Shown one piece after another: positions 1 to 64,000 of a DNA stretch of 64,000 bases (position 1 is the first letter of the stretch; the number at the start of each line of letters is the position of its first letter). The DNA comes from Mobula hypostoma (lineage: Eukaryota), in assembly GCF_963921235.1 (NCBI RefSeq), contig NC_086097.1:27654001-27718000 (forward strand), given 5' to 3'. The position numbers were made by a program, and so were the translations under genes. The notes below the pieces were generated by a model. It did not search any database and was not told where the DNA came from. It saw nothing but the letters and a program-made list of their open reading frames with translations.

Positions 1-1005
1 TGAGGCTGCTTAGCAGAAAACAGAGATTGGGAATAAAAGGGATCCTATTCTGGCTGGCTGCCGGTTACCAGTGGAGTTTCACAGGGGTCGGTGTTAGGAC
101 CGCTGCTTTTTATGATGTACATCAATGATTTGGACTATGGGATTAACGGATTTGTGGTTAAATTTGCCGATGATACAAAGATAGGTGGAGGAGCGGGTAC
201 TGCTGAGGAAACAGAGAGGCTGCAGAGAGACTTTGATAGTTCAGGGCAGTGGGCAAAGAAGTGACAAATGAAATACAATGTGGGAAAGTGTATGGTCATA
301 CACTTTGGTGGAAGAAATAAACAGGGAGACTATTATTTAGATGGGGAGAGAATTCAAAATGCAGAGATGCAAAGGGACTTGGGAGTCCTTGTGCAGGATG
401 CCCTAAAGGTTAACCTCCAGGCTCTATAAGGCACTTGTGAGACCGTACTTGGAGTATTGTGTGCAGTTTTGGGCTCCTTATTTTAGAAAGGATATACTGA
501 CATTGGAGAAGATTCATGAAAATCATTCCAGCAATGAAAGGGTTACCGGATGAGGAACATCTGGTAGCTCTTGGGCTGTATTCCCTGGAGTTCAGGAGAA
601 TGGGGGGGGGGGAAGAGGATCTCATAGAAACATTCTGAATGTTAAAAGGCCTGAACAGATTAGATATGGCAAAGTTATTTCCCATGGTAGGGGAGTCTAG
701 GACAACAGGGCACGACTTCAGGATTGAAGGGCTTCCATTTAGAACTGAGATGCGGAGAAATTACATTAGTCAGAGGGTGGTAAATCTGTGGAATTTATTG
801 CCACAAGCAGCAGTGGAAGCCAAGTCATTGGGTTTATTTAAGGCAGAGATAGATAGGTTCTTGATTGGCCAGGGCATCAAAGGGTATGGGGAGAAGGCAG
901 GGGAGTGGGGATGACTGGGAGAATTGGATCAGCCCATGATTGAATGGTGGAGCAGACTCGATACGCCGAATGGCCTACTTCTGCTCCTTATCTTATGGTC
1001 TTATG
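1..1005 (+). mobile_element. CR1 LINE 3' fragment (RT C-terminus + 3'UTR), degenerate
   Basis: FADDTK RT motif, CR1 C-terminal ORF 639-914, (ttatggtc)n tail; same family as 17900-19520 and 40190-42960. Confidence 0.9.
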
Positions 1006-1078
1006 GACACCCACCATCCACGTTCTGCTCTCTTTTTGCTATTACTATCAGGCAGGAGGTATAGGAGTCTCAGGACCC

Positions 1079-1466
1079 TGTCCTGTGGGGAACATGGCTT
1101 ACTTCGATTGTTGAAAGTCGCTTTGTCGTGATTCATTAGTTTAGAAACTGCAGCTGGTTTTCCCCTTGGAGAGCTGCCTGGTGTCTTGTTTCAAATATCC
1201 CAGGTATAAAATAGCATGTGGAAGGGGCTTGCTCTTTCCTCTTTTGTTTAGGACAAGCCATGCAATAACTATTTGGAAGGTATGCTTTGCGCGTATTTTT
1301 AACTCAGTATGTTGGTTGAATATTCAACTTTACCGTTTCTGTAACTTGGGGAACTTGAATGTTTGGTCAAATTTTTACTGTTTGTAAATCAATGATTAAT
1401 ATGCTAATTCACAGACAGTGTCTTCTGTCTCACTTGCCAGACCTGCAAACCTGATTCAACATTACA
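1079..1466 (+). repeat. ERV 5' LTR
   Basis: TG...CA ends (tgtcctgtgggg...ttcaacattaca); aligns along its length with 6348-6712; TATA-like tataaaa at ~1206. Confidence 0.88.
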
Positions 1467-1469
1467 TCT

Positions 1470-1487
1470 TGGCATTGCGAGCAGGGT
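1470..1487 (+). promoter_or_regulatory. Primer binding site, tRNA-Ser-like
   Basis: tggcattgcgagcagggt, 3 nt after the LTR; 15/18 match to TGGCGCAGCGAGCAGGGT, the remembered reverse complement of the vertebrate tRNA-Ser(UGA) 3' end. Confidence 0.65.
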
Positions 1488-2049
1488 ATGGCTTTTTGAG
1501 GAGAAATGTATTTCTTTATATAACACTCTGGGAAAGATTTCACTGCTAACATAATGGTCTTTCACAGGTTTGGTGGGACCAGAGTGTGTATTCCCTAGAC
1601 TTACACAGATCAAGGAAACCGGGCTTTCATTTAAAACAGTGGACTCCCCACCCCCACCCCCGGCCGATATGAGAGATGCAGAATCCCAGGTTGGACAGAT
1701 AGTAGTGTGGGCTTTGGAAGTCTTGCCAACCTACTGATGGGTTATGGAATGTCTGTAACAAACAAGGGAAAATCTGCAGATGCTGGAAATGTGAGCAACA
1801 CACACAAAATGCTGGAGTAACTCAGCAGACCAGGCAGCATCTAGGAAAAGAGTACAGTCTATGTCTTGGGCCAAAACCCTTGAAGCCTGCTGAGTTCCTC
1901 CAACATTTTGTATGGAATTGGTCAGGCCAGTTAGACATGCCAAGGTTGAAATGAGACACCACATTGTTTCCATACTTAAATTGTTAGGTTTTCCCAGGAG
2001 AAAAGATAGCTGGCGGGATGCTTTCTGGCTGTCTGCAGCGATATAAAAT

Positions 2050-3260
2050 GATAGCGAGTCTTGAGTGAATAGGAAGATCTCAGTCAGCTCTATATTATCC
2101 AGACATAATCACTATTGATGGCTCAGAGAAGGGCTGCAAAGCTAGAAGGTAAGAATATAGGGATAGCTTGTCTGATAATGAAGCTACAGCACTTACACAC
2201 TGTGCACCAAGCTGGTTGGCAGCATGACCCTGATAAGATTCGAGCCATGATGAGACAGAGCAATAATCATACTATGGGGCTGGAGGATGCGGATGTCTGG
2301 CTGGATGATGAAAATGAGGAATAGAGTGTAGCGTGCAGCCCTCAGTTTAATCCTTGAAATGATCGCCCTCTCTGTTACATGTCTGAATCAGTACGGGCCA
2401 GGCCAGTGATCACTCATTCCCAAACCCATCATGGGGGATATCGACGCAGGGCTTCTTCCTCTCAGAACGGCAAGGAAGAGGAGGCTCGGAATGTGTGAGG
2501 GATGGTGTAATGGGCCTCTTCGAGACAACAGAGGTCAGAGAATTCTCCACTAAGGAATTAGCAAGTTTAGGGGATAGGTACAGACAAAAGGCTGGGGAGT
2601 TTGTGGACATATGATATTTGAGGATATGGGATGAGGGAGGCATTGGCGTGAGCCTATCTAATGGAGAGATGGGTGCCTTAGGAACTCTACTGTCCAGCTA
2701 GCAATCAATAACGTTCTGAGAACACTGCTTGTTTCCCCCAAGCATAATGCATCACTATGGGATCGGTTAACGACAGAAGTTAAACATAAATATCATTCTC
2801 TTACGGAATGGAATTTAAAACCCCATGTGTAATGAAGCACAGTAGAGGGGGCACTAAAGTTCTTCACTAGTGTGCTCTTATCACAGAATTATACTGCAAT
2901 AGTGGCATCCTGTCAGAGGATATTGAATTAACTTCTCTAATGATAGGACATGTGGTTACGGCATGGCTTTTCCAATAAAAGGAGTGGGTCTGATTTTAAT
3001 AGCAGCAGCTGTTGGGCACCCTATAAGTACAGAGATTCAATCACGAGAGTACATAGAAGAGCGTGCACCTAGTCAGGTACGGAAGTTGGATAAGCAGGTG
3101 GGGAGTGGGGGATCCCGCATATCCCCGTAAATAAATGTTTTTAGCATTGCTCAAAGCTGGGGTCCTGAGGAGCAGGTGTATGGGGTTCTCACACCCACCC
3201 TCTCTGCAATGTGGAGGAAGTACTGTCAGGAGAAGCAAGAGAGGGAGCCTGTTGAGGGCG
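2050..3260 (+). pseudogene. gag: ERV gag pseudogene (ERV-L/Fv1-family capsid-like)
   Basis: From 2522: ETTEVREFSTKELASLGDRYRQKAGEFVDI*YLRIWDEGGIGVSLSNGEMGALG (cf. ERV-L YTPKEL...YRQKSGE..WEWILRVWDNGG). At ~3135-3225: MFLALLKAGV/PEEQVYGVLTPTLSAMWRKY (cf. ERV-L LWHWLINHGVPRSEID..PT..LL.LY). Contains stops and frameshifts. Confidence 0.8.
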
Positions 3261-3330
3261 AAGGGCCATTCTTCAAGCTCTCTGCAGATAAGGGTTCCAT
3301 TTGTCCTCTGCCAGATTCCTCAAATTCCAA

Positions 3331-4615
3331 GCAACACACACAAAACGCTGGAGGAACTCAGCAGGTCAGGCAGCATCTACAGAAATGTTTCAGGCTGAGA
3401 CCTTTCATCAGGACTGGAGAAAAAAGTTATTAAATCAGAGTAAGAAGGTTGGGGGAGGGGAAGAAGAAATACAAGGTGGTAGGTGACAGGTGAAACCGGG
3501 CGAGGTGAAGTAAAGAGCTGGAAAGTCTATTTATGACAGGCATAAAGGGCTGGAGAAGGGAGTATCTGAAGGAGAGGACAGAAGGCCATGGAAGAAAGTG
3601 AAGGAGAGGAGCACTAGAGGAAGGTGATGGGCAGGTAAGGAGATAACGTGAGAGAGGGAAATGAGAATGGGGAATAGTGGAGGAGGGGGCATTACCGGAA
3701 GTTCAAGAAATTAATGTTCATGTCATCAGCTTGGAAGCTACCCAGGCGGAATAGAAGTTGCTCCTTCAAACTGACTGTGGCCTCATTGTGGCAGTAGCGG
3801 AGGCCATGGATGGACAAGTCGGAATGGGAATGGGAAATGGAATTAAAAAGGGTGGCCACTGGGAGATCCCGATTTTTCTGCCAGACGGAGCTTAGGTGCT
3901 TGGCAAAGTGGTCTCCCGATCTACATCAGCTCTCACCAATACACAGGAGGCCACACTGGGAGTACTGAATACAGTAGATGACCCCGACAGACTCACAGAT
4001 TAAGTGTCGCCTCACCTGGAAGGACTGTTTGGAGCTCTGAATAGTAATGAGGGAGGAAGTGTAGGGACAGGCGTAGCACATGATCTGCTTGCAAGAATAA
4101 GTGTCAGGAGGGAAATCAGTGAGGAGGGATAAATGGACAAGGGAGTTGCATAGGGAGCAAACTTTGTGGAAAGCAGAAAGTGGGGTGGAGGGAAAGATGT
4201 GTTTGGTGGTGAGATCCAGTTGGAGATAGTGGAAGTTAAGAAGAATTATGTGCCAGACTCGGAGGCTGATTGGGTGGCAGGTGAGGACAAGAGGAACCCT
4301 TTCCCTTGTGGGGTAGCAGGAGGATGGAATGAGGGCAGATGTGCGTGAAATGGAAAAGATGCGGTTGAGGGCAGTGGAGGAAGGGAAGACCCTTTCTTTG
4401 AAGAAGGAGGGCATCTTCTTAGTTCTGGAATGAAAAGCCTCATCCAGACAGCAGACGTGGCACAGATAGAGGAATTGAGAGAAGGAGATGGCCCAAGTAA
4501 CAGCATAGGAAGAGGTATAGTCCAGGTAGTTGTGAGAGTCGGTGGGTTTATAAGCTGTCTCCAGAGATATAGACAGAGATCGAGAAAGGGGAGGGAGGAG
4601 TCGGAAATGGTTATA
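3331..4615 (-). mobile_element. Penelope-like element fragment (RT C-terminus + GIY-YIG endonuclease + 3' region) nested in the ERV
   Basis: ORF 3926-4414 ends ...CESVGVIYCIQYSQCGLLCIGES (GIY-YIG); LPFLDL RT motif in ORF 4246-4647. Confidence 0.85.
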
Positions 4616-4842
4616 AAAATATCAGTAATGTAATCCTCACATTCCATTCAGGATTCCCTATTACCCGCACTGGAGACATTGTCTGACCTTCCCCAGCAGA
4701 GAGATATGGCGGGGAGGCAGGTGGTTAGCATATTTGCACCTCATTGCTGTAGGAAGGGGGTCATTCAACTTGCATCCCTCTTCCCTGCAAATAGAGTATG
4801 AATGACTTGAATGCAGAGGAATGTGAGGAGTGGCCACACACA

Positions 4843-4844
<2 letters not shown>

Positions 4845-4892
<48 letters not shown>
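4845..4892. repeat. (TG)n microsatellite
   Basis: About 22 TG units. Confidence 0.95.
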
Positions 4893-4893
<1 letters not shown>

Positions 4894-5599
4894 TTGTGTA
4901 TTTATGAGAGGATTTTGTCTTTAAGAAACTCTGAATGTGTTGGGCCCTGCACAGGTGCTTTTTCCTTCTCAGATGTTCTCTGATAAGTGTGTTATTTCTC
5001 TGTGAGAAATTAACTGTCTATTTTGAGCTTCTGCAGTTTCATACCAAGTTTTAAAGAGGAGGAGTACAGGCTGGGTTTTATGTTTTGTGTTGTAATCTGT
5101 TACTTTGTTTCATATATTTGTTTAGTCAGTTAATTTGTTTCTTGTTTTTTAAAATCTGTTTTACATTTATTGTGTCTTAATTTGTTACTTTGTTACTTAT
5201 TTCCCCATGCAATTGGTTTTAGGGATGAATCACATTTCATATTGGCCATATAAAATTTGAGTTGATGGGGTAGAAATTTTGGCAACTTTATTCCCTCGGA
5301 TATTTCAGAGGGACATAAGCATTTGGGGAGCAATTCCAGTGGGGTTATTATGTGTTTTCTAAAGACCCAGGAGCAAGTGCACTTATATCTCCCTGCATTA
5401 CAGAATGGCAAAGTGGTGGATGCTGACTTGTGGTGGGAGATCCTGTGATACATTCTTAGGGATGTGTTTGAATGTCCACATCGGACCAACGCGTCAGATT
5501 GCTGATTTGGTATGAGGACTTCTTACTATATTGCTGAAGGGATGCCACCGATATTGATCCTTTTGACAAGGGAAAAGACTGTTGGGGGAAATTATCTGG

Positions 5600-6300
5600 C
5601 TTTTTGGGTTTTGGCATTCCATTTTGGGGGAGCTCAAAGGGGGTAGTCTATTCAAGCCAACCTCAACCCAGAGTATGGTAACAGCCTTAAGGGACTTGAG
5701 CCTCAATAGCCACTGTGGAGCAAGTGCCTTAACAGCTGGTATTACCCTACATACCATTTGTTTAACTGGAAGGTACTGACTCTTAAAGTGATTTCCCCAC
5801 CTGACAGAGTGTTGGTGTAGGTGGTATGTTGATTGAAGGTGCAAGGTAGATGGCAAGTGTGAGCAGGAACAGTCTCCTGAGGTGGCTGTGCCTATGCCAA
5901 ATGGTGTTGTGAAGGTGGGCACTCTCTGGGTGCTGAATGGAACTTACTGGACATGCAGTTCCTAGACTTACCCATGGTTCCCACACAGTGGCCTGACTGT
6001 ATCAGGAACTGATTTCGACGGCCTTAGATTACCTGCTCACAAAGGAAGGTGGCACTTGTACTTTACTGGTTAAAAATGCTGCACCTACATTCCTGATGGG
6101 TAGCTGAACATCACTCACTTGGTTGATCACATCTGAGAGTCAGTGTATAAGATTAAGTGGGGGACCATCTCATTAGCTATTACACTCTGGGGTGGGGCTG
6201 GTGGACCACTGTAGCATACAGGGTGACTACTGGGTTTCCAGTATTGGCTATTGTATTCCTGTGTTTTATATGTAACTTAGGGAGTTCATGGGAGTCATAC
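5600..6300 (+). pseudogene. env: ERV env pseudogene, gamma-type TM
   Basis: SU motif LWVLNGTYWTCSS*TYPWFP (~5923-5983); ISD + CX6CC remnant TALDYLLTKEGGTCTLL-x-CCTYIPD (6018-6097, 1-nt deletion); hydrophobic anchor WWTTVAYRVTTGFPVLAIVFLCFIC (~6200-6273). Confidence 0.85.
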
Positions 6301-6347
6301 TCGTCTGAGGGTTAGATCATCACGTTCGCAACTTTCAAGAGGTGGAG

Positions 6348-6712
6348 GGTCCTGTGGGGGCCGTGGTTTATTCTGGTCATCAAAAGTTGTTTTGTCGTGA
6401 CTGGTTAGTTTAGAAACTGCAGCTCCTTTTCCCATTAGTTAGTTGCTTGGAGTCCAGTTTCAGATATTCCTAGTATGAAATAGCACATGAAAGGGACTTG
6501 CTCTCCCTTCCTTTGCTTAAGGCAAGCGATGTACATAACCATTGTGAAGGTATGCTTTGTGTGCGCTTTTAACTAAGTAGGTTTCTGTAACTTGGGGAAC
6601 ATGACTGTTTGGTCAAATTTTTACTATTTGTAAATAACTGATTAATATACTTATTGGCGGTCAGTGTTTTCTGTCTCGCGGGCCAGACCCACAAACCTGA
6701 TTCAACAATACA
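6348..6712 (+). repeat. ERV 3' LTR
   Basis: Homologous to 1079-1466, ends ttcaacaataca, preceded by polypurine tract aagaggtggag. Confidence 0.88.
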
Positions 6713-7060
6713 ATCCCACTCTACCATGTGCAGGAAAAGTTATTATCCTTCAAACACCAGCTTCCTGAACCAATATGGATAACTTCATTTATCTTAATGA
6801 ACAACCTACTAACTTCACAACCTATAGACACACTTTCAAGGAGTCTGCAACTTACATTTTCAGTATCATTTATTTATTTTACACAATTTGTCTTCTTTTG
6901 CAAATTGATTGTCATTCTTTGTTTATACATAGTCTTTTTTATAAATCTTATTGTATTTCTTTATTTTCCTATAAGTGCCTCCAAGAAAATGAATCATAAG
7001 TTGGTATATGGTGATATATATGTACTTTGATAATGAATTTATTTTGACTTCTGACTTTGA
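6713..7060 (+). mobile_element. Rex/Babar-like LINE 3' end (continuation of 1005-1078, split by the ERV)
   Basis: Shared 3' tail ...aagaaaatgaatc...tactttgataat...(ctttga)n seen in many copies in the window. Confidence 0.7.
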
Positions 7061-8119
7061 ACAGTGGGCATCATGCCAAGAGCACAATCTTATTACAGTG
7101 CACACTGTTTCACTGAATCACAGTGAAATAGGGACTCCAGGGTCATTCTCCTTGCTGAGGAGCATGAATAAATAAGGGAAGTGCTCAATATCTTAAATGG
7201 GGAGTAGCACTTGAGAGAAATTGTTAAATCCTTTCAAACAGCTTACACAACAATAGTGAATGAAATGGTTCCCTCAAGCTTTAGAGACCCAATAGTTGTT
7301 TGAAGCATCAAGGCGTTCTTTTATTCCCATATGATTTTCCTTTAGATTACTTCTCCCTTCATTTCAATGGATTGAGTTACACAAAGGGATATATGAACAA
7401 GTGACCAAAGCTATATCTATGAGTTTCACGGTGAAAAGGGGTTAAAGAGAGGCAAAATATGGAGAGATTTAGATACGGGTTTTCAGAATTTATGGCCACG
7501 GCTTTGATACTATTGAATCTGCAATATAGCTGATAACTCATTCCATATATAACCACAAGAGATTCTGCAGATGCTGCAAATGCAGAGCAACACCCACAAA
7601 ATCCTGGAGGAACTCAGCAGGTCATAGGTAGGAAAAGGGAGTCAGCCTTCTACCTAACTCCCTATATTTTCTGAAGAGATGATTTGGCAGATCAATACAC
7701 ATAAAATGCTGGAGGAACTCAGCAAGTCAGGTAGCATCGATGTAAATGAATAAACTATTGACATTTTGGGCTCAGACCCTTCTTCAGGACGGGAAAGGAA
7801 GGGGGAAAACACCAAAATAAGAAGATGGGAGGATAGCTAGAAAGTGATAGGTGAAGCTAGGTGAGTAGGAAAGATAATGGATTGAAAATGGATACGTGGC
7901 TGAGCAATTTGTGCAGGATGCAGGATTTCAGGTTTAGAGTCATAGAAAAGTACTGCACATAAACAGGCTCTTTAACCCATCTAGTCTGTGCTAAACCATT
8001 TCTGGATCATTAAGATCTCTTTTGGGGAAGGTATGACCTGTACAAAAAGAATGGGTTGCACCTAAACCCAAGGGGGTCCAACATCCTTGTGGGCAGGTTT
8101 GCAAGAGCTATTGGGGATT

Positions 8120-10495
8120 GTGGACTTCTGGTGAGGCACGAGGCAAGATGGCAGCACAGCACTGAGCATTGACATATAACTCTCCTTTTTCAAGTTCTTT
8201 AGGGCTCATAGACGGTCTTATATAAGGTTGAGTTGGAGAAAGATCTAACTAAAGACATGACCTCAAAAAAAGATCCAAATTCAACCAGGAAACAAGATAC
8301 CAGCAGATGACACCAAGCTAGCGATTCATCCGAGGAAATAGCTATGCTAATTAAGCAAACAATGGCAACGGAGATGGAATCGCTGCAAGAAAAGGTAGCC
8401 CACATGCTAAAGGAGTCGCTGGAAAAGTCTCTCAACCCCATACAGAAGCATATGGCAGAGAATGGCAACATTCTCTGGTCATTAAAGGAGCAAGCGGACA
8501 TTCATGCTAAAAAATTTAGCACAGTCTTCAACAGTCTTCAAGGGATTAAAAGTAACATTAGCAAATATGCAGATGACACAAAGCTGGGTGGCAGTGTGAA
8601 ATGTGAGGAGGATGTTATGAGAATGCAGGGTGACTTGGACAGGTTGGGTGAGTGGGCAGATGCATGGCAGATGCAAGTTAATGTGGATAAATGTGAGGTT
8701 ATCCACTTTGGTGGTAAGAACAGGAAGGCAGATTACTATCTGAATGGTGTCAAGTTAGGAAAAGGGGAAGTACAATGAGATCTAGGTGTCCTTGTTCATC
8801 AGTCACTGAAAGTAAGCATGCAGGTACAGCAGGCAGTGAAGAAAGCTAAAGGCATGCTGGCCTTCATAACAAGGGGAATTGAGTATAGGAGCAAAGAGGT
8901 CCTTCTGCAGTTGTACAGGGTTCTGGTGAGACCACACCTGGAGTATTGTGTACAGTTTTGGTCTCCAAATTTGAAGAAGGACATTCCAGCTATTGAGGTA
9001 GTGTAGCTTAGGTTCATGAGGTTAATTCCCGGGATGGCAGGACTGTCATATGTTGAAAGATTGGAGCGACTGGGCTTGTATATACTGGAATTTAGAAGGA
9101 TGAGAGGGGTTCTGATTGAAACATATAAGATTATTAAGGGATTGGACATGTTAGAGGCAGGAAACATGTTCCCGCTGATGGGTGAGTCCAGAACCAGAGG
9201 CCACAGTTTAAGAATATGGGGTAGACAATTTAGAACGGAGTTGAGGAAAAACTTTTTCACACAGAGGGTTGTGGTTCTGTGGGATGCTCTGCCTCAGAAG
9301 GCAGTGGAGGCCAATTCTCTGGATTCTTTCAAAAAAGAGTTAGATAGAGCTCTTAAAGATAGCGGAGTGATGGAATATGGGGAGAAGGCAGGAAAAGGGT
9401 ACTGATTGTGGATGATCAGCCATGATCACAGTGAATGGTGGTGCTGGCTTGAAGGGCTGAATGGGCTACTCCTGCACCTATTGTCTATTGTCTAAGATAG
9501 ACAACATTCAGGTTTGCTTACGCAAGAATGAGCAAGTTACTAACTCCTGTCTCGCGGAGGTGACTAAGATATGGAAGAAGCTAAACGACTTGGAGGACAG
9601 ATCCAGGAGAAACAATGTGCGGCTGGTCAATTTACCGAAAGGCGCTGAGGGCGACGATCCAAGAGGTTACCTCCAGGAGATGCTGCTTAATTGGATTCCA
9701 GCGCTCAAGAATTCCCACAGCACTCCACTGGAGATTGATAGAGCACATAGGATCTTTTCCAACAACACCTCAAGACCGCGGACCATGGTTTTTAGGCTTC
9801 TACGGTACACTGACCAGCAGGCTATCCTGGAGGGCGCGAGGAAAGCCAAACCTACTCTCCCTGACGGCACCCAGCTGCATTTCTTCGCTGACTACGGCCC
9901 CGGCACGACGCAGGAATGGCAGGGATACAAGGAGATCCGTGCTAAGCTTTGACAGAAGGAGATCGACTCATTCCTCATATACCCGGCGGTTTTGAGAGTG
10001 AATATCAAGGGCATGAAGATGTCATTTAACTCGGCAGAGGAAGCGAAAGAAGCTCTGAAAACATCGGTGCTGGGAGATATGGAAGAAGACCCTGGGCAAA
10101 GTCCACACGCCCCTCGGGAGGAGATGGAACTGCATTAAGAGCTCAGACCAGCCTGTATGCGCAATCTGACAGGCACGGGCAAGTTAACGTCCTCGGTGTG
10201 AAGTTTTCTGGTTATTCTTTTATTGGAAAGTTATTCATTCCACTTGTATTTAGTTAATTAAGGGGCCAATTTGACTCTGAGCATTGCAGGTCAGGGTTTT
10301 AAGGTTAACTTGTTAGTACAAGGATAACATGGTAAGGTGATATAAGTCCGCCTAGATTTATACTTTTTATCTTTTACTTTCTACGGTGATATTCAATATA
10401 CCCAAATGTCATACTTTATCAAGAATGAAGTTGAAAAACAGCAGTTTGTTCTGAATAACTTTAGTCGTACATGTTCATTTCGGGTTATGTCTCCA
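8120..10495 (+). mobile_element. L1-clade LINE 5' part (5'UTR + ORF1 + spacer), interrupted by a CR1
   Basis: 5' ggacttctgg...aagatggcag; ORF1 from ATG 8258 with coiled coil, LEDRSRRNNVRLVNLP, EIDRAHR and YPAVL motifs (Transposase_22-type), stop at ~10138; internal stops. Confidence 0.88.
8542..9493 (+). mobile_element. 5'-truncated CR1 LINE inserted into the L1 ORF1
   Basis: [20 protein letters not shown], (tattgtc)n tail; same family as 53108-54090. Confidence 0.92.
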
Positions 10496-10496
10496 G

Positions 10497-11200
10497 TAGA
10501 CTTGTCCCTACACCTCCTCTCTTGCCACCATTCAGGGCCCCAAATAGTCCTTCCAGGTGAGGCAACACTTCACTTGCGAATCTGTTGGGGTCATCTATTG
10601 CATCCGGTGCTCCCGGTGCGGCCTCCTCTACATCGGTGAAACCCGACGCAGATGGGAGACCGCTTCGTTGAGCACCTCCACTCCGTCCGCCACAACAGAC
10701 AGGATCTCCCGGTAGCCACCCACATCAACTCTGCTTCCCATTCCCATTCAGATATGTCCATACATGACCTCCTCTACTGCCACGATGAGGCTAAACTCAG
10801 GTTGGAGGAGCAACACCTCGTATACTGTCTAGGTAGTCTCCAGCCCCTTGGTATGAACATAGAATTCTCCAACTTCCAGTAATTCCCTCCCCCTCCCTCA
10901 TAGTTCCGCCTCCTTCTACTACTGCGCATTGTTCTCCTGCCAATCACCTCCCTGCTTCCCCTCCCCCACCCCTTTGTCTTTCAAATTACTGTTTTTTTCA
11001 ACTACCAGCATTCTTCAAACCCTCCCCAAAGTTCTTCCTTCAGTCCTGACGAAGGGTTTCGGCCCAAAACATCGACTAATCTTTTCAACTGATGCTGACT
11101 AATCTTTTCAACTGATGCTGACTGACCTGCTGAGTTCCTCCAGCGCATTGTGAGTGTTCCTTTGACAACAGCATCTGTAGATTATTTTGTGTTTGTGAGC
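10497..11200 (+). mobile_element. Penelope-like element 3' fragment (GIY-YIG + pseudo-LTR)
   Basis: GDRFVEHL...PVATH...EEQHL..LGSLQP.GMN; hammerhead-like motif at 11042-11077. Confidence 0.88.
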
Positions 11201-11599
11201 CTAATTTTATTTCTATCTTCCACAACGATCAAAGAGATTGTTGAATGGTAGTGGGGTGACCCCCAGTGACCTTCTCGGTGGTTTTTAGTACCTTCTATAA
11301 GGTCTCGTGATCTGATGCCCTGCAGCTTCCATACCACACAATTATGCAGCCAGATAGGAAACTCTCGAAGGTGCTCTTGTGGCAAGTTATTAGAATGGAG
11401 GTGCAGAGCCTTGCAAAGATACATAACATAAATAACATGATGACCATCGCAATGGACAGCTAAATGGCAGCTGGTTGGAACATTCAAAGTGATTGATTAG
11501 ACTGAGCAAAGTGCAGTTTTAGAAAATACTGATACAAGGACTATGGGGGGCAGTGATCAAATTTCACAGAGAATTTAAGAAGCATTTAAATAAAGATTG

Positions 11600-11945
11600 T
11601 AAAGATCTAATGATTATCTTTATCTCTCACATATACATTGAAACATCGAAACATACAGTGAAATGCATTGTTTGCATCAATGACCAATACATTTGGGATC
11701 TTCTAGTCTGGGGGCAGCCCACAAGTGTCGCCATTCATGCCAATGTAGTGGTGCCAACGTAGCATGTCTATAACTCACTAACCCAAATTTGTATGTCTTT
11801 TTGGAACGTGGGAGGAAACTGGAGCACCTGGAGAAAACTCATACAGTGATGAAGAGAATGTACTCACTCCTTACAAACAGTCATGGAAATTGAACCCTGA
11901 CCGCTAGCGCTATAAGTATTGTGTTAACCACTATGCTACCATGCC
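11600..11945 (-). mobile_element. V-SINE-like tRNA-derived SINE
   Basis: Core tgggaggaaac(c/t)ggagcacctggagaaaac; related copies at 15990-16230, 31620-31880, 45225-45525 and 56735-57850. Confidence 0.65.
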
Positions 11946-12000
11946 ACCTCGCAATTAATTGCATGCATTTTATCAGAAATAACAGTAAATTCCTTTTTAC

Positions 12001-12134
12001 CTTTTCGATTTCTTGTAAATAAAGCAGCGCTATGTCACCAGCTTTCTCATAACATGTAATTATTTCTTGTTCGGGATCAAGCTGAAGATCACTTTGTGAT
12101 GATTCTGATGATAGCAGTTTTTCCAGACACAGGC
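12001..12134 (-). CDS. TTC7B: Internal coding exon of tetratricopeptide repeat protein 7B (PI4KA scaffold), probably orthologous to human exon 4
   Basis: Minus strand: polypyrimidine tract + AG acceptor (tttttctcttctttcgatag), 134-bp open exon (2 nt + 44 codons) reading (G)LCLEKLLSSESSQSDLQLDPEQEIITCYEKAGDIALLYLQEIEK, then GT donor (gtaaaa). Matches the remembered human TTC7B segment GLCLEKL...EQDVITCYEKAGDIALLYLQEIER. Too short for the ORF track. No flanking exons found in the window. Confidence 0.93.
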
Positions 12135-12199
12135 CTATCGAAAGAAGAGAAAAATGCTTAATCAGATGTGCTAATTTAAAAACTAGACTGAATATGAAT

Positions 12200-12850
12200 C
12201 ACAATAATTACTGCAAGGTAATGTTGCAGTACTATAAAACTCTGGTTAGACCACACTTGGGATATTGTGTTCATTTCTAGTCACCATACTATAGGAAAGT
12301 TATGGAAGTTTTAGAGCAGGGGTTCCAAACCTTATTTATGCCGTGAATCAATACCATTAAGCAAGGGGTCCATGGACTCAGCGCTGGGACCCCTTACTTT
12401 AGCACAGAGGAGATTTACCAGGATGCTCCCTGGACTAGAGTGCATGCCTTATGAAGAGAGGATGAGTGAACTAGGGTTTTTCTCTTTGGAGCAAAGGTTG
12501 AGAGTGATTTGGTAGAAGTGTACAAGATGAGGAGAGGCATTGATTGAGTGGACAGCCAGAGATCTTCCTCCCCCAGGCTGGAAATGGCAAATACAAAGGG
12601 ACATAATTTTAATGTGATTGGGGGAAAGAGAAGGGGGATGTCGGAGAGTGTGGGTATGTGGAACTCCCTGCCAGAGGTGGTGTCACAGGCACAAACATTA
12701 GGGGCATTTAAGAAACTCTTACATTGGCACATGAATGATAGAAAAATGGAGGAATATTAGGAGGAAAGGATTACATTGACCTTAGAGTAGGTTAAAAGTT
12801 CAGCACAACATTGTGGGCCGAAGGGCCTGTATATACGGTCTATGTTCAAT
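12200..12850 (+). mobile_element. CR1 3' fragment, degenerate
   Basis: RPHL.YC motif and CR1 3'UTR (tgtgggccgaagggcctgta). Confidence 0.8.
12317..12396. mobile_element. Tiny hAT (Charlie-like) MITE, ~80 bp
   Basis: TIR caggggttcc...gggacccctta; degenerate 8-bp TSD ttttagag/ctttagca; homologous to 51066-51142. Confidence 0.7.
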
Positions 12851-13179
12851 GCACACCATAAATTCAATGCCATGACCCAAGATTTGATTGTTAACATGTA
12901 GTGCTCACAGTAACACAAGTTATGATCGTTGTCAGACATGGTGCTTAACTAATGAACATGGCGTGGCTGCACATTGTTAACAACAACCATTTATCAGCTT
13001 TATCATCGAAAATATATCCCATTTCTTCAACAATGTTCAGAAGAAAATGAGCACTAAGCCAGATGGAAAATATGAGTAAGGTTAAAGGAAATATACAGCT
13101 TCTTACATCTCTTTTTCAGGACATACTAAAAATTAAGCTGACCAACAGATCACCATCAGTAAATATGGGCAACAGTAAG

Positions 13180-13972
13180 TATGGACCCAGATAAGTGTGA
13201 AGTGGTTCATTCTGGTAGGTCAAATATGATGGGAGAATATAGTATTAATGGTAAGACTCTTGGCAATGTGGAGGATCAGAGGGATCTGGGGGTCTGAGTC
13301 CATAGGACACTCAAAGCTGCTACACAGGTTGACTCTGTAGTTAAGAAGGCATACAGTACATTGGGCTTCATCAATCGCGGGATTGAGTTTAAGAGCCGAG
13401 AGGTAATGTTGCAGCTATATGGGATCCTGGTCAGACCCCACTTGGAGTACTGTGCTCATTTCTGGCCGCCTCACTACAGGAAGGACGTGGAAAACACAAA
13501 AAGGGTGCAGAGAAGATTTACAAGGATGTTGCCTGGATTGGGGAGCATGCCTTATGAGAATAGGTTGAGTGAACTCGGCCTTTTCTCCTTGGAGCAACGG
13601 AGGATGAGAGGTGACCTCATAGAGGTGTACAAGATATTGAAAGGCATTGATCGTGTGGATAGTCAGAGGTTTTTCCCCAGGGCTGAAATGGCTGGCATGA
13701 GAGGGCATAGTTTTAAAGTGCTTGGAAATAAGTACAGAGGTCAGGGGTAAGTTTTTTACACAGAGAACGGTGAGTGCGTGGAATGGGCTGCCGGTGACAG
13801 TGTTGGAGGCGGATACGATAAGGTCTTTTAAGAGACTCCTGGATGGCTACATGGAGCTTAGAAAAATACAGGGCTATGGGTAAAGCCTAGGTAGTTCTAA
13901 GGTAGGGACATGTTCGGCACAGCTTTGTGGGCGGAAGGGCCTGTATTGTGCTGTAGGTTTTCTATGTTTCTA
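13180..13972 (+). mobile_element. CR1 3' fragment
   Basis: ORF 13361-13750 RPHLEYCAHFWPP...RMRGDLIEVYKI; (ttctatg) tail. Confidence 0.9.
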
Positions 13973-13974
13973 AT

Positions 13975-14965
13975 ATCTCTGTCATGATTATCCTCAGCAC
14001 TGGTGTTCCATAAGGTAATGTCCTTAACCCTGTACTCTACTTCCTATACACTTATGGATAGATCTGCCCTATCTACAAGTTTGCAGCTGATGTTACTGTT
14101 GTAGGCCATATCTCAAATAATGATGAATCAGAGTACAGGAAGGAGATAGAAAGTCTAATGACATGGGGTCATGATGACAACTTTTCCCTCCATGTCAGTA
14201 AAGTGGAAGAGTTGGCTTTGACTTCAGGAAGAGGGGCAGTGCACAGGCTCCTGTCCACATCAGTGGTGCTGTAGTCAAGAGGGTTAACAGATTCTTGTTC
14301 CTAAAGTGTACATCACCCGAGCATGACCCGGTCTAACCATGTTGACACCATGACCAAAGAAGTTCCCCAGCTTCCTCAAGAATCTAAAAGGATCTGGCAA
14401 CCCCTTTGACTGTTACCAATTTTATAGATACACCATAGAAAGTATCCTATCTGGATGCATTCTGGCTTAGTATGGCTCTGCACGTGACCTTAAGAAACTG
14501 CAAAGCTGTGGACACAACTCAGCACATCACGGAAACCAGCCTCCTCTCTAAGGGTTCTGTCTATACTTCTTGTAAAACAGCCCATAATAATAAAAGACCC
14601 ACCCAATCAGGACATTCTCTCTTCTCCCCTCTGCCATCAGGCAGAAAATACAAAAGCCTGAAAGCACATACAACCAGGCTCAAAGACAGCTTTTATCCCA
14701 CTGTTATAAGACTACTGAATGGTTCCCTGGTATGACAAGGTGGACTTTGACCTCACAATCTACCTTGATATACTTTGCTCCTTATTGTCTACCTGCAATG
14801 TACTTTCTCAGCAACTGCAATACTTTATTCTGCATTCTGGTATTATTTTACCTTGTACAACTTCAATTCACCGTTGTAATGAATTGATCTGTATGAACAA
14901 TATGCAAGACAATATTTCCTTATGCCTCAGTACATGAGACAATAATAAACCGATTTACTAATTTA
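13975..14965 (+). mobile_element. Rex/Babar-like LINE 3' fragment
   Basis: HSLFSPLPSGRKYKSLKAHTTRLKDSFYP C-terminal motif; RT remnants upstream. Confidence 0.8.
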
Positions 14966-15039
14966 CTAATTTAAATTACTCTGATTCACAGTCACTATCA
15001 TAACGTAAAAACTAGCACCAATACACATGTAGCAAACTC

Positions 15040-15750
15040 CCACAAATAACAAACAACGTGCATATGATTTGAAATATATCGAGCACCTTTACTCCATCCA
15101 CTGTAACAGATGAGATCTCCCAGTTGCCAACCATTGTAATGCCATATGCCATTCCCACATCGACATGTCTGATCATGACCTTCTCTGCTGGCAAATTGAG
15201 ACTAGAGAGAGGAACATCACCTCATATTTAGCTTTGGTAGAGCCCAACCTGATGACACGAACACTGATATCTCCAACTTCTGGTAACCACTCTCCGCTCT
15301 CCACCTTTTATCCCCTTATCCCACTGGCCTCCATCACCCCTTCTCTTTCCCCTCCCCAGCCCTCTCAACCTGTGTCATCACATATACATTCCTCCCTCTG
15401 CTTCTCCTCTGTATGTCCTTCTCTCACTCCATGGTCCGATGACCTTTACTATCATATTCCATCTTCTTCAGCCCTTTGTCATCTTGACCTATCACTTTCC
15501 AGCTTCTTCCAGCATTTCCTCTTTCTCCCACCCTCACCAGCCTATCACCCCCCCCCGCCAACTTTCAGCTGGATCCGCCTCTCACCCACCATCTCTTGCT
15601 CCACCCCTTTCACCCACCTTTTATGCTCGCTATCTCCCTCTTTCTTTCCAGTCCTGATGAAGGGTTGTGACTAAAAACACCAATTGTCCATTTTCCCTCC
15701 GTAGATGCTGCTGACCTGCTGAGTACCTCCAGCATTTTGTGTGTCACTGC
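15040..15750 (+). mobile_element. Penelope-like element 3' fragment, degenerate
   Basis: Homologous to 10650-11200; pyrimidine-rich 3' region and ctgatgaaggg motif. Confidence 0.7.
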
Positions 15751-16869
15751 AAGTGATTTGAAATGTTTTCAGTCATCTCCTTTACCATCTGCCTATTTTT
15801 GTTTAAGCTCCCCCTTACAAGCACCTGTTCAATCAGTTTGATCAATGTTTAGCAATAATATCCCTAACAATAAATTAAACCTTCTTTGCCCCTCAATGCC
15901 ATATTTCTTTTCGTTCAAAGCTACAGCTAGCTCCATTAAATGACCTGCAAATCAGCTTTCAGTCGCAAGAACTGAGTTTTGTACATTTTTAAAGATTAGC
16001 TTTATTTATCATGTGTACGTTGAAACATCGAAACGTACAGTGCAACGTGCCGTTTGCATCAACAATCAACAAAGTCCGAGGATTGTGCTGGGGCAGCCCG
16101 CGCCATCACTCTTCCGCTGTCAACATAGCATGCTCATAACTTTCTAATCCGTAGGCCTTTGAAATGTGGGAGGAAACCAGAGTGCCTGGTGGGAACCCAC
16201 ACAGTCACGGTGAGAACAGACAGATGTTTTGACTGACTGTCGTTCATCTTTTCCTTTTCATTTTTCTTTTTCAGTGGTTGGGTAGTGTTACTAAAACTCA
16301 GATTACTAAGCAAACCATCTAACACCTCCTCCGACAGCCAGTGTACCCTCAGAGGTTAATTTACCCAGCACTCTGCAGGTATTGGGTGTCCTTGAAAAGA
16401 GTCACAGAGTCATAGAACATGACAGCACAGAATCAGGCCCTTTAGCTCCTCTAGTCCACACTCAAATATCAATCTGCCTACTCCCATAGACTGCATCTGG
16501 ACCATAAACCTTCCACACCCCTCCCATCCATATACCTATCCAAATTTTGTTTAAATGTTGAAATTGTACCCACATTCACCACTTCCACTGGTAGCTCATT
16601 CCACACTCTCACCACTCTCTGAGTGAAGACATTCCCCCAATATTCCCCTTAAACATTTCACCTTTCACCTTTAATCCATGACCCCTAGTTGTAGTATCAC
16701 CCAACTTTAGTAGAAAAATCCTGCTTGTATTTACTGTATCTATATCTTCATAATTTTATATACCTCTATCAAATCGCCCCTCAATTATCTCTGCTCCGGG
16801 GAATAAAGTCCAAACCTGCTCAACCTTTCCCTATAACTCAGGTCCTCAAGTCCTTGCAATATCCTTGTT

Positions 16870-17740
16870 TGCTTGCGTCATACACCTGGCTGCTCTTTTC
16901 AGTTACCTGATGAGGTAACCATCGCCTTTGGCCAGGGGCAGATGTCATCAGGTGGTGTCCAACCTTCAAAGAGTGTTTCAACCCTTAACCACTACACTCT
17001 CCAGCTGGCGCTTCAGCAATGGTGGCCAAGTCACTGCCAATCTGCTCCTGACTTCTAGCTCAACTCCTCTCACCTGCTCCATATCCAACAAGAGGCTCTT
17101 TTTGCTTCCTCCTCTATCCTGTGAGCTGCTTGGTTCTTGCTCTTTTCATCAAGGCCCATGCAGACAGAAACCTCCATGCTGACCTTGCCAGGAAGCCTCT
17201 ACAGCCGATCTCCACAGGGAATAGCCACTTCTGCCATCTTTCATCCTTGCACTCCTGGACTAAGGATTGGTATTTCGGGGCCTTCCTCCTGTGAGCCTCC
17301 TTGCAGCCTTCCTCCCTTGGTACTATGAGCTTCACCAGGATGATTTTCTTGTCTTCGGTGGATGACAGGACAATGTCTGGTTGAAGTGTGATTTGCACCA
17401 CCTCCGGGTACTGCAGTTCCTCCCCACATCAACCTTCATCTCCCATCACCTGGCAGTTTGCAGCAGATTGGATTTAGGCCTCTTTGATATGACTAACGTG
17501 GCTACTTCCTTGATGTAAATGACTGCCTGTTTGCCTTCCTGCCAACTGGTCTCTTTTTACACCCCTCCCGCTCCACAGCAAGACCTTGTCGTTGCACCAC
17601 TTATACCGTCCTTATGTTAAAGCTGTTTTGCATCCTGACAGTATGTGTGCCAGTGAACCCTGCTGACCAGAAAGCTTGCAGTTAGGGTCCTCTCTCAGCC
17701 CCCATTTGTACAGCTGTGATGGTGTAGGGAGAGTGTCCAC
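16870..17740 (-). mobile_element. Hero/NeSL-type (restriction-like endonuclease) non-LTR retrotransposon fragment
   Basis: PDIVL...IILVKLIVP.EE...KY...PVEIGCRGF RLE motif; upstream CCHC-like CKL...SLAHILSGC. Confidence 0.8.
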
Positions 17741-17899
17741 ATTTTATATCTTATTTACATCTTTCCTGTAGGTAGATAACTCAAACTGCACACAATACTC
17801 CAAATTAAGCCTCACCAATGTCTTATACAATTTCAAGATAACATCCCAACTCCTGTACTCAATTCAATGATTAATGAAGGCCTTTGTGCCAAAAACTTT

Positions 17900-19520
17900 A
17901 GACCATAAGACCATAAGACAAAGGTGCAGAAGTAGGCCATTCGGCCCATCGAGTCTGCTCCGCCATTTTATCATGAGCTGATCCATTTTATCCTATTTAG
18001 TCCCACTGCCCCGCCTTCTCACCATAACCTTTGATGCCCTGGCTACTCAGATACCTATCAATCTCTGCCTTAAAGACACCCAATGACTTGGCCTCCACTG
18101 CTGCCTGTGGCAACAAATTCCATAGATTCATCACCCTCTGACTAAAAAAATTTTTTCGCATTTCTGTTCTGAAAGGGCGCCCTTCAATCCTGAAGTCATG
18201 CCCTCTCGTACTAGACTCCCCCATCATGGGAAACAACTTTGCCACATCCACTCTGTCCATGCCTTTTAACATTTGAAATGTTTCTATGAGGTCTCCCCTC
18301 ATTCTTCTAAACTCCAAGGAATACAGTCCAAGAGCGGACAAACGTTCCTCATATGTTAACCCTCTCATTCCCGGAATCATTCTAGTGAATCTTCTCTGTA
18401 CCCTCTCCAACGTCAGCACATCCTTTCTTAAATAAGGAGACCAAAACTGCCCACAGTACTCCAAGTGAGGTCTCACCAGCGCCTTATAGAGCCTCAACGT
18501 CACATCCCTGCTCCTATACTCTATTCCTCTAGAAATGAATGCCAACATTGCATTCGCCTTCTTCACTACTGACTCAACCTGGAGGTTAACTTTAAGGGAA
18601 TCCTGTACGAGGACTCCCAAGTCCCGTTGCATCTCAGAACTTTGAATTCTTTCCCCATTTAAATAATAGTCTGCCCGTTTATTTTTTCTGCCAAAGTGCA
18701 TAACCATACACTTTCCAACATTGTACTTCATTTGTCACTTCTCTGCCCATTCTTCCAATCTATCCAAGTCTCTCTGCAGACTCTCCGTTTCCTCAGCACT
18801 ACCGGCCCCTCCACCTATCTTCGTATCGTCAGCAAACTTAGCCACAAAGCCATCTAATCCATAATCCAAATTGTTGATGTACAATGTAAAAAGAAGCGGC
18901 CCCAACACTGATCCCTGTGGAACACCACTGGTAACCGGCAGCCAACCAGAATAGGATCCCTTTATTCCCACTCTCTGTTTCCTGCCAATCAGCCAATGCT
19001 CTATCTACGTATGTAACTTTCCTGTAATTCCATGGGCTCTTATCCTGTTAAGTAGCCTCATGTGTGGCACCTTGTCAAAGGCCTTCTGAAAATCCAAATA
19101 TACAACATCCACTGCATCTCCCTTGTCTAGCCTACTGGTAATTTCCTCAAAAAATTGTAATAGGTTTGTCAGGCAGGATTTTCCTTTAAGGAATCCATGC
19201 TGAGTTCTGCCTATCTTGTCATATGCCTCCAGGTACTCTGTAACCTCATCCTTGACAATCGACTCCAACAACTTCCCAACCACCGATGTCAAACTAACAG
19301 GTCTATAATTTCCTTTTTGCTTCCTTGCCCACTTCTTAAATAGCGGAGTGACATTTGCAATCTTCCAGCCCTCCGGAACCATGCCAGAATCTATCGACTT
19401 TTGAAAGATCATCGGTAATGCCTCCGCAATCTCCACAGCTACTTCCTTCAGAACACGAGGGTGCATTCCATCTGGTCCAGGAGATTTATCGACCTTTAAC
19501 CTATTCAGCTTCCTGAGTAC
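17900..19520 (-). mobile_element. Young 5'-truncated CR1 LINE (RT domain)
   Basis: ORFs 19005-19466, 18735-18971 and 17997-18731 with YLDFQKAFDKVPH, GVPQGSVLGP, FADDTK; (ttatggtc)n tail. Confidence 0.95.
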
Positions 19521-20406
19521 TTTCTTTACTACCCTTTCTACCTATGACACCACTTTCAAGGAATTATAGATCTATATTCCCAGATCTTTTTGTTCTACGG
19601 GCACCACTCAGTGTCCTACCACTCACGGTGTAAGACCCACCATAGTTGGTCCTCCCAAAGTGCAACAACTCACATATTTCTGCATTAAATTCTATTTGCC
19701 ATTTTCAGCCTATTCTTCTAGCTGATCCAGATCCACTGCAAGCTTTGATGGTCTTTTTCACTGTCCACTACACTCCCAATCTTGGTGTTATCTGTAAATT
19801 TGCTAATCCAGTTTACTACATTATCATCCAGATGATTGATATAGATTATAAACAACAGATTCAGCACCGATCCTTGTGGCACATCACTAGTTCAGGCCAT
19901 CAGTCAGAGAGGCAACCATCTACAACCACACTCTGACTTCTCCAGCAAAGCCAGTGTCTAATCCAATTTACCTCATCTTGAATGCCAAGTGACTGAACCT
20001 TCTTGACCAACCTCCCATGTGGGACCTTGTCAAAGGCTTTGCTAAAGTCCATGTAGATAATATTTACTGCCTTGTCTTCATCAATTTTCCTGGTAACTTC
20101 CACAAAAAACTCTATAAGATTGGTTAGACACAACCCACCATGCACAAAGCCATGTTGACTTCCCTAATGAATCACTGTTTATCCAAATACTTATATATCT
20201 GGTCCCTTAGACTACCTTCCAATAACTTTCCCACTACTGATGTCAGACTCACCAGCCTATAATTTCCTGGCTTATTCTTAGAGCCTTTCTTAAACAACAG
20301 AACAACATTAGCTATCCTCCAGCAACTCACCCCTGGCTAAGGATGTTTTAAATATCTCTGCTGGGGCCCCTGCAATTTCTGCACCAGCCTCCCACAGGGT
20401 CTGAGG

Positions 20407-20407
20407 G

Positions 20408-20503
<96 letters not shown>

Positions 20504-20546
20504 CATATATACACACACACACATACATACATATGTGTGTGTGTGT
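20407..20546. repeat. Compound (TA)n(CA)n(TA)n(CA)n(TG)n microsatellite
   Basis: Direct reading. Confidence 0.95.
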
Positions 20547-22334
20547 CCGTCTGTCCGTCTCCTGTGGAAATATAGATGCAAAAATCCATTTAAGATCTCC
20601 CCCATCTCTTTCAGTTCCAGGCATAGATTACCACTCTGATCATCCAAAGGAACTATTTTGTCCCTTGCTAACCTTTTGCTCTTAATATATGTGTAGAAGC
20701 CCTTTGGATTCTCCTTCACCTTGTCTGCTACCGCAACCTCATTCTTTCTTTTAGCCCTTCCCATTTCCTTCTTAAGTGTTCTCTTTCATTTCTTATATTC
20801 TTCAGGAACATACAAACCCTGTACTTTCAAAATTTTACTTTTGAAAGCTTCACACCTTTGCCAGAAAACAAACTGTTCAATCCACATTTGCCAGATCCTT
20901 TCTGATACCATCAAAATGGCCTTTCTCCAATTTAGAAACTCAACCAGAGGACCAGGACCAGGCCTATCCTTTTCCAAAATTACCCTGTTGCTAATGGCAT
21001 CATGATTCAAAGTACATTTATTTTCAAAGAATGTATAAATTATTCAACCTTGAGATTTGTTTGCTTATAGGCAGCCACAAAGCAAAAAAACCAAAAGAAC
21101 TCAATTTTTTAAAAAGTGTGTTGGAGGTTAAACACTCTCTGCTCAGAGAGAAAGAGAAAAAAACACAAATCATGCAAACAACAGAAGTGAGCAACACTAA
21201 CAGCATTCAGAGTGCTTAGATACAAATCCCTGGAGCAGCCGGGAGTAGGTCCAAAGCCTGGTATTCAGCTCATCATATCAGTGGGACAAGTTGCCGCAAA
21301 GTTCACAGACACAAAGCACAGCAGCTGAGGGCAGTCTCACAGCCCTTAGCGTTGCAGAGAGAGGAGTTCCCAGTTTATCTGGGCCGGTGTATAAAGTGTC
21401 TGAACAACGGATCATACCTTGAATTAGGACCTGGGTTACACCATGGTGAATCGCTCCAGGCCTAGATTTTGCTGCCGAAGAAGATGTTTTCAATCTCTTC
21501 AAATCTGCTCAACGTCCAGAGCAATCCAACCTCACCTGACTCTCAACACCTTGCCTTTCCAGTCTAGCTGGGCTAGTATTTAAACTGTTCAGTGGATTGT
21601 GCCTCACATTATGACCTGGGCCTTGCTGTGGCAAATCACTCCAGGCCTAGAACACACCGCCCAGTGATTCACTTTGGGCCAAGATTTCGCTGCTGAAGAA
21701 GCCATTCTCAATCTCTCTAAATCGTCTCGGTGCTTACAGCAATCCACCCTCACAACCGGGTTAGTTGGATGGACATCGGAACTCCTCTGTCTCATCTTTT
21801 CCTATCTGAATCATTCGCTCCAACCAGCATGGCTCCAACTCCCAGTGTGTCGATTTTGCAGTGCACCAGAAGGGCACATCTCGCAAATTCACTTTGCCTT
21901 CACTCGCCTCTTCATTGTTCACGATGATAGTTTACCATAATATACTTCTTCAAAAAAGTGTTATGAGTTATGTTTTTAATCCAATTTCTTTGCCTTCAAA
22001 CTACCAGCCAGCTGTCGCATACCTTTGGTAGCGGCATCTTAAACCAGAAGCCAGTTTAATCACTATAATCACTAATGCAAAGTGTTCCCCAACATAAACT
22101 TCTGTCACCTGCCCAGTCTCATTCCATAATAATGGGAAATAGTTTCTTCCTTCAGGCCATTAGACTTCTGAACAACCTGCTGTATTGCATTCGAAGTTTC
22201 ACCAGTTCATTTGTTCCATACCCTACAAATCTTAATTTATGTATTTTACTCTATTTATGCATAATTCACTTGTAGATTTTATCCTTACTTTCCAAGGTTA
22301 TTGTGTGTTATATCTGTAATATGTGTACTATTGT

Positions 22335-22882
22335 GCTTTACAAGACATCTTTAAATGTGAAATACATCTAGAGAGTAAGACCATATATTTTGGGTATATA
22401 TCTCAAGAATGGTTAGAAAGAGATAAATATTTAATGAATGTACTGCTGGTGGGTGGCAAAAAGACCCTTACCAGGAAATGGTTATCACAGGAGAGCCCAA
22501 CTTTAAATATATGGATGGAAATTACAATGGGCAATTACAAAATGGAGGAGATAACAGCATCTGTTAATTATAAGTTGGAACCATTTTATTCATACTGGAA
22601 ACAATGGTTTAACTACGTAACACCTCATAGGCCTGATTTTATTCTCACAAGTCAATGAATATGTTGTAAATAAAAGATCACTCCCTACTCTGTACAAAGT
22701 TTTCTTTCGATTGTTCTTTCGATTGTTCTTTTCCTCTCCTTTCTGTAAGTGTATACTTCAGATAAATATTATGTGGAGATTTGTGACAAATATGATTATA
22801 TGATATATATGTACAGTAATACATCTTATAGAAATGTTTGTTTGATGATGAAATCCAATAAAAAATAAATTACAAAAAAAAA
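22335..22882 (+). mobile_element. L1-clade LINE 3' end (ORF2 C-terminus, 3'UTR, polyA)
   Basis: ORF 22323-22658 KKTLTRKWLSQESPTLNIW...W..W; AATAAA and A-rich tail at ~22857-22882. Confidence 0.8.
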
Positions 22883-22884
22883 GA

Positions 22885-23353
22885 ACTTTCTACAGGGGCA
22901 CAATTGAGAGCATCCTGACTGGCTGCATCACTGTCTGGTATGGGAACTGCACCTCCCTTAATCGCAGGACTCTGCAGAGAGTGGTGCGGACAGCCCAGCG
23001 CATCTGTAGTTATAAACTTCCCATGGTTCAGGACATTTACAAAGAGAGGTGTGTAAAGGGGGCCCTTGGGGCCATTGGACACCCAAGCCATCCCAATCAC
23101 AATATATTCCAGCTTCTACCATCTGGCAAGTGGCACCACAGCATAAAAGTCAGGACCAACAGGCTCCAGGACAGCTTCTTCCATCAGGCCATCAGACTGA
23201 TGAGCTCATGCTGACTTGAGTGTACTCTGTATTACATTGACTGTTCTATTTATATAAATTATTACAAATTACTATGATTGCACATTGCACACTTAGATGG
23301 GAGATGTAACGTGTATGTGAAGGATGTAAGAAATAAAGTCAATTCAATTCAAT
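22885..23353 (+). mobile_element. Rex/Babar-like LINE 3' fragment
   Basis: QLLPSGKW...RLQDSFFHQAIRL; (caatt)n tail. Confidence 0.82.
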
Positions 23354-23359
23354 TTTGTT

Positions 23360-23800
23360 TCCCTAACCAGCGAATCCCCAATCACTGCAGCTGGCCTCTT
23401 CTCCCCATTCCCTCTGAGCCACAGAGCCAAACTCAGTGCTAGAGACATGACTGCTGTCGCTCTCCTTCGCAAGGTCACCCCCCCCCCAACAGTATCCAAA
23501 GTGATATGCCTCTTGTTGAGGGGAGTGGCCATAGGGGTACTCTGCAATGGCTGTCTATTCCCTTTCCCCCTCCTAATGGTCAATCAGTTACCTGTGACCT
23601 GCACCTTGGGTGTAACTGCCTCCCTGTACATCCTGTCTATCAACCTCTCAACCTACTGAATAATCTGGAATTTATCTAGTTCCAACTCCAACTCCTTAAC
23701 AAAGTCCGTTAGACACTGCAGCTGGATGCACTTCTTCTTGGTTTAGTTGTCAGGACAACTGAAGATCATCCTGCCTTCTCATGCCCCACAAGAGAATGCC
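23360..23800 (-). mobile_element. CR1 ORF1 fragment (zinc-finger/coiled coil to start of esterase)
   Basis: AAVIGDSLVR (GDS esterase start) and CIQLQ..L...VKELELEL motif. Confidence 0.7.
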
Positions 23801-23804
23801 ACTA

Positions 23805-24499
23805 GGGAGGGAGGGAGAAGATGGCAGCACGACGCAGCGTGCGCGGCCTCTCCGGTGAATGATATTGGTATTTGTCAGTAGGATGCCGTGCACAATTCTG
23901 ATTTGATGGAGACAGACGTGAGAAGCACAGAGGAACATCTGGAGAAACTTCTGAAATGCCCGGTTCGCTACCGCTGCTACTGTGCGATCGAGAATCTCCA
24001 GAGAGGAAGGCCCCAAATCCTCAGCTTTGCCTGTTGCTGGCGGCCGGGGCTGGGGTCGAAGCACTTGGCAGAGATGGTGCTCAGTGCTCGGTGTCGGAGG
24101 GCTGGTTGGAGGCTCAAAGTTTTCGAAAGGACTCAGAGTCAGACTGTGGTCGGGTGCTTCCAGGATGCTGCATCAGCAAGTTTGCAGCGCTGGAAGCTCA
24201 TGGCAGGGAGAGCTTCTCTTCCTTCTACTGTCTGTGTGAGATGATGGGACTTTCGAGAGACTTTGAGACTTTTTTTTACCATGCCCATGGTCTGTTCTTT
24301 ATCAAATTACGGTATTGCTTGCACTGTTGTAGCTATATGTTATAATTATGTGGTTTTTGTCAGTTTTTCAGTCTTGGTCTGTCTTGTGTTTCTGTGATAC
24401 CACACTGGAGGAACATTGTATCATTTCTTAATGCATGCATTACTAAATGACAATAATAGAGGATTGTGTGTCCTCATAGTCTAATAATCTAATCTAATC
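23805..24499 (+). mobile_element. Non-coding short retroposon with AAGATGGCG-type head and (TCTAA)n tail
   Basis: Close copy at 32929-33430 (minus); no conserved ORF; simple-repeat tail. Confidence 0.7.
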
Positions 24500-25959
24500 C
24501 TGTTTGCCATCCCTACTCCTCTAAATGTACAATAAGAAAAAAAGGATAACTAACAAAAAGAAATCTACAGCTGATGTCTCAATGAGCCAATGCTGCCTCA
24601 ACACGCCACTCTAACATTGGCTCACTCCCTCAATGGCCTTTCTGCTTAATCCTATCTTTATTTTATTGGACTTTGCCAAGTGCCTAATTACGTTGCAATC
24701 CAAAGTCTCCTCAGGAATTGTGGTATGCAAAATGTGACAAGCCATTATCACCTGAATGATTGTATTATGCTGTATATGTTCCAGGACTAACAATCCACAG
24801 ATTTCAATTATTAATATAAATCTCACCTTGCAGTGGGAGAATTAAAATTCTTGGGTTGCTGAAGAAGGTGGGTCTGGAGACAGTGTAAATATACACGGGG
24901 GAGGTACCAATGAATAGGAAAATGAGACTATAAGACAGGAGCAGGATTCGGCCATTTAGCCCATCAAGTCTGCTTCACCATTCCATCATAATTGATTTAT
25001 TATTTCTCCCAACCTGCAAGTTAACCTTACAGACTCCTGCACAAGGCCTCCCAAGAGCCTTTGCATCTCTGATTTCTGAATTTGCTCCCTATTTAGAAAA
25101 TAGTCTACACGCTTATTCCTTCTACTAAAGTGCATGACCATACACTTCTCTACGCGGCATTCCATCCGACACTTCTTTACCTAATCTTCTAATCTGTCTA
25201 ATTTGTAAGCATTAGTAACATTAAGCCTAACACAGGCTAATAACACATCACTTGCTAAAGGAGTTCTTATTATATGTTGTGTTTGATACATATATTGGAT
25301 ACTACAAATTCAATTACAAGAATTTCCACCTGAATTCTTTATGAAGTTTGTTTACAGATTGGAGAATGGCAGACAGTGATGTTTCCCAGGGGTCAGTGCT
25401 CTATTAATAGCAGACATGGAGGAGCGAAGTTTCCTAATTTGTGCAGCTTCTTTCCCTTTGCCATTAGATTTCTGAACAATGCATGAACTCATTGACACTT
25501 TTTCACACTGCTTTTGCACTAATTATTTTATATACAGGTGTATGGAGTGCCCAGGGAGGGGTAGCACCTCTGGTGAAGGGGCTTATCTTGTCCATTCCGA
25601 GGCAGATCACTCACCTTTGGGCCCCACCGGACACACATATATATTGTACATACATACATGCATACAGTACATACACACACACATATATTTCTTACTGTAA
25701 TTTTTCATGTACTGCTCTGTACTCTGCCACATCAACAAATTTCATGGCATAAATCAGTAATAATAAAGCAGATTCTGATTCTGACATATAAACAGGAGGT
25801 GTAGTGAATAATGAGCATAATAATAAACTGCACAACGACATAAGTAGGCTGGAAGAATGGTCAGATGTTGGGAATTAACAGTAACACAGAGAAGTGTCTG
25901 TACACCCTTTGGTAGTATAATTTACAATGTAAAATAATAGAATTAAAGCTACCAAAAAA

Positions 25960-26185
25960 AATCAACTTTTGCCAATCAACTTTCCAGCTCTTGCCTTCAT
26001 CCCTCCCCCTCCTGTCTTCTCCTATCATTTTGGATCTCCCCCTCACCCTCCCACTTTCAAATCTCTTACTTGCACTTCTTTCAGTTAGTCCTGACGAAGG
26101 GTCTCGGCCCCAAAATGTCGACTGTACCTCTTCCTAGAGATGCTGCCTGACCTGCTGCGTTCACCAGCGACTTTGATGTGTGTTA
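25960..26185 (+). mobile_element. Penelope pseudo-LTR fragment with hammerhead-like motif
   Basis: Closely similar to ~56370-56572; agtc-ctgacga-agggtctcggccc-caaaatgtc-gact. Confidence 0.8.
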
Positions 26186-27399
26186 CTCCTTACAGACAGC
26201 AGCAGGAATTGAACACTGTCAGTGATCAATTCAATGTTGTATTGATCACCATTGCTGTAAACTGATATACTAACCACTATGCTAGCATGCCACCATATTG
26301 TAAAACTATACTCACAAGAAAGCTGGGGAATGTCAGAGAGTGGGAGGTCCATGGAACTCACAGCCGGGGTGTGGGGTGGGGCAGGTGGTATAGGCAGATA
26401 TATTAGGGACATTTAAAATACTCTCAGATAGCCATGTGAATGAGAGAAAAATATGGAAGGCTCTGCGTCAGGGAAGGGCTAGATTGATCTTACAGTAGGT
26501 TCCTAGGTCAGTACAACATCATTCTATGTTCCAGATAATCTGACATACTGCTGATTTCTCCCCTCTACTATAGTTGCTGTCTGAACATAATTGTCTTCAT
26601 AAATATATCACACTACATTATTAAGCATTAACTGTTAACAATAAACCTAACACAGGATAATAACACATATACTAAAGGAGTTATGATTATATGTTGTGTT
26701 TGGTACATTATTAGATGCCACAAATTCAATTACAAGAATTTCCACTTGAATTCTTTATAAAGGCTCTCTATCTTTCATCCTGTCTTGCATCCTGTTGTCC
26801 ATCTGTCTCAGCGTAGATACCAAGCCTCCACTCTCCTCTGTCCTGCCATCCTTCTGAAGTCACTGTGACACCATAACTGACTGTCCCTCTTTGCACTGTC
26901 TCCCATGTTTGCAATTCTATCATGATTACAATCCTGTCAAACCCTGGCTGCACTATTTTGGCGTAGATCAGGAAGTCTACACTTACTGTGACATCTGTCA
27001 CATGTCCAGAATCTCTGAACTGCCTTCACATTGTAAGACAGTTCTTTTCAAGCATCCAGCTCCTTTGCTTAGTTCAGGCCTTTCAGTAGTGCCATTAACA
27101 ACAAAAGCTTTGTAGACCTTGAGCTCCTTCCCATACCTCAACACAGTCACATCTGCTGGAGCAGTACCTTGTGCAAGATTTTTGAGATGCTACCTTTTAC
27201 ACCATCCTGACCTACTGCATTCCTCTACACTGATTTGTATTCATCACTTGGGTGTGGAGAAGATGATTATGCCGCTACCTCCGTTCTGCAGCCCTACTTC
27301 CAAACTGTGCTGAGTGATGCTTTCACTTTCTGAAGTGCTGGCTTATATTCTGCTGGTCCTCTTTGTTAGATTCGGGTGTAAAATTGTACTTTACCTTTC

Positions 27400-27912
27400 T
27401 ACAGAAAAAGGTGGATACAGCCCAATCCATCATAGGAAAAGCTCTCCCCACCAATGAGCACGTTTGCATGGAGCGCCTTTACAAGAAAGGAGCATCCATC
27501 AACTAGGATCCCCACCATCCAGACCATGCTCTCTACTTGCTATTACCATTAGAAAGGAGGTACAAGAGCCTTAGGTCCCACACCACCAGATTCAGGAATA
27601 GTTATAACCCTACAACCACTGGGTTCCTGAACCTGGGTGGATAACTTCACTCACCACAACTTTGAACTCTGAACTGATTCCTACAGGCTTTCAAAGACTC
27701 CACAAACTTATGGTCTCAGTATTATTTATTTTTTATTTGTGCAATTTGTCTTCTTTTGCACATTGGTTGTTTGTCAGTCTTTATGTACAGTTTTTCTTAA
27801 ATTCTATTGTATTTCTTTATTTTCCTGTAATCGTCTGGAAGAAAATGAATCTCAAGGTAGTATACGGTAACATACAGGTATTTTGACAATAAATTTACTT
27901 TCACTTTGACTT
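27400..27912 (+). mobile_element. Rex/Babar-like LINE 3' fragment
   Basis: Shared ORF-end sequence and 3' tail. Confidence 0.75.
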
Positions 27913-29990
27913 CTTTTCACATGATTGCTTGTATTTTTATCTAAATTGTTCAGTGAATTTTCCAGTACAGGCCTATCCAGTATATTTCTGTAGTTTTCCA
28001 GAAGCTACTCAGTTTTCTGTAGCAGGAAAATGCCAATTGAATCTGGCTATTTTATAGGTTAGTTGTTGTCACTGGAATTTTTGTTATCTCTAGTCTGAGA
28101 ATGAGATGACCACTGATACTTTTTCATTTTTCATTTGTCCTTCTTTCTTTGTTCTTATAACACAATAAAATTGCTTAGCAATAAGTTTTATACCTCATTC
28201 TTAACTTCCAAGCAATTTTTGGAACACAAAAGCATCACGATCTAACACCTTCAATATTAACTCCAGTATTTTAAATAGCTTTCATTGAATTTTTCTATTT
28301 GCCATCCTGTAATGTGAGTGATCCATAGTAGAATGGAAAAGCAATAACAGAACACAGAGAAAGTGCAGTGTAAGCAGACAATAAAGTCCATAACCATAAC
28401 AAGTTAAATTTTGGGGTCAAGGATCCATCTCATCATTTAAGAGGCCTTGTTGAATAGTTTTATAAAACAGGTTAGAAGCTGTCTTTGACCCTGGGGTGGT
28501 ACGTGCTCTCAGGCTTTTGTAACTTCTGCCCAAAGGGAGAGGGGAAAAGAGAGAACTTCCAGAGTAGGAGGGCTTTTCATGCTAGCTGCTTTTCTCAGGG
28601 AGCAAGTAAAATATAGGTAGTCAATGGACAGGAGGTTTGTGTCCAGAGCTGTGTCCACGTCTTTCTATAGTTTGCTGAACCTTGAGGTGTGGGTTTTTAG
28701 GCTCCTGCACCTCTTGATGACAGCGGTGAGAAGGGCAACGCTCATATGGTGGGAGTCCTTAATGATAGATGTTGCCTTCCTGAGACATCACATCTTGTAG
28801 ATGTCCTCGATGGTGGGGAGAGCTGTACTTGGGACAGAACTGGACTTTTTGTATAGGAGTTTCTATACCAGGCCATGATGCAACCAGTCAGAATGCTTTA
28901 CATGGTACATCTGTAGAAGTATGTCAAAGTCTCTGAAGATATGCCAAATCTGCTTAAACTTCTCAGAAATAGAGCCATTGACACGCCTTCTCTGTGGTTA
29001 AAGATTAAGGAATGATTTAATGCAAGCCACTCAAAATACAGTGCTTAAGATTGAGTAACTATAGAGAAACTGTATCCAGAAAGGATCAGTAACCAAGGAA
29101 ACAGGTTTACAGTGATTGGCAAATGAGACAGAGATGACAGTAGGAAACTTTTTTTTTACATAGCAGTTAGTTGTGATCTGGAACACACTGACGCAAAGGA
29201 TGGTGAACACAGATTCGCAAGTAGTTAGGAGAAGGTACTGGCAAATACATTGAAGGAAAAAAAGAATGTATGAGGTTTTGTGGATGGAGTTGAACTTGAT
29301 TGATCCAACTGACAAACAGCATGCCTCTTGGCCACATCATTCTATGATTCCATCTCATTCCACTCACTTAGGCCAGTGTCAAAGTCAAAGTAAATGTATT
29401 ATCAAAAAACGTATATGATACGTTTACCATATACTACCTTGAAATTTATTTTCTTGCAGGCATTTACAAGAAAATAAATAGAGTTTATGAAAAAACTATA
29501 CATAAACAAACTCTGACAAATAACCAATGTGCAAAAGAAGAGAACTCGAGCAAATAATATAAAAAGTAAATAGACATTATTGAGAACATAATTATAGTCA
29601 TTGAAAGTGAGTCTATAGTTTGGAGCACAAAAATCTGCAGATGTTAGAAATCCAAGCAACACATACAAAATGCTGGAGAAACTCAGCAGGCCAGGTAGTA
29701 TCTATGGAAAAGAACAAACAGATGATGTTTCAGGCTGAGATCCTTCATCCGGATTGGAAAAAAAGATGAGTATGGCCTGGATGACAGGGGTCCTTGACGA
29801 TGGATTCTGCTTTCCTGTAGTAGCGCCCCTGGTAAATGCACTCAGTAGTGGAGAAGGTTTTGCTTGTGATGTTCTGAACCATTTCCACCACTTTTTGTAG
29901 ACCCAGGCTACCCAGAGTGTGCAGTACTTTCCTGTCTAGGACTTCTGAAGTCTGTGCAAGTCAGCAATGAGAACAGTTGCTCACACAGAT

Positions 29991-30900
29991 TTTTTTTTTC
30001 TCCAAAAATACTTTATTCGGAAGTATTACAAAATAAAGTTATATACATATTAAAAAAACATTCGTTGACCCTGAGTTCTTATTCAATAAATAAAGTTATT
30101 TTCAATAAAATTATGCGTTGACTCTCTGTTCATATACAAATGAAAGATGTTTACAATAAATCATTCATTTACTCTCAACCCTTGGTCAAGAGTTAAGACT
30201 TATTTACAATAAAATTATCAACAATAAAGGCAGGTATTGGCTCTAATTCCTTTTCCAAATTAACAATTCCACCCACTCCTAGGGCACCATGTTGATTATC
30301 TGTCCACACCACTGATGAGGGTTATTCTCCTGCCACCCGACCCCTCCGACTCCCACGGGTGATGAACCTTAAACTGTGGTCCTTCCCCACCGGGCCTTCA
30401 CGGTGGCCGCACCAAGCTTGAGTGCATCCCTCAGCACGTACTCCTGCAGGCGAGAGTGAGCCAGTCAGCAGTATTCAGTCATGGACATCTCCATGTGCTG
30501 GCAGACCACCAAGTTTCGGGCAGACCAAAGCGCGTCTTTCACCGAATTGATGATCTGCCAGCAGCACCGCATGTTTGTCTCTGTGTGCGTCCCCGGGAAC
30601 AGCCCGTAGATCACGGAGTCCTTGGTAATGCAGCTGCTGGGCATGAATCTTTGCACTGTCCCCTCCATTCTCCTCCACACCTTCTTTGAGAACCCACAGT
30701 GTGCAAAGAGGTGAGCCACCGACTCCACCCCATTACAGTCCTCCCGTGGGCAGTGGGGTGCGGAGACGATATTCCGAGCGTACAGGAGGGATCTGACTGG
30801 GAGGGCCCCTCTTACCGCCAGCCAGGCGAGATCTTTGTGCCTGTTGGTGAGGTCTGGCGATGAGGCATTTTGCCAGATGAACTGGATGGTCTGCTCAGGG
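29991..30900 (-). mobile_element. Tx1-type L1-clade LINE 3' end
   Basis: ORF2 C-terminal zinc finger HCPREDCNGVESVAHLFAHC and KDALWSARN motif; polyA (polyT on +) at 29991. Confidence 0.85.
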
Positions 30901-32234
30901 AATAGATCTACAGTAAGCCAGGTGCAAAGCAACACAGTCCCACCAGTGGATGAAGCCATTTGTGGTGACAACAGCATTGAAAAACAAATGCATTGTGAGG
31001 CACTTCCTCCAGAAACTTTGCTCATGGGTTGTCATGGATACAGAGCTGTTAACTGCCGTGAGGTATTTGAATTTTTTAGTAGCAAACCACAGTTAAATGC
31101 TCTTTTGGCTTCTAGCACAGAAGACTAGACTAAAAAAAATACCCATTTCTGTTTAGTCATACATTTTGATTCCTTATTTTGTTTCCATAGTAACGGCTTG
31201 GATTTCATTTCAAACCAATTCACAGCTTCCTCAAAAATGAATCTGAAGTCACTCTTGCAACTTTCAGGAGCACCATTAATTATTGTTCAAGGAGCTCTCA
31301 AGCTGTTTACAGTTGTGCAGTCCCTAGTAACAGTTAAAAAGTTCAGAGAAGTGGGAAGAAAAGATAAAGATTGGCTTTAATTAGACACATAGAGTACAAC
31401 AACATAGCTACAGGCCCTTTGGCCCATCTAGTCCATGCTGAGCAGCTTAGTCTCATCGACCCACAGCTAGACCAAAGCCCTCTATACTCCTCCCATCCAG
31501 CTACCCATCCAAACTTCTCTGAACACTTCCAGCACTTCCGCTGGCTGCTCGTTCCACACTCTGACTACCCTCTAACCCTCTAAGTGGAGAAGATCCCCAT
31601 CAGGTTCTCCTTAAACATTTGTTACACGTATGTTGAAACATAATGCATGGGTTGTGTCAAGGATGTGCCAGGGCAGCCTGCAAGTGTCACCATATTTCCG
31701 GTCCCAACATAGCATGCCCACAACTTACTAACTATAATCCATACATCTTCGGAGTGTGGGAGGAAGCTGGAGCACATGGAGAAACCCCACACAGTCACGG
31801 GGGAAAACGCATAAGCTCCCTACAGGCAGCAGCGATAATTGTGTTACAAAGTGTTACGCTAAACACTACACTACAATGCCGCCCAATGAAATCAATGTAG
31901 GGAGGTTCATGTTTGGGAAGAGAGAAATGGAAAGGTTTAAAGAAAGAGAAGCAAAGTGCCAGATCAGAACTGTTGATCATAGAAAGAGTTCCAGAACAAA
32001 GATGAAGATTTTTATATATTGGTAAAAGAACTAACTATGGTCAGGAAAAAAGTTAGTAGTACAATTCAGCATATTGCAAGAAAATCTAGTTTAGAAATTA
32101 TAGGAATTTATGGCACAAAGTCAATACAGCTGATTGCGTTCATGCCAGTCAGAAATCTACTCCCCCAGCTCCCATTGCCCTGCCAGTTCTGCTCCTCAAG
32201 TGGTCATCCATGTGCTTTGTAAATGTGGTGAGGA

Positions 32235-32655
32235 TTTTGCCGATAGCTTGGAAGAAGCCTTTGAAAGGAAGCTCTCCAAGTACGCAGGACTGGTCAGCAA
32301 CTGTCAGCAGGCTGGATGGAGAGTGAGGTGTCTCCCAGTGGAGGTTGGTTGCAGGGGATTCGTAGCCCGCTCCTTAGTTAGAGCCTTCAGCAATTTGGGC
32401 ATCGAGGGAGAGAGGAAGAGGAGAGCCATCCGCAGTACCACCGATGCGGCAGAGAGGGCCTCAAGATGGCTGTGGCTCAAAAGAGGGGAGCCATGGAGTC
32501 ATAAGTAGCTAGCCATCTGGACACAAGCTGGGGTCTGATCAGCCCTGGCTGGGTCACCTGGAGGAGGTTGTATGAAGTTGAAAGACCCGAAACACCCGAT
32601 GATTCCAGGAACATCACTGAAGATGTGTCCAGAAGCATCAATAGATGTATGTACA
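32235..32655 (+). mobile_element. Hero-type RLE non-LTR retrotransposon 3' end
   Basis: EEAFERKLSKY...PVEVGCRGF...AAERASRWLWLKR. Confidence 0.85.
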
Positions 32656-32928
32656 CAGCCTCCACCAATCTTTCAGGCAATCAGCACGTCCCACATCCCC
32701 ATCACGTGTTGAATGAAGTAACTTCTCAGCTGCACTGACCGATTAACTTAAATCTATGAATGCCTACAAAAAACGGTGATAATCCTCAATGAAATAATCC
32801 CCTTTGACACCCTTTACTCCAAATAACCCCTAGTTTAGACCGTTTTTCCTCATGACTATAAAACTCCAGCTCTGCCACTATCTTTGTAAATCTCCTCTGC
32901 TCCACTTCCTATTGTGTGGTGACCAGAA

Positions 32929-33430
32929 TTATTTGATAAAGAGCAGACCATGGGCACGGTAAAAAAAAGTCTCAAAGTCCCGATCGACTCATCATCTCAC
33001 ACAGACGGTAGAAGGGAGAAACTCTCCCTGCCATGAACCTCCAAGCGCCGCAAACTTGCCAACGCAGCACCACTGTAAGCACCCGACCGCAGCGGACTCT
33101 GAGTCCGTCCAAAAACTTCGAGCCTCCAACCAGCCCTTCGACACCGAGCACCAAGCACCATCCTCTGCCGAGCGCTTCAACCCCAGCTCCGGCCACCGAG
33201 CAACAAGCAAAGCTGAGGACTCGGGGCCTTCCCCTCCGGAGATTTCGGACCACACAGTAGCAGCAGCAGCGAAGCAGGCATTTCAGAAGTTTCACCAGAT
33301 GTTCCTCCGTGCTCTCACGTCCGTCTCCATCAAATTAGGATTGTGCACGGCACCCTACTTGACAAATAACAGACATCACCACCGGAATGGCCGCTGCGAG
33401 CTGCGTCGCGCCGCCATCTTCTCTCCTCTC
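32929..33430 (-). mobile_element. Second (3'-truncated) copy of the AAGATGGCG-headed retroposon
   Basis: Reverse complement aligns with 23805-24310. Confidence 0.75.
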
Positions 33431-36400
33431 ACGTTAGTTAATTTTGTATACTTCTATTAAAACTCCTGCATCTTCAGAGATTTGTAGGCAAGCACAATAT
33501 GTTCTTCACATGTCTTAGTATACTACTATTTATTGTACATTCCTTTACTTTGTTTGTACTCTCCAAAGGTGCCCTCTCATACTTCTTCCTTTTGAATTCC
33601 ATGAGCCACCCACCAACCAATCAGTTAATGTCTTCCCAAAGCTTAGGAATTTCTTCTTGTGTCTCAACCACATTCCCAATTTTGGTATTCCCAACAATGG
33701 TAATTTTCCTAATTGTGACCCCCACATTTAAGTCCAAATCATCTGGATGCAACAAGAAGACTAATGGGTCTGATACTGACACCAGTGGAGCCCAATCGCA
33801 TCTATAATATCCCAGTCAGTAAAATTCTTGCTCCTTTTGTCCCGAACCAATGTCATTCCATTTTGCTAATGTCCTTGGGTCTTGTGGGCTTTTACTTTCT
33901 TGATCAGTCTCCCATGCCATATCAAATACCTTGCTAATTTTGATGTACTTGACATTATATGCACTACCCCCATGATATGTCATGCCACAGTTCAAGTTAG
34001 GTAATCGAACAGAACCTTCCCTTAACAAATCCTTGTTGACTGTCCTTGTTTAATCTTTCTGAAGCAAATAAAAAGCTGATGCTGGAAATCTGAAACTAAC
34101 ATGGAAAATGCAGAAATAGTCAGCAGGTCAGAATCAGAATCAGATTTGATATCATTGGCATATGTCATGAAATCTGTTAACTTAGCAGCAGCAGTACAAT
34201 GCAATACATATAGAAAAAATAAGTAAATCAATTACAGTAAGTCTATATGTATATTAAATAGTTAAATAAAATAAGTGCAAAAACAAAAGTAATATTTTAA
34301 AAAGTGAGGTAGTGTCCATGGGTTCAATATCCATCTAAGAATCAGATGGCAGAGGGGAAGAAGCTGTTCCTGAATCGCTGAGTGTGTGCCTTCAGGCTCT
34401 GTACCTCAATCCTGACAGTAACAGTGAGGAAAGGCATCAGTGCAGCATCACGGCAGGTCAGGCAGCATCAGTGCAGAATGAAATAGGATTAAAGTTTGAA
34501 ATCAATGAGCCTTCTTCAGAACCAAATCCTCTATCCTCATTCATACACCCTGTTACACCCTCTTGTAATTCAACTTGGTTATGCATATGATCTTGTTTTA
34601 ACAAGTCTATGTTGACAAGGGTCATACACCTGAGACAATCTCAAAGAAGACACATCAGTGGATCTACTTCATTAGGAGTTTGAGGGATTTGGTATCTCAC
34701 CAAAGACTCAGGCAAACTTCTACAGATGTACAGTGGAGAGTATGCTGACTGGTATGGAGGCTCAAATACACGGGATCGTATAAGACTGCAGAAGGTTCAG
34801 AGGGTTGTAAACTCAGCCAGCTCCATCTGGGCATTAGCCTCACCACCATCAAGGTGATGCATCAAGAAGGCGGTATCCATCACTGAGTATCCTCATCATA
34901 AGAGATGTGCACACTTCACTGGGGAGAAGATACAGGAGCCTGAAGACCCACACTCAACAATTCAGGAACAGCTTTTTCTGCCCCGCTATCAGATTTCTGA
35001 ATGATCAGTGAACATTACCTAGCTATTCCTCTTTTGCAATATTTATTTTTCAATCTTACAGTAACTTTTATAACTTGCACTGTACTGCTGCTGCAACCTT
35101 CATGACATATGCCAGTGATAATAAAGCTGATTCTGATTCTTCGAATTCTCTCTCTACGTATGCTGCCTGATCTAACTAAGTATTCCCTCATTTATCTTCT
35201 AGTCCCTTAAATATATTACCTGGATATTTTTTTCTCTAACAATTTGCCCACTAATTATGACAAATTGACCATAAGACCAGAAGACAAAGGAGCAGAAATG
35301 GGCCATTCAGCCCATCGAGTCTGCTCTATCATTCCATTGTGGCTGATTTATTATCCCACTCAACCCCATTATCCTACCTTCTCCCCATAAGCTTTGATGC
35401 CCTTACTACTCAAGAAGCTACCAACCTTCACTTTAAATATACTTAATGACATAGCCTGCACAGCTATCTGTGGCAATGAATCCTACTGATTCACTGGCCC
35501 CCGGCTAAAGAAATTCCTCTGTTTTAAGGAGATGTCTTCGTATTCTGAGGCTGTACCATGTGGTCCTAAACTCCTCCACTATAGGAAGCATCCTCTGCAG
35601 ATCCAATCTATCAAGGCCTCTCAATATTTGGTAGATTACATTGAGATCACCCCAGTTTTTCTAAATTCCAGCAAGTACAGACCCAGAGCTATCAAACACT
35701 CATCATATGTTATTCCTTTCATCCCGGGATCAGTCTAACGAACCTCCTCTGGATCCTCTCCAATGTCAGCACATCCTTTCTTACATAAGAGGTCTTTATT
35801 AGATAAGATAATAACCTGCTTTGCCGAAACTCAGCCTATCTGTTTATCAGCATCCTCTCAATTCACTGACACCATTCTAATAGCCAGAGCACATTACAAG
35901 GTTGTACTCAGTCTCTATTGCTTCTCACTTGCTTTGAATAAGTGCCTGGCAATTCATCCACTTAAAGATCCAAGACCTCTGAATGTATCTTGCCTTTATG
36001 TCCAGCATTTCAATGTTTTCTCGAATGATTAACTTGCAGGTTGAGTTGATAAGAAGGAAGGCAGGAGATTGGGGTACATTATCTGCCTCTACCAAGAAGA
36101 CAAAAGCAAAAATATGCATTGAGAATGGTAAGATCTCTAGGGTTGTGACCTCAGGGTTATTACCCTTGCCACATGGTAGTGAGGCCAGAAATAGAAAGAT
36201 AATATTGATAGGGTCTTTTAAGAGACTCCTGGATGGCTACATGGAGCTCAGAAAAATAGAGGGCTATGGATAAAGCGCAGGTGGTTCTAAGGTAGGGGCA
36301 TGATTGGCACAGCTTTGTGGGCTGAAGGGCCTGTATTGTGCTGTATGTTTCTATGATTCTATATACAGTTTAACATGTGGCTAAGGAGATGGTGCAGGAG

Positions 36401-36584
36401 GGAGGGCTTCAGATTTTTGGATTATTGGGCTCACTTCTAAAGATGGGACCTGTACAGGCAGGCTAGCTTGCACCTGAACTGGAAGGGAACTAATATCTTT
36501 GTAGGAAGGTTTGCTAGTGTTGTACAGAAAGGCTTAAATTAGAGTTCTGGTGGGGGGGGGGGGGAACCAGAGCACCAGAACAGA

Positions 36585-37750
36585 TCATAAGACCTAAGAC
36601 ATAGAAGCAGAATTAGGCCATTCAGCCCATCGAGTCTGCTCTGCCATTCCATCATGGCTGATCTTGGATCCACACAACCTCATACTCCTGTCTTCTCACC
36701 ATAACCTTTGAATTCCCGTCCAAACAAGAAACTATCAATTTTCGCTTTAAATATACCCAAGGTCTTGGCCTCCACAGCTGTCACAGCAGAGCATTCCACA
36801 GATTCACTACTCTCTGGCTATAAAAGTTCCTCCTTAACTCTGTTCTAAAGGGTTGCCATTCAATTTTGAGGCTGTGCCCTCAAGTTCTGGACACTCCCAC
36901 CATAGGAAGCATCCTCTCCACATCCACCCTATCTAGTCCTTTCAACATTCTGTAGATTTCAATGAGATCCCCCCACAACATTCTTCTAAATTCCAGTGAG
37001 TACAGGCCTAAAGCTGCCAAATGCTCCTCATATGTAAATCACTTCATTCCCAGAACCATCCTTGAGAACCTCCTCTGGACTCTCTCCAATGGCAACATAT
37101 CCTTTCTGAGATATGTGGCCCAGAACTGTTGACAATACTCCAAGTGCAGCCTGACTACTGTCTTAAAAAGACCCAGCATTATCTCCTTGTTTTTATATTC
37201 TATTTCCTTTGAAATAAATGCCAACATTCCATTTGCCCTCTTCACCACAGACTCAACCTGTAAATTAACCTTCTGGGAGTCTTGCAGAAGTCCTCTGATG
37301 TTTCAATTTTCTGCCCCTTCAGATAATAGTCTGCACTATTGCTCCTTTTACCAACATGTATTATCATTCATTTCCCAACACTGTATTCCATCTGCCACTT
37401 TTTTGCCTATTCTTCCAATTTGTCTAAGTCCTTCTACAATCGCATTGCTTCCTCAGCACTACCTACCCCTCCACCTATCATATCTTTCGCAAACTTTGCC
37501 ACAAAGCCATCAATTCCACTATCTAAATTATTGATAAACAACGTGAAAAGTAACTGTCCCAGTATTAACCCCTGAAGAACACCACCAGTCACTGGCAGCC
37601 AACCAGAAAAGGCCCCCTTTATTCCCACTCACTGTTCCTGCTTATAAACCATTCCTCCATCCATGCCAGTATCTTTCCTGTAATACCATGGGATTTTATC
37701 TTGTTAAGCAGCTTCATGTGTGGCACCTTATCAAATGCCTTCTGAAAATA
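36585..37750 (-). mobile_element. CR1 LINE 3' fragment
   Basis: FQKAFDKVPH, GIKGAFSGWLPV, VRLHLEYC; 3' tail at 36585. Confidence 0.88.
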
Positions 37751-37879
37751 CAAGCTAGTAGAGTGGATATGGGGAAAGATGTTCTTAAGTCTACAGACAA
37801 AGTTAGGAATTAAAAGGTTGAGCACGGTGGGATTAATGTTTTGAGTTTTGTATATTTCAATGCAAGGAATATTACACGA

Positions 37880-39135
37880 AAGGCAGAAGAGATTCATGGA
37901 TCACCAAATGGAATTATAACAATATAGCCATTAGTAGATGCTGGTTGCGGGATGGGGGCGGGGGGAGACGCCAGCATCTGCAGATTTTCTCTTGTTTGTG
38001 ATTGTAGCCATTAGTGCAACTTGGTTGCAGAAGGGACAGGACTGTCAGCTCAGTGTTCTGGGTTTCTGTTGTTTTAGATGTGATAGAGCAGGAGGGGTTA
38101 AAGGGTGAGGGGTGGCATTACTAGTCAGGGAAAATGTCACAGCAGTGCTCAGACGACAGGCTGGAGTGCTCATCTACTGAGGCTATATGGTAGAACTGAG
38201 GAATAAGAAAGGGATGACTACGTTAATGGGAATATATTATAGACCACCAAATAGTCAGCAGGACTTAGAGCAGCAACCCTGTAGAGAGATTTCAGACTGT
38301 TACAGGGAACATAAGGTTGTGCTAGTGGGTGATATTAATTTTCACATATTGACTGGAACTCCAATACTGTAAAGGGCTGGATAGGATAGAGTTTGTCAAA
38401 TGTACTCAGGGAAGTTTTCTTAATCAATACATAGAGGTCCCAACTACAGGGAGTGTGATGCTAGACCTACTTACTAGATAGTTTGGATTGGGACAGGTTT
38501 GTTTTGCCAAAGGTATGCTTGGTAAGTGGGGACGTTCAAAAGTGAAATTTTGAGAGTACAGAGTTTGTATGTTTCTGTCAGAATAAAAGGCAATTATAAC
38601 AGATTTAAGGAACCTTGATTTTTGAGAGATATTGAGGCCCTGTTTAAGAAGAAGGGGGAGGTACTGTATATAGCAGGTCTAGCAGGAAGGAACAAATGAG
38701 GCACACGAGGAGTGTAAGAGATTCATGTGAAAACTTAAGTAGGAAGGCGAACAAAAGGCATGAGGTTGCTCTAGCAGACAAATGAAGGAGAATCCCAAAG
38801 GCTTCTACCGATATATTGATGGCAAAAGATTGGCAAGGGGCATTGGTTCTCTTGATGATCAGAGTGGTTACCTATGTGTGGAGCTGAAAGAGACAGGGGA
38901 GATCTTAAATGGATTTCTTGCATATGTATTTACTCAGGAAATGTACCCAATGTTTATAGAAGTGAGGCAAAACAGCAGTGAGGTCATGTACTGTATAAAG
39001 AATACAGGGGAGGAAGTATTTGCTGTCTTGAGGCAAATTAGGGCCTGACAACGTGTTCCCTTGGACTTGTTGGAGGCTAGTGCAGAATTGCAAAGGCCCT
39101 AGCAGAGGTACTTAAATCATCCTTAGCCATGGCTG
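37880..39135 (+). mobile_element. Degenerate CR1 ORF2 endonuclease/tether region
   Basis: YYRPPNS, VLVGDINF, KENPKGFYRYI. Confidence 0.75.
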
Positions 39136-40189
39136 AAACGCCAGGTGATCTGACCAGAAGCCCTGGAAGAACCATGAGATCCACACAATCAGTCTGGCAA
39201 CCAAGTACGATACAAGACGTCCAGGTACGATCTCCAGAAAGCCATCTGGACCAAATTTGTATCAATAAAGGATGCTTGACCTCAGTGGCAGGGCTTGAAT
39301 GCTTTACCTCTTACAAAGTGAAACCAAGCAACAATTCTGTGGATTGGCTGTTTGCTTTTCTTATATTATTTGCACAATTTGTTCTTTCTTATCATACATG
39401 GATGCATGACTGTCTTTGTGGTGCGGGGTTTTTCACAAATTCTATTGTGTTTCTTTGTTTTGTAGCTGCCCACAAGAAGATGAATCTCAAGGTTGTATAT
39501 GGTATACATACTTCGGTAATAAATGTACTTTGAACTTTAAAAGAGTGCAGAGAAAATTTACAAGATGTTGCCAGGACTTGAGGACATGAGTTATAGGGAA
39601 AGGTTGAATAGATTAGAACTTTAGTGCCTAGAAAATAGGAGAATGAGGGGTGATTTGATAGAGGTGTACAAAATTGTGAGGGGTAAAGACAGGGCAACTG
39701 CAAGCACACTTTTTCCACTGAAGTTGGGTGATACTAGATGAGAGGTCATGGGTTAAGGGTGAAAAGTGAACTGTTCACAGGTGAGACCTCTTTACTCAGA
39801 GGGTGATGAGAACGTGGAAGAAGCTGCCAGTGGAGTGGTAGATTTGAGTTTAATTTCAAGAGAAATCTCAATAGATACATGGATCGAAGGGGTGTGGAGG
39901 GCTATGGTCCAGGTGCAGGTTGTTGGGTCTCGACAGATTAATCTTTCGGCAGAGATTATATAGGCCAAAGGGTCTGTTTCTATGCTGTAGTATTCTATGA
40001 CTCTATCCCCTCCAACCTTATCTTTTAATGGGCACATACTAGTTTCTACTACTATGATCCTCCACTATGAGAGTAGCTATTTCTGATCCACATTTTGATA
40101 AATTATGTATCAGCTTAGCAAAGCTGCCTTTGCCAAATTCACAATTCTTATTCTCAATCTTCGTCTTTTCCCATAACAAAACAAAACGC

Positions 40190-42960
40190 AACTCAACCCA
40201 TCACTGAGACACGGCTAAAGGGTGCATGTCTCTGGGAGCTGAATGTCCAAGGATACCCAGTGTATCAGAAGGATAGGCAGGTAGGCAGAGGGGGAGACGT
40301 GGCTTTATTGGTAAGAAATGATGTTAAATCATTAGAAAGAGGTGATATAGGATCGGAGGGTGCAGAATCTTTATGGGTTGAGCTAAGAAATCGCAGGGGT
40401 AAAAGGACCCTGAAGGCAGTTATATACTGGCCTCCTAACAGCTGCAGTGATGTGGACTACAAATTACAACAGGAAATAGAAAAGGCTTGTCAGAAGGGCA
40501 GTGTTATGGTAATTGTGGGGGATTTTAACATGCGAGTAGATTGGGAAAATCAGGTCGGCACTGGATCTCAAGAGAGAGAATTTGTAGAATGTCTGCGAGA
40601 TGGCTTTTTAGGACAGCTTGTTGTTGAGCCCACTAGGGGATCAGCTGTACTGGATTGGCTATTGTGTAAAGAACCAGAGGTGATTAGAGAGATTGAGGTG
40701 AAGGAACCCTTGGGAGGCAGTGATCATAACATGATTGAGTTCACTGTGAAATTTGAGAAAGAGAAGCCGAAATCCGATGTGTCAGTATTTCAGTGGAGTA
40801 AAAGAAATTATAGTGGCATGAGAGAGGAACTGGCCAAAGTTGACTGGAAAGGGACACTAGTGGGAAGGACGGCAGAGCAGCAGTGGCTGGAGTTTATGCG
40901 AGAAGTGAGGAAGGTGCAAGACAGATATATTCCAAAAAAGAAGAAATTTTCGAATGGAAAAAGGATGCAACCGTGGCTGACAAGGTAAGTCAAAGCCAAA
41001 GTTAAAGCAAAGGAGAGGGCATACAAGGAAACAAAAATTAGTGGGAAGACAGAGGATTGGGAACTAAGAAGGTTATTAAGAGGGAAAAGATGAACTATGA
41101 AAGGAAGCTAGCAAATAATATCAAAGAGGATACTAAAAGCTTTTTCAAGTATATAAAGAGTAAAAGACAGGTGAGAGTAGATATAGGACCAATAGAAAAT
41201 GATGCTGGAGAAATTGTAATGGGAGATAAGGAGATGGCGGAGGAACTGAACAAGTATTTTGCATCAATCTTCACTGAGGAAGACATCAGCAGTATACCGG
41301 ACACTCGAGGGTGTCAGGGAAGAGAAGTGTGCGCATTCACAATTACGACAGAGAAAGTACTCAGGAAACTGAATAGTCTAAGGGTAGATAAATCTCCTGG
41401 ACCAGATGGAATGCACCCTGGTGTTCTGAAGGAAATAGCTGTGGAGATTGCGGAGGCATTAGCAATGATCTTTCAAAAGTCGATAGATTCTGGCATGGTT
41501 CCGGAGGACTGGAAGATTGCAAATGTCACTCCGCTATTTAAGAAGGGGGCAAGGAAGCAAAAAGGAAATTATAGACCTGTTAGAGTGACATCGGTGGTTG
41601 GGAAGTTGTTGGATTCGATTGTCAAGGATGAGGTTACAGAGTACCTGAAGGCATATGACAAGATAGGCAGAACTCAGCATGGTTTCCTTAAAGGAAAATC
41701 CTGCCTGACAAACCTATTGCAATTTTTTGAGGAAATTACGTAGGCTAGACAAGGGAGATGCAGTGGATGTTGGATTTTCAGAAGACCTTTGAGAAGGTGC
41801 CACACATGAGGCTGCTTAACAAGATAAGAGCCCATGGAATTACAGGAAAGTTACATACGTGGATAGAGCGTTGGCTGATTGGCAGATAACAGAAAGTGGG
41901 AATAAAGGGATCCTATTCTGGTTGGCTGCCGGTTACCAGTGGTGTTCCACAGGGATCAGTGTTGGGGCTGCTTCTTTTTACATTGTACATCAATGATTTG
42001 GGTTATGGAATAGATGGCTTTGTGGCTAAGTTTGCTGATGATACAAAGATAGGTGGAGGTGCCGGTAGTGCTGAGGAAACAGAGAGTCTGCAGAGAGACT
42101 TGGATAGATTGGGAGAATGGGCAAAGAAGTGGCAAATGAAATACAATGTTGGAAAGTGTATGGTTATGCACTTTGGCAGAAGAAATAAATGGGCAGACTA
42201 TTATTTAAATGGGGAGAGAATTCAAAGTTCTGAGATGCAACAGGATTTGGGAGTCCTCGTGCAGGATACCCTTAAGGTTAACTTCCAGGTTGAGTCAGTG
42301 GTGAAGAAGGCGAATGCAATGTTGGCATTCATTTCTAGTGGAATAGAGTATAGGAACAGGGATGTGATGTTGAGGCTCTATAAGGCACTGGTAAGACCTT
42401 ACTTGGAGTACTGTGGGCAGTTTTGGGCTCCTTATTTAAGAAAGGATGTGCTGACGTTGGACAGGGTTCAGAGAAGATTCACTAGAATGATTCCAGGAAT
42501 GAGAGGGTTAACATATGAGGAACATTTGTCTGCTCTTGGACTATATTCCTTGGAGTTTAGAAGAATGAGGGAAGACCTCATAGAAACATTTCGAATGTTG
42601 AAAGGCATGGACAGAGTGGATGTGGCAAAATTGTTTCCCATCGTGGGCGAGTCTAGTACGAGAGGGCATGACTTAAGGATTGAAGGGTGTCCATTTAGAA
42701 CAGAGATGCGAAGAAATTTTTTTTAGCCAGAGGGTGGTGAATCTATGGAATTTGTTTCCACGGGCAGCAGTGGAGGCCAAGTCATTGGGTGTATTTAAGG
42801 CAGAGATTGATAGGTATCTGAGTAGCCAGGGCATCAAAAGTTACAGTGAGAAGGCAGGGGAGTGGGACTAAATGGGAGAATGGATCAGCTCATGATAAAA
42901 TGGCGGAGCAGACTCAATGGGTCGAATGGCCGACTTCGGCTCCTTTGTCTTATGGTCTAA
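40190..42960 (+). mobile_element. Near-complete CR1 ORF2 (APE endonuclease + RT) with frameshifts/stops, plus 3'UTR
   Basis: ORFs 40260-40988 (GDFN, SDHN), 41057-41743 (KSPGPDG, NYRPV) and 41896-42726 (GVPQGS, FADDTK). Confidence 0.95.
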
Positions 42961-43135
42961 ATTATCAGCACTGTCCTTAATATGCTGATCACAAAAAAAA
43001 AGAAAACCTGCAATTTCTGGAAATCCAAGCAACACACACAAAATCTGTCTAGCCTGCTGAGTTCCTCCAGCATTTTGTGTGTGCTGCCTTGATATGCTGT
43101 GCATCTTTTCTACTTCATTCCCCAAAACTAAGCCT

Positions 43136-43547
43136 TGTTGGATCCTTATGCTTTGCGATCCAGAGGTTCTTAGGAAGTCAAAAATGAGGCATAAAACTTA
43201 TTGCTCACAGCTGTTTTATTAAGTATTACAGTAGCAACAAATGAACAAGAAAAGACAACGAGAAAACGATAGACGAAGGAAAAAGCAGTCGTGATTGTCT
43301 CATACTCAAACTGGAGATAAAGAAATTTCAGTGATAACAATTAACCTATAAAATCACCAGATTTAAGTGGCATGACGCCTACTACTGAAAACTAAGAACT
43401 TTCTAGAAAGATAAAGAAGGAACTGGAAAATTCACCGAAAAATTACATGTATAAAGGTGATTATATAACAATAGAAGCAAGCGTAAGAAAGTTAAACAAC
43501 AAGAAAAAAATACAAGGAAATTAATAAGTCTATACCGCAATGCAACA
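43136..43547. mobile_element. Possible solo LTR
   Basis: TGTTG...CAACA termini, flanks gcct/tcct, AATAAA on minus strand at ~43214; no second copy in the window. Confidence 0.35.
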
Positions 43548-45600
43548 TCCTATTTCCATGCCCTCCTTTTTTTGGGCTTAAATATTGATTTAAAAATTGG
43601 TAAATTGGTTATTATTGTCACGGGGTACAATTGAAAAAAAGTTGTTTTGCAAGCTATTCATACAGATCATTTCATCACGTCAATACATTGAAGCAGATTT
43701 TAAAGTGTAGAATGATTAATGAAGTGATAAGTAGATCTGCAGAGAGCATCTTGCAATGAGCCGCTACACTCTAGCACCAGCCTTTATGAACACCTAGAAT
43801 TCTTACCTTCTTTCTTTCTGGTTCTGCCTTAATTAATGCTCTGGCTGTTTAAATCTCAAATTATCCTTGCCTTATTGTATTGCACCTCAGAATCTTGCTG
43901 ACATCTTCACTTCTATCAATTTTACTGTTTGTGGGCATTAGAGATCACAGAGTGGGCAATGATAATTAACTGTAAATCAAAAACAAAGAAAAGCAGAATA
44001 TATTGGAAAGATATTCTGCAGATACTGGAAATCCAGAGCCACACGCAAAATGCTGGAGGAATTTAACAGGTCAGACAGCATCTATTGTGGGAACAAGCAG
44101 TCAACGTTTCTGGCCGAGACCCTCCATCAGGACAATATTGAAAATACTTAACAGCTCAGGCAGCATCTGTGTCAAAGAGTCATAGAACATTACAGCACAG
44201 GAACAGGCCATTTAGCGCACCTAGTCCATGCTGAACTGTTATTCTGCCTAGTCCCATTGACCCACACCTGGATCATAGCTCTCCAACGCCCCTCCTATCC
44301 ATGTACTTATCTAAACTTCTCTTAAGTGTTGCAATCAAACCTGCATCCACTACTTCAACTGGCAACTCATTCCACAACCTCTGAGTGAAGAAGTTCCCCC
44401 TCAGGTCCTCCTTCACTCTTCACCCTAACTTATGACCTCTAGTTCTCGTCTTACCTAACCTTGGTGCAAAACGCCTGCTTGCAATTTTCTCTCTACTTTT
44501 TCAGTCTTATGGAGTTCCTGTAGGTAGGTGACAGGAACTGCACACAATGCTCCAATGTGTAAAGAGAAATGGATCAATGTTTCAGGTCAAAGACTTTTTG
44601 TCAGGAATGTGATTTTCCAAGTTTCATTCTTCAATTCAACCAATTTGTTTATCTTTTTAATATAATATCCTTGCAGTTGTAATTGTTTCCTTAACTAATA
44701 TTGCTTTGCCTCCTCTTATTTTACCTCTCAATCCATCTCATCTGGATTAGCCATCACAGTTTTGTGGAAAATTGTGCAGTTCAGAACAACAAGCGAACTA
44801 CACTTCTATTGCATTTCTCTGAGCCTCAGGACACCCCAATCTGCTTTACTAGGACATTTGGAATGTAATCACAATTGTGTGCTCAAGCAATAGATAACTG
44901 AGCCTGAAGATTTATTTCTTTAATGAAGTTGATTAAGGAATCAATAAGGGAGAACTTATCTGTGCTTCCTTGGTACAGTGGGACCACTGAACTCCATCTG
45001 AGGGGCTAAGAGAGGCTTAGTTTAATGCTTCTGAAAATTAAAACATAAACTGTAGATGTCTACTCCCAATTTACTACATCAGTAGATAAAATACTGTAGA
45101 TGCTAGAATCTGAAATAAAAACAAAAAATACAGGAAGTATTCTGCAGGTCTGGAAATAGAAGCAGAGTTGACTTTTCTCACCCAAGGCCCTTGTCAGATC
45201 TTTGAACTGTTTTTAAAGAAATTGAAAGATTAGCTTTATTTGTCACATGTACATTGGACATACAGTGAAATGCATCATTTGCATCAATGAACAACACAGT
45301 GCAGTCATCAAGCGTCGACACATTTCTCATGCCAACATAACATGGATAATAATTACTAACCACTACCTGAATGTCTTTGGAAAGTGAAAGGAAACCGGAG
45401 CATCCGGAGGAAACCCAAGCAGTCCCAGGGAGAATATACAAACTGCTTACAGAGAGCGGCAAGAACTAAACCCCGATCACTGATTGCTGGTGCTGTAATA
45501 GCATTACACTAACTGCCATGCTACTGTAGCTGTTCCTCACCTTCCCCACCTTTGTGTGACAACATAGGGTCTCAGACCTGAGCTTTAAACCTGTTTCTTA

Positions 45601-46465
45601 TGTTACGTACCCCGTAACTGGGTTGCCAAACCAGCAGAAATGGATCACTCAGTTGGAGTCTGGAGTACTAGAACTAAGAAAGTTTTATTAAAGAAACAAG
45701 CAACACATTAATCGAAAGGATAATAAATGCAACAGTTCAGCGATGATAAACGCACATGTGCACAGAATTAAGATAACAGCATCAATCAAGCTCTATCGTT
45801 GTCTAGGGGTAAATGACCAATTTCAAAATGACTCAAAGTTCAGTCCAGTTTAGTAGTTCAGTTCGCAGTAATCGTTGCCATGGCGGTGGACAATGTGGGG
45901 GAAGAGAGAGATAGAATAGGAACAACTCATCATTCAGAACGGCTTCACTCACAGACCAGCAGGATGGCTCACAAACAGCTTTTTGGGCGGGTCCTTGGTG
46001 ATGTCACCTGAGGTCACCGACTGTGACCCCTCCTCCAGATCGGTCGATCCTCTGCAGTGAACCCGGCACCCAGGCAAGGGCGGACACACACCGGGTTCCC
46101 GCTGATCGTACCTTTCCACCCTTGTCGTTGTCTGGGACTTCTCACCCACTCGTGAGAAGCGCACCGCTTCCAGGGTCTCGTTACCTCGGGTGGCGTGTGT
46201 GTCTGTCTTAGCGAACCTGTCCCTTTTTATCCCCCTGCTGGGGTATCGCCTGTCCATCACTTCAAACAGTTCAGGCTTCAAAGGGGGGGGGGGAGCCGCT
46301 CCAGACAGCTCTTCCTCCCACATCCCTTCATTACACATCTCCAGACGCTGCTCCATTGTTCCTTATCTCTCCTTCCCCTGAGGGCAGGTGGCAGACCAAC
46401 TGCTGATGCCACTGATGCTAGCCCAGGCCAGCAAACATCTTAATTTTATGTGTATTCTCGTAACA
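45601..46465 (-). repeat. 3' LTR of the Gmr1-like element
   Basis: 865 bp, 7-bp terminal inverted repeats, adjacent PPT. Confidence 0.95.
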
Positions 46466-46637
46466 CTTCCCCCCTTTAAGGATTTTTACCGGGAGGTAAA
46501 AATTACAAACATGACTACATTATCTGATACCTACACAATATACATCTTTAACAGTTATTTAGCTAATACAGAGAATTTGAAGCTGTCAACACCTTGACAG
46601 ACAGTCATCACATTTTCTGTTCCTTTTACACGTGTTA

Positions 46638-49610
46638 TTAATAATCCCTTAGACCAGGCTCCAACTCAGCAAACTTCATAGTGGCCAAAAACACTGATGA
46701 ATTGCGACCAATGTAACCTCTCATTTGGTTTTGTCCCGGACCACAACAACAAGGGTCGTCCCATTCCGACTCAATTTTCCCTCGCAAGGGCTTAGTAGGA
46801 GGGGGACGGGTATTGACCGCAGAGTTATTGCAAAACTTCCTGCAGTACCCCACCATCTCCAAAAGCCTTCTGAGGGCCCTCCTGTCTGTCGGGGTTGGGA
46901 GGTCAGCGATAGCCTGCACTGTAGCTTGCATCACTGCCAGCTGCCCCTGTGTCACCACAATTCCCAGGTAAGTGACATTCGTGTGGCCGAATTCATTTTT
47001 TTCAAGGTTCACTATCAAGCTGGCTTCAGACAGCCGTGTTAAATTGCCAATACACACCTCTGTGTTCATCAGCCCTTTAGTCACTGAATTACTCAAAAAA
47101 TATGGGTGTTGTTTACTTGGCCGCCCTATTGTAACAGACATAACCCAACGTCCCAGTTCTTTGCATTTCCTCGGGACAATCAAACACATGGGTGCGAGTC
47201 GTTTAATTACTCCTTCGGGGATTAAGGGAGAGACCTTATCAGTAGACCTGGCCAAAACAATAGCCTTCTCCCATCTGACCGATCCCATCCTAATCTTTTC
47301 AAAATGGTTTTTTCCTCTTATCAGGGGGCCTCTAGCTTCATTGATTTCCACGCTAACACCGACTAGGTTTGTTAGCATATCAAAAGCCGGTGACCGTCTC
47401 AGTTCGCGTCGGTCATGATCAATAACATTCTTCCCCCTGGGCAGCCGGTAAATCTCTTTCATGATTCCACCAACTGTTTCCTCCAGCACCGCAAAATGTC
47501 CACCGGGGGGTACCTCGTAGGCCATGTTAAAAACCTCATCCCCATAACTCTTTTGCACCACCCCCCATTCCTCATCTGCGGGTACTGTACTTGATTTCCC
47601 TTTCTTCCTTAGCACTTCCTCATCCGCACAATAGCCTACTAGTTCCCTTGTCAAGGCTGTGTCAGAGAGAGCGGTCTCGGCAAAAACCATCAGCCCCTCG
47701 TCTCGCTCCTGCGTCTGCACAAATTCTTTCCCGGCTACTGCTACGTCCGTCCCAGCTCCCTCACTACCTCTTATCTCACTACACCCTGTCTCATACAAGG
47801 TTGGCAGAAATGTTTCAGCCAAATTCACCATCGCGGGCGGGGCCTCCATGCTGGCAGGCTGACCCGTCAATCTCACAACTGGGAACACGATTCCTCCGGC
47901 GATGTCATTACCGAGCAACACTTCCACGTCTTTCATCGGTAATTCGGACCTCACCCCGATCGTGACTAGTCCAGAGACCAGGTTGCTCTGTAAATGTATC
48001 TGGTGCAAAGGGACTGACTCTGTCCCTTCCCCAACACCTTTGACCTCTACCTCCCCAGTCTGGGTCTCTGAGCTAAACTCTAATACACTCTTCAGTATTA
48101 GTGACTGACACGCTCCCGTGTCTCTCCAGATCCGCACTGGAACTGGTTTTAACCTCTCCTTCACTGACACCAATCCGGCCGAGATAAACCTCTCGCGCCC
48201 TTCCTGGACTTTTTCAGACCTGTCCTTCCCTAGCGGTTCGCTTAACAGCTCAATACAGCCATTCCAAATTTCCGCTTTTCCTTTCCCCGTCTCCTTCCTT
48301 GGGGCAAAGCACCTGGACGCAAAGTGTCCGACTTTCCCACAATTATAACAGACGACCCCAGGAGACTTCCTACCAGACTGCTCCCGGTCTACCTTATCCT
48401 TTTCACTAGTCCCCGGCTTACTTTCTGACTTTTCCGGTGGACTCTCCCCGCCGTCCTGACTACCCTTCTGGTAGCCTTTACTCGGGGCAACCTTCATTTT
48501 ATGCGTCAACGCATACTCATCCGCTAACTTAGCAGTTGCGGCTAACGTGGCTGCCTCTTTCTCATCGAGGTAGGGTCTCATACCCTCAGGGACACAACCT
48601 TTAAACTGCTCAATCCGAACCAGTTGCAGCAGTCTGTCATAATCCCCCTCTACCCCTTTCGAGGCGCACCAACGCTCACAATATGTTTGCATCTCACGAG
48701 CAAACTCCAAATACGTGCGGTCCCACCGCTTCCTCGCATTCCGGAACCTCTGACGGTATGCCTCCGGGACCAACTCATAAATCCTGAGGATGGCCTCCTT
48801 CACCACCTCATACTTCTGGGCATCTTCCGGGGATAAAGCGGAGTAAGCTTGTTGGGCCTTCCCTTTCAGTACACTCTGAAGTAAGACAACCCACTTATCC
48901 CTCGGCCATTCCTGACTTATGGCCACTTTTTCGAAATGGAGAAAGTACCGATCCACATCGGTATCGTCAAATGGGGGAACCAGCCTAACCTCCTGGGTCG
49001 CCCGGAACCCTCCACCTTGGTTCGGCACGAGCCCCTGCTCGGCCCTTATCTTTAACTTCTCCAGCTCAAATTCCCTTTCCCTCTGTTTCTCCTCTCTCTC
49101 CAACTGTCTGTCCCTCTCTCTCTCTTCTCTCTCCAACTGTCTGTCCCTCTCTCTCTCTTCTCTCTCCAACTGTCTTTCTCTCTCTTGCCTTTCTACCTCT
49201 TTCTCTCTCTCCCGCCTTTCTAACTCTCTCTCTTTCTCCTGCCTTTCTAACTCTCTCTCTTTCTCCTGCCTTTCTAACTCTCTCTCTTTCTCCTGCCTTT
49301 CTAACTCTCTCTCTTTCTCCTGCCTTTCTAACTGCCGTACCCGGAACTCGTGCTCGAGTCTCAGTTTTTCAAGCTGTACCTGTACCGCGTCTCCAGCAGG
49401 TTTTTCAATAGACACCTCCCCCAGCTCACCTTGGGGAAACACACCTTTAGATACATAGTGCTCTACAATAGCTCTGTGTATCTCCTCTCTCCTCGTCGTC
49501 GACTTCACCTTAGCAAGATTCACCCGTTTTGCCACAGCTATCAATTCCGATTTCCTGGCATCCTCTAATGCCTCCAAGGTCGGCGCCTTTATAAATTCCT
49601 CAACCTCCAT
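46638..49610 (-). CDS. Gag (E/R-rich repeat, SCAN-like capsid, CCHC knuckle) - aspartic protease - in-frame integrase/RT remnants
   Basis: LVPPF...YFLHFE...W; EAYRQRFR...IEQFKGCVP; CYNCGKVGHFASRC; RDTGACQSL...LLGND; degenerate IN (VPPGGHF) precedes RT remnants (KQHPY; YLGIVV...LRRLLEMVGYCRKF); no YxDD or DDE. Confidence 0.9.
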   Translation of the reverse strand: MEVEEFIKAPTLEALEDARKSELIAVAKRVNLAKVKSTTRREEIHRAIVEHYVSKGVFPQGELGEVSIEKPAGDAVQVQLEKLRLEHEFRVRQLERQEKERELERQEKERELERQEKERELERQEKERELERREREKEVERQERERQLEREERERDRQLEREERERDRQLEREEKQREREFELEKLKIRAEQGLVPNQGGGFRATQEVRLVPPFDDTDVDRYFLHFEKVAISQEWPRDKWVVLLQSVLKGKAQQAYSALSPEDAQKYEVVKEAILRIYELVPEAYRQRFRNARKRWDRTYLEFAREMQTYCERWCASKGVEGDYDRLLQLVRIEQFKGCVPEGMRPYLDEKEAATLAATAKLADEYALTHKMKVAPSKGYQKGSQDGGESPPEKSESKPGTSEKDKVDREQSGRKSPGVVCYNCGKVGHFASRCFAPRKETGKGKAEIWNGCIELLSEPLGKDRSEKVQEGRERFISAGLVSVKERLKPVPVRIWRDTGACQSLILKSVLEFSSETQTGEVEVKGVGEGTESVPLHQIHLQSNLVSGLVTIGVRSELPMKDVEVLLGNDIAGGIVFPVVRLTGQPASMEAPPAMVNLAETFLPTLYETGCSEIRGSEGAGTDVAVAGKEFVQTQERDEGLMVFAETALSDTALTRELVGYCADEEVLRKKGKSSTVPADEEWGVVQKSYGDEVFNMAYEVPPGGHFAVLEETVGGIMKEIYRLPRGKNVIDHDRRELRRSPAFDMLTNLVGVSVEINEARGPLIRGKNHFEKIRMGSVRWEKAIVLARSTDKVSPLIPEGVIKRLAPMCLIVPRKCKELGRWVMSVTIGRPSKQHPYFLSNSVTKGLMNTEVCIGNLTRLSEASLIVNLEKNEFGHTNVTYLGIVVTQGQLAVMQATVQAIADLPTPTDRRALRRLLEMVGYCRKFCNNSAVNTRPPPTKPLRGKIESEWDDPCCCGPGQNQMRGYIGRNSSVFLATMKFAELEPGLRDY

Positions 49611-49709
49611 TTCTGCTGTTTGTCTTTTCTTTCTTTCGGGAATTTTAACCCAATCAATTTACTCCGTCCCAAATTTAGCGTTCAAAATCGCGGACGAGAA
49701 CCCCACTTA

Positions 49710-50592
49710 TGTTACGTACCCCGTAACTGGGTTGCCAAACCAGCAGAAATGGATCACTCAGTTGGAGTCTGGAGTACTAGAACTAAGAAAGTTTTATTAA
49801 AGAAACAAGCAACACATTAATCGAAAGGATAATAAATGCAACAGTTCAGCGATGATAAACGCACATGTGCACAGAATTAAGATAACAGCATCAATCAAGC
49901 TCTATCGTTGTCTAGGGGTAAATGACCAATTTCAAAATGACTCAAAGTTCAGTCCAGTTTAGTAGTTCAGTTCGCAGTAATCGTTGCCATGGCGGTGGAC
50001 AATGTGGGGGAAGAGAGAGATAGAATAGGAACAACTCATCATTCAGAACGGCTTCACTCACAGACCAGCAAGATGGCTCACAGACCAGCGAGATGGCTCA
50101 CAAACAGCTTTTTGGGCGGGTCCTTGGTGATGTCACCTGAGGTCACCGACTGTGACCCCTCCTCCAGATGCGGTCGATCCTCTGCAGTGAACCCGGCACC
50201 CAGGCAAGGGCGGACACACACCGGGTTCCCGCTGATCGTACCTTTCCACCCTTGTCGTTGTCTGGGACTTCTCACCCACTCGTGAGAAGCGCACCGCTTC
50301 CAGGGTCTCGTTACCTCGGGTGGCATGTGTGTCTGTCTTAGCGAACCTGTCCCTTTTTATCCCCCTGCTGGGGTATCGCCTGTCCATCACTTCAAACAGT
50401 TCAGGCTTCAAAGGGGGGGGAGCCGCTCCAGACAGCTCTTCCTCCCACATCCCTTCATTACACATCTCCAGACGCTGCTCCATTGTTCCTTATCTCTCCT
50501 TCCCCTGAGGGCAGGTGGCAGACCAACTGCTGATGCCACTGATGCTAGCCCAGGCCAGCAAACATCTTAATTTTATGTGTATTCTCGTAACA
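49710..50592 (-). repeat. 5' LTR of the Gmr1-like element
   Basis: 883 bp; differs from the 3' LTR by a 20-bp duplication, G-run length and very few small changes; adjacent PBS. Confidence 0.95.
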
Positions 50593-50769
50593 CTCTTAAC
50601 AGAGATGCTGCCTCGTCACATTTGAGCTATGGTAAATCTCTGTCGGCGTAAGAAATTCACCATCATTGAAGGGAAGAATGGCATTGGCAGGGAAATATCA
50701 GGAAGGAAGGTAGCCATACAAAGAGCTGATTACTGATTACGTGAGGAAGAAGCCAGGGGTCCATGAGCC

Positions 50770-52803
50770 AGTCCTCATCGGGGGTAGGAGATGGAGAGAG
50801 TCAGCAGCTTTAAATTCCTTAACGTTATCATAATAGAGGTTCTATCCTGGGATCAGCATTTAAGTGCCATCACAAAGAAGTCAAGAAAGCACAACTACTT
50901 TCTTGAAGTTTACATAGATTCAGCATGTCATCTAAAACTTTGACAAACTTCTATAGACATACAGTGGAGAGTATCCTGTCTGGTTGTATAATGGCCTGAT
51001 ATGGAAACACCAATCCATTTCCAGGAATGGAAATGTCCACAGAAAATGCTGGATACAGCCTAGGCCAGGGGTTCCCAAGCTTTATTATGCCAGGCCCTAC
51101 CATTAACTAAGGAGGCTGTGGACTCCAGGTTGGGAATCCCTGGCCTAGATCATCACAGGCAGAGCCCTCTCCACCATTGAGCACATATACAAGGAGCACT
51201 GCCATAAAAAAAGCAGCATCCATTATCAAAGACCCTCACCATCTCAATTCTTTTTCGCTAATACCATCAGGCGGGAGGTACAGAAGCCCATACCATCAGG
51301 CCAGGAACCCTATAACCATTAGTTTCCTGAAAGGGCATGGATAACTTCACTCAAGCTACACTCATTTTCAAAGACATTTTATAACTCACATCCTCAGCAT
51401 TAATATTTTTATTTGCACATTGGTTATTTGTCAGCCTTTGTTTAAGCATATATTTTTATTACTTCTATTAAATTTCTTTATTTTCCTACTTTGAGAGGCT
51501 GGTCAAGGACTACATCTGCCACATGCTACCACCCACACTGGACCCCCTACAATTCACTACTGACACAACCAATTGATAGATGACACAATAGCCACAGTTC
51601 TACACACCGTCCTTACACATCTCGAGAAGAAGGATGTTTATGTGAGAATGCTGTTCTTGGACTACAGTTCAGCATTCAACACCATAATTCCCTCCGGGCT
51701 CGACAAGAAGCTCAGAGACCTTAGCCTTCAGCCTACCTTGTGCAGCTGGATCCTGTACTTCATGTCAGATTGCCAGCAGGTGTTAAGAGTGGGCTCCCTC
51801 ACCTCTGCCCCTCTGACCCTCAACAGAGGTACCCCTCAGGGCTGTCCTAAGCCCCCTCCTTTACTCTCTGTATACCCATGATTGTGTCACCTCAGCTCCA
51901 ATCTGCTAATTAAATTTGCTGATGATACTTACTACATTGATTGGCATAATCTCAAATAATAATGAGGCAGCATACAGAGAAGAGGCCTCCCTCAATATCG
52001 CAAAAACAAAGGAGCTGATTGTGGACTACAGGAGGAATGGAGACAGGTTAACCCCTATTGACATCAATGGATCTGGGGTTGAGAGGGTGAACAGCTTTAA
52101 GTCCCTCTGCATACACATCATCGAGAATCACACGTAGTCTGCACATACCGGCTGTGTGGTGAAAAAGCACAACAGCAACTCTTTCACCTCAGATGGTTGA
52201 AGAAGTTTAGTACGGGCCCCCAAATCCTAAAAACTATCCACAGGGTCACAATTGAGAGCATCCTGACTGGCTGAATCACTACCTAGTATGAGAACTGTAC
52301 TTCCCTCAATCGCAGGACTCTGCAGAGAGTGGTGTGAACAGCCCAGCGCATCTGTAGATGTGAACTCCCACTATCCAGGACAGTTACAAAGACAGGTGTG
52401 TAAAAAGGGTCCAAAGGATCATTAGGGATCCAAGTTACCCCAACCACAAACTGTTCCAGCTGCTACCATCCGGGAAACGGTATCACAGCATAAAAGACAG
52501 GACCAACAGACACTGGGACAGCTCCTTCCACCAGGCCATCAGACTGATTAATTCCTGCTGATACAATTGTATTTCTATGCTATATTGCCTGTCCTGTTGT
52601 ACATACTATTAATTATAAATTACCATAGATTGCACATTTAGATGGAGATATAACGTAAAGATTTTTACCCCTCATGCATCTGAAGGATGGAAGTAATAAA
52701 GTCAATTCAATTAAATGCATGTAAGAAAATGAATCTCAAAGTAGTATATGATAACATATATGTATTTTGATAATAAATTTTACTTTGACCTTTGACTTTG
52801 ACT
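50770..52803 (+). mobile_element. Nested Rex/Babar-like LINE fragments (inner copy 51490-52715 includes RT)
   Basis: RMLFLDYSSAFNTI, PQGC and FADD remnants; outer copy tail resumes at 52715. Confidence 0.82.
51066..51142. mobile_element. Tiny hAT (Charlie-like) MITE, 77 bp
   Basis: TIRs caggggttcccaa / ttgggaatccctg; 8-bp TSD gcctaggc/gcctagat. Confidence 0.8.
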
Positions 52804-53107
52804 ATCCGAAGCCATACAGAAAGTGATTATATGAGTTCAGATGATGTAGCCAGGAAGAAATATACCAACAAAGACCAGGAGAAAAATAAATAGAGAGAGG
52901 ACCTTGGATTCTAAGTAGGTAACTAACAGAGAGAGGCAAGCAAAGTACACATTGCCAGAGCTGTACAAATATAACCTTGCAGAGGTGACCAAAGTTCATC
53001 TGAGGGCAATGCAGAAGAAATTAAAAGAATATATCAACTATATTGAATCCTACAATAAAGAGGAGTGAGAATCAGAATTATCTGGTTGTACTGTATATTT
53101 GAGCAGC

Positions 53108-54520
53108 TTTGGATCCGCGGCTGTTTACAATATACATTAATGATTTAGATGAAGGGATTAAAAGTAACATTAGCAAATTTGCAGATGACACAACGCTGGG
53201 TGGCAGTGTGAAATATGAGGAGGATGTTATGAGAATGCAGGGTGACTTGGACAGGCTGGGTGAGTGGGCGGATGCATGGCAGATGCAGTTTAATATGGAT
53301 AAGTGTGAGGTTATCCACTTTGGTGGTAAGAACAGGAAGGCAGATTATTATCTAAATGGAGTCAAGTTAGGAAAAGCGGAAGTACAACGAGATCTAGGTG
53401 TTCTTGTACATCAGTCACTGAAAGCATGCAGGTACAGCAGGTAGTGAAGAAAGCTAATGGCATGCTGGCCTTCATAACAAGGGGAATTGGGTATAGGAGC
53501 AAAGAGGTCCTTCTGCAGCTGTACAGGACTCTGATGAGACCACACCTGGAGTATTGTGTGCAGCTTTGGTCTCCAAATTTGAGGAAGGACATTCTTGCTA
53601 TTGAGGGAGTGCAGCGTAGGTTCACAAGGTTAATCCCCGGGATGGCGGGACTGTCATATGTTGAAAGATTGGAGTGACTGGGCTTGTATACACTGGAATT
53701 TAGAAGGATGAGAGGGGATCTGATTGAAACATATAAGATTATTAAGGGATTGGACACGCTGGAGGCAGGAAGCACGTTCCCGCTGATGGGTGAGTCCAGA
53801 ACCAGAGGCCACAGTTTAAGAATAAGGGGTAGGCCATTTAGAACAGAGTTGAGGAAAAACTTTTTCACCCAGTGAGTGGTGGATATGTGGAATGCTCTGC
53901 CCCAGAAGGCAGTGGAGGCCAAGTCCCTGAATGTTTTCAAGAAAGAGATGGATAGAGCTCTTAAAGATAGCGGAATCAAAGGTTATGGGGATAAGGCAGG
54001 AACTGGATACTGATTGTGGATGATCAGCCATGAATGGCAGTGCTGGCTCGAAGGGCCGAATGACCTACTCCTGCACCTATTGTCTATATCTAAAAAAGGA
54101 TATGCATGCAATGGAGAAGGTGCAGAGGAGGTTCACGAGAATTATTCCAAGAATGAAAGGGTTAATATATTAAGCGTTTAGAAGAATGGGGGAGGGGGAT
54201 TCTCATTAAGACCTACTGTGAACCTGCAAAGGATGTTTCCATCAATGGGAGAGTCTCAGAATAGAAGGACATCCCTTAGAACAGAAATGAGAAATTTCTT
54301 TAGCCAGAGGGTTCTGAATTTATGGAATTCATTGCCACAGACCCCTGTGGAGACCGTCATTGAGTAGTTTTAAAGTGGTGGTTGATAAGGGCGTCAAAAT
54401 TTATGGGGAGAAGACAGGAGAATGGGGTGTCGAGGAAAAATAAATCAGCCATGAATGAATGGTGGAGCAGACTTGAGCCGAATGGCTTAATTTTGTTCCT
54501 ATAACTTATGGTCTCATGGC
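53108..54520 (+). mobile_element. Two adjacent CR1 3' fragments
   Basis: LFTIYINDLD, FADDT, RPHLEYC; tails at ~54085 and ~54515. Confidence 0.88.
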
Positions 54521-55319
54521 TTCCTTACACTATTTTTCCTTAAATATTGGAAGTTCTTTTAACTGAAAAAAATTAAGGCAGGCCCTTTAATATTGGAGCA
54601 GAGCAGTGGGCTGATGGATCACTGCAGGGAATAATAAATTATAGAGGGACTCCAGATCATTTCTGAAAGGGCCTTCAGGGACTTATGCTTGAAGAGATTG
54701 TGAAAATTTACCTGGGAAATTGATTTTTGGTTGATCACTATGAAACATGAACCAATCAGAAGAAAAAAAAGATACCCTGAAGTGTTTTCTTTAGATTGGT
54801 TCCTGAGAAATTTAAATAAATGTGAAGCTTTTTGGTGCAAAGGACTCACTTAAGGCGCAAGGTCTGAAGACAAGCTCTTTAATATGTAATTCGGTCTGTA
54901 TGCTGGAGGGATAGAGGAAAATTTGTAACATGTTAGGGAGTTGTAAATTTTTTTGATGAGAAGTGGGGAATGATGAAGACACTTAATCACTCAAGTATCT
55001 ACAGTATATAATACTGAACAACAAAACCAGGTTATGTGTAGAAAGATACCAATCAAACAAATAAAGCACCATTTCTCTAGTACAGTAATTAAGTCTGTAA
55101 CTGGGGATTCTTCCCAGGAAAGAAAAACTTGTTCAAGCTGTGATACCTGCAAAGCGTTGAACATTGGAGTTAGCATTCAACAAAAGTACAAGTGCTTTCC
55201 ACAATCTTGAGTCATCCCAAAGCAATCAATAGCCAATTAAGCATCTGTGAAATTGAGTTACACACATCAAAGTTGCTGGTGAACACAGCAGGCCAGGCAG
55301 CATCTATAGGAAGAGGTGC

Positions 55320-55355
55320 AGTCGACGTTTCAGGCCGAGACCCTTCGTCAGGACT
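55320..55355 (-). ncRNA. Minimal hammerhead ribozyme motif (inverted partner copy)
   Basis: Exact reverse complement of 56478-56513. Confidence 0.7.
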
Positions 55356-56477
55356 AACTGAAGGAAGAGTGAGTAAGGGATTTGAAAGTTGGAGGGGGAG
55401 GGGGAGATCCAAAATGATAGGAGAAGACAGGAGGGGGAGGGATAGAGCCAAGAGCTGGACAGGTGATAGGCAAAAGGGGATACGAGAGGATGATACATGG
55501 GACAGAAGGTCCGGGAAGAAAGACAAGGGGGGGGGGGGACCCAGAGGATGGGCAAGAGGTATATTCAGAGGGACAGAGGGAGAAAAAGGAGAGTGAGAGA
55601 AAGAATGTGTGCATAAAAATAAGTAACAGATGGGGTACGAGGGGGAGGTGGGGCCTTAGCGGAAGTTAGAGAAGTCGATGTTCATGCCATCAGGTTGGAG
55701 GCTACCCAGACGGAATATAAGGTGTTGTTCCTCCAACCTGAGTGTGGCTTCATCTTTACAGTAGAGGAGGCCGAGGATAGACATGTCAGAATGGGAATGG
55801 GATGTGGAATTAAAATGTGTGGCCACTGGGAGATCCTGCTTTCTCTGGCGGACAGAGCATAGATGTTCAGCAAAGCGGTCTCCCAGTCTGCGTCGGGTCT
55901 CGCCAATATATAGAAGGCCACATCGGGAGCACCGGACGCAGTATATCACCCCAGTCGACTCACAGGTGAAGTGTTGCCTCACCTGGAAGGACTGGGGCCC
56001 TGAATGGTGGTAAGGGAGGAAGTGTAAGGGCATGTGTAGCACTTGTTCCGCTTACACGAATAAGTGCCAGGAGGGAGATCAGTGGGGAGGGATGGGGGGG
56101 GGAACGAATGGACAAGGGAGTTGCGTAGGGAGCGATCCCTGCGGAATGCAGAGAGAGGGGGGGAGGGAATATAACTTCTGCTAAGGCCCCATCTCCCCCT
56201 CGTACCTCATCTGTTACTTATTTTTATGCACATATTCTTTCTCTCACCTTTTTCTCCCTCTGTCCCTCTGAATATACCTCTTGCCCATCCTCTGGGTCCC
56301 CCCCCCTTGTCTTTCTTCCCGGACCTCCTGTCCCATGTATCATCCTCTCGTATCCCCTTTTGCCTATCACCTGTCCAGCTCTTGGCTCTATCCCTCCCCC
56401 TCCTGTCTTCTCCTATCATTTTGGATCTCCCCCTCCCCCTCCAACTTTCAAATCCCTTACTCACTCTTCCTTCAGTT

Positions 56478-56513
56478 AGTCCTGACGAAGGGTCTCGGCC
56501 TGAAACGTCGACT
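56478..56513 (+). ncRNA. Minimal hammerhead ribozyme motif in Penelope pseudo-LTR
   Basis: AGUC-CUGACGA-AGG(gucucgg)CCU-GAAA-CG-UC^GACU: helix I AGUC/GACU, helix II AGG/CCU, palindromic ACGU in place of helix III. Confidence 0.7.
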
Positions 56514-56799
56514 GCACCTCTTCCTACAGATGCTGCCTGGCCTGCTGCGTTCACCAGCAACTTTGATGTGTGTTGCTTGAATTTCCAGCATCTGCAGAAT
56601 TCCTGTTGTTTGCGTGAAATTGAGTTGAAGTTTTTGAAATGTGGAAAAGTTGCAATGCAGGAAATGCACACAGCAAGATGCAGAAACAACCATATGACAA
56701 ATGGCCACGGAGGAGGGGCCCATATTAGCCCCAGAGCAGCAAGGTAGTGTAGTGGTTAACAGAATCACTTTGCGTCACCAGCGATCACCAACTAGGGAT

Positions 56800-57605
56800 G
56801 ATGAAAAGAGACAGTTGTTGACTTCAGGAGGACATGGAGCGACCACTCACCGCTGAACATCAACGACTCCTCTGTAGAGATCGTTAAGAGCACCAAATTT
56901 CTTGGTGTCCACCTGGTGGAGAATCTCACCCGGTCCCTCAACACCAGCTCCATAGCAAAGAAAGCCCAGCAGTGTCTCTACTTTCTGCGAAGGCTGAGAA
57001 AAGTCCATCTCCCACCCCCCATCCTCACTACATTCTACAGAGGTTGTATTGAGAGCATCCTGAGCAGCTGCATCACTGCCTGGTTCGGAAATTGCACCAT
57101 CTTGGATCACAAGACCCTGCAGCGGATAGTGAGGTCAGCTGAGAAGATCATCGGGGTTTCTCTTCCCGCCATTACAGACATTTACACCACATGCTGCATC
57201 CGTAAAGCAAACAGCATTATGAAGGACCCCACGCACCCCTCATACAAACTCTTCTCCCTTCTGCCATCTGGAAAAAGGCACCGAAGCATTCGGGCTCTCA
57301 TGACCAGACCATGTAACAGTTTCTTCCCCTAAGCCATCAGGCTCCTCAATACCCAGAGCCTGGACTGACACCAACCTACTGCCCTCTACTGTGCCTACTG
57401 TTTTGTTTATTATTTATTATTATTTATTGTAGTGCCTGCACTGTTTTGTGCACTTTATGCAGTCCTGGATAGGTGTGTAGTCTAGTGTAGTTTTTGTATT
57501 GTTTCATGTAGCACCATGGTCCTGGAAAACGTCGTCTCATGTTTACTATGTTCTGTACCAGCAGTTATGGTTGAAATGACAATAAAAAGCGACTTGACTT
57601 GACTT
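56800..57605 (+). mobile_element. Rex/Babar-like LINE 3' fragment inserted into a V-SINE
   Basis: ORF 56916-57332 KAQQCLYFLRRL...IESIL...LLPSGKR; (gactt)n tail; SINE head at 56735-56798 and body at 57606-57850 flank it. Confidence 0.85.
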
Positions 57606-59317
57606 GTTTCCCGCCACTATCTTTAAGGAGCTTGTACATTCTCCCCGTGACCACGTGGATTTCCTCCAGGTGCTCTGGTTTCCTTCCACATTACCAAGAT
57701 GTACGGTTATGATTAGTGAGTTATGGACATGCTATGTGGGCAAAATTTGCAGGCTGTCCAGCACAACCCTTGCTGATTCAATTTGATGCAAATGATGTAT
57801 TTCACCACGTTTCAATATTTTGATGTACATCTGACAAATAAAATAATCTTTCAACTCTCTTCTTTCAGAACCTCAGCTAGAGTTCTCCGTTTTTCTTTCC
57901 TTTACTGGAATGTTTTGCATTCACTTTAGGAGTGGATATAGTTAAGTTTAAAGAAGTTATCCAATAGCATTTTGGAAGATTAGATCACTGCAGGTGCAGG
58001 GTGAGCTGGTGAACTGGATACAAAATTGACTTGCTGGCAGGAGCCAGAAGGTAGTAGTGGATGTTTCTTTCTCAGATTGGAGACCTGTGACCAGTTGTAT
58101 ATTGGGATACCAAGCAAAGACTGCTGCTGGTATTTGACATCTACATTAATGCTTTGGATGAGAATGTCATCAGTACAGCAATAGTGAAAAGTTTGTAGAC
58201 AACACAAAAATTAGTCCTGATTAAGTGTCTCGGCTAGAAACGTTGGCTGTTTATTCGCCTCCACAAGCTGCCTGACCTGCTGAGTTCCTCCAGCGTTTTG
58301 TGTCAGTTGCTCTGGATTTCCAGCATCTGCAAAATCTCTTGTGTTCACAAAAGTTGCTGGTACAATACACAGTGAAGAGAGTTATCTAAGATTATAATGG
58401 AATCTGGATCTATGTGGAACTTAATTGGACAAGTACAAGCATTGTACTTCAGTTAGTAAAAATACGACAGGGCAGGACTTTCACAGTGAATAGTAGCCCT
58501 GGTGAGTGTGCAGTGCTGAGAATCCCAGGGGCTTAGGACTCTGCAGTGAAATTTGAGTCACCAACCCACTACCAGCAGTGCAGAAACCACCACTAAGCCA
58601 TAGCTAATATCCAGGTACGACAGTGGAGCTAGTATTACACCAGCCTCACTTGCTGAATGAAATTGAATGTGGCAAGCTGTTGCTGCACTCTTCTAAACAA
58701 TTAATACAACTCTTTTCCATTGTTACAGCTCAGCTGTGAATGGAGGACATGTGGTTCACTGTTTCTCTACTGCCTCTGTGAAGGAACTGGTCAATTATTT
58801 CCTTTGCTCTGCTTTACCTCACAGCCCTTCAGCACATTTTTCCATCCTTTAGATAAAGATGGAGGACTATGTACGAATGAAGGGTTGATTGACTGTAGAG
58901 TAGGTTAAAAGATCAGCACAACATTGTGGGCGGAAGGGCTTGTACTGTGCTGTAGTGTTCTATATTTTGTAATATTCTTCATCCATGCATCTTGCCTCTA
59001 ACTAACACTCCATCTTTCTAGTAACTAATGTTTCTTTGTCCCAATAGCCATTCTTCAGGTGTTCACCAGTCTCCTATCACATTCAAGTCCAACGCAGTAC
59101 AGTTACAGCACAAAAAAGCAGGTTATCTGGCCCGAGTATACACTAGCTCTATCTATGTTTAATCCAACGGATCCTATTCCACTACTCATTACACTGCAAA
59201 TACTTTCAAATATTTATCCATCTTCATTTTGAATGTTATATTTGGGTCTGCCTCCATTAGTATCACACAAGAAAATTCCAGGCCCTAACTATTCACTGTG
59301 TAAAATATTCTTGCTCA

Positions 59318-59845
59318 AGTCAAAGTAAATTTATTATCAAAGTACACATGTATTACCATATACTACCCTGTGATTTATTTTCTTACAGGCATTTAAAGGA
59401 AAAGAAAGAAATACAATACAATTGATGAAAAACTATAAATTAACAAAGACCAATGAACAAACCAATGTGCAAAAGAAGACAAATTGTGCAAGTAAAAAAT
59501 AAATAATACTGAGACCATGAACTGTAGAGTCTTTGAAAGTGAGTCTTTCAGAGGAGGTTGAAGTAGAGTAGGTTGTAGAATCAGTTCAGGATTATGGTGA
59601 GTGAAGTATCCACACTGATTCAGAAGCCTAATGGTTGTAGGATAGTAAATTGTTCTTGAACTTGGTGGTGTGGGACCAAAGACTCCTGTACCTCCTGCCT
59701 GTTGTAGTAAGAAAATATACTCCACTGTGCATGGATAGAAGTTTGGAAAAGTTTTAGGTGACATGCTGAATCTATGCAAACGACCAAGAAAATAGAGATG
59801 CTGTCATGCCTTCTTTGTGATGCCATTTACGTGTTGGTTCCAGAT
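59318..59845 (-). mobile_element. Rex/Babar-like LINE 3' fragment
   Basis: Shared tail on minus strand; ORF remnant KTFPNFYPCTVE. Confidence 0.7.
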
Positions 59846-62460
59846 CAGGTTAGTGGCAACAGTTTCTCCTTATTGATCTGTTTATACCTTTGATTATTTT
59901 TTGGATACCTCCAATGATCCCCATGCACTCTCCTCTTGCCCCATGGAGAACAATGTTAGCCTTTCAACGTAGCTAAAGTTGCTCATCTCATTTCCTGAAT
60001 CATTTTAATCAATTATTTTTATCCCACTCTCTCTAAAGCCTTTACATCTTTTATAAAGCACATTGCTCTGAACTAGACAAACTACTTTAGTCTCCAACCA
60101 ATGTTTTATAGAGATCGATGCTCTTGCACACTGTGCCTCTATTGATAAAAGCCCAAAACCCTACCTAATTTCTTAACCCCTTTCAGCAAACTAAGTACCT
60201 AGCAAAATTTTTGTTAAATATTGACATCGAACCCACATCCACCACTTCTGCTGGCAGCATGTCCACATAGCAACATCCTCACAGTGAAGAAGCTCCCTAT
60301 CAGATTTTCCTTGAATATTTCGCTTTTCACCCTTAACTTATTACCTCAACTTCTCGTCTCATCCAACAGTGGAAAAAGCCTGCTTGTATTTACCCTATCT
60401 ATAACCCTCATAATATTGTATACCTCCCCCTTCTCCTATGCTCCAGGACATAAAGTCCTAATCTATTCAACATTTCGCTACAACTCAGGTCCTCAGGTTT
60501 TGGCAACATCCCTGTGAATTTTTTCTATACTCTTTCAATCTTATTGATATCTTTCCTGTAGGTGGATGACCAGAACTGCACATAAAACTCCAAATTAGGC
60601 CTCGTATATTGACCTCTTCTGACTTAAATTACCTCTTCTTATTATTCCTTCTGAAACATAAGACCATAAGACTATTATAGGAGCAGAATTAGCCCATCAA
60701 ATCTCTTCTGCCATTCTATCATGGCTATTTTATTATCCCTCTCAACCCCATTCTCCTGCCTTCTCCCCTTGGTGGTGGCTGACAGGAGATCAGAAGTTTA
60801 TAAGACTACAAGATGCATAGATGAAGTTGACAGACAGAATCTTTCTCCCTGGGTTGAAGTGTCCAATACTTGAGGGTATACATTCAAGGTAAGAGACGGT
60901 AAACTTAAAAGGAGATGTGAGGGGCAAGTTTTTTTTTACATAGAGTGGTGGGTGCCTGGGGTGGTGGTAGAGGCAGAAACATTAGGGACTTTTAAGAGAT
61001 ATTTAGATAGGCACATGAATGTGAGGAAAACAGAAGGATATGGACATTGTGTAGGCAGATGAGGTTAGCTTAGTTTGATTACTAATTTAATTGGTTCGTA
61101 CAACATTGTGGGCCAACCAATTAAATTCTGTTTCTGTGCTGTATTCTACATGACCTTTGATACCATTACTAATCAGAAACCTATTAACTTCCACCTTAAA
61201 TACACTCAAATACTTGACCTCCACAGCCATCTGTGCCAATGAATTCCACAGATTCACCACATTCTGGCTAAAGAAATTCCTCCTCATCTCTGTTCCAAAG
61301 GGACGTCCTTCTATTCTAAAGCAGTATGTACCCCCTGTTGGAACCATGCTCTGCATGCCCACTCTCATCTAAAGTTCAAAGTTCAAAGTAACATTTATTA
61401 TCAGAATATATATGCTGTATGTCACCACATACACCAAGATTCTTTTACCCACTGGCATATACAGCAAAATCTACGGAACAGTAACTGTAAACAGAATCAA
61501 TGAACAACAAACAGTGCAAAAGCAAATATAAATAAATAGCAATAAATAACGAGAACATGAAACAACAAGATAAAAAATCCTTAAAGTGAGATCGTTGGTT
61601 GTGGGAACATGAGAAACAGAATGGGTGTAATTATGTTCTTTTGCTCAAGAGCCTGATGGTTGAGGGGTAGTAACTGTTCTTGAACCTGGTAGTGCAAGTT
61701 CTGAGGCACTTGTACATTGTGCCTACACAATTGTTCTAGTTTTATCACATTCACGTGTCTATCTAAACATCTCTGATGTTTCTGCCTCTACCACCACCCC
61801 AGGCAGCACATTCCATGTTCTTATAATATTCGTTAAGTTTCAATAAGATCCCCTTCATTCTTCGAAACTCCAGAGATTAAAGGCCCAGAGCCATCAAACA
61901 CTCCTCTTATGTTAACCATTTCATTCCCAGGATAATTCTCATGAATCTCCTTTGGACCCTCTCCAATACCAGCACATTCTTTCTTAGGTAAAGAGCCCAG
62001 ACCTGCTTACCATATTCCAAGTGCAGTCTGACCAATGCCTCATAAAGCCTTACCATTTCATCCTTGCTTTTATATTTTAGTCCTCTTGAACATTACACTT
62101 CATATGTTGGCATTAACTTCCATCTGTCACCTATCTGCCCATTCCAGCTGCCTGTCCCCTCTGTCTCTCCTTGAAGTCAATAACTATCCTCTTCACAGTT
62201 TATTACACCTCTAAATTTTCACCAGCTGCATTCTTGGAAGTTGTGCCTTGTTTCCAAGTACAAGTCATTAATATATTAACAAAAGCAGTGAGCTGAGTAT
62301 AGACCCATGGGGAACTCCACCGTACACTTTTCTGCAGTCTGAAAACTAATCTTTCATTACCACTCTGTTTCTGAGTTAGTTAGCCAATTATCTATCAGTT
62401 CTTGGCTTTCAATCTTAATTGCACAATGCAACATTTTATTAAATATCTTTTGGAAGAAGA

Positions 62461-62975
62461 TATAAACTCTGTGGCCACTTTATTAGGTACATCATGTGCC
62501 AATTAAAGTGGCCTCTGAGTGTATATTTGTGGCCTACTGCTTTTGAAGCCCAGCCTCTTCAAGGTTTGACATGTTGTGCATTCAGAGATGCTCTTCTGCA
62601 CACCACAGCTGTAATGTGTGGTTATTTTAGTTACTGTTGCCTTCCTGTCAGCTTGAATTAGTCTGGCCATTCTCTTCTAACCTCTCTCATTAATAAGGTG
62701 CTTCACCCGCATAACTGCTGCTCACTGGATGCTTTCTGTTTTTTGCACTATTTTCTATAAACTTTAGAGACTGTTGTGCGTGAGAATCCTAGGAGATCAC
62801 AGTTCCCGAGATACTCAAACCACTCTGTCTGGCATCAACAATCAGTCTATGGTCAAAGTCATTAAGATCACATGTCTTCCCCATTCTGATGTTTAGTCTG
62901 AACAACAACTTGACCATGTCTGCATGTTTTTATGCATTGAGTTGTGCCACATGATTGGCTGATTAGATATTTGAA
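62461..62975. mobile_element. Tc1/mariner-like non-autonomous DNA transposon remnant
   Basis: Inverted repeat actctgtggccactttattaggtac / gccaattaaagtggcctctgagt flanked by TA (62461-62524), followed by degenerate internal sequence. Confidence 0.6.
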
Positions 62976-62979
62976 TTCA

Positions 62980-64000
62980 ATACACACAAAATGCTGGAAG
63001 AACTCAGCAGGCCAGGAAGCACTTAAGAAAAGAATACAGTCAACATTTCAGACCGAAACCCTTGGGCAGGGCTGAAGAAAAAAGCTAAGTAGATTTAAAA
63101 GGTGGAGGGTTGGGGAGAGAGAAACATAGAATGATAGATGAGACATGGCAGGGGAAGGATGAAGTAAAGTGCTGGGAAGTTGATTGTTGAAAGAGACAAA
63201 AGGCCATAGAAGAAGGAAGAGGGGTAGGAGCACCAGAGGGAGGCAATGGGCGTGCAAGGAGATATGGTGAGGGAGGGAAATGGGGATGGGAAATGGTGAA
63301 GTGGGGGCTGGGGGAGCATTACCAGAAGTTTGAGAAATTAATGTTCATGCTATCAGGTTGGAGGCTACCCAAACGGAATACAGGGTGTTATTCCTCCAAC
63401 CTAAGGTGGCCTCATCACAACAGTAGAGGAGGCTATGGATGGTCATATCGGAATTGGAATGGAAAGTGGAAGTTAAATGGGTGGCCACTGGGAGATACGC
63501 TTTTTCTGGTGGACAGAGTGTAGGTGCTCAGCAAAGTGGTCTCCTAATCTATGTCGGGACTCACCAATATACAGGAGGCCATACCGTGAGCACCGAACAC
63601 AGCATATGACCTCAACAGACTCACAGAGTATCACCTCATCTGGAAGGATCTTTTAGGGCCCTGAATGGTAGTGAGGGAGGAGGTGTAGGGGCAGGTGGAG
63701 CACTTGTTCTTCTTGCAAGGCTAAGTGCCAGGAGAGGGATTAGTGGGAGGGACGAATGGACAAGGGAGTCACTTAGGGAGTGATCCCTGCAGAAAGTCGG
63801 GGTGGGGGGAGATGTGCTTGTGGTAGGATCCTGTTGGAGGCGGCAAAGGTTTTGGAGAATTATGTGCTGGATGCAGAGGCTGGTGGAGTGGTAGGTGAGA
63901 ACAAGAGGAATTCCATACCCGGTAGGGTGGCAGGAGGATGGGGTAAGAGCAGACGTGTGAAATGGAAGAGATGCAGTTGAGGGCAGCGTTGATGGTGGAG
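62980..64000 (-). mobile_element. Penelope-like element fragment running off the window end
   Basis: Homologous to 3331-4400 and 55660-56170. Confidence 0.85.

Follow-up and report, generated by a model that had tools for sequence, protein, structure and literature searches.

The name of the HERV-S family of endogenous retroviruses (ERVs) denotes a serine primer, and the mammalian record of ERV-L reaches back roughly 100 My. MaLR-type elements are non-autonomous members of class III that have LTRs, a primer-binding site (PBS), a polypurine tract (PPT) and a Gag-derived interior without pol. In chondrichthyans, most ERVs belong to class III, and 2,843 clade III RT loci have been counted in 6 chondrichthyan genomes (Blanco-Melo et al. 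2024). In the whale shark, Rh_ty_ERV3 carries a label beside HERV-L and HERV-S in an RT tree (Xu et al. 2018, PMC6001957), although the paper's main text does not mention it by name; going by the order of the labels, Rh_ty_ERV3 and the killifish No_fu_ERV1 open clade Huo and are followed immediately by HERVL, murine ERVL and HERVS. An earlier note on the DNA analysed here had regarded the combination of class III gag, gamma-type env and Ser PBS as described mainly from amniotes and the lineage as possibly undescribed in cartilaginous fish, a view that is not supported in light of XtERV-S, which has this layout in frogs, Rh_ty_ERV3 in the whale shark and the 2,843 chondrichthyan loci.

Here, we propose that positions 1079-6712 of a 64-kb stretch of DNA (hereafter the window, meaning the whole stretch that was analysed) hold a dead provirus with an ERV-L/S-type Gag, no detectable pol and a likely gamma-type env, which likely entered the ray germ line (also a likely assignment) more than 100 My ago. 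We put the probability of this reading at roughly 0.8. Since the whale shark relative Rh_ty_ERV3 is in a published data set, the element belongs to a known group.

Boundaries and insertion site

The element is recognised as a provirus by an LTR pair, a PBS, a PPT and a target site duplication (TSD) within a LINE fragment. The 5' LTR (1079-1466, forward strand, 388 nt) runs from TGT to ACA and has a TATA-like hexamer at 1205, and the 3' LTR (6348-6712, forward strand, 365 nt) keeps the terminal ACA, has G as its first base and shows a 24-nt gap relative to the 5' LTR. The earlier note had described two diverged LTRs of about 370-390 bp, and the alignment agrees: 289 of 364 columns are identical (79%; 20.6% different, with 49 transitions and 26 transversions), with a local score of 395, where 300 shuffles reached 37 at most. 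Aligned for dating, as the same note had proposed, the pair gives a K2P distance of 0.247 +/- 0.031, or 0.217 without CpG columns. No third copy of the LTR was found within the window.

After a 3-nt spacer, the PBS (1470-1487, forward strand) matches tRNA-Ser of the UGA/CGA type at 16 of 18 bases, namely 13 of 15 of the tRNA 3' end together with the 3 bases complementary to CCA, as expected from the serine primer claimed before. The tRNA-Ser(UGA/CGA) reference genes are ARAGORN calls on metagenome contigs and not the host's own tRNA; 103 loci were fetched, and tRNA-Ser was held by 36 of the 50 with a tRNA call. The PPT, likewise claimed before, is a purine-rich tract (6337-6347, forward strand, 10 of 11 purines) that abuts the 3' LTR.

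The flanks belong to a single LINE fragment, which we take to be a Rex/Babar-type non-LTR retrotransposon; PF09004 was found on a paralogous ORF within the window. Its left part (1005-1073, forward strand) aligns to the window copy at 27506-27579, and its right part (6718-7057, forward strand) continues in register beyond the 3' LTR and aligns to the copies at 27576-27912 and 59675-59317. The left TSD (1074-1078, forward strand) reads GACCC and the right TSD (6713-6717, forward strand) reads ATCCC, such that the two 5-bp copies mismatch at 2 of 5 bases. At the corresponding site, two uninterrupted paralogous copies in the window read GTCCC; each flank thus differs from the intact site by a single change, which argues for a 5-bp TSD. 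Both the register and these paralogues accord with the claimed insertion into a LINE fragment with an imperfect duplication.

A coding exon of TTC7B lies at 12001-12134 on the reverse strand (phmmer to the PDB TTC7B, E 2.6e-14; AG/GT ends). The provirus runs on the strand opposite to this exon and likely sits in the following intron, and the host is probably a ray.

Gag, env and the missing pol

The decayed gag (1671-3250, forward strand), supported by phmmer and tblastn, is riddled with stops, changes frame several times and holds a nested insertion. Whereas the earlier note implied a start at about 2500, tblastn and segment comparison place it near 1670. The electric ray Narcine bancroftii supplies its best match, an 'Fv1-like' Gag (phmmer E 1.9e-6), and only 2 proteins among 1.84 billion (1.84e9) matched gag. 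When gag was divided into eight segments, 5 were colinear with the Narcine Gag (P0006) and scored above all 300 control windows, and 3 were no better than controls. A PDB sequence search returned no Gag relative; a word-index protein search gave no match for the element's major homology region (MHR) piece and Narcine proteins only for the Narcine Gag.

The MHR (2579-2638, forward strand), with one internal stop, follows the class III column pattern in a by-eye comparison with Fig. S6 of Yedavalli et al. 2021 (PMC8278194). Over 19 columns, it is identical at 7-11 to the 7 class III rows and at 3-5 to the 16 class I/II rows (the reference rows include no epsilon, SnRV, ERV4 or Gypsy), so that the class I/II pattern of gamma, beta, lenti, delta and alpha type is absent from the element. 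The closing W-D-x-G of the MHR is present in 7/7 class III and 0/16 class I/II rows. The MHR, immunosuppressive domain (ISD) and CC patterns are each unique within the six frames of the 64-kb window, all four patterns used (Gag-MHR, ISD, CC and membrane region) having been written after the sequence was seen. The exact CCHC zinc-knuckle pattern is absent from the six frames of the element, where decay could hide one.

Structure and language-model comparisons rest on the Narcine relative and not on the element's own Gag. The predicted capsid region of the Narcine Gag has a TM score of 0.84 with the Fv1 cluster and at most 0.51 with the other 9 rows, 8 of which are retrotransposon-Gag clusters, and the language-model features of the Narcine Gag score 0.90 against Retrotrans_gag clusters and 0.88 against Fv1. 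Taken together, these findings support an assignment of the Gag to the ERV-L/S type (class III); the ERV-L-type motifs noted before are found in their places, and the MHR and the Fv1-like best match point the same way.

What remains of env? A likely SU remnant (5400-5995, forward strand) is suggested at the level of motifs by an SU-end-like stretch at 5900-5990 and by a degenerate N-x-S-x-C motif at 5488, a candidate for the CXXC close to the SU N-terminus; with 4 occurrences in the window, the latter pattern is weak evidence for SU. The likely gamma-type TM remnant (6000-6300, forward strand) has an ISD end at 6021, a CC at 6077 and a hydrophobic helix at 6223-6279. These three features stand in env order before the PPT and match Fig. 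S7 of PMC8278194 by eye; no furin site, fusion peptide or first heptad region was seen in the TM remnant. Searches of env gave no significant Pfam or PDB match, the weak PDB matches (E 0.8-2.7) being GP2 fusion subunits of filovirus and reptarenavirus type and not retroviral TM. Of the earlier claim of an Env ISD and CX6CC, the motifs and their positions stand, but the cysteine motif is split by a frame switch and the profile searches lend it no significance. Judged by its motifs, env is likely a gamma-type remnant.

No pol was detectable in the element. Neither YxDD nor protease DTG motifs are present in it, and Pfam searches of 15 internal frames or pieces, followed by 15 more window pieces and the Narcine Gag, gave nothing relevant with E cut-offs of 1 and 10. 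Between gag and env lies a T-rich stretch (4626-5400, forward strand) that includes (TG)22 at 4845-4888 and showed no similarity to protease, RT, integrase or host genes (three forward frames against PDB; six frames against Pfam). Within gag, a nested short high-copy repeat with inverted internal arms (1751-1910, strand not assigned) is flanked by an 8-bp target duplication (1743-1750 and 1911-1918). At the 3' end of gag, a Penelope-like fragment (3311-4625, reverse strand, approximate boundaries) has a GIY-YIG end and is 66% identical in amino acids to the window ORF at 55656-56051, which carries PF01541 GIY-YIG; no clear TSD was seen around it. The two nested insertions and (TG)22 account for about 1.5 kb of the element's span. 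This single dead copy would make no protein, and there is no sign of function, including host function.

Relatives, age and alternative explanations

Read data show the family to be multi-copy in four organisms, with dozens of contigs in each that differ at single gag and env sites. The more distant of the copies listed are about 15-20% different (the filter cuts at 20%), and pieces only 5-9% different in three organisms (A, C and E) may represent orthologues or close paralogues. The stretch at 4632-4855 is also present in other copies, judged from 32 pieces listed of more than 720,000; among these 32, in which nested repeats dominated, no contig bridged gag to 4632-4855 or to env, or showed an empty-site joint. 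Likewise, no piece listed from organisms B, C or E spanned the flank junction. Pattern searches gave 60 matches in viral contigs and 327 in metagenome contigs, none of which was confirmed. Literature searches brought up no paper describing this family, and the supplements of Chen et al. 2021 may list the lineage.

We infer that the virus belonged to the Rh_ty_ERV3 / ERV-L/S branch, used tRNA-Ser as its primer for reverse transcription and integrated antisense to TTC7B through a 5-bp staggered cut, after which the copy underwent neutral decay. Pol and part of env would have been deleted in this copy, with the Penelope insertion sitting where pol should begin; alternatively, both may have been lost earlier, in a parent element that a complete helper copied in trans. 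The insertion is likely 110-250 My old; a published chondrichthyan rate of 2.2e-10 converts the LTR distance into an impossible 490-560 My. With an LTR distance of 25% in a slow lineage, the element is a candidate among the older two-LTR proviruses.

The same layout could have arisen in another env-bearing lineage outside classes I and II, be it ERV4-like or from an unclassified part of clade Huo, that is ERV-S-like in layout only. In ERV4, too, a 5-bp TSD goes together with an env and the absence of a zinc finger, and only pol phylogeny separates it from ERV3 (Chong et al. 2014); ERV-SA.a-Ppe is reported to combine a class III SnRV-related pol with a gamma-type env (Chen et al. 2021). Yet the MHR is close to the ERV-L and ERV-S rows, ERV4 was found only in crocodilians and turtles (Chong et al. 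2014), and Rh_ty_ERV2, the neighbour of SnRV in the list, shows a CCHC knuckle and a Gag unlike the element's by eye, whereas Rh_ty_ERV3 matches; we consider such a lineage an unlikely source. Were the locus instead a recombinant, with two different proviruses, or one provirus and a solo LTR, joined by deletion or recombination and pol lost in the process, gag and env need not share a viral origin and the LTR distance would overstate the age. The 2 of 5 mismatches between the TSD copies, the 24-nt LTR gap, the 490-560 My obtained from the published rate and the deeper coverage of env and LTR than of gag in all four organisms (a depth that is not a copy number) would all fit this history. It is nevertheless quite improbable: both flanks form one LINE fragment in register, each TSD copy is one change from the paralogous site, and copies lie about as far from one another as the two LTRs do (20.6%), so that the LTR distance is unlikely to be explained by recombination alone. 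A Gypsy/Ty3-type retrotransposon shell filled with unrelated sequence, to which the 0.90 language-model match of the Narcine Gag to Retrotrans_gag might point, is hardly credible given the Fv1-like structure of that Gag (TM 0.84 vs <=0.51), the class III MHR, the env-ordered ISD, cysteine motif and membrane helix before the PPT, and the lack of a host-gene match at 4626-5400 in the frames searched against PDB and Pfam.

We retain the reading of an old, dead class III provirus, the interest of which lies in its likely age and in a possible spread without pol. A bolder and doubtful extension is that the insertion is Mesozoic (150 My or older) and common to several ray lineages, and that it represents a MaLR-like, env-keeping family that spread without pol and had a separate origin in rays. 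If true, this would give the combination of class III gag, gamma env and Ser PBS a dated minimum age from a marine setting, older than the mammalian ERV-L record.

Comparison with known systems

Rh_ty_ERV3 has an elasmobranch host and Gag type in common with the element (PMC6001957). By eye, 22/52, 10/21 and 10/13 Gag residues are identical in three ordered pieces; the whale shark entry begins inside gag, so that it contains no LTR or PBS upstream. Rh_ty_ERV3 was placed by RT, whereas the element is without RT. The best match, Narcine bancroftii XP_069772250 ('Friend virus susceptibility protein 1-like'), is colinear over most of Gag and forms a cluster with XP_069792282 and XP_069797066, and identity to the Narcine models is 52-54% over the 52-residue MHR block. 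These models are automatic RefSeq annotations and not a described ERV; they have open frames of 253-540 aa and are about 90% alike, and hence represent a younger, distinct family.

XtERV-S and related ERVs of African frogs (PMC8278194) share with the element an ERV-L-type MHR, no zinc finger, the Ser PBS, TGT...ACA ends and a 5-bp TSD, with internally deleted copies occurring as well; their gamma-type TM with ISD/CX6CC likely has its counterpart in the element's TM remnant. XtERV-S differs in being intact and recent and in having a pol with dUTPase, LTRs of 705 bp and a Ser(AGA/TGA) PBS, while the element has LTRs of 365-388 bp that are 21% diverged and no pol. HERV-S/ERV-S shares the class III MHR and likely the gamma-type TM (PMC8278194, Figs S6 and S7), although HERV-S, at 8/19 MHR columns, is not closer than HERV-L/MuERV-L at 10/19 or the bullfrog ERV at 11/19. 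The serine primer is a further point of agreement. HERV-S lacks dUTPase, whereas ERV-L and XtERV-S encode it downstream of integrase. As ERV-S, ERV-L and ERV4 are split on pol, they are not distinguishable here. The element shares the layout of MaLR-type elements and differs from them by its env remnant.

The proposed combination of class III Gag, Ser PBS, 5-bp TSD and a likely gamma-type TM remnant is supported at this locus. In the literature consulted, ERV-L/S-type elements of sharks and rays come from RT screens, with no description of their LTR, PBS and env; this locus links LTR, PBS and a likely env remnant.

The provirus, its insertion site and its age

The element at 1079-6712 is an old, dead provirus. 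Its direct repeats at 1079-1466 and 6348-6712 are genuine, with 289 of 364 alignment columns identical, a K2P distance of 0.247 +/- 0.031 (0.217 with CpG columns removed) and an alignment score of 395, where the best of 300 shuffles reached 37. The 5' LTR has TGT...ACA termini, the ends of class III ERVs (Yedavalli et al., PMC8278194), and the 3' LTR, which a purine tract of 11 nt directly adjoins, starts with G. The LINE fragment that the element splits resumes in register on its far side. At the insertion site, two uninterrupted LINE copies of the window have GTCCC, and the provirus flanks, GACCC and ATCCC, differ from it by one change apiece, hence a 5-bp duplication. The two LTRs, PBS, PPT, LINE insertion and imperfect 5-bp TSD of the earlier note are confirmed.

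The PBS starts 3 nt past the 5' LTR. To find its primer, metagenome contigs were scanned for a T-arm motif with the complement of the PBS after it. Among 103 matching loci, ARAGORN called a tRNA in 50, with 36 being tRNA-Ser (UGA or CGA) and the other 14 scattered over various tRNAs. The serine primer that had been claimed fits, at 13 of 15 bases of the tRNA-Ser 3' end or 16 of 18 including CCA, the tRNA genes being those of metagenome contigs and not the host's own.

The sole host exon identified in the 64 kb window, from TTC7B (12001-12134), is on the minus strand, and the provirus is therefore antisense; it probably lies in an intron of TTC7B, with the adjacent exon outside the window. Repeats internal to the window make up 46% of it.

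The age given by the LTR distance varies with the substitution rate chosen: 108-123 My at 1e-9, 217-247 My at 0.5e-9, a rate applied to catshark (PMC10699275), and 49-56 My at the mammalian rate of 2.2e-9; at 2.2e-10 (Han 2015, PMC4422223) it would be 490-560 My, which is impossible. The rate in the epaulette shark, 7e-10 per generation, is even slower per year (PMC10587355). We consider the provirus likely to be older than 100 My.

Gag, env and the missing pol

One frame (2471-3256, with X for stop codons) was searched by phmmer against 1.84 billion representative proteins. It had two matches, the top one (E 1.9e-6) a Narcine bancroftii protein that RefSeq names "Friend virus susceptibility protein 1-like" and the other without a name. 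The only named Gag relative comes from a ray, and the host is probably a ray too. The 540-aa cluster member P0006, a Narcine Fv1-like Gag gene model, is colinear with the window from 1671 on. Five of eight segments (1671-1736, 1897-2085, 2067-2438, 2534-2689 and 2978-3061) score above every one of the 300 control windows, in one case only just (48 vs 47 for the best control), and three do no better than the controls. This colinearity and these scores therefore move the start of gag about 800 nt before the position of 2500 proposed earlier.

An Atlas model of P0006 residues 305-510 has a TM of 0.84 to the Fv1 cluster (the other 9 rows, at most 0.51), and by Atlas features Retrotrans_gag clusters (0.90) come slightly ahead of Fv1 (0.88). 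Counted by eye over 19 columns of the alignment in PMC8278194 (Fig. S6), the MHR agrees with class III rows at 9 (XtERV-S), 11 (bullfrog ERV), 10 (MuERV-L), 10 (HERV-L), 7 and 7 (two bird ERVs) and 8 (HERV-S) columns, and with 16 class I/II viruses at 3-5. No CCHC knuckle was found in the element. The Narcine match and the MHR counts agree with the ERV-L-type Gag claimed, and Gag, as judged from its sequence, assigns the element to the ERV-L/S branch, beside a whale-shark lineage already published.

Narcine has at least three closely related Gag models (P0004, P0006, P0007), each on its own chromosome-scale contig and one reaching 540 aa; they form a younger family, in which complete, pol-bearing copies may still exist. 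Another Narcine bancroftii RefSeq model, P0008 (398 aa), annotated as "sperm acrosome-associated protein 9 isoform X1", shares 89% identity with the ERV Gag P0006 at 41% coverage. Either SPACA9 has been spliced to an ERV Gag, or the model is an artefact of annotation.

A 160-bp nested repeat interrupts gag. This repeat (1751-1910), which is extremely abundant in sequencing runs of organisms A, B, C and E, has 28-bp inverted arms, an exact 8-bp target duplication and a core common to the Penelope fragment ends. Once nested repeats are subtracted, about 3.4 kb of interior remains. A Penelope-like fragment (GIY-YIG, ~3311-4625) stands at the expected protease start, and the 770 nt left before env contain neither a YxDD nor a DTG motif and matched nothing in Pfam or PDB; no host mRNA capture in place of pol was found in the element.

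Immediately upstream of the PPT lie, on the plus strand, the end of an ISD (6021), a cysteine motif that a frame switch splits (CC at 6077), and a hydrophobic helix at 6223-6279 with a mean hydropathy of 2.2, in agreement by eye with the TM alignment of PMC8278194 (Fig. S7). No furin site, fusion peptide or first heptad region was seen in env, which is therefore internally deleted. Statistical support for env is weak, with nothing matched in Pfam, and in PDB solely GP2 fusion subunits (E 0.8-2.7). The Env ISD and cysteine motifs of the earlier note are present where it places them. By motif order and position, the TM is probably gamma-type.

Elsewhere in the window, a 1006-codon open frame (46638-49658, minus strand) has SCAN (PF02023, E 7e-12) and zinc knuckle (PF00098) matches and no RT or integrase Pfam match; by eye it is a SCAN-type Gypsy Gag-protease jumping to the RT end, probably an internally deleted element with its frame still open. 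ORF pieces at 9461-10135 (plus strand) resemble LINE-1-type ORF1 by eye, with no Pfam match at E 0.01.

Copies in other sequencing runs

Sampled words of the element were found at 0.33-0.62 in public runs of two organisms and at <0.1 in those of seven others. When contigs from one run each of organisms A, B, C and E were aligned to the element at 80% likeness, they included many copies of the family, with at least 119-123 differing contigs per run at one LTR site, 32-46 at a gag site and 43-56 at an env site. Pieces from organism B with 1-3 differences per 290-347 nt are likely to represent the orthologue; among those listed, none crosses a flank junction. Among the pieces listed, those 5-9% different in A, C and E may represent either the orthologue or a close paralogue, and more distant ones (among 32 listed of >720,000) differ by ~15-20%. 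The family may have spread without pol.

Known relatives

The earlier note proposed a possibly undescribed ERV-S/L-related lineage in a cartilaginous fish. We found no publication describing the ray family, but a relative, whale-shark Rh_ty_ERV3, is in print (Xu et al. 2018, PMC6001957). It goes unnamed in that paper's main text; in the RT tree, by label order only, it and killifish No_fu_ERV1 come directly before HERVL, murine ERVL and HERVS. By eye, the visible part of its Gag is identical to the window at 22 of 52 positions (2534-2689), 10 of 21 (2749-2811) and 10 of 13 (3135-3173), all three in order.

In six chondrichthyan genomes, clade III makes up most of the RT loci, with 2,843 counted (Blanco-Melo et al. 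2024, PMC11089739). Gamma-type env ERVs occur in six cartilaginous fish, and one lineage that joins a class III pol to a gamma env is also reported (Chen et al., bioRxiv 10.1101/2021.11.23.469661). Elephant shark has SnRV-like and epsilon lineages (Han 2015, PMC4422223). In favour of the earlier note, a 2016 review lists HERVS/L-like elements for tetrapods only (PMC4977317). ERV3 and ERV4 have TSDs of the same length, both carry env and neither has a zinc finger, pol being the sole difference (Chong et al. 2014, PMC4299795).

XtERV-S of frogs carries pol (PMC8278194), whereas our element has none detectable. The frog virus unites a class III gag-pol with a gamma-type TM, and it also has a Ser PBS and 5-bp TSDs (PMC8278194). 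Our element may belong to ERV-S, a group told apart by pol, and in layout it is like an ERV-S/XtERV-S-type retrovirus.
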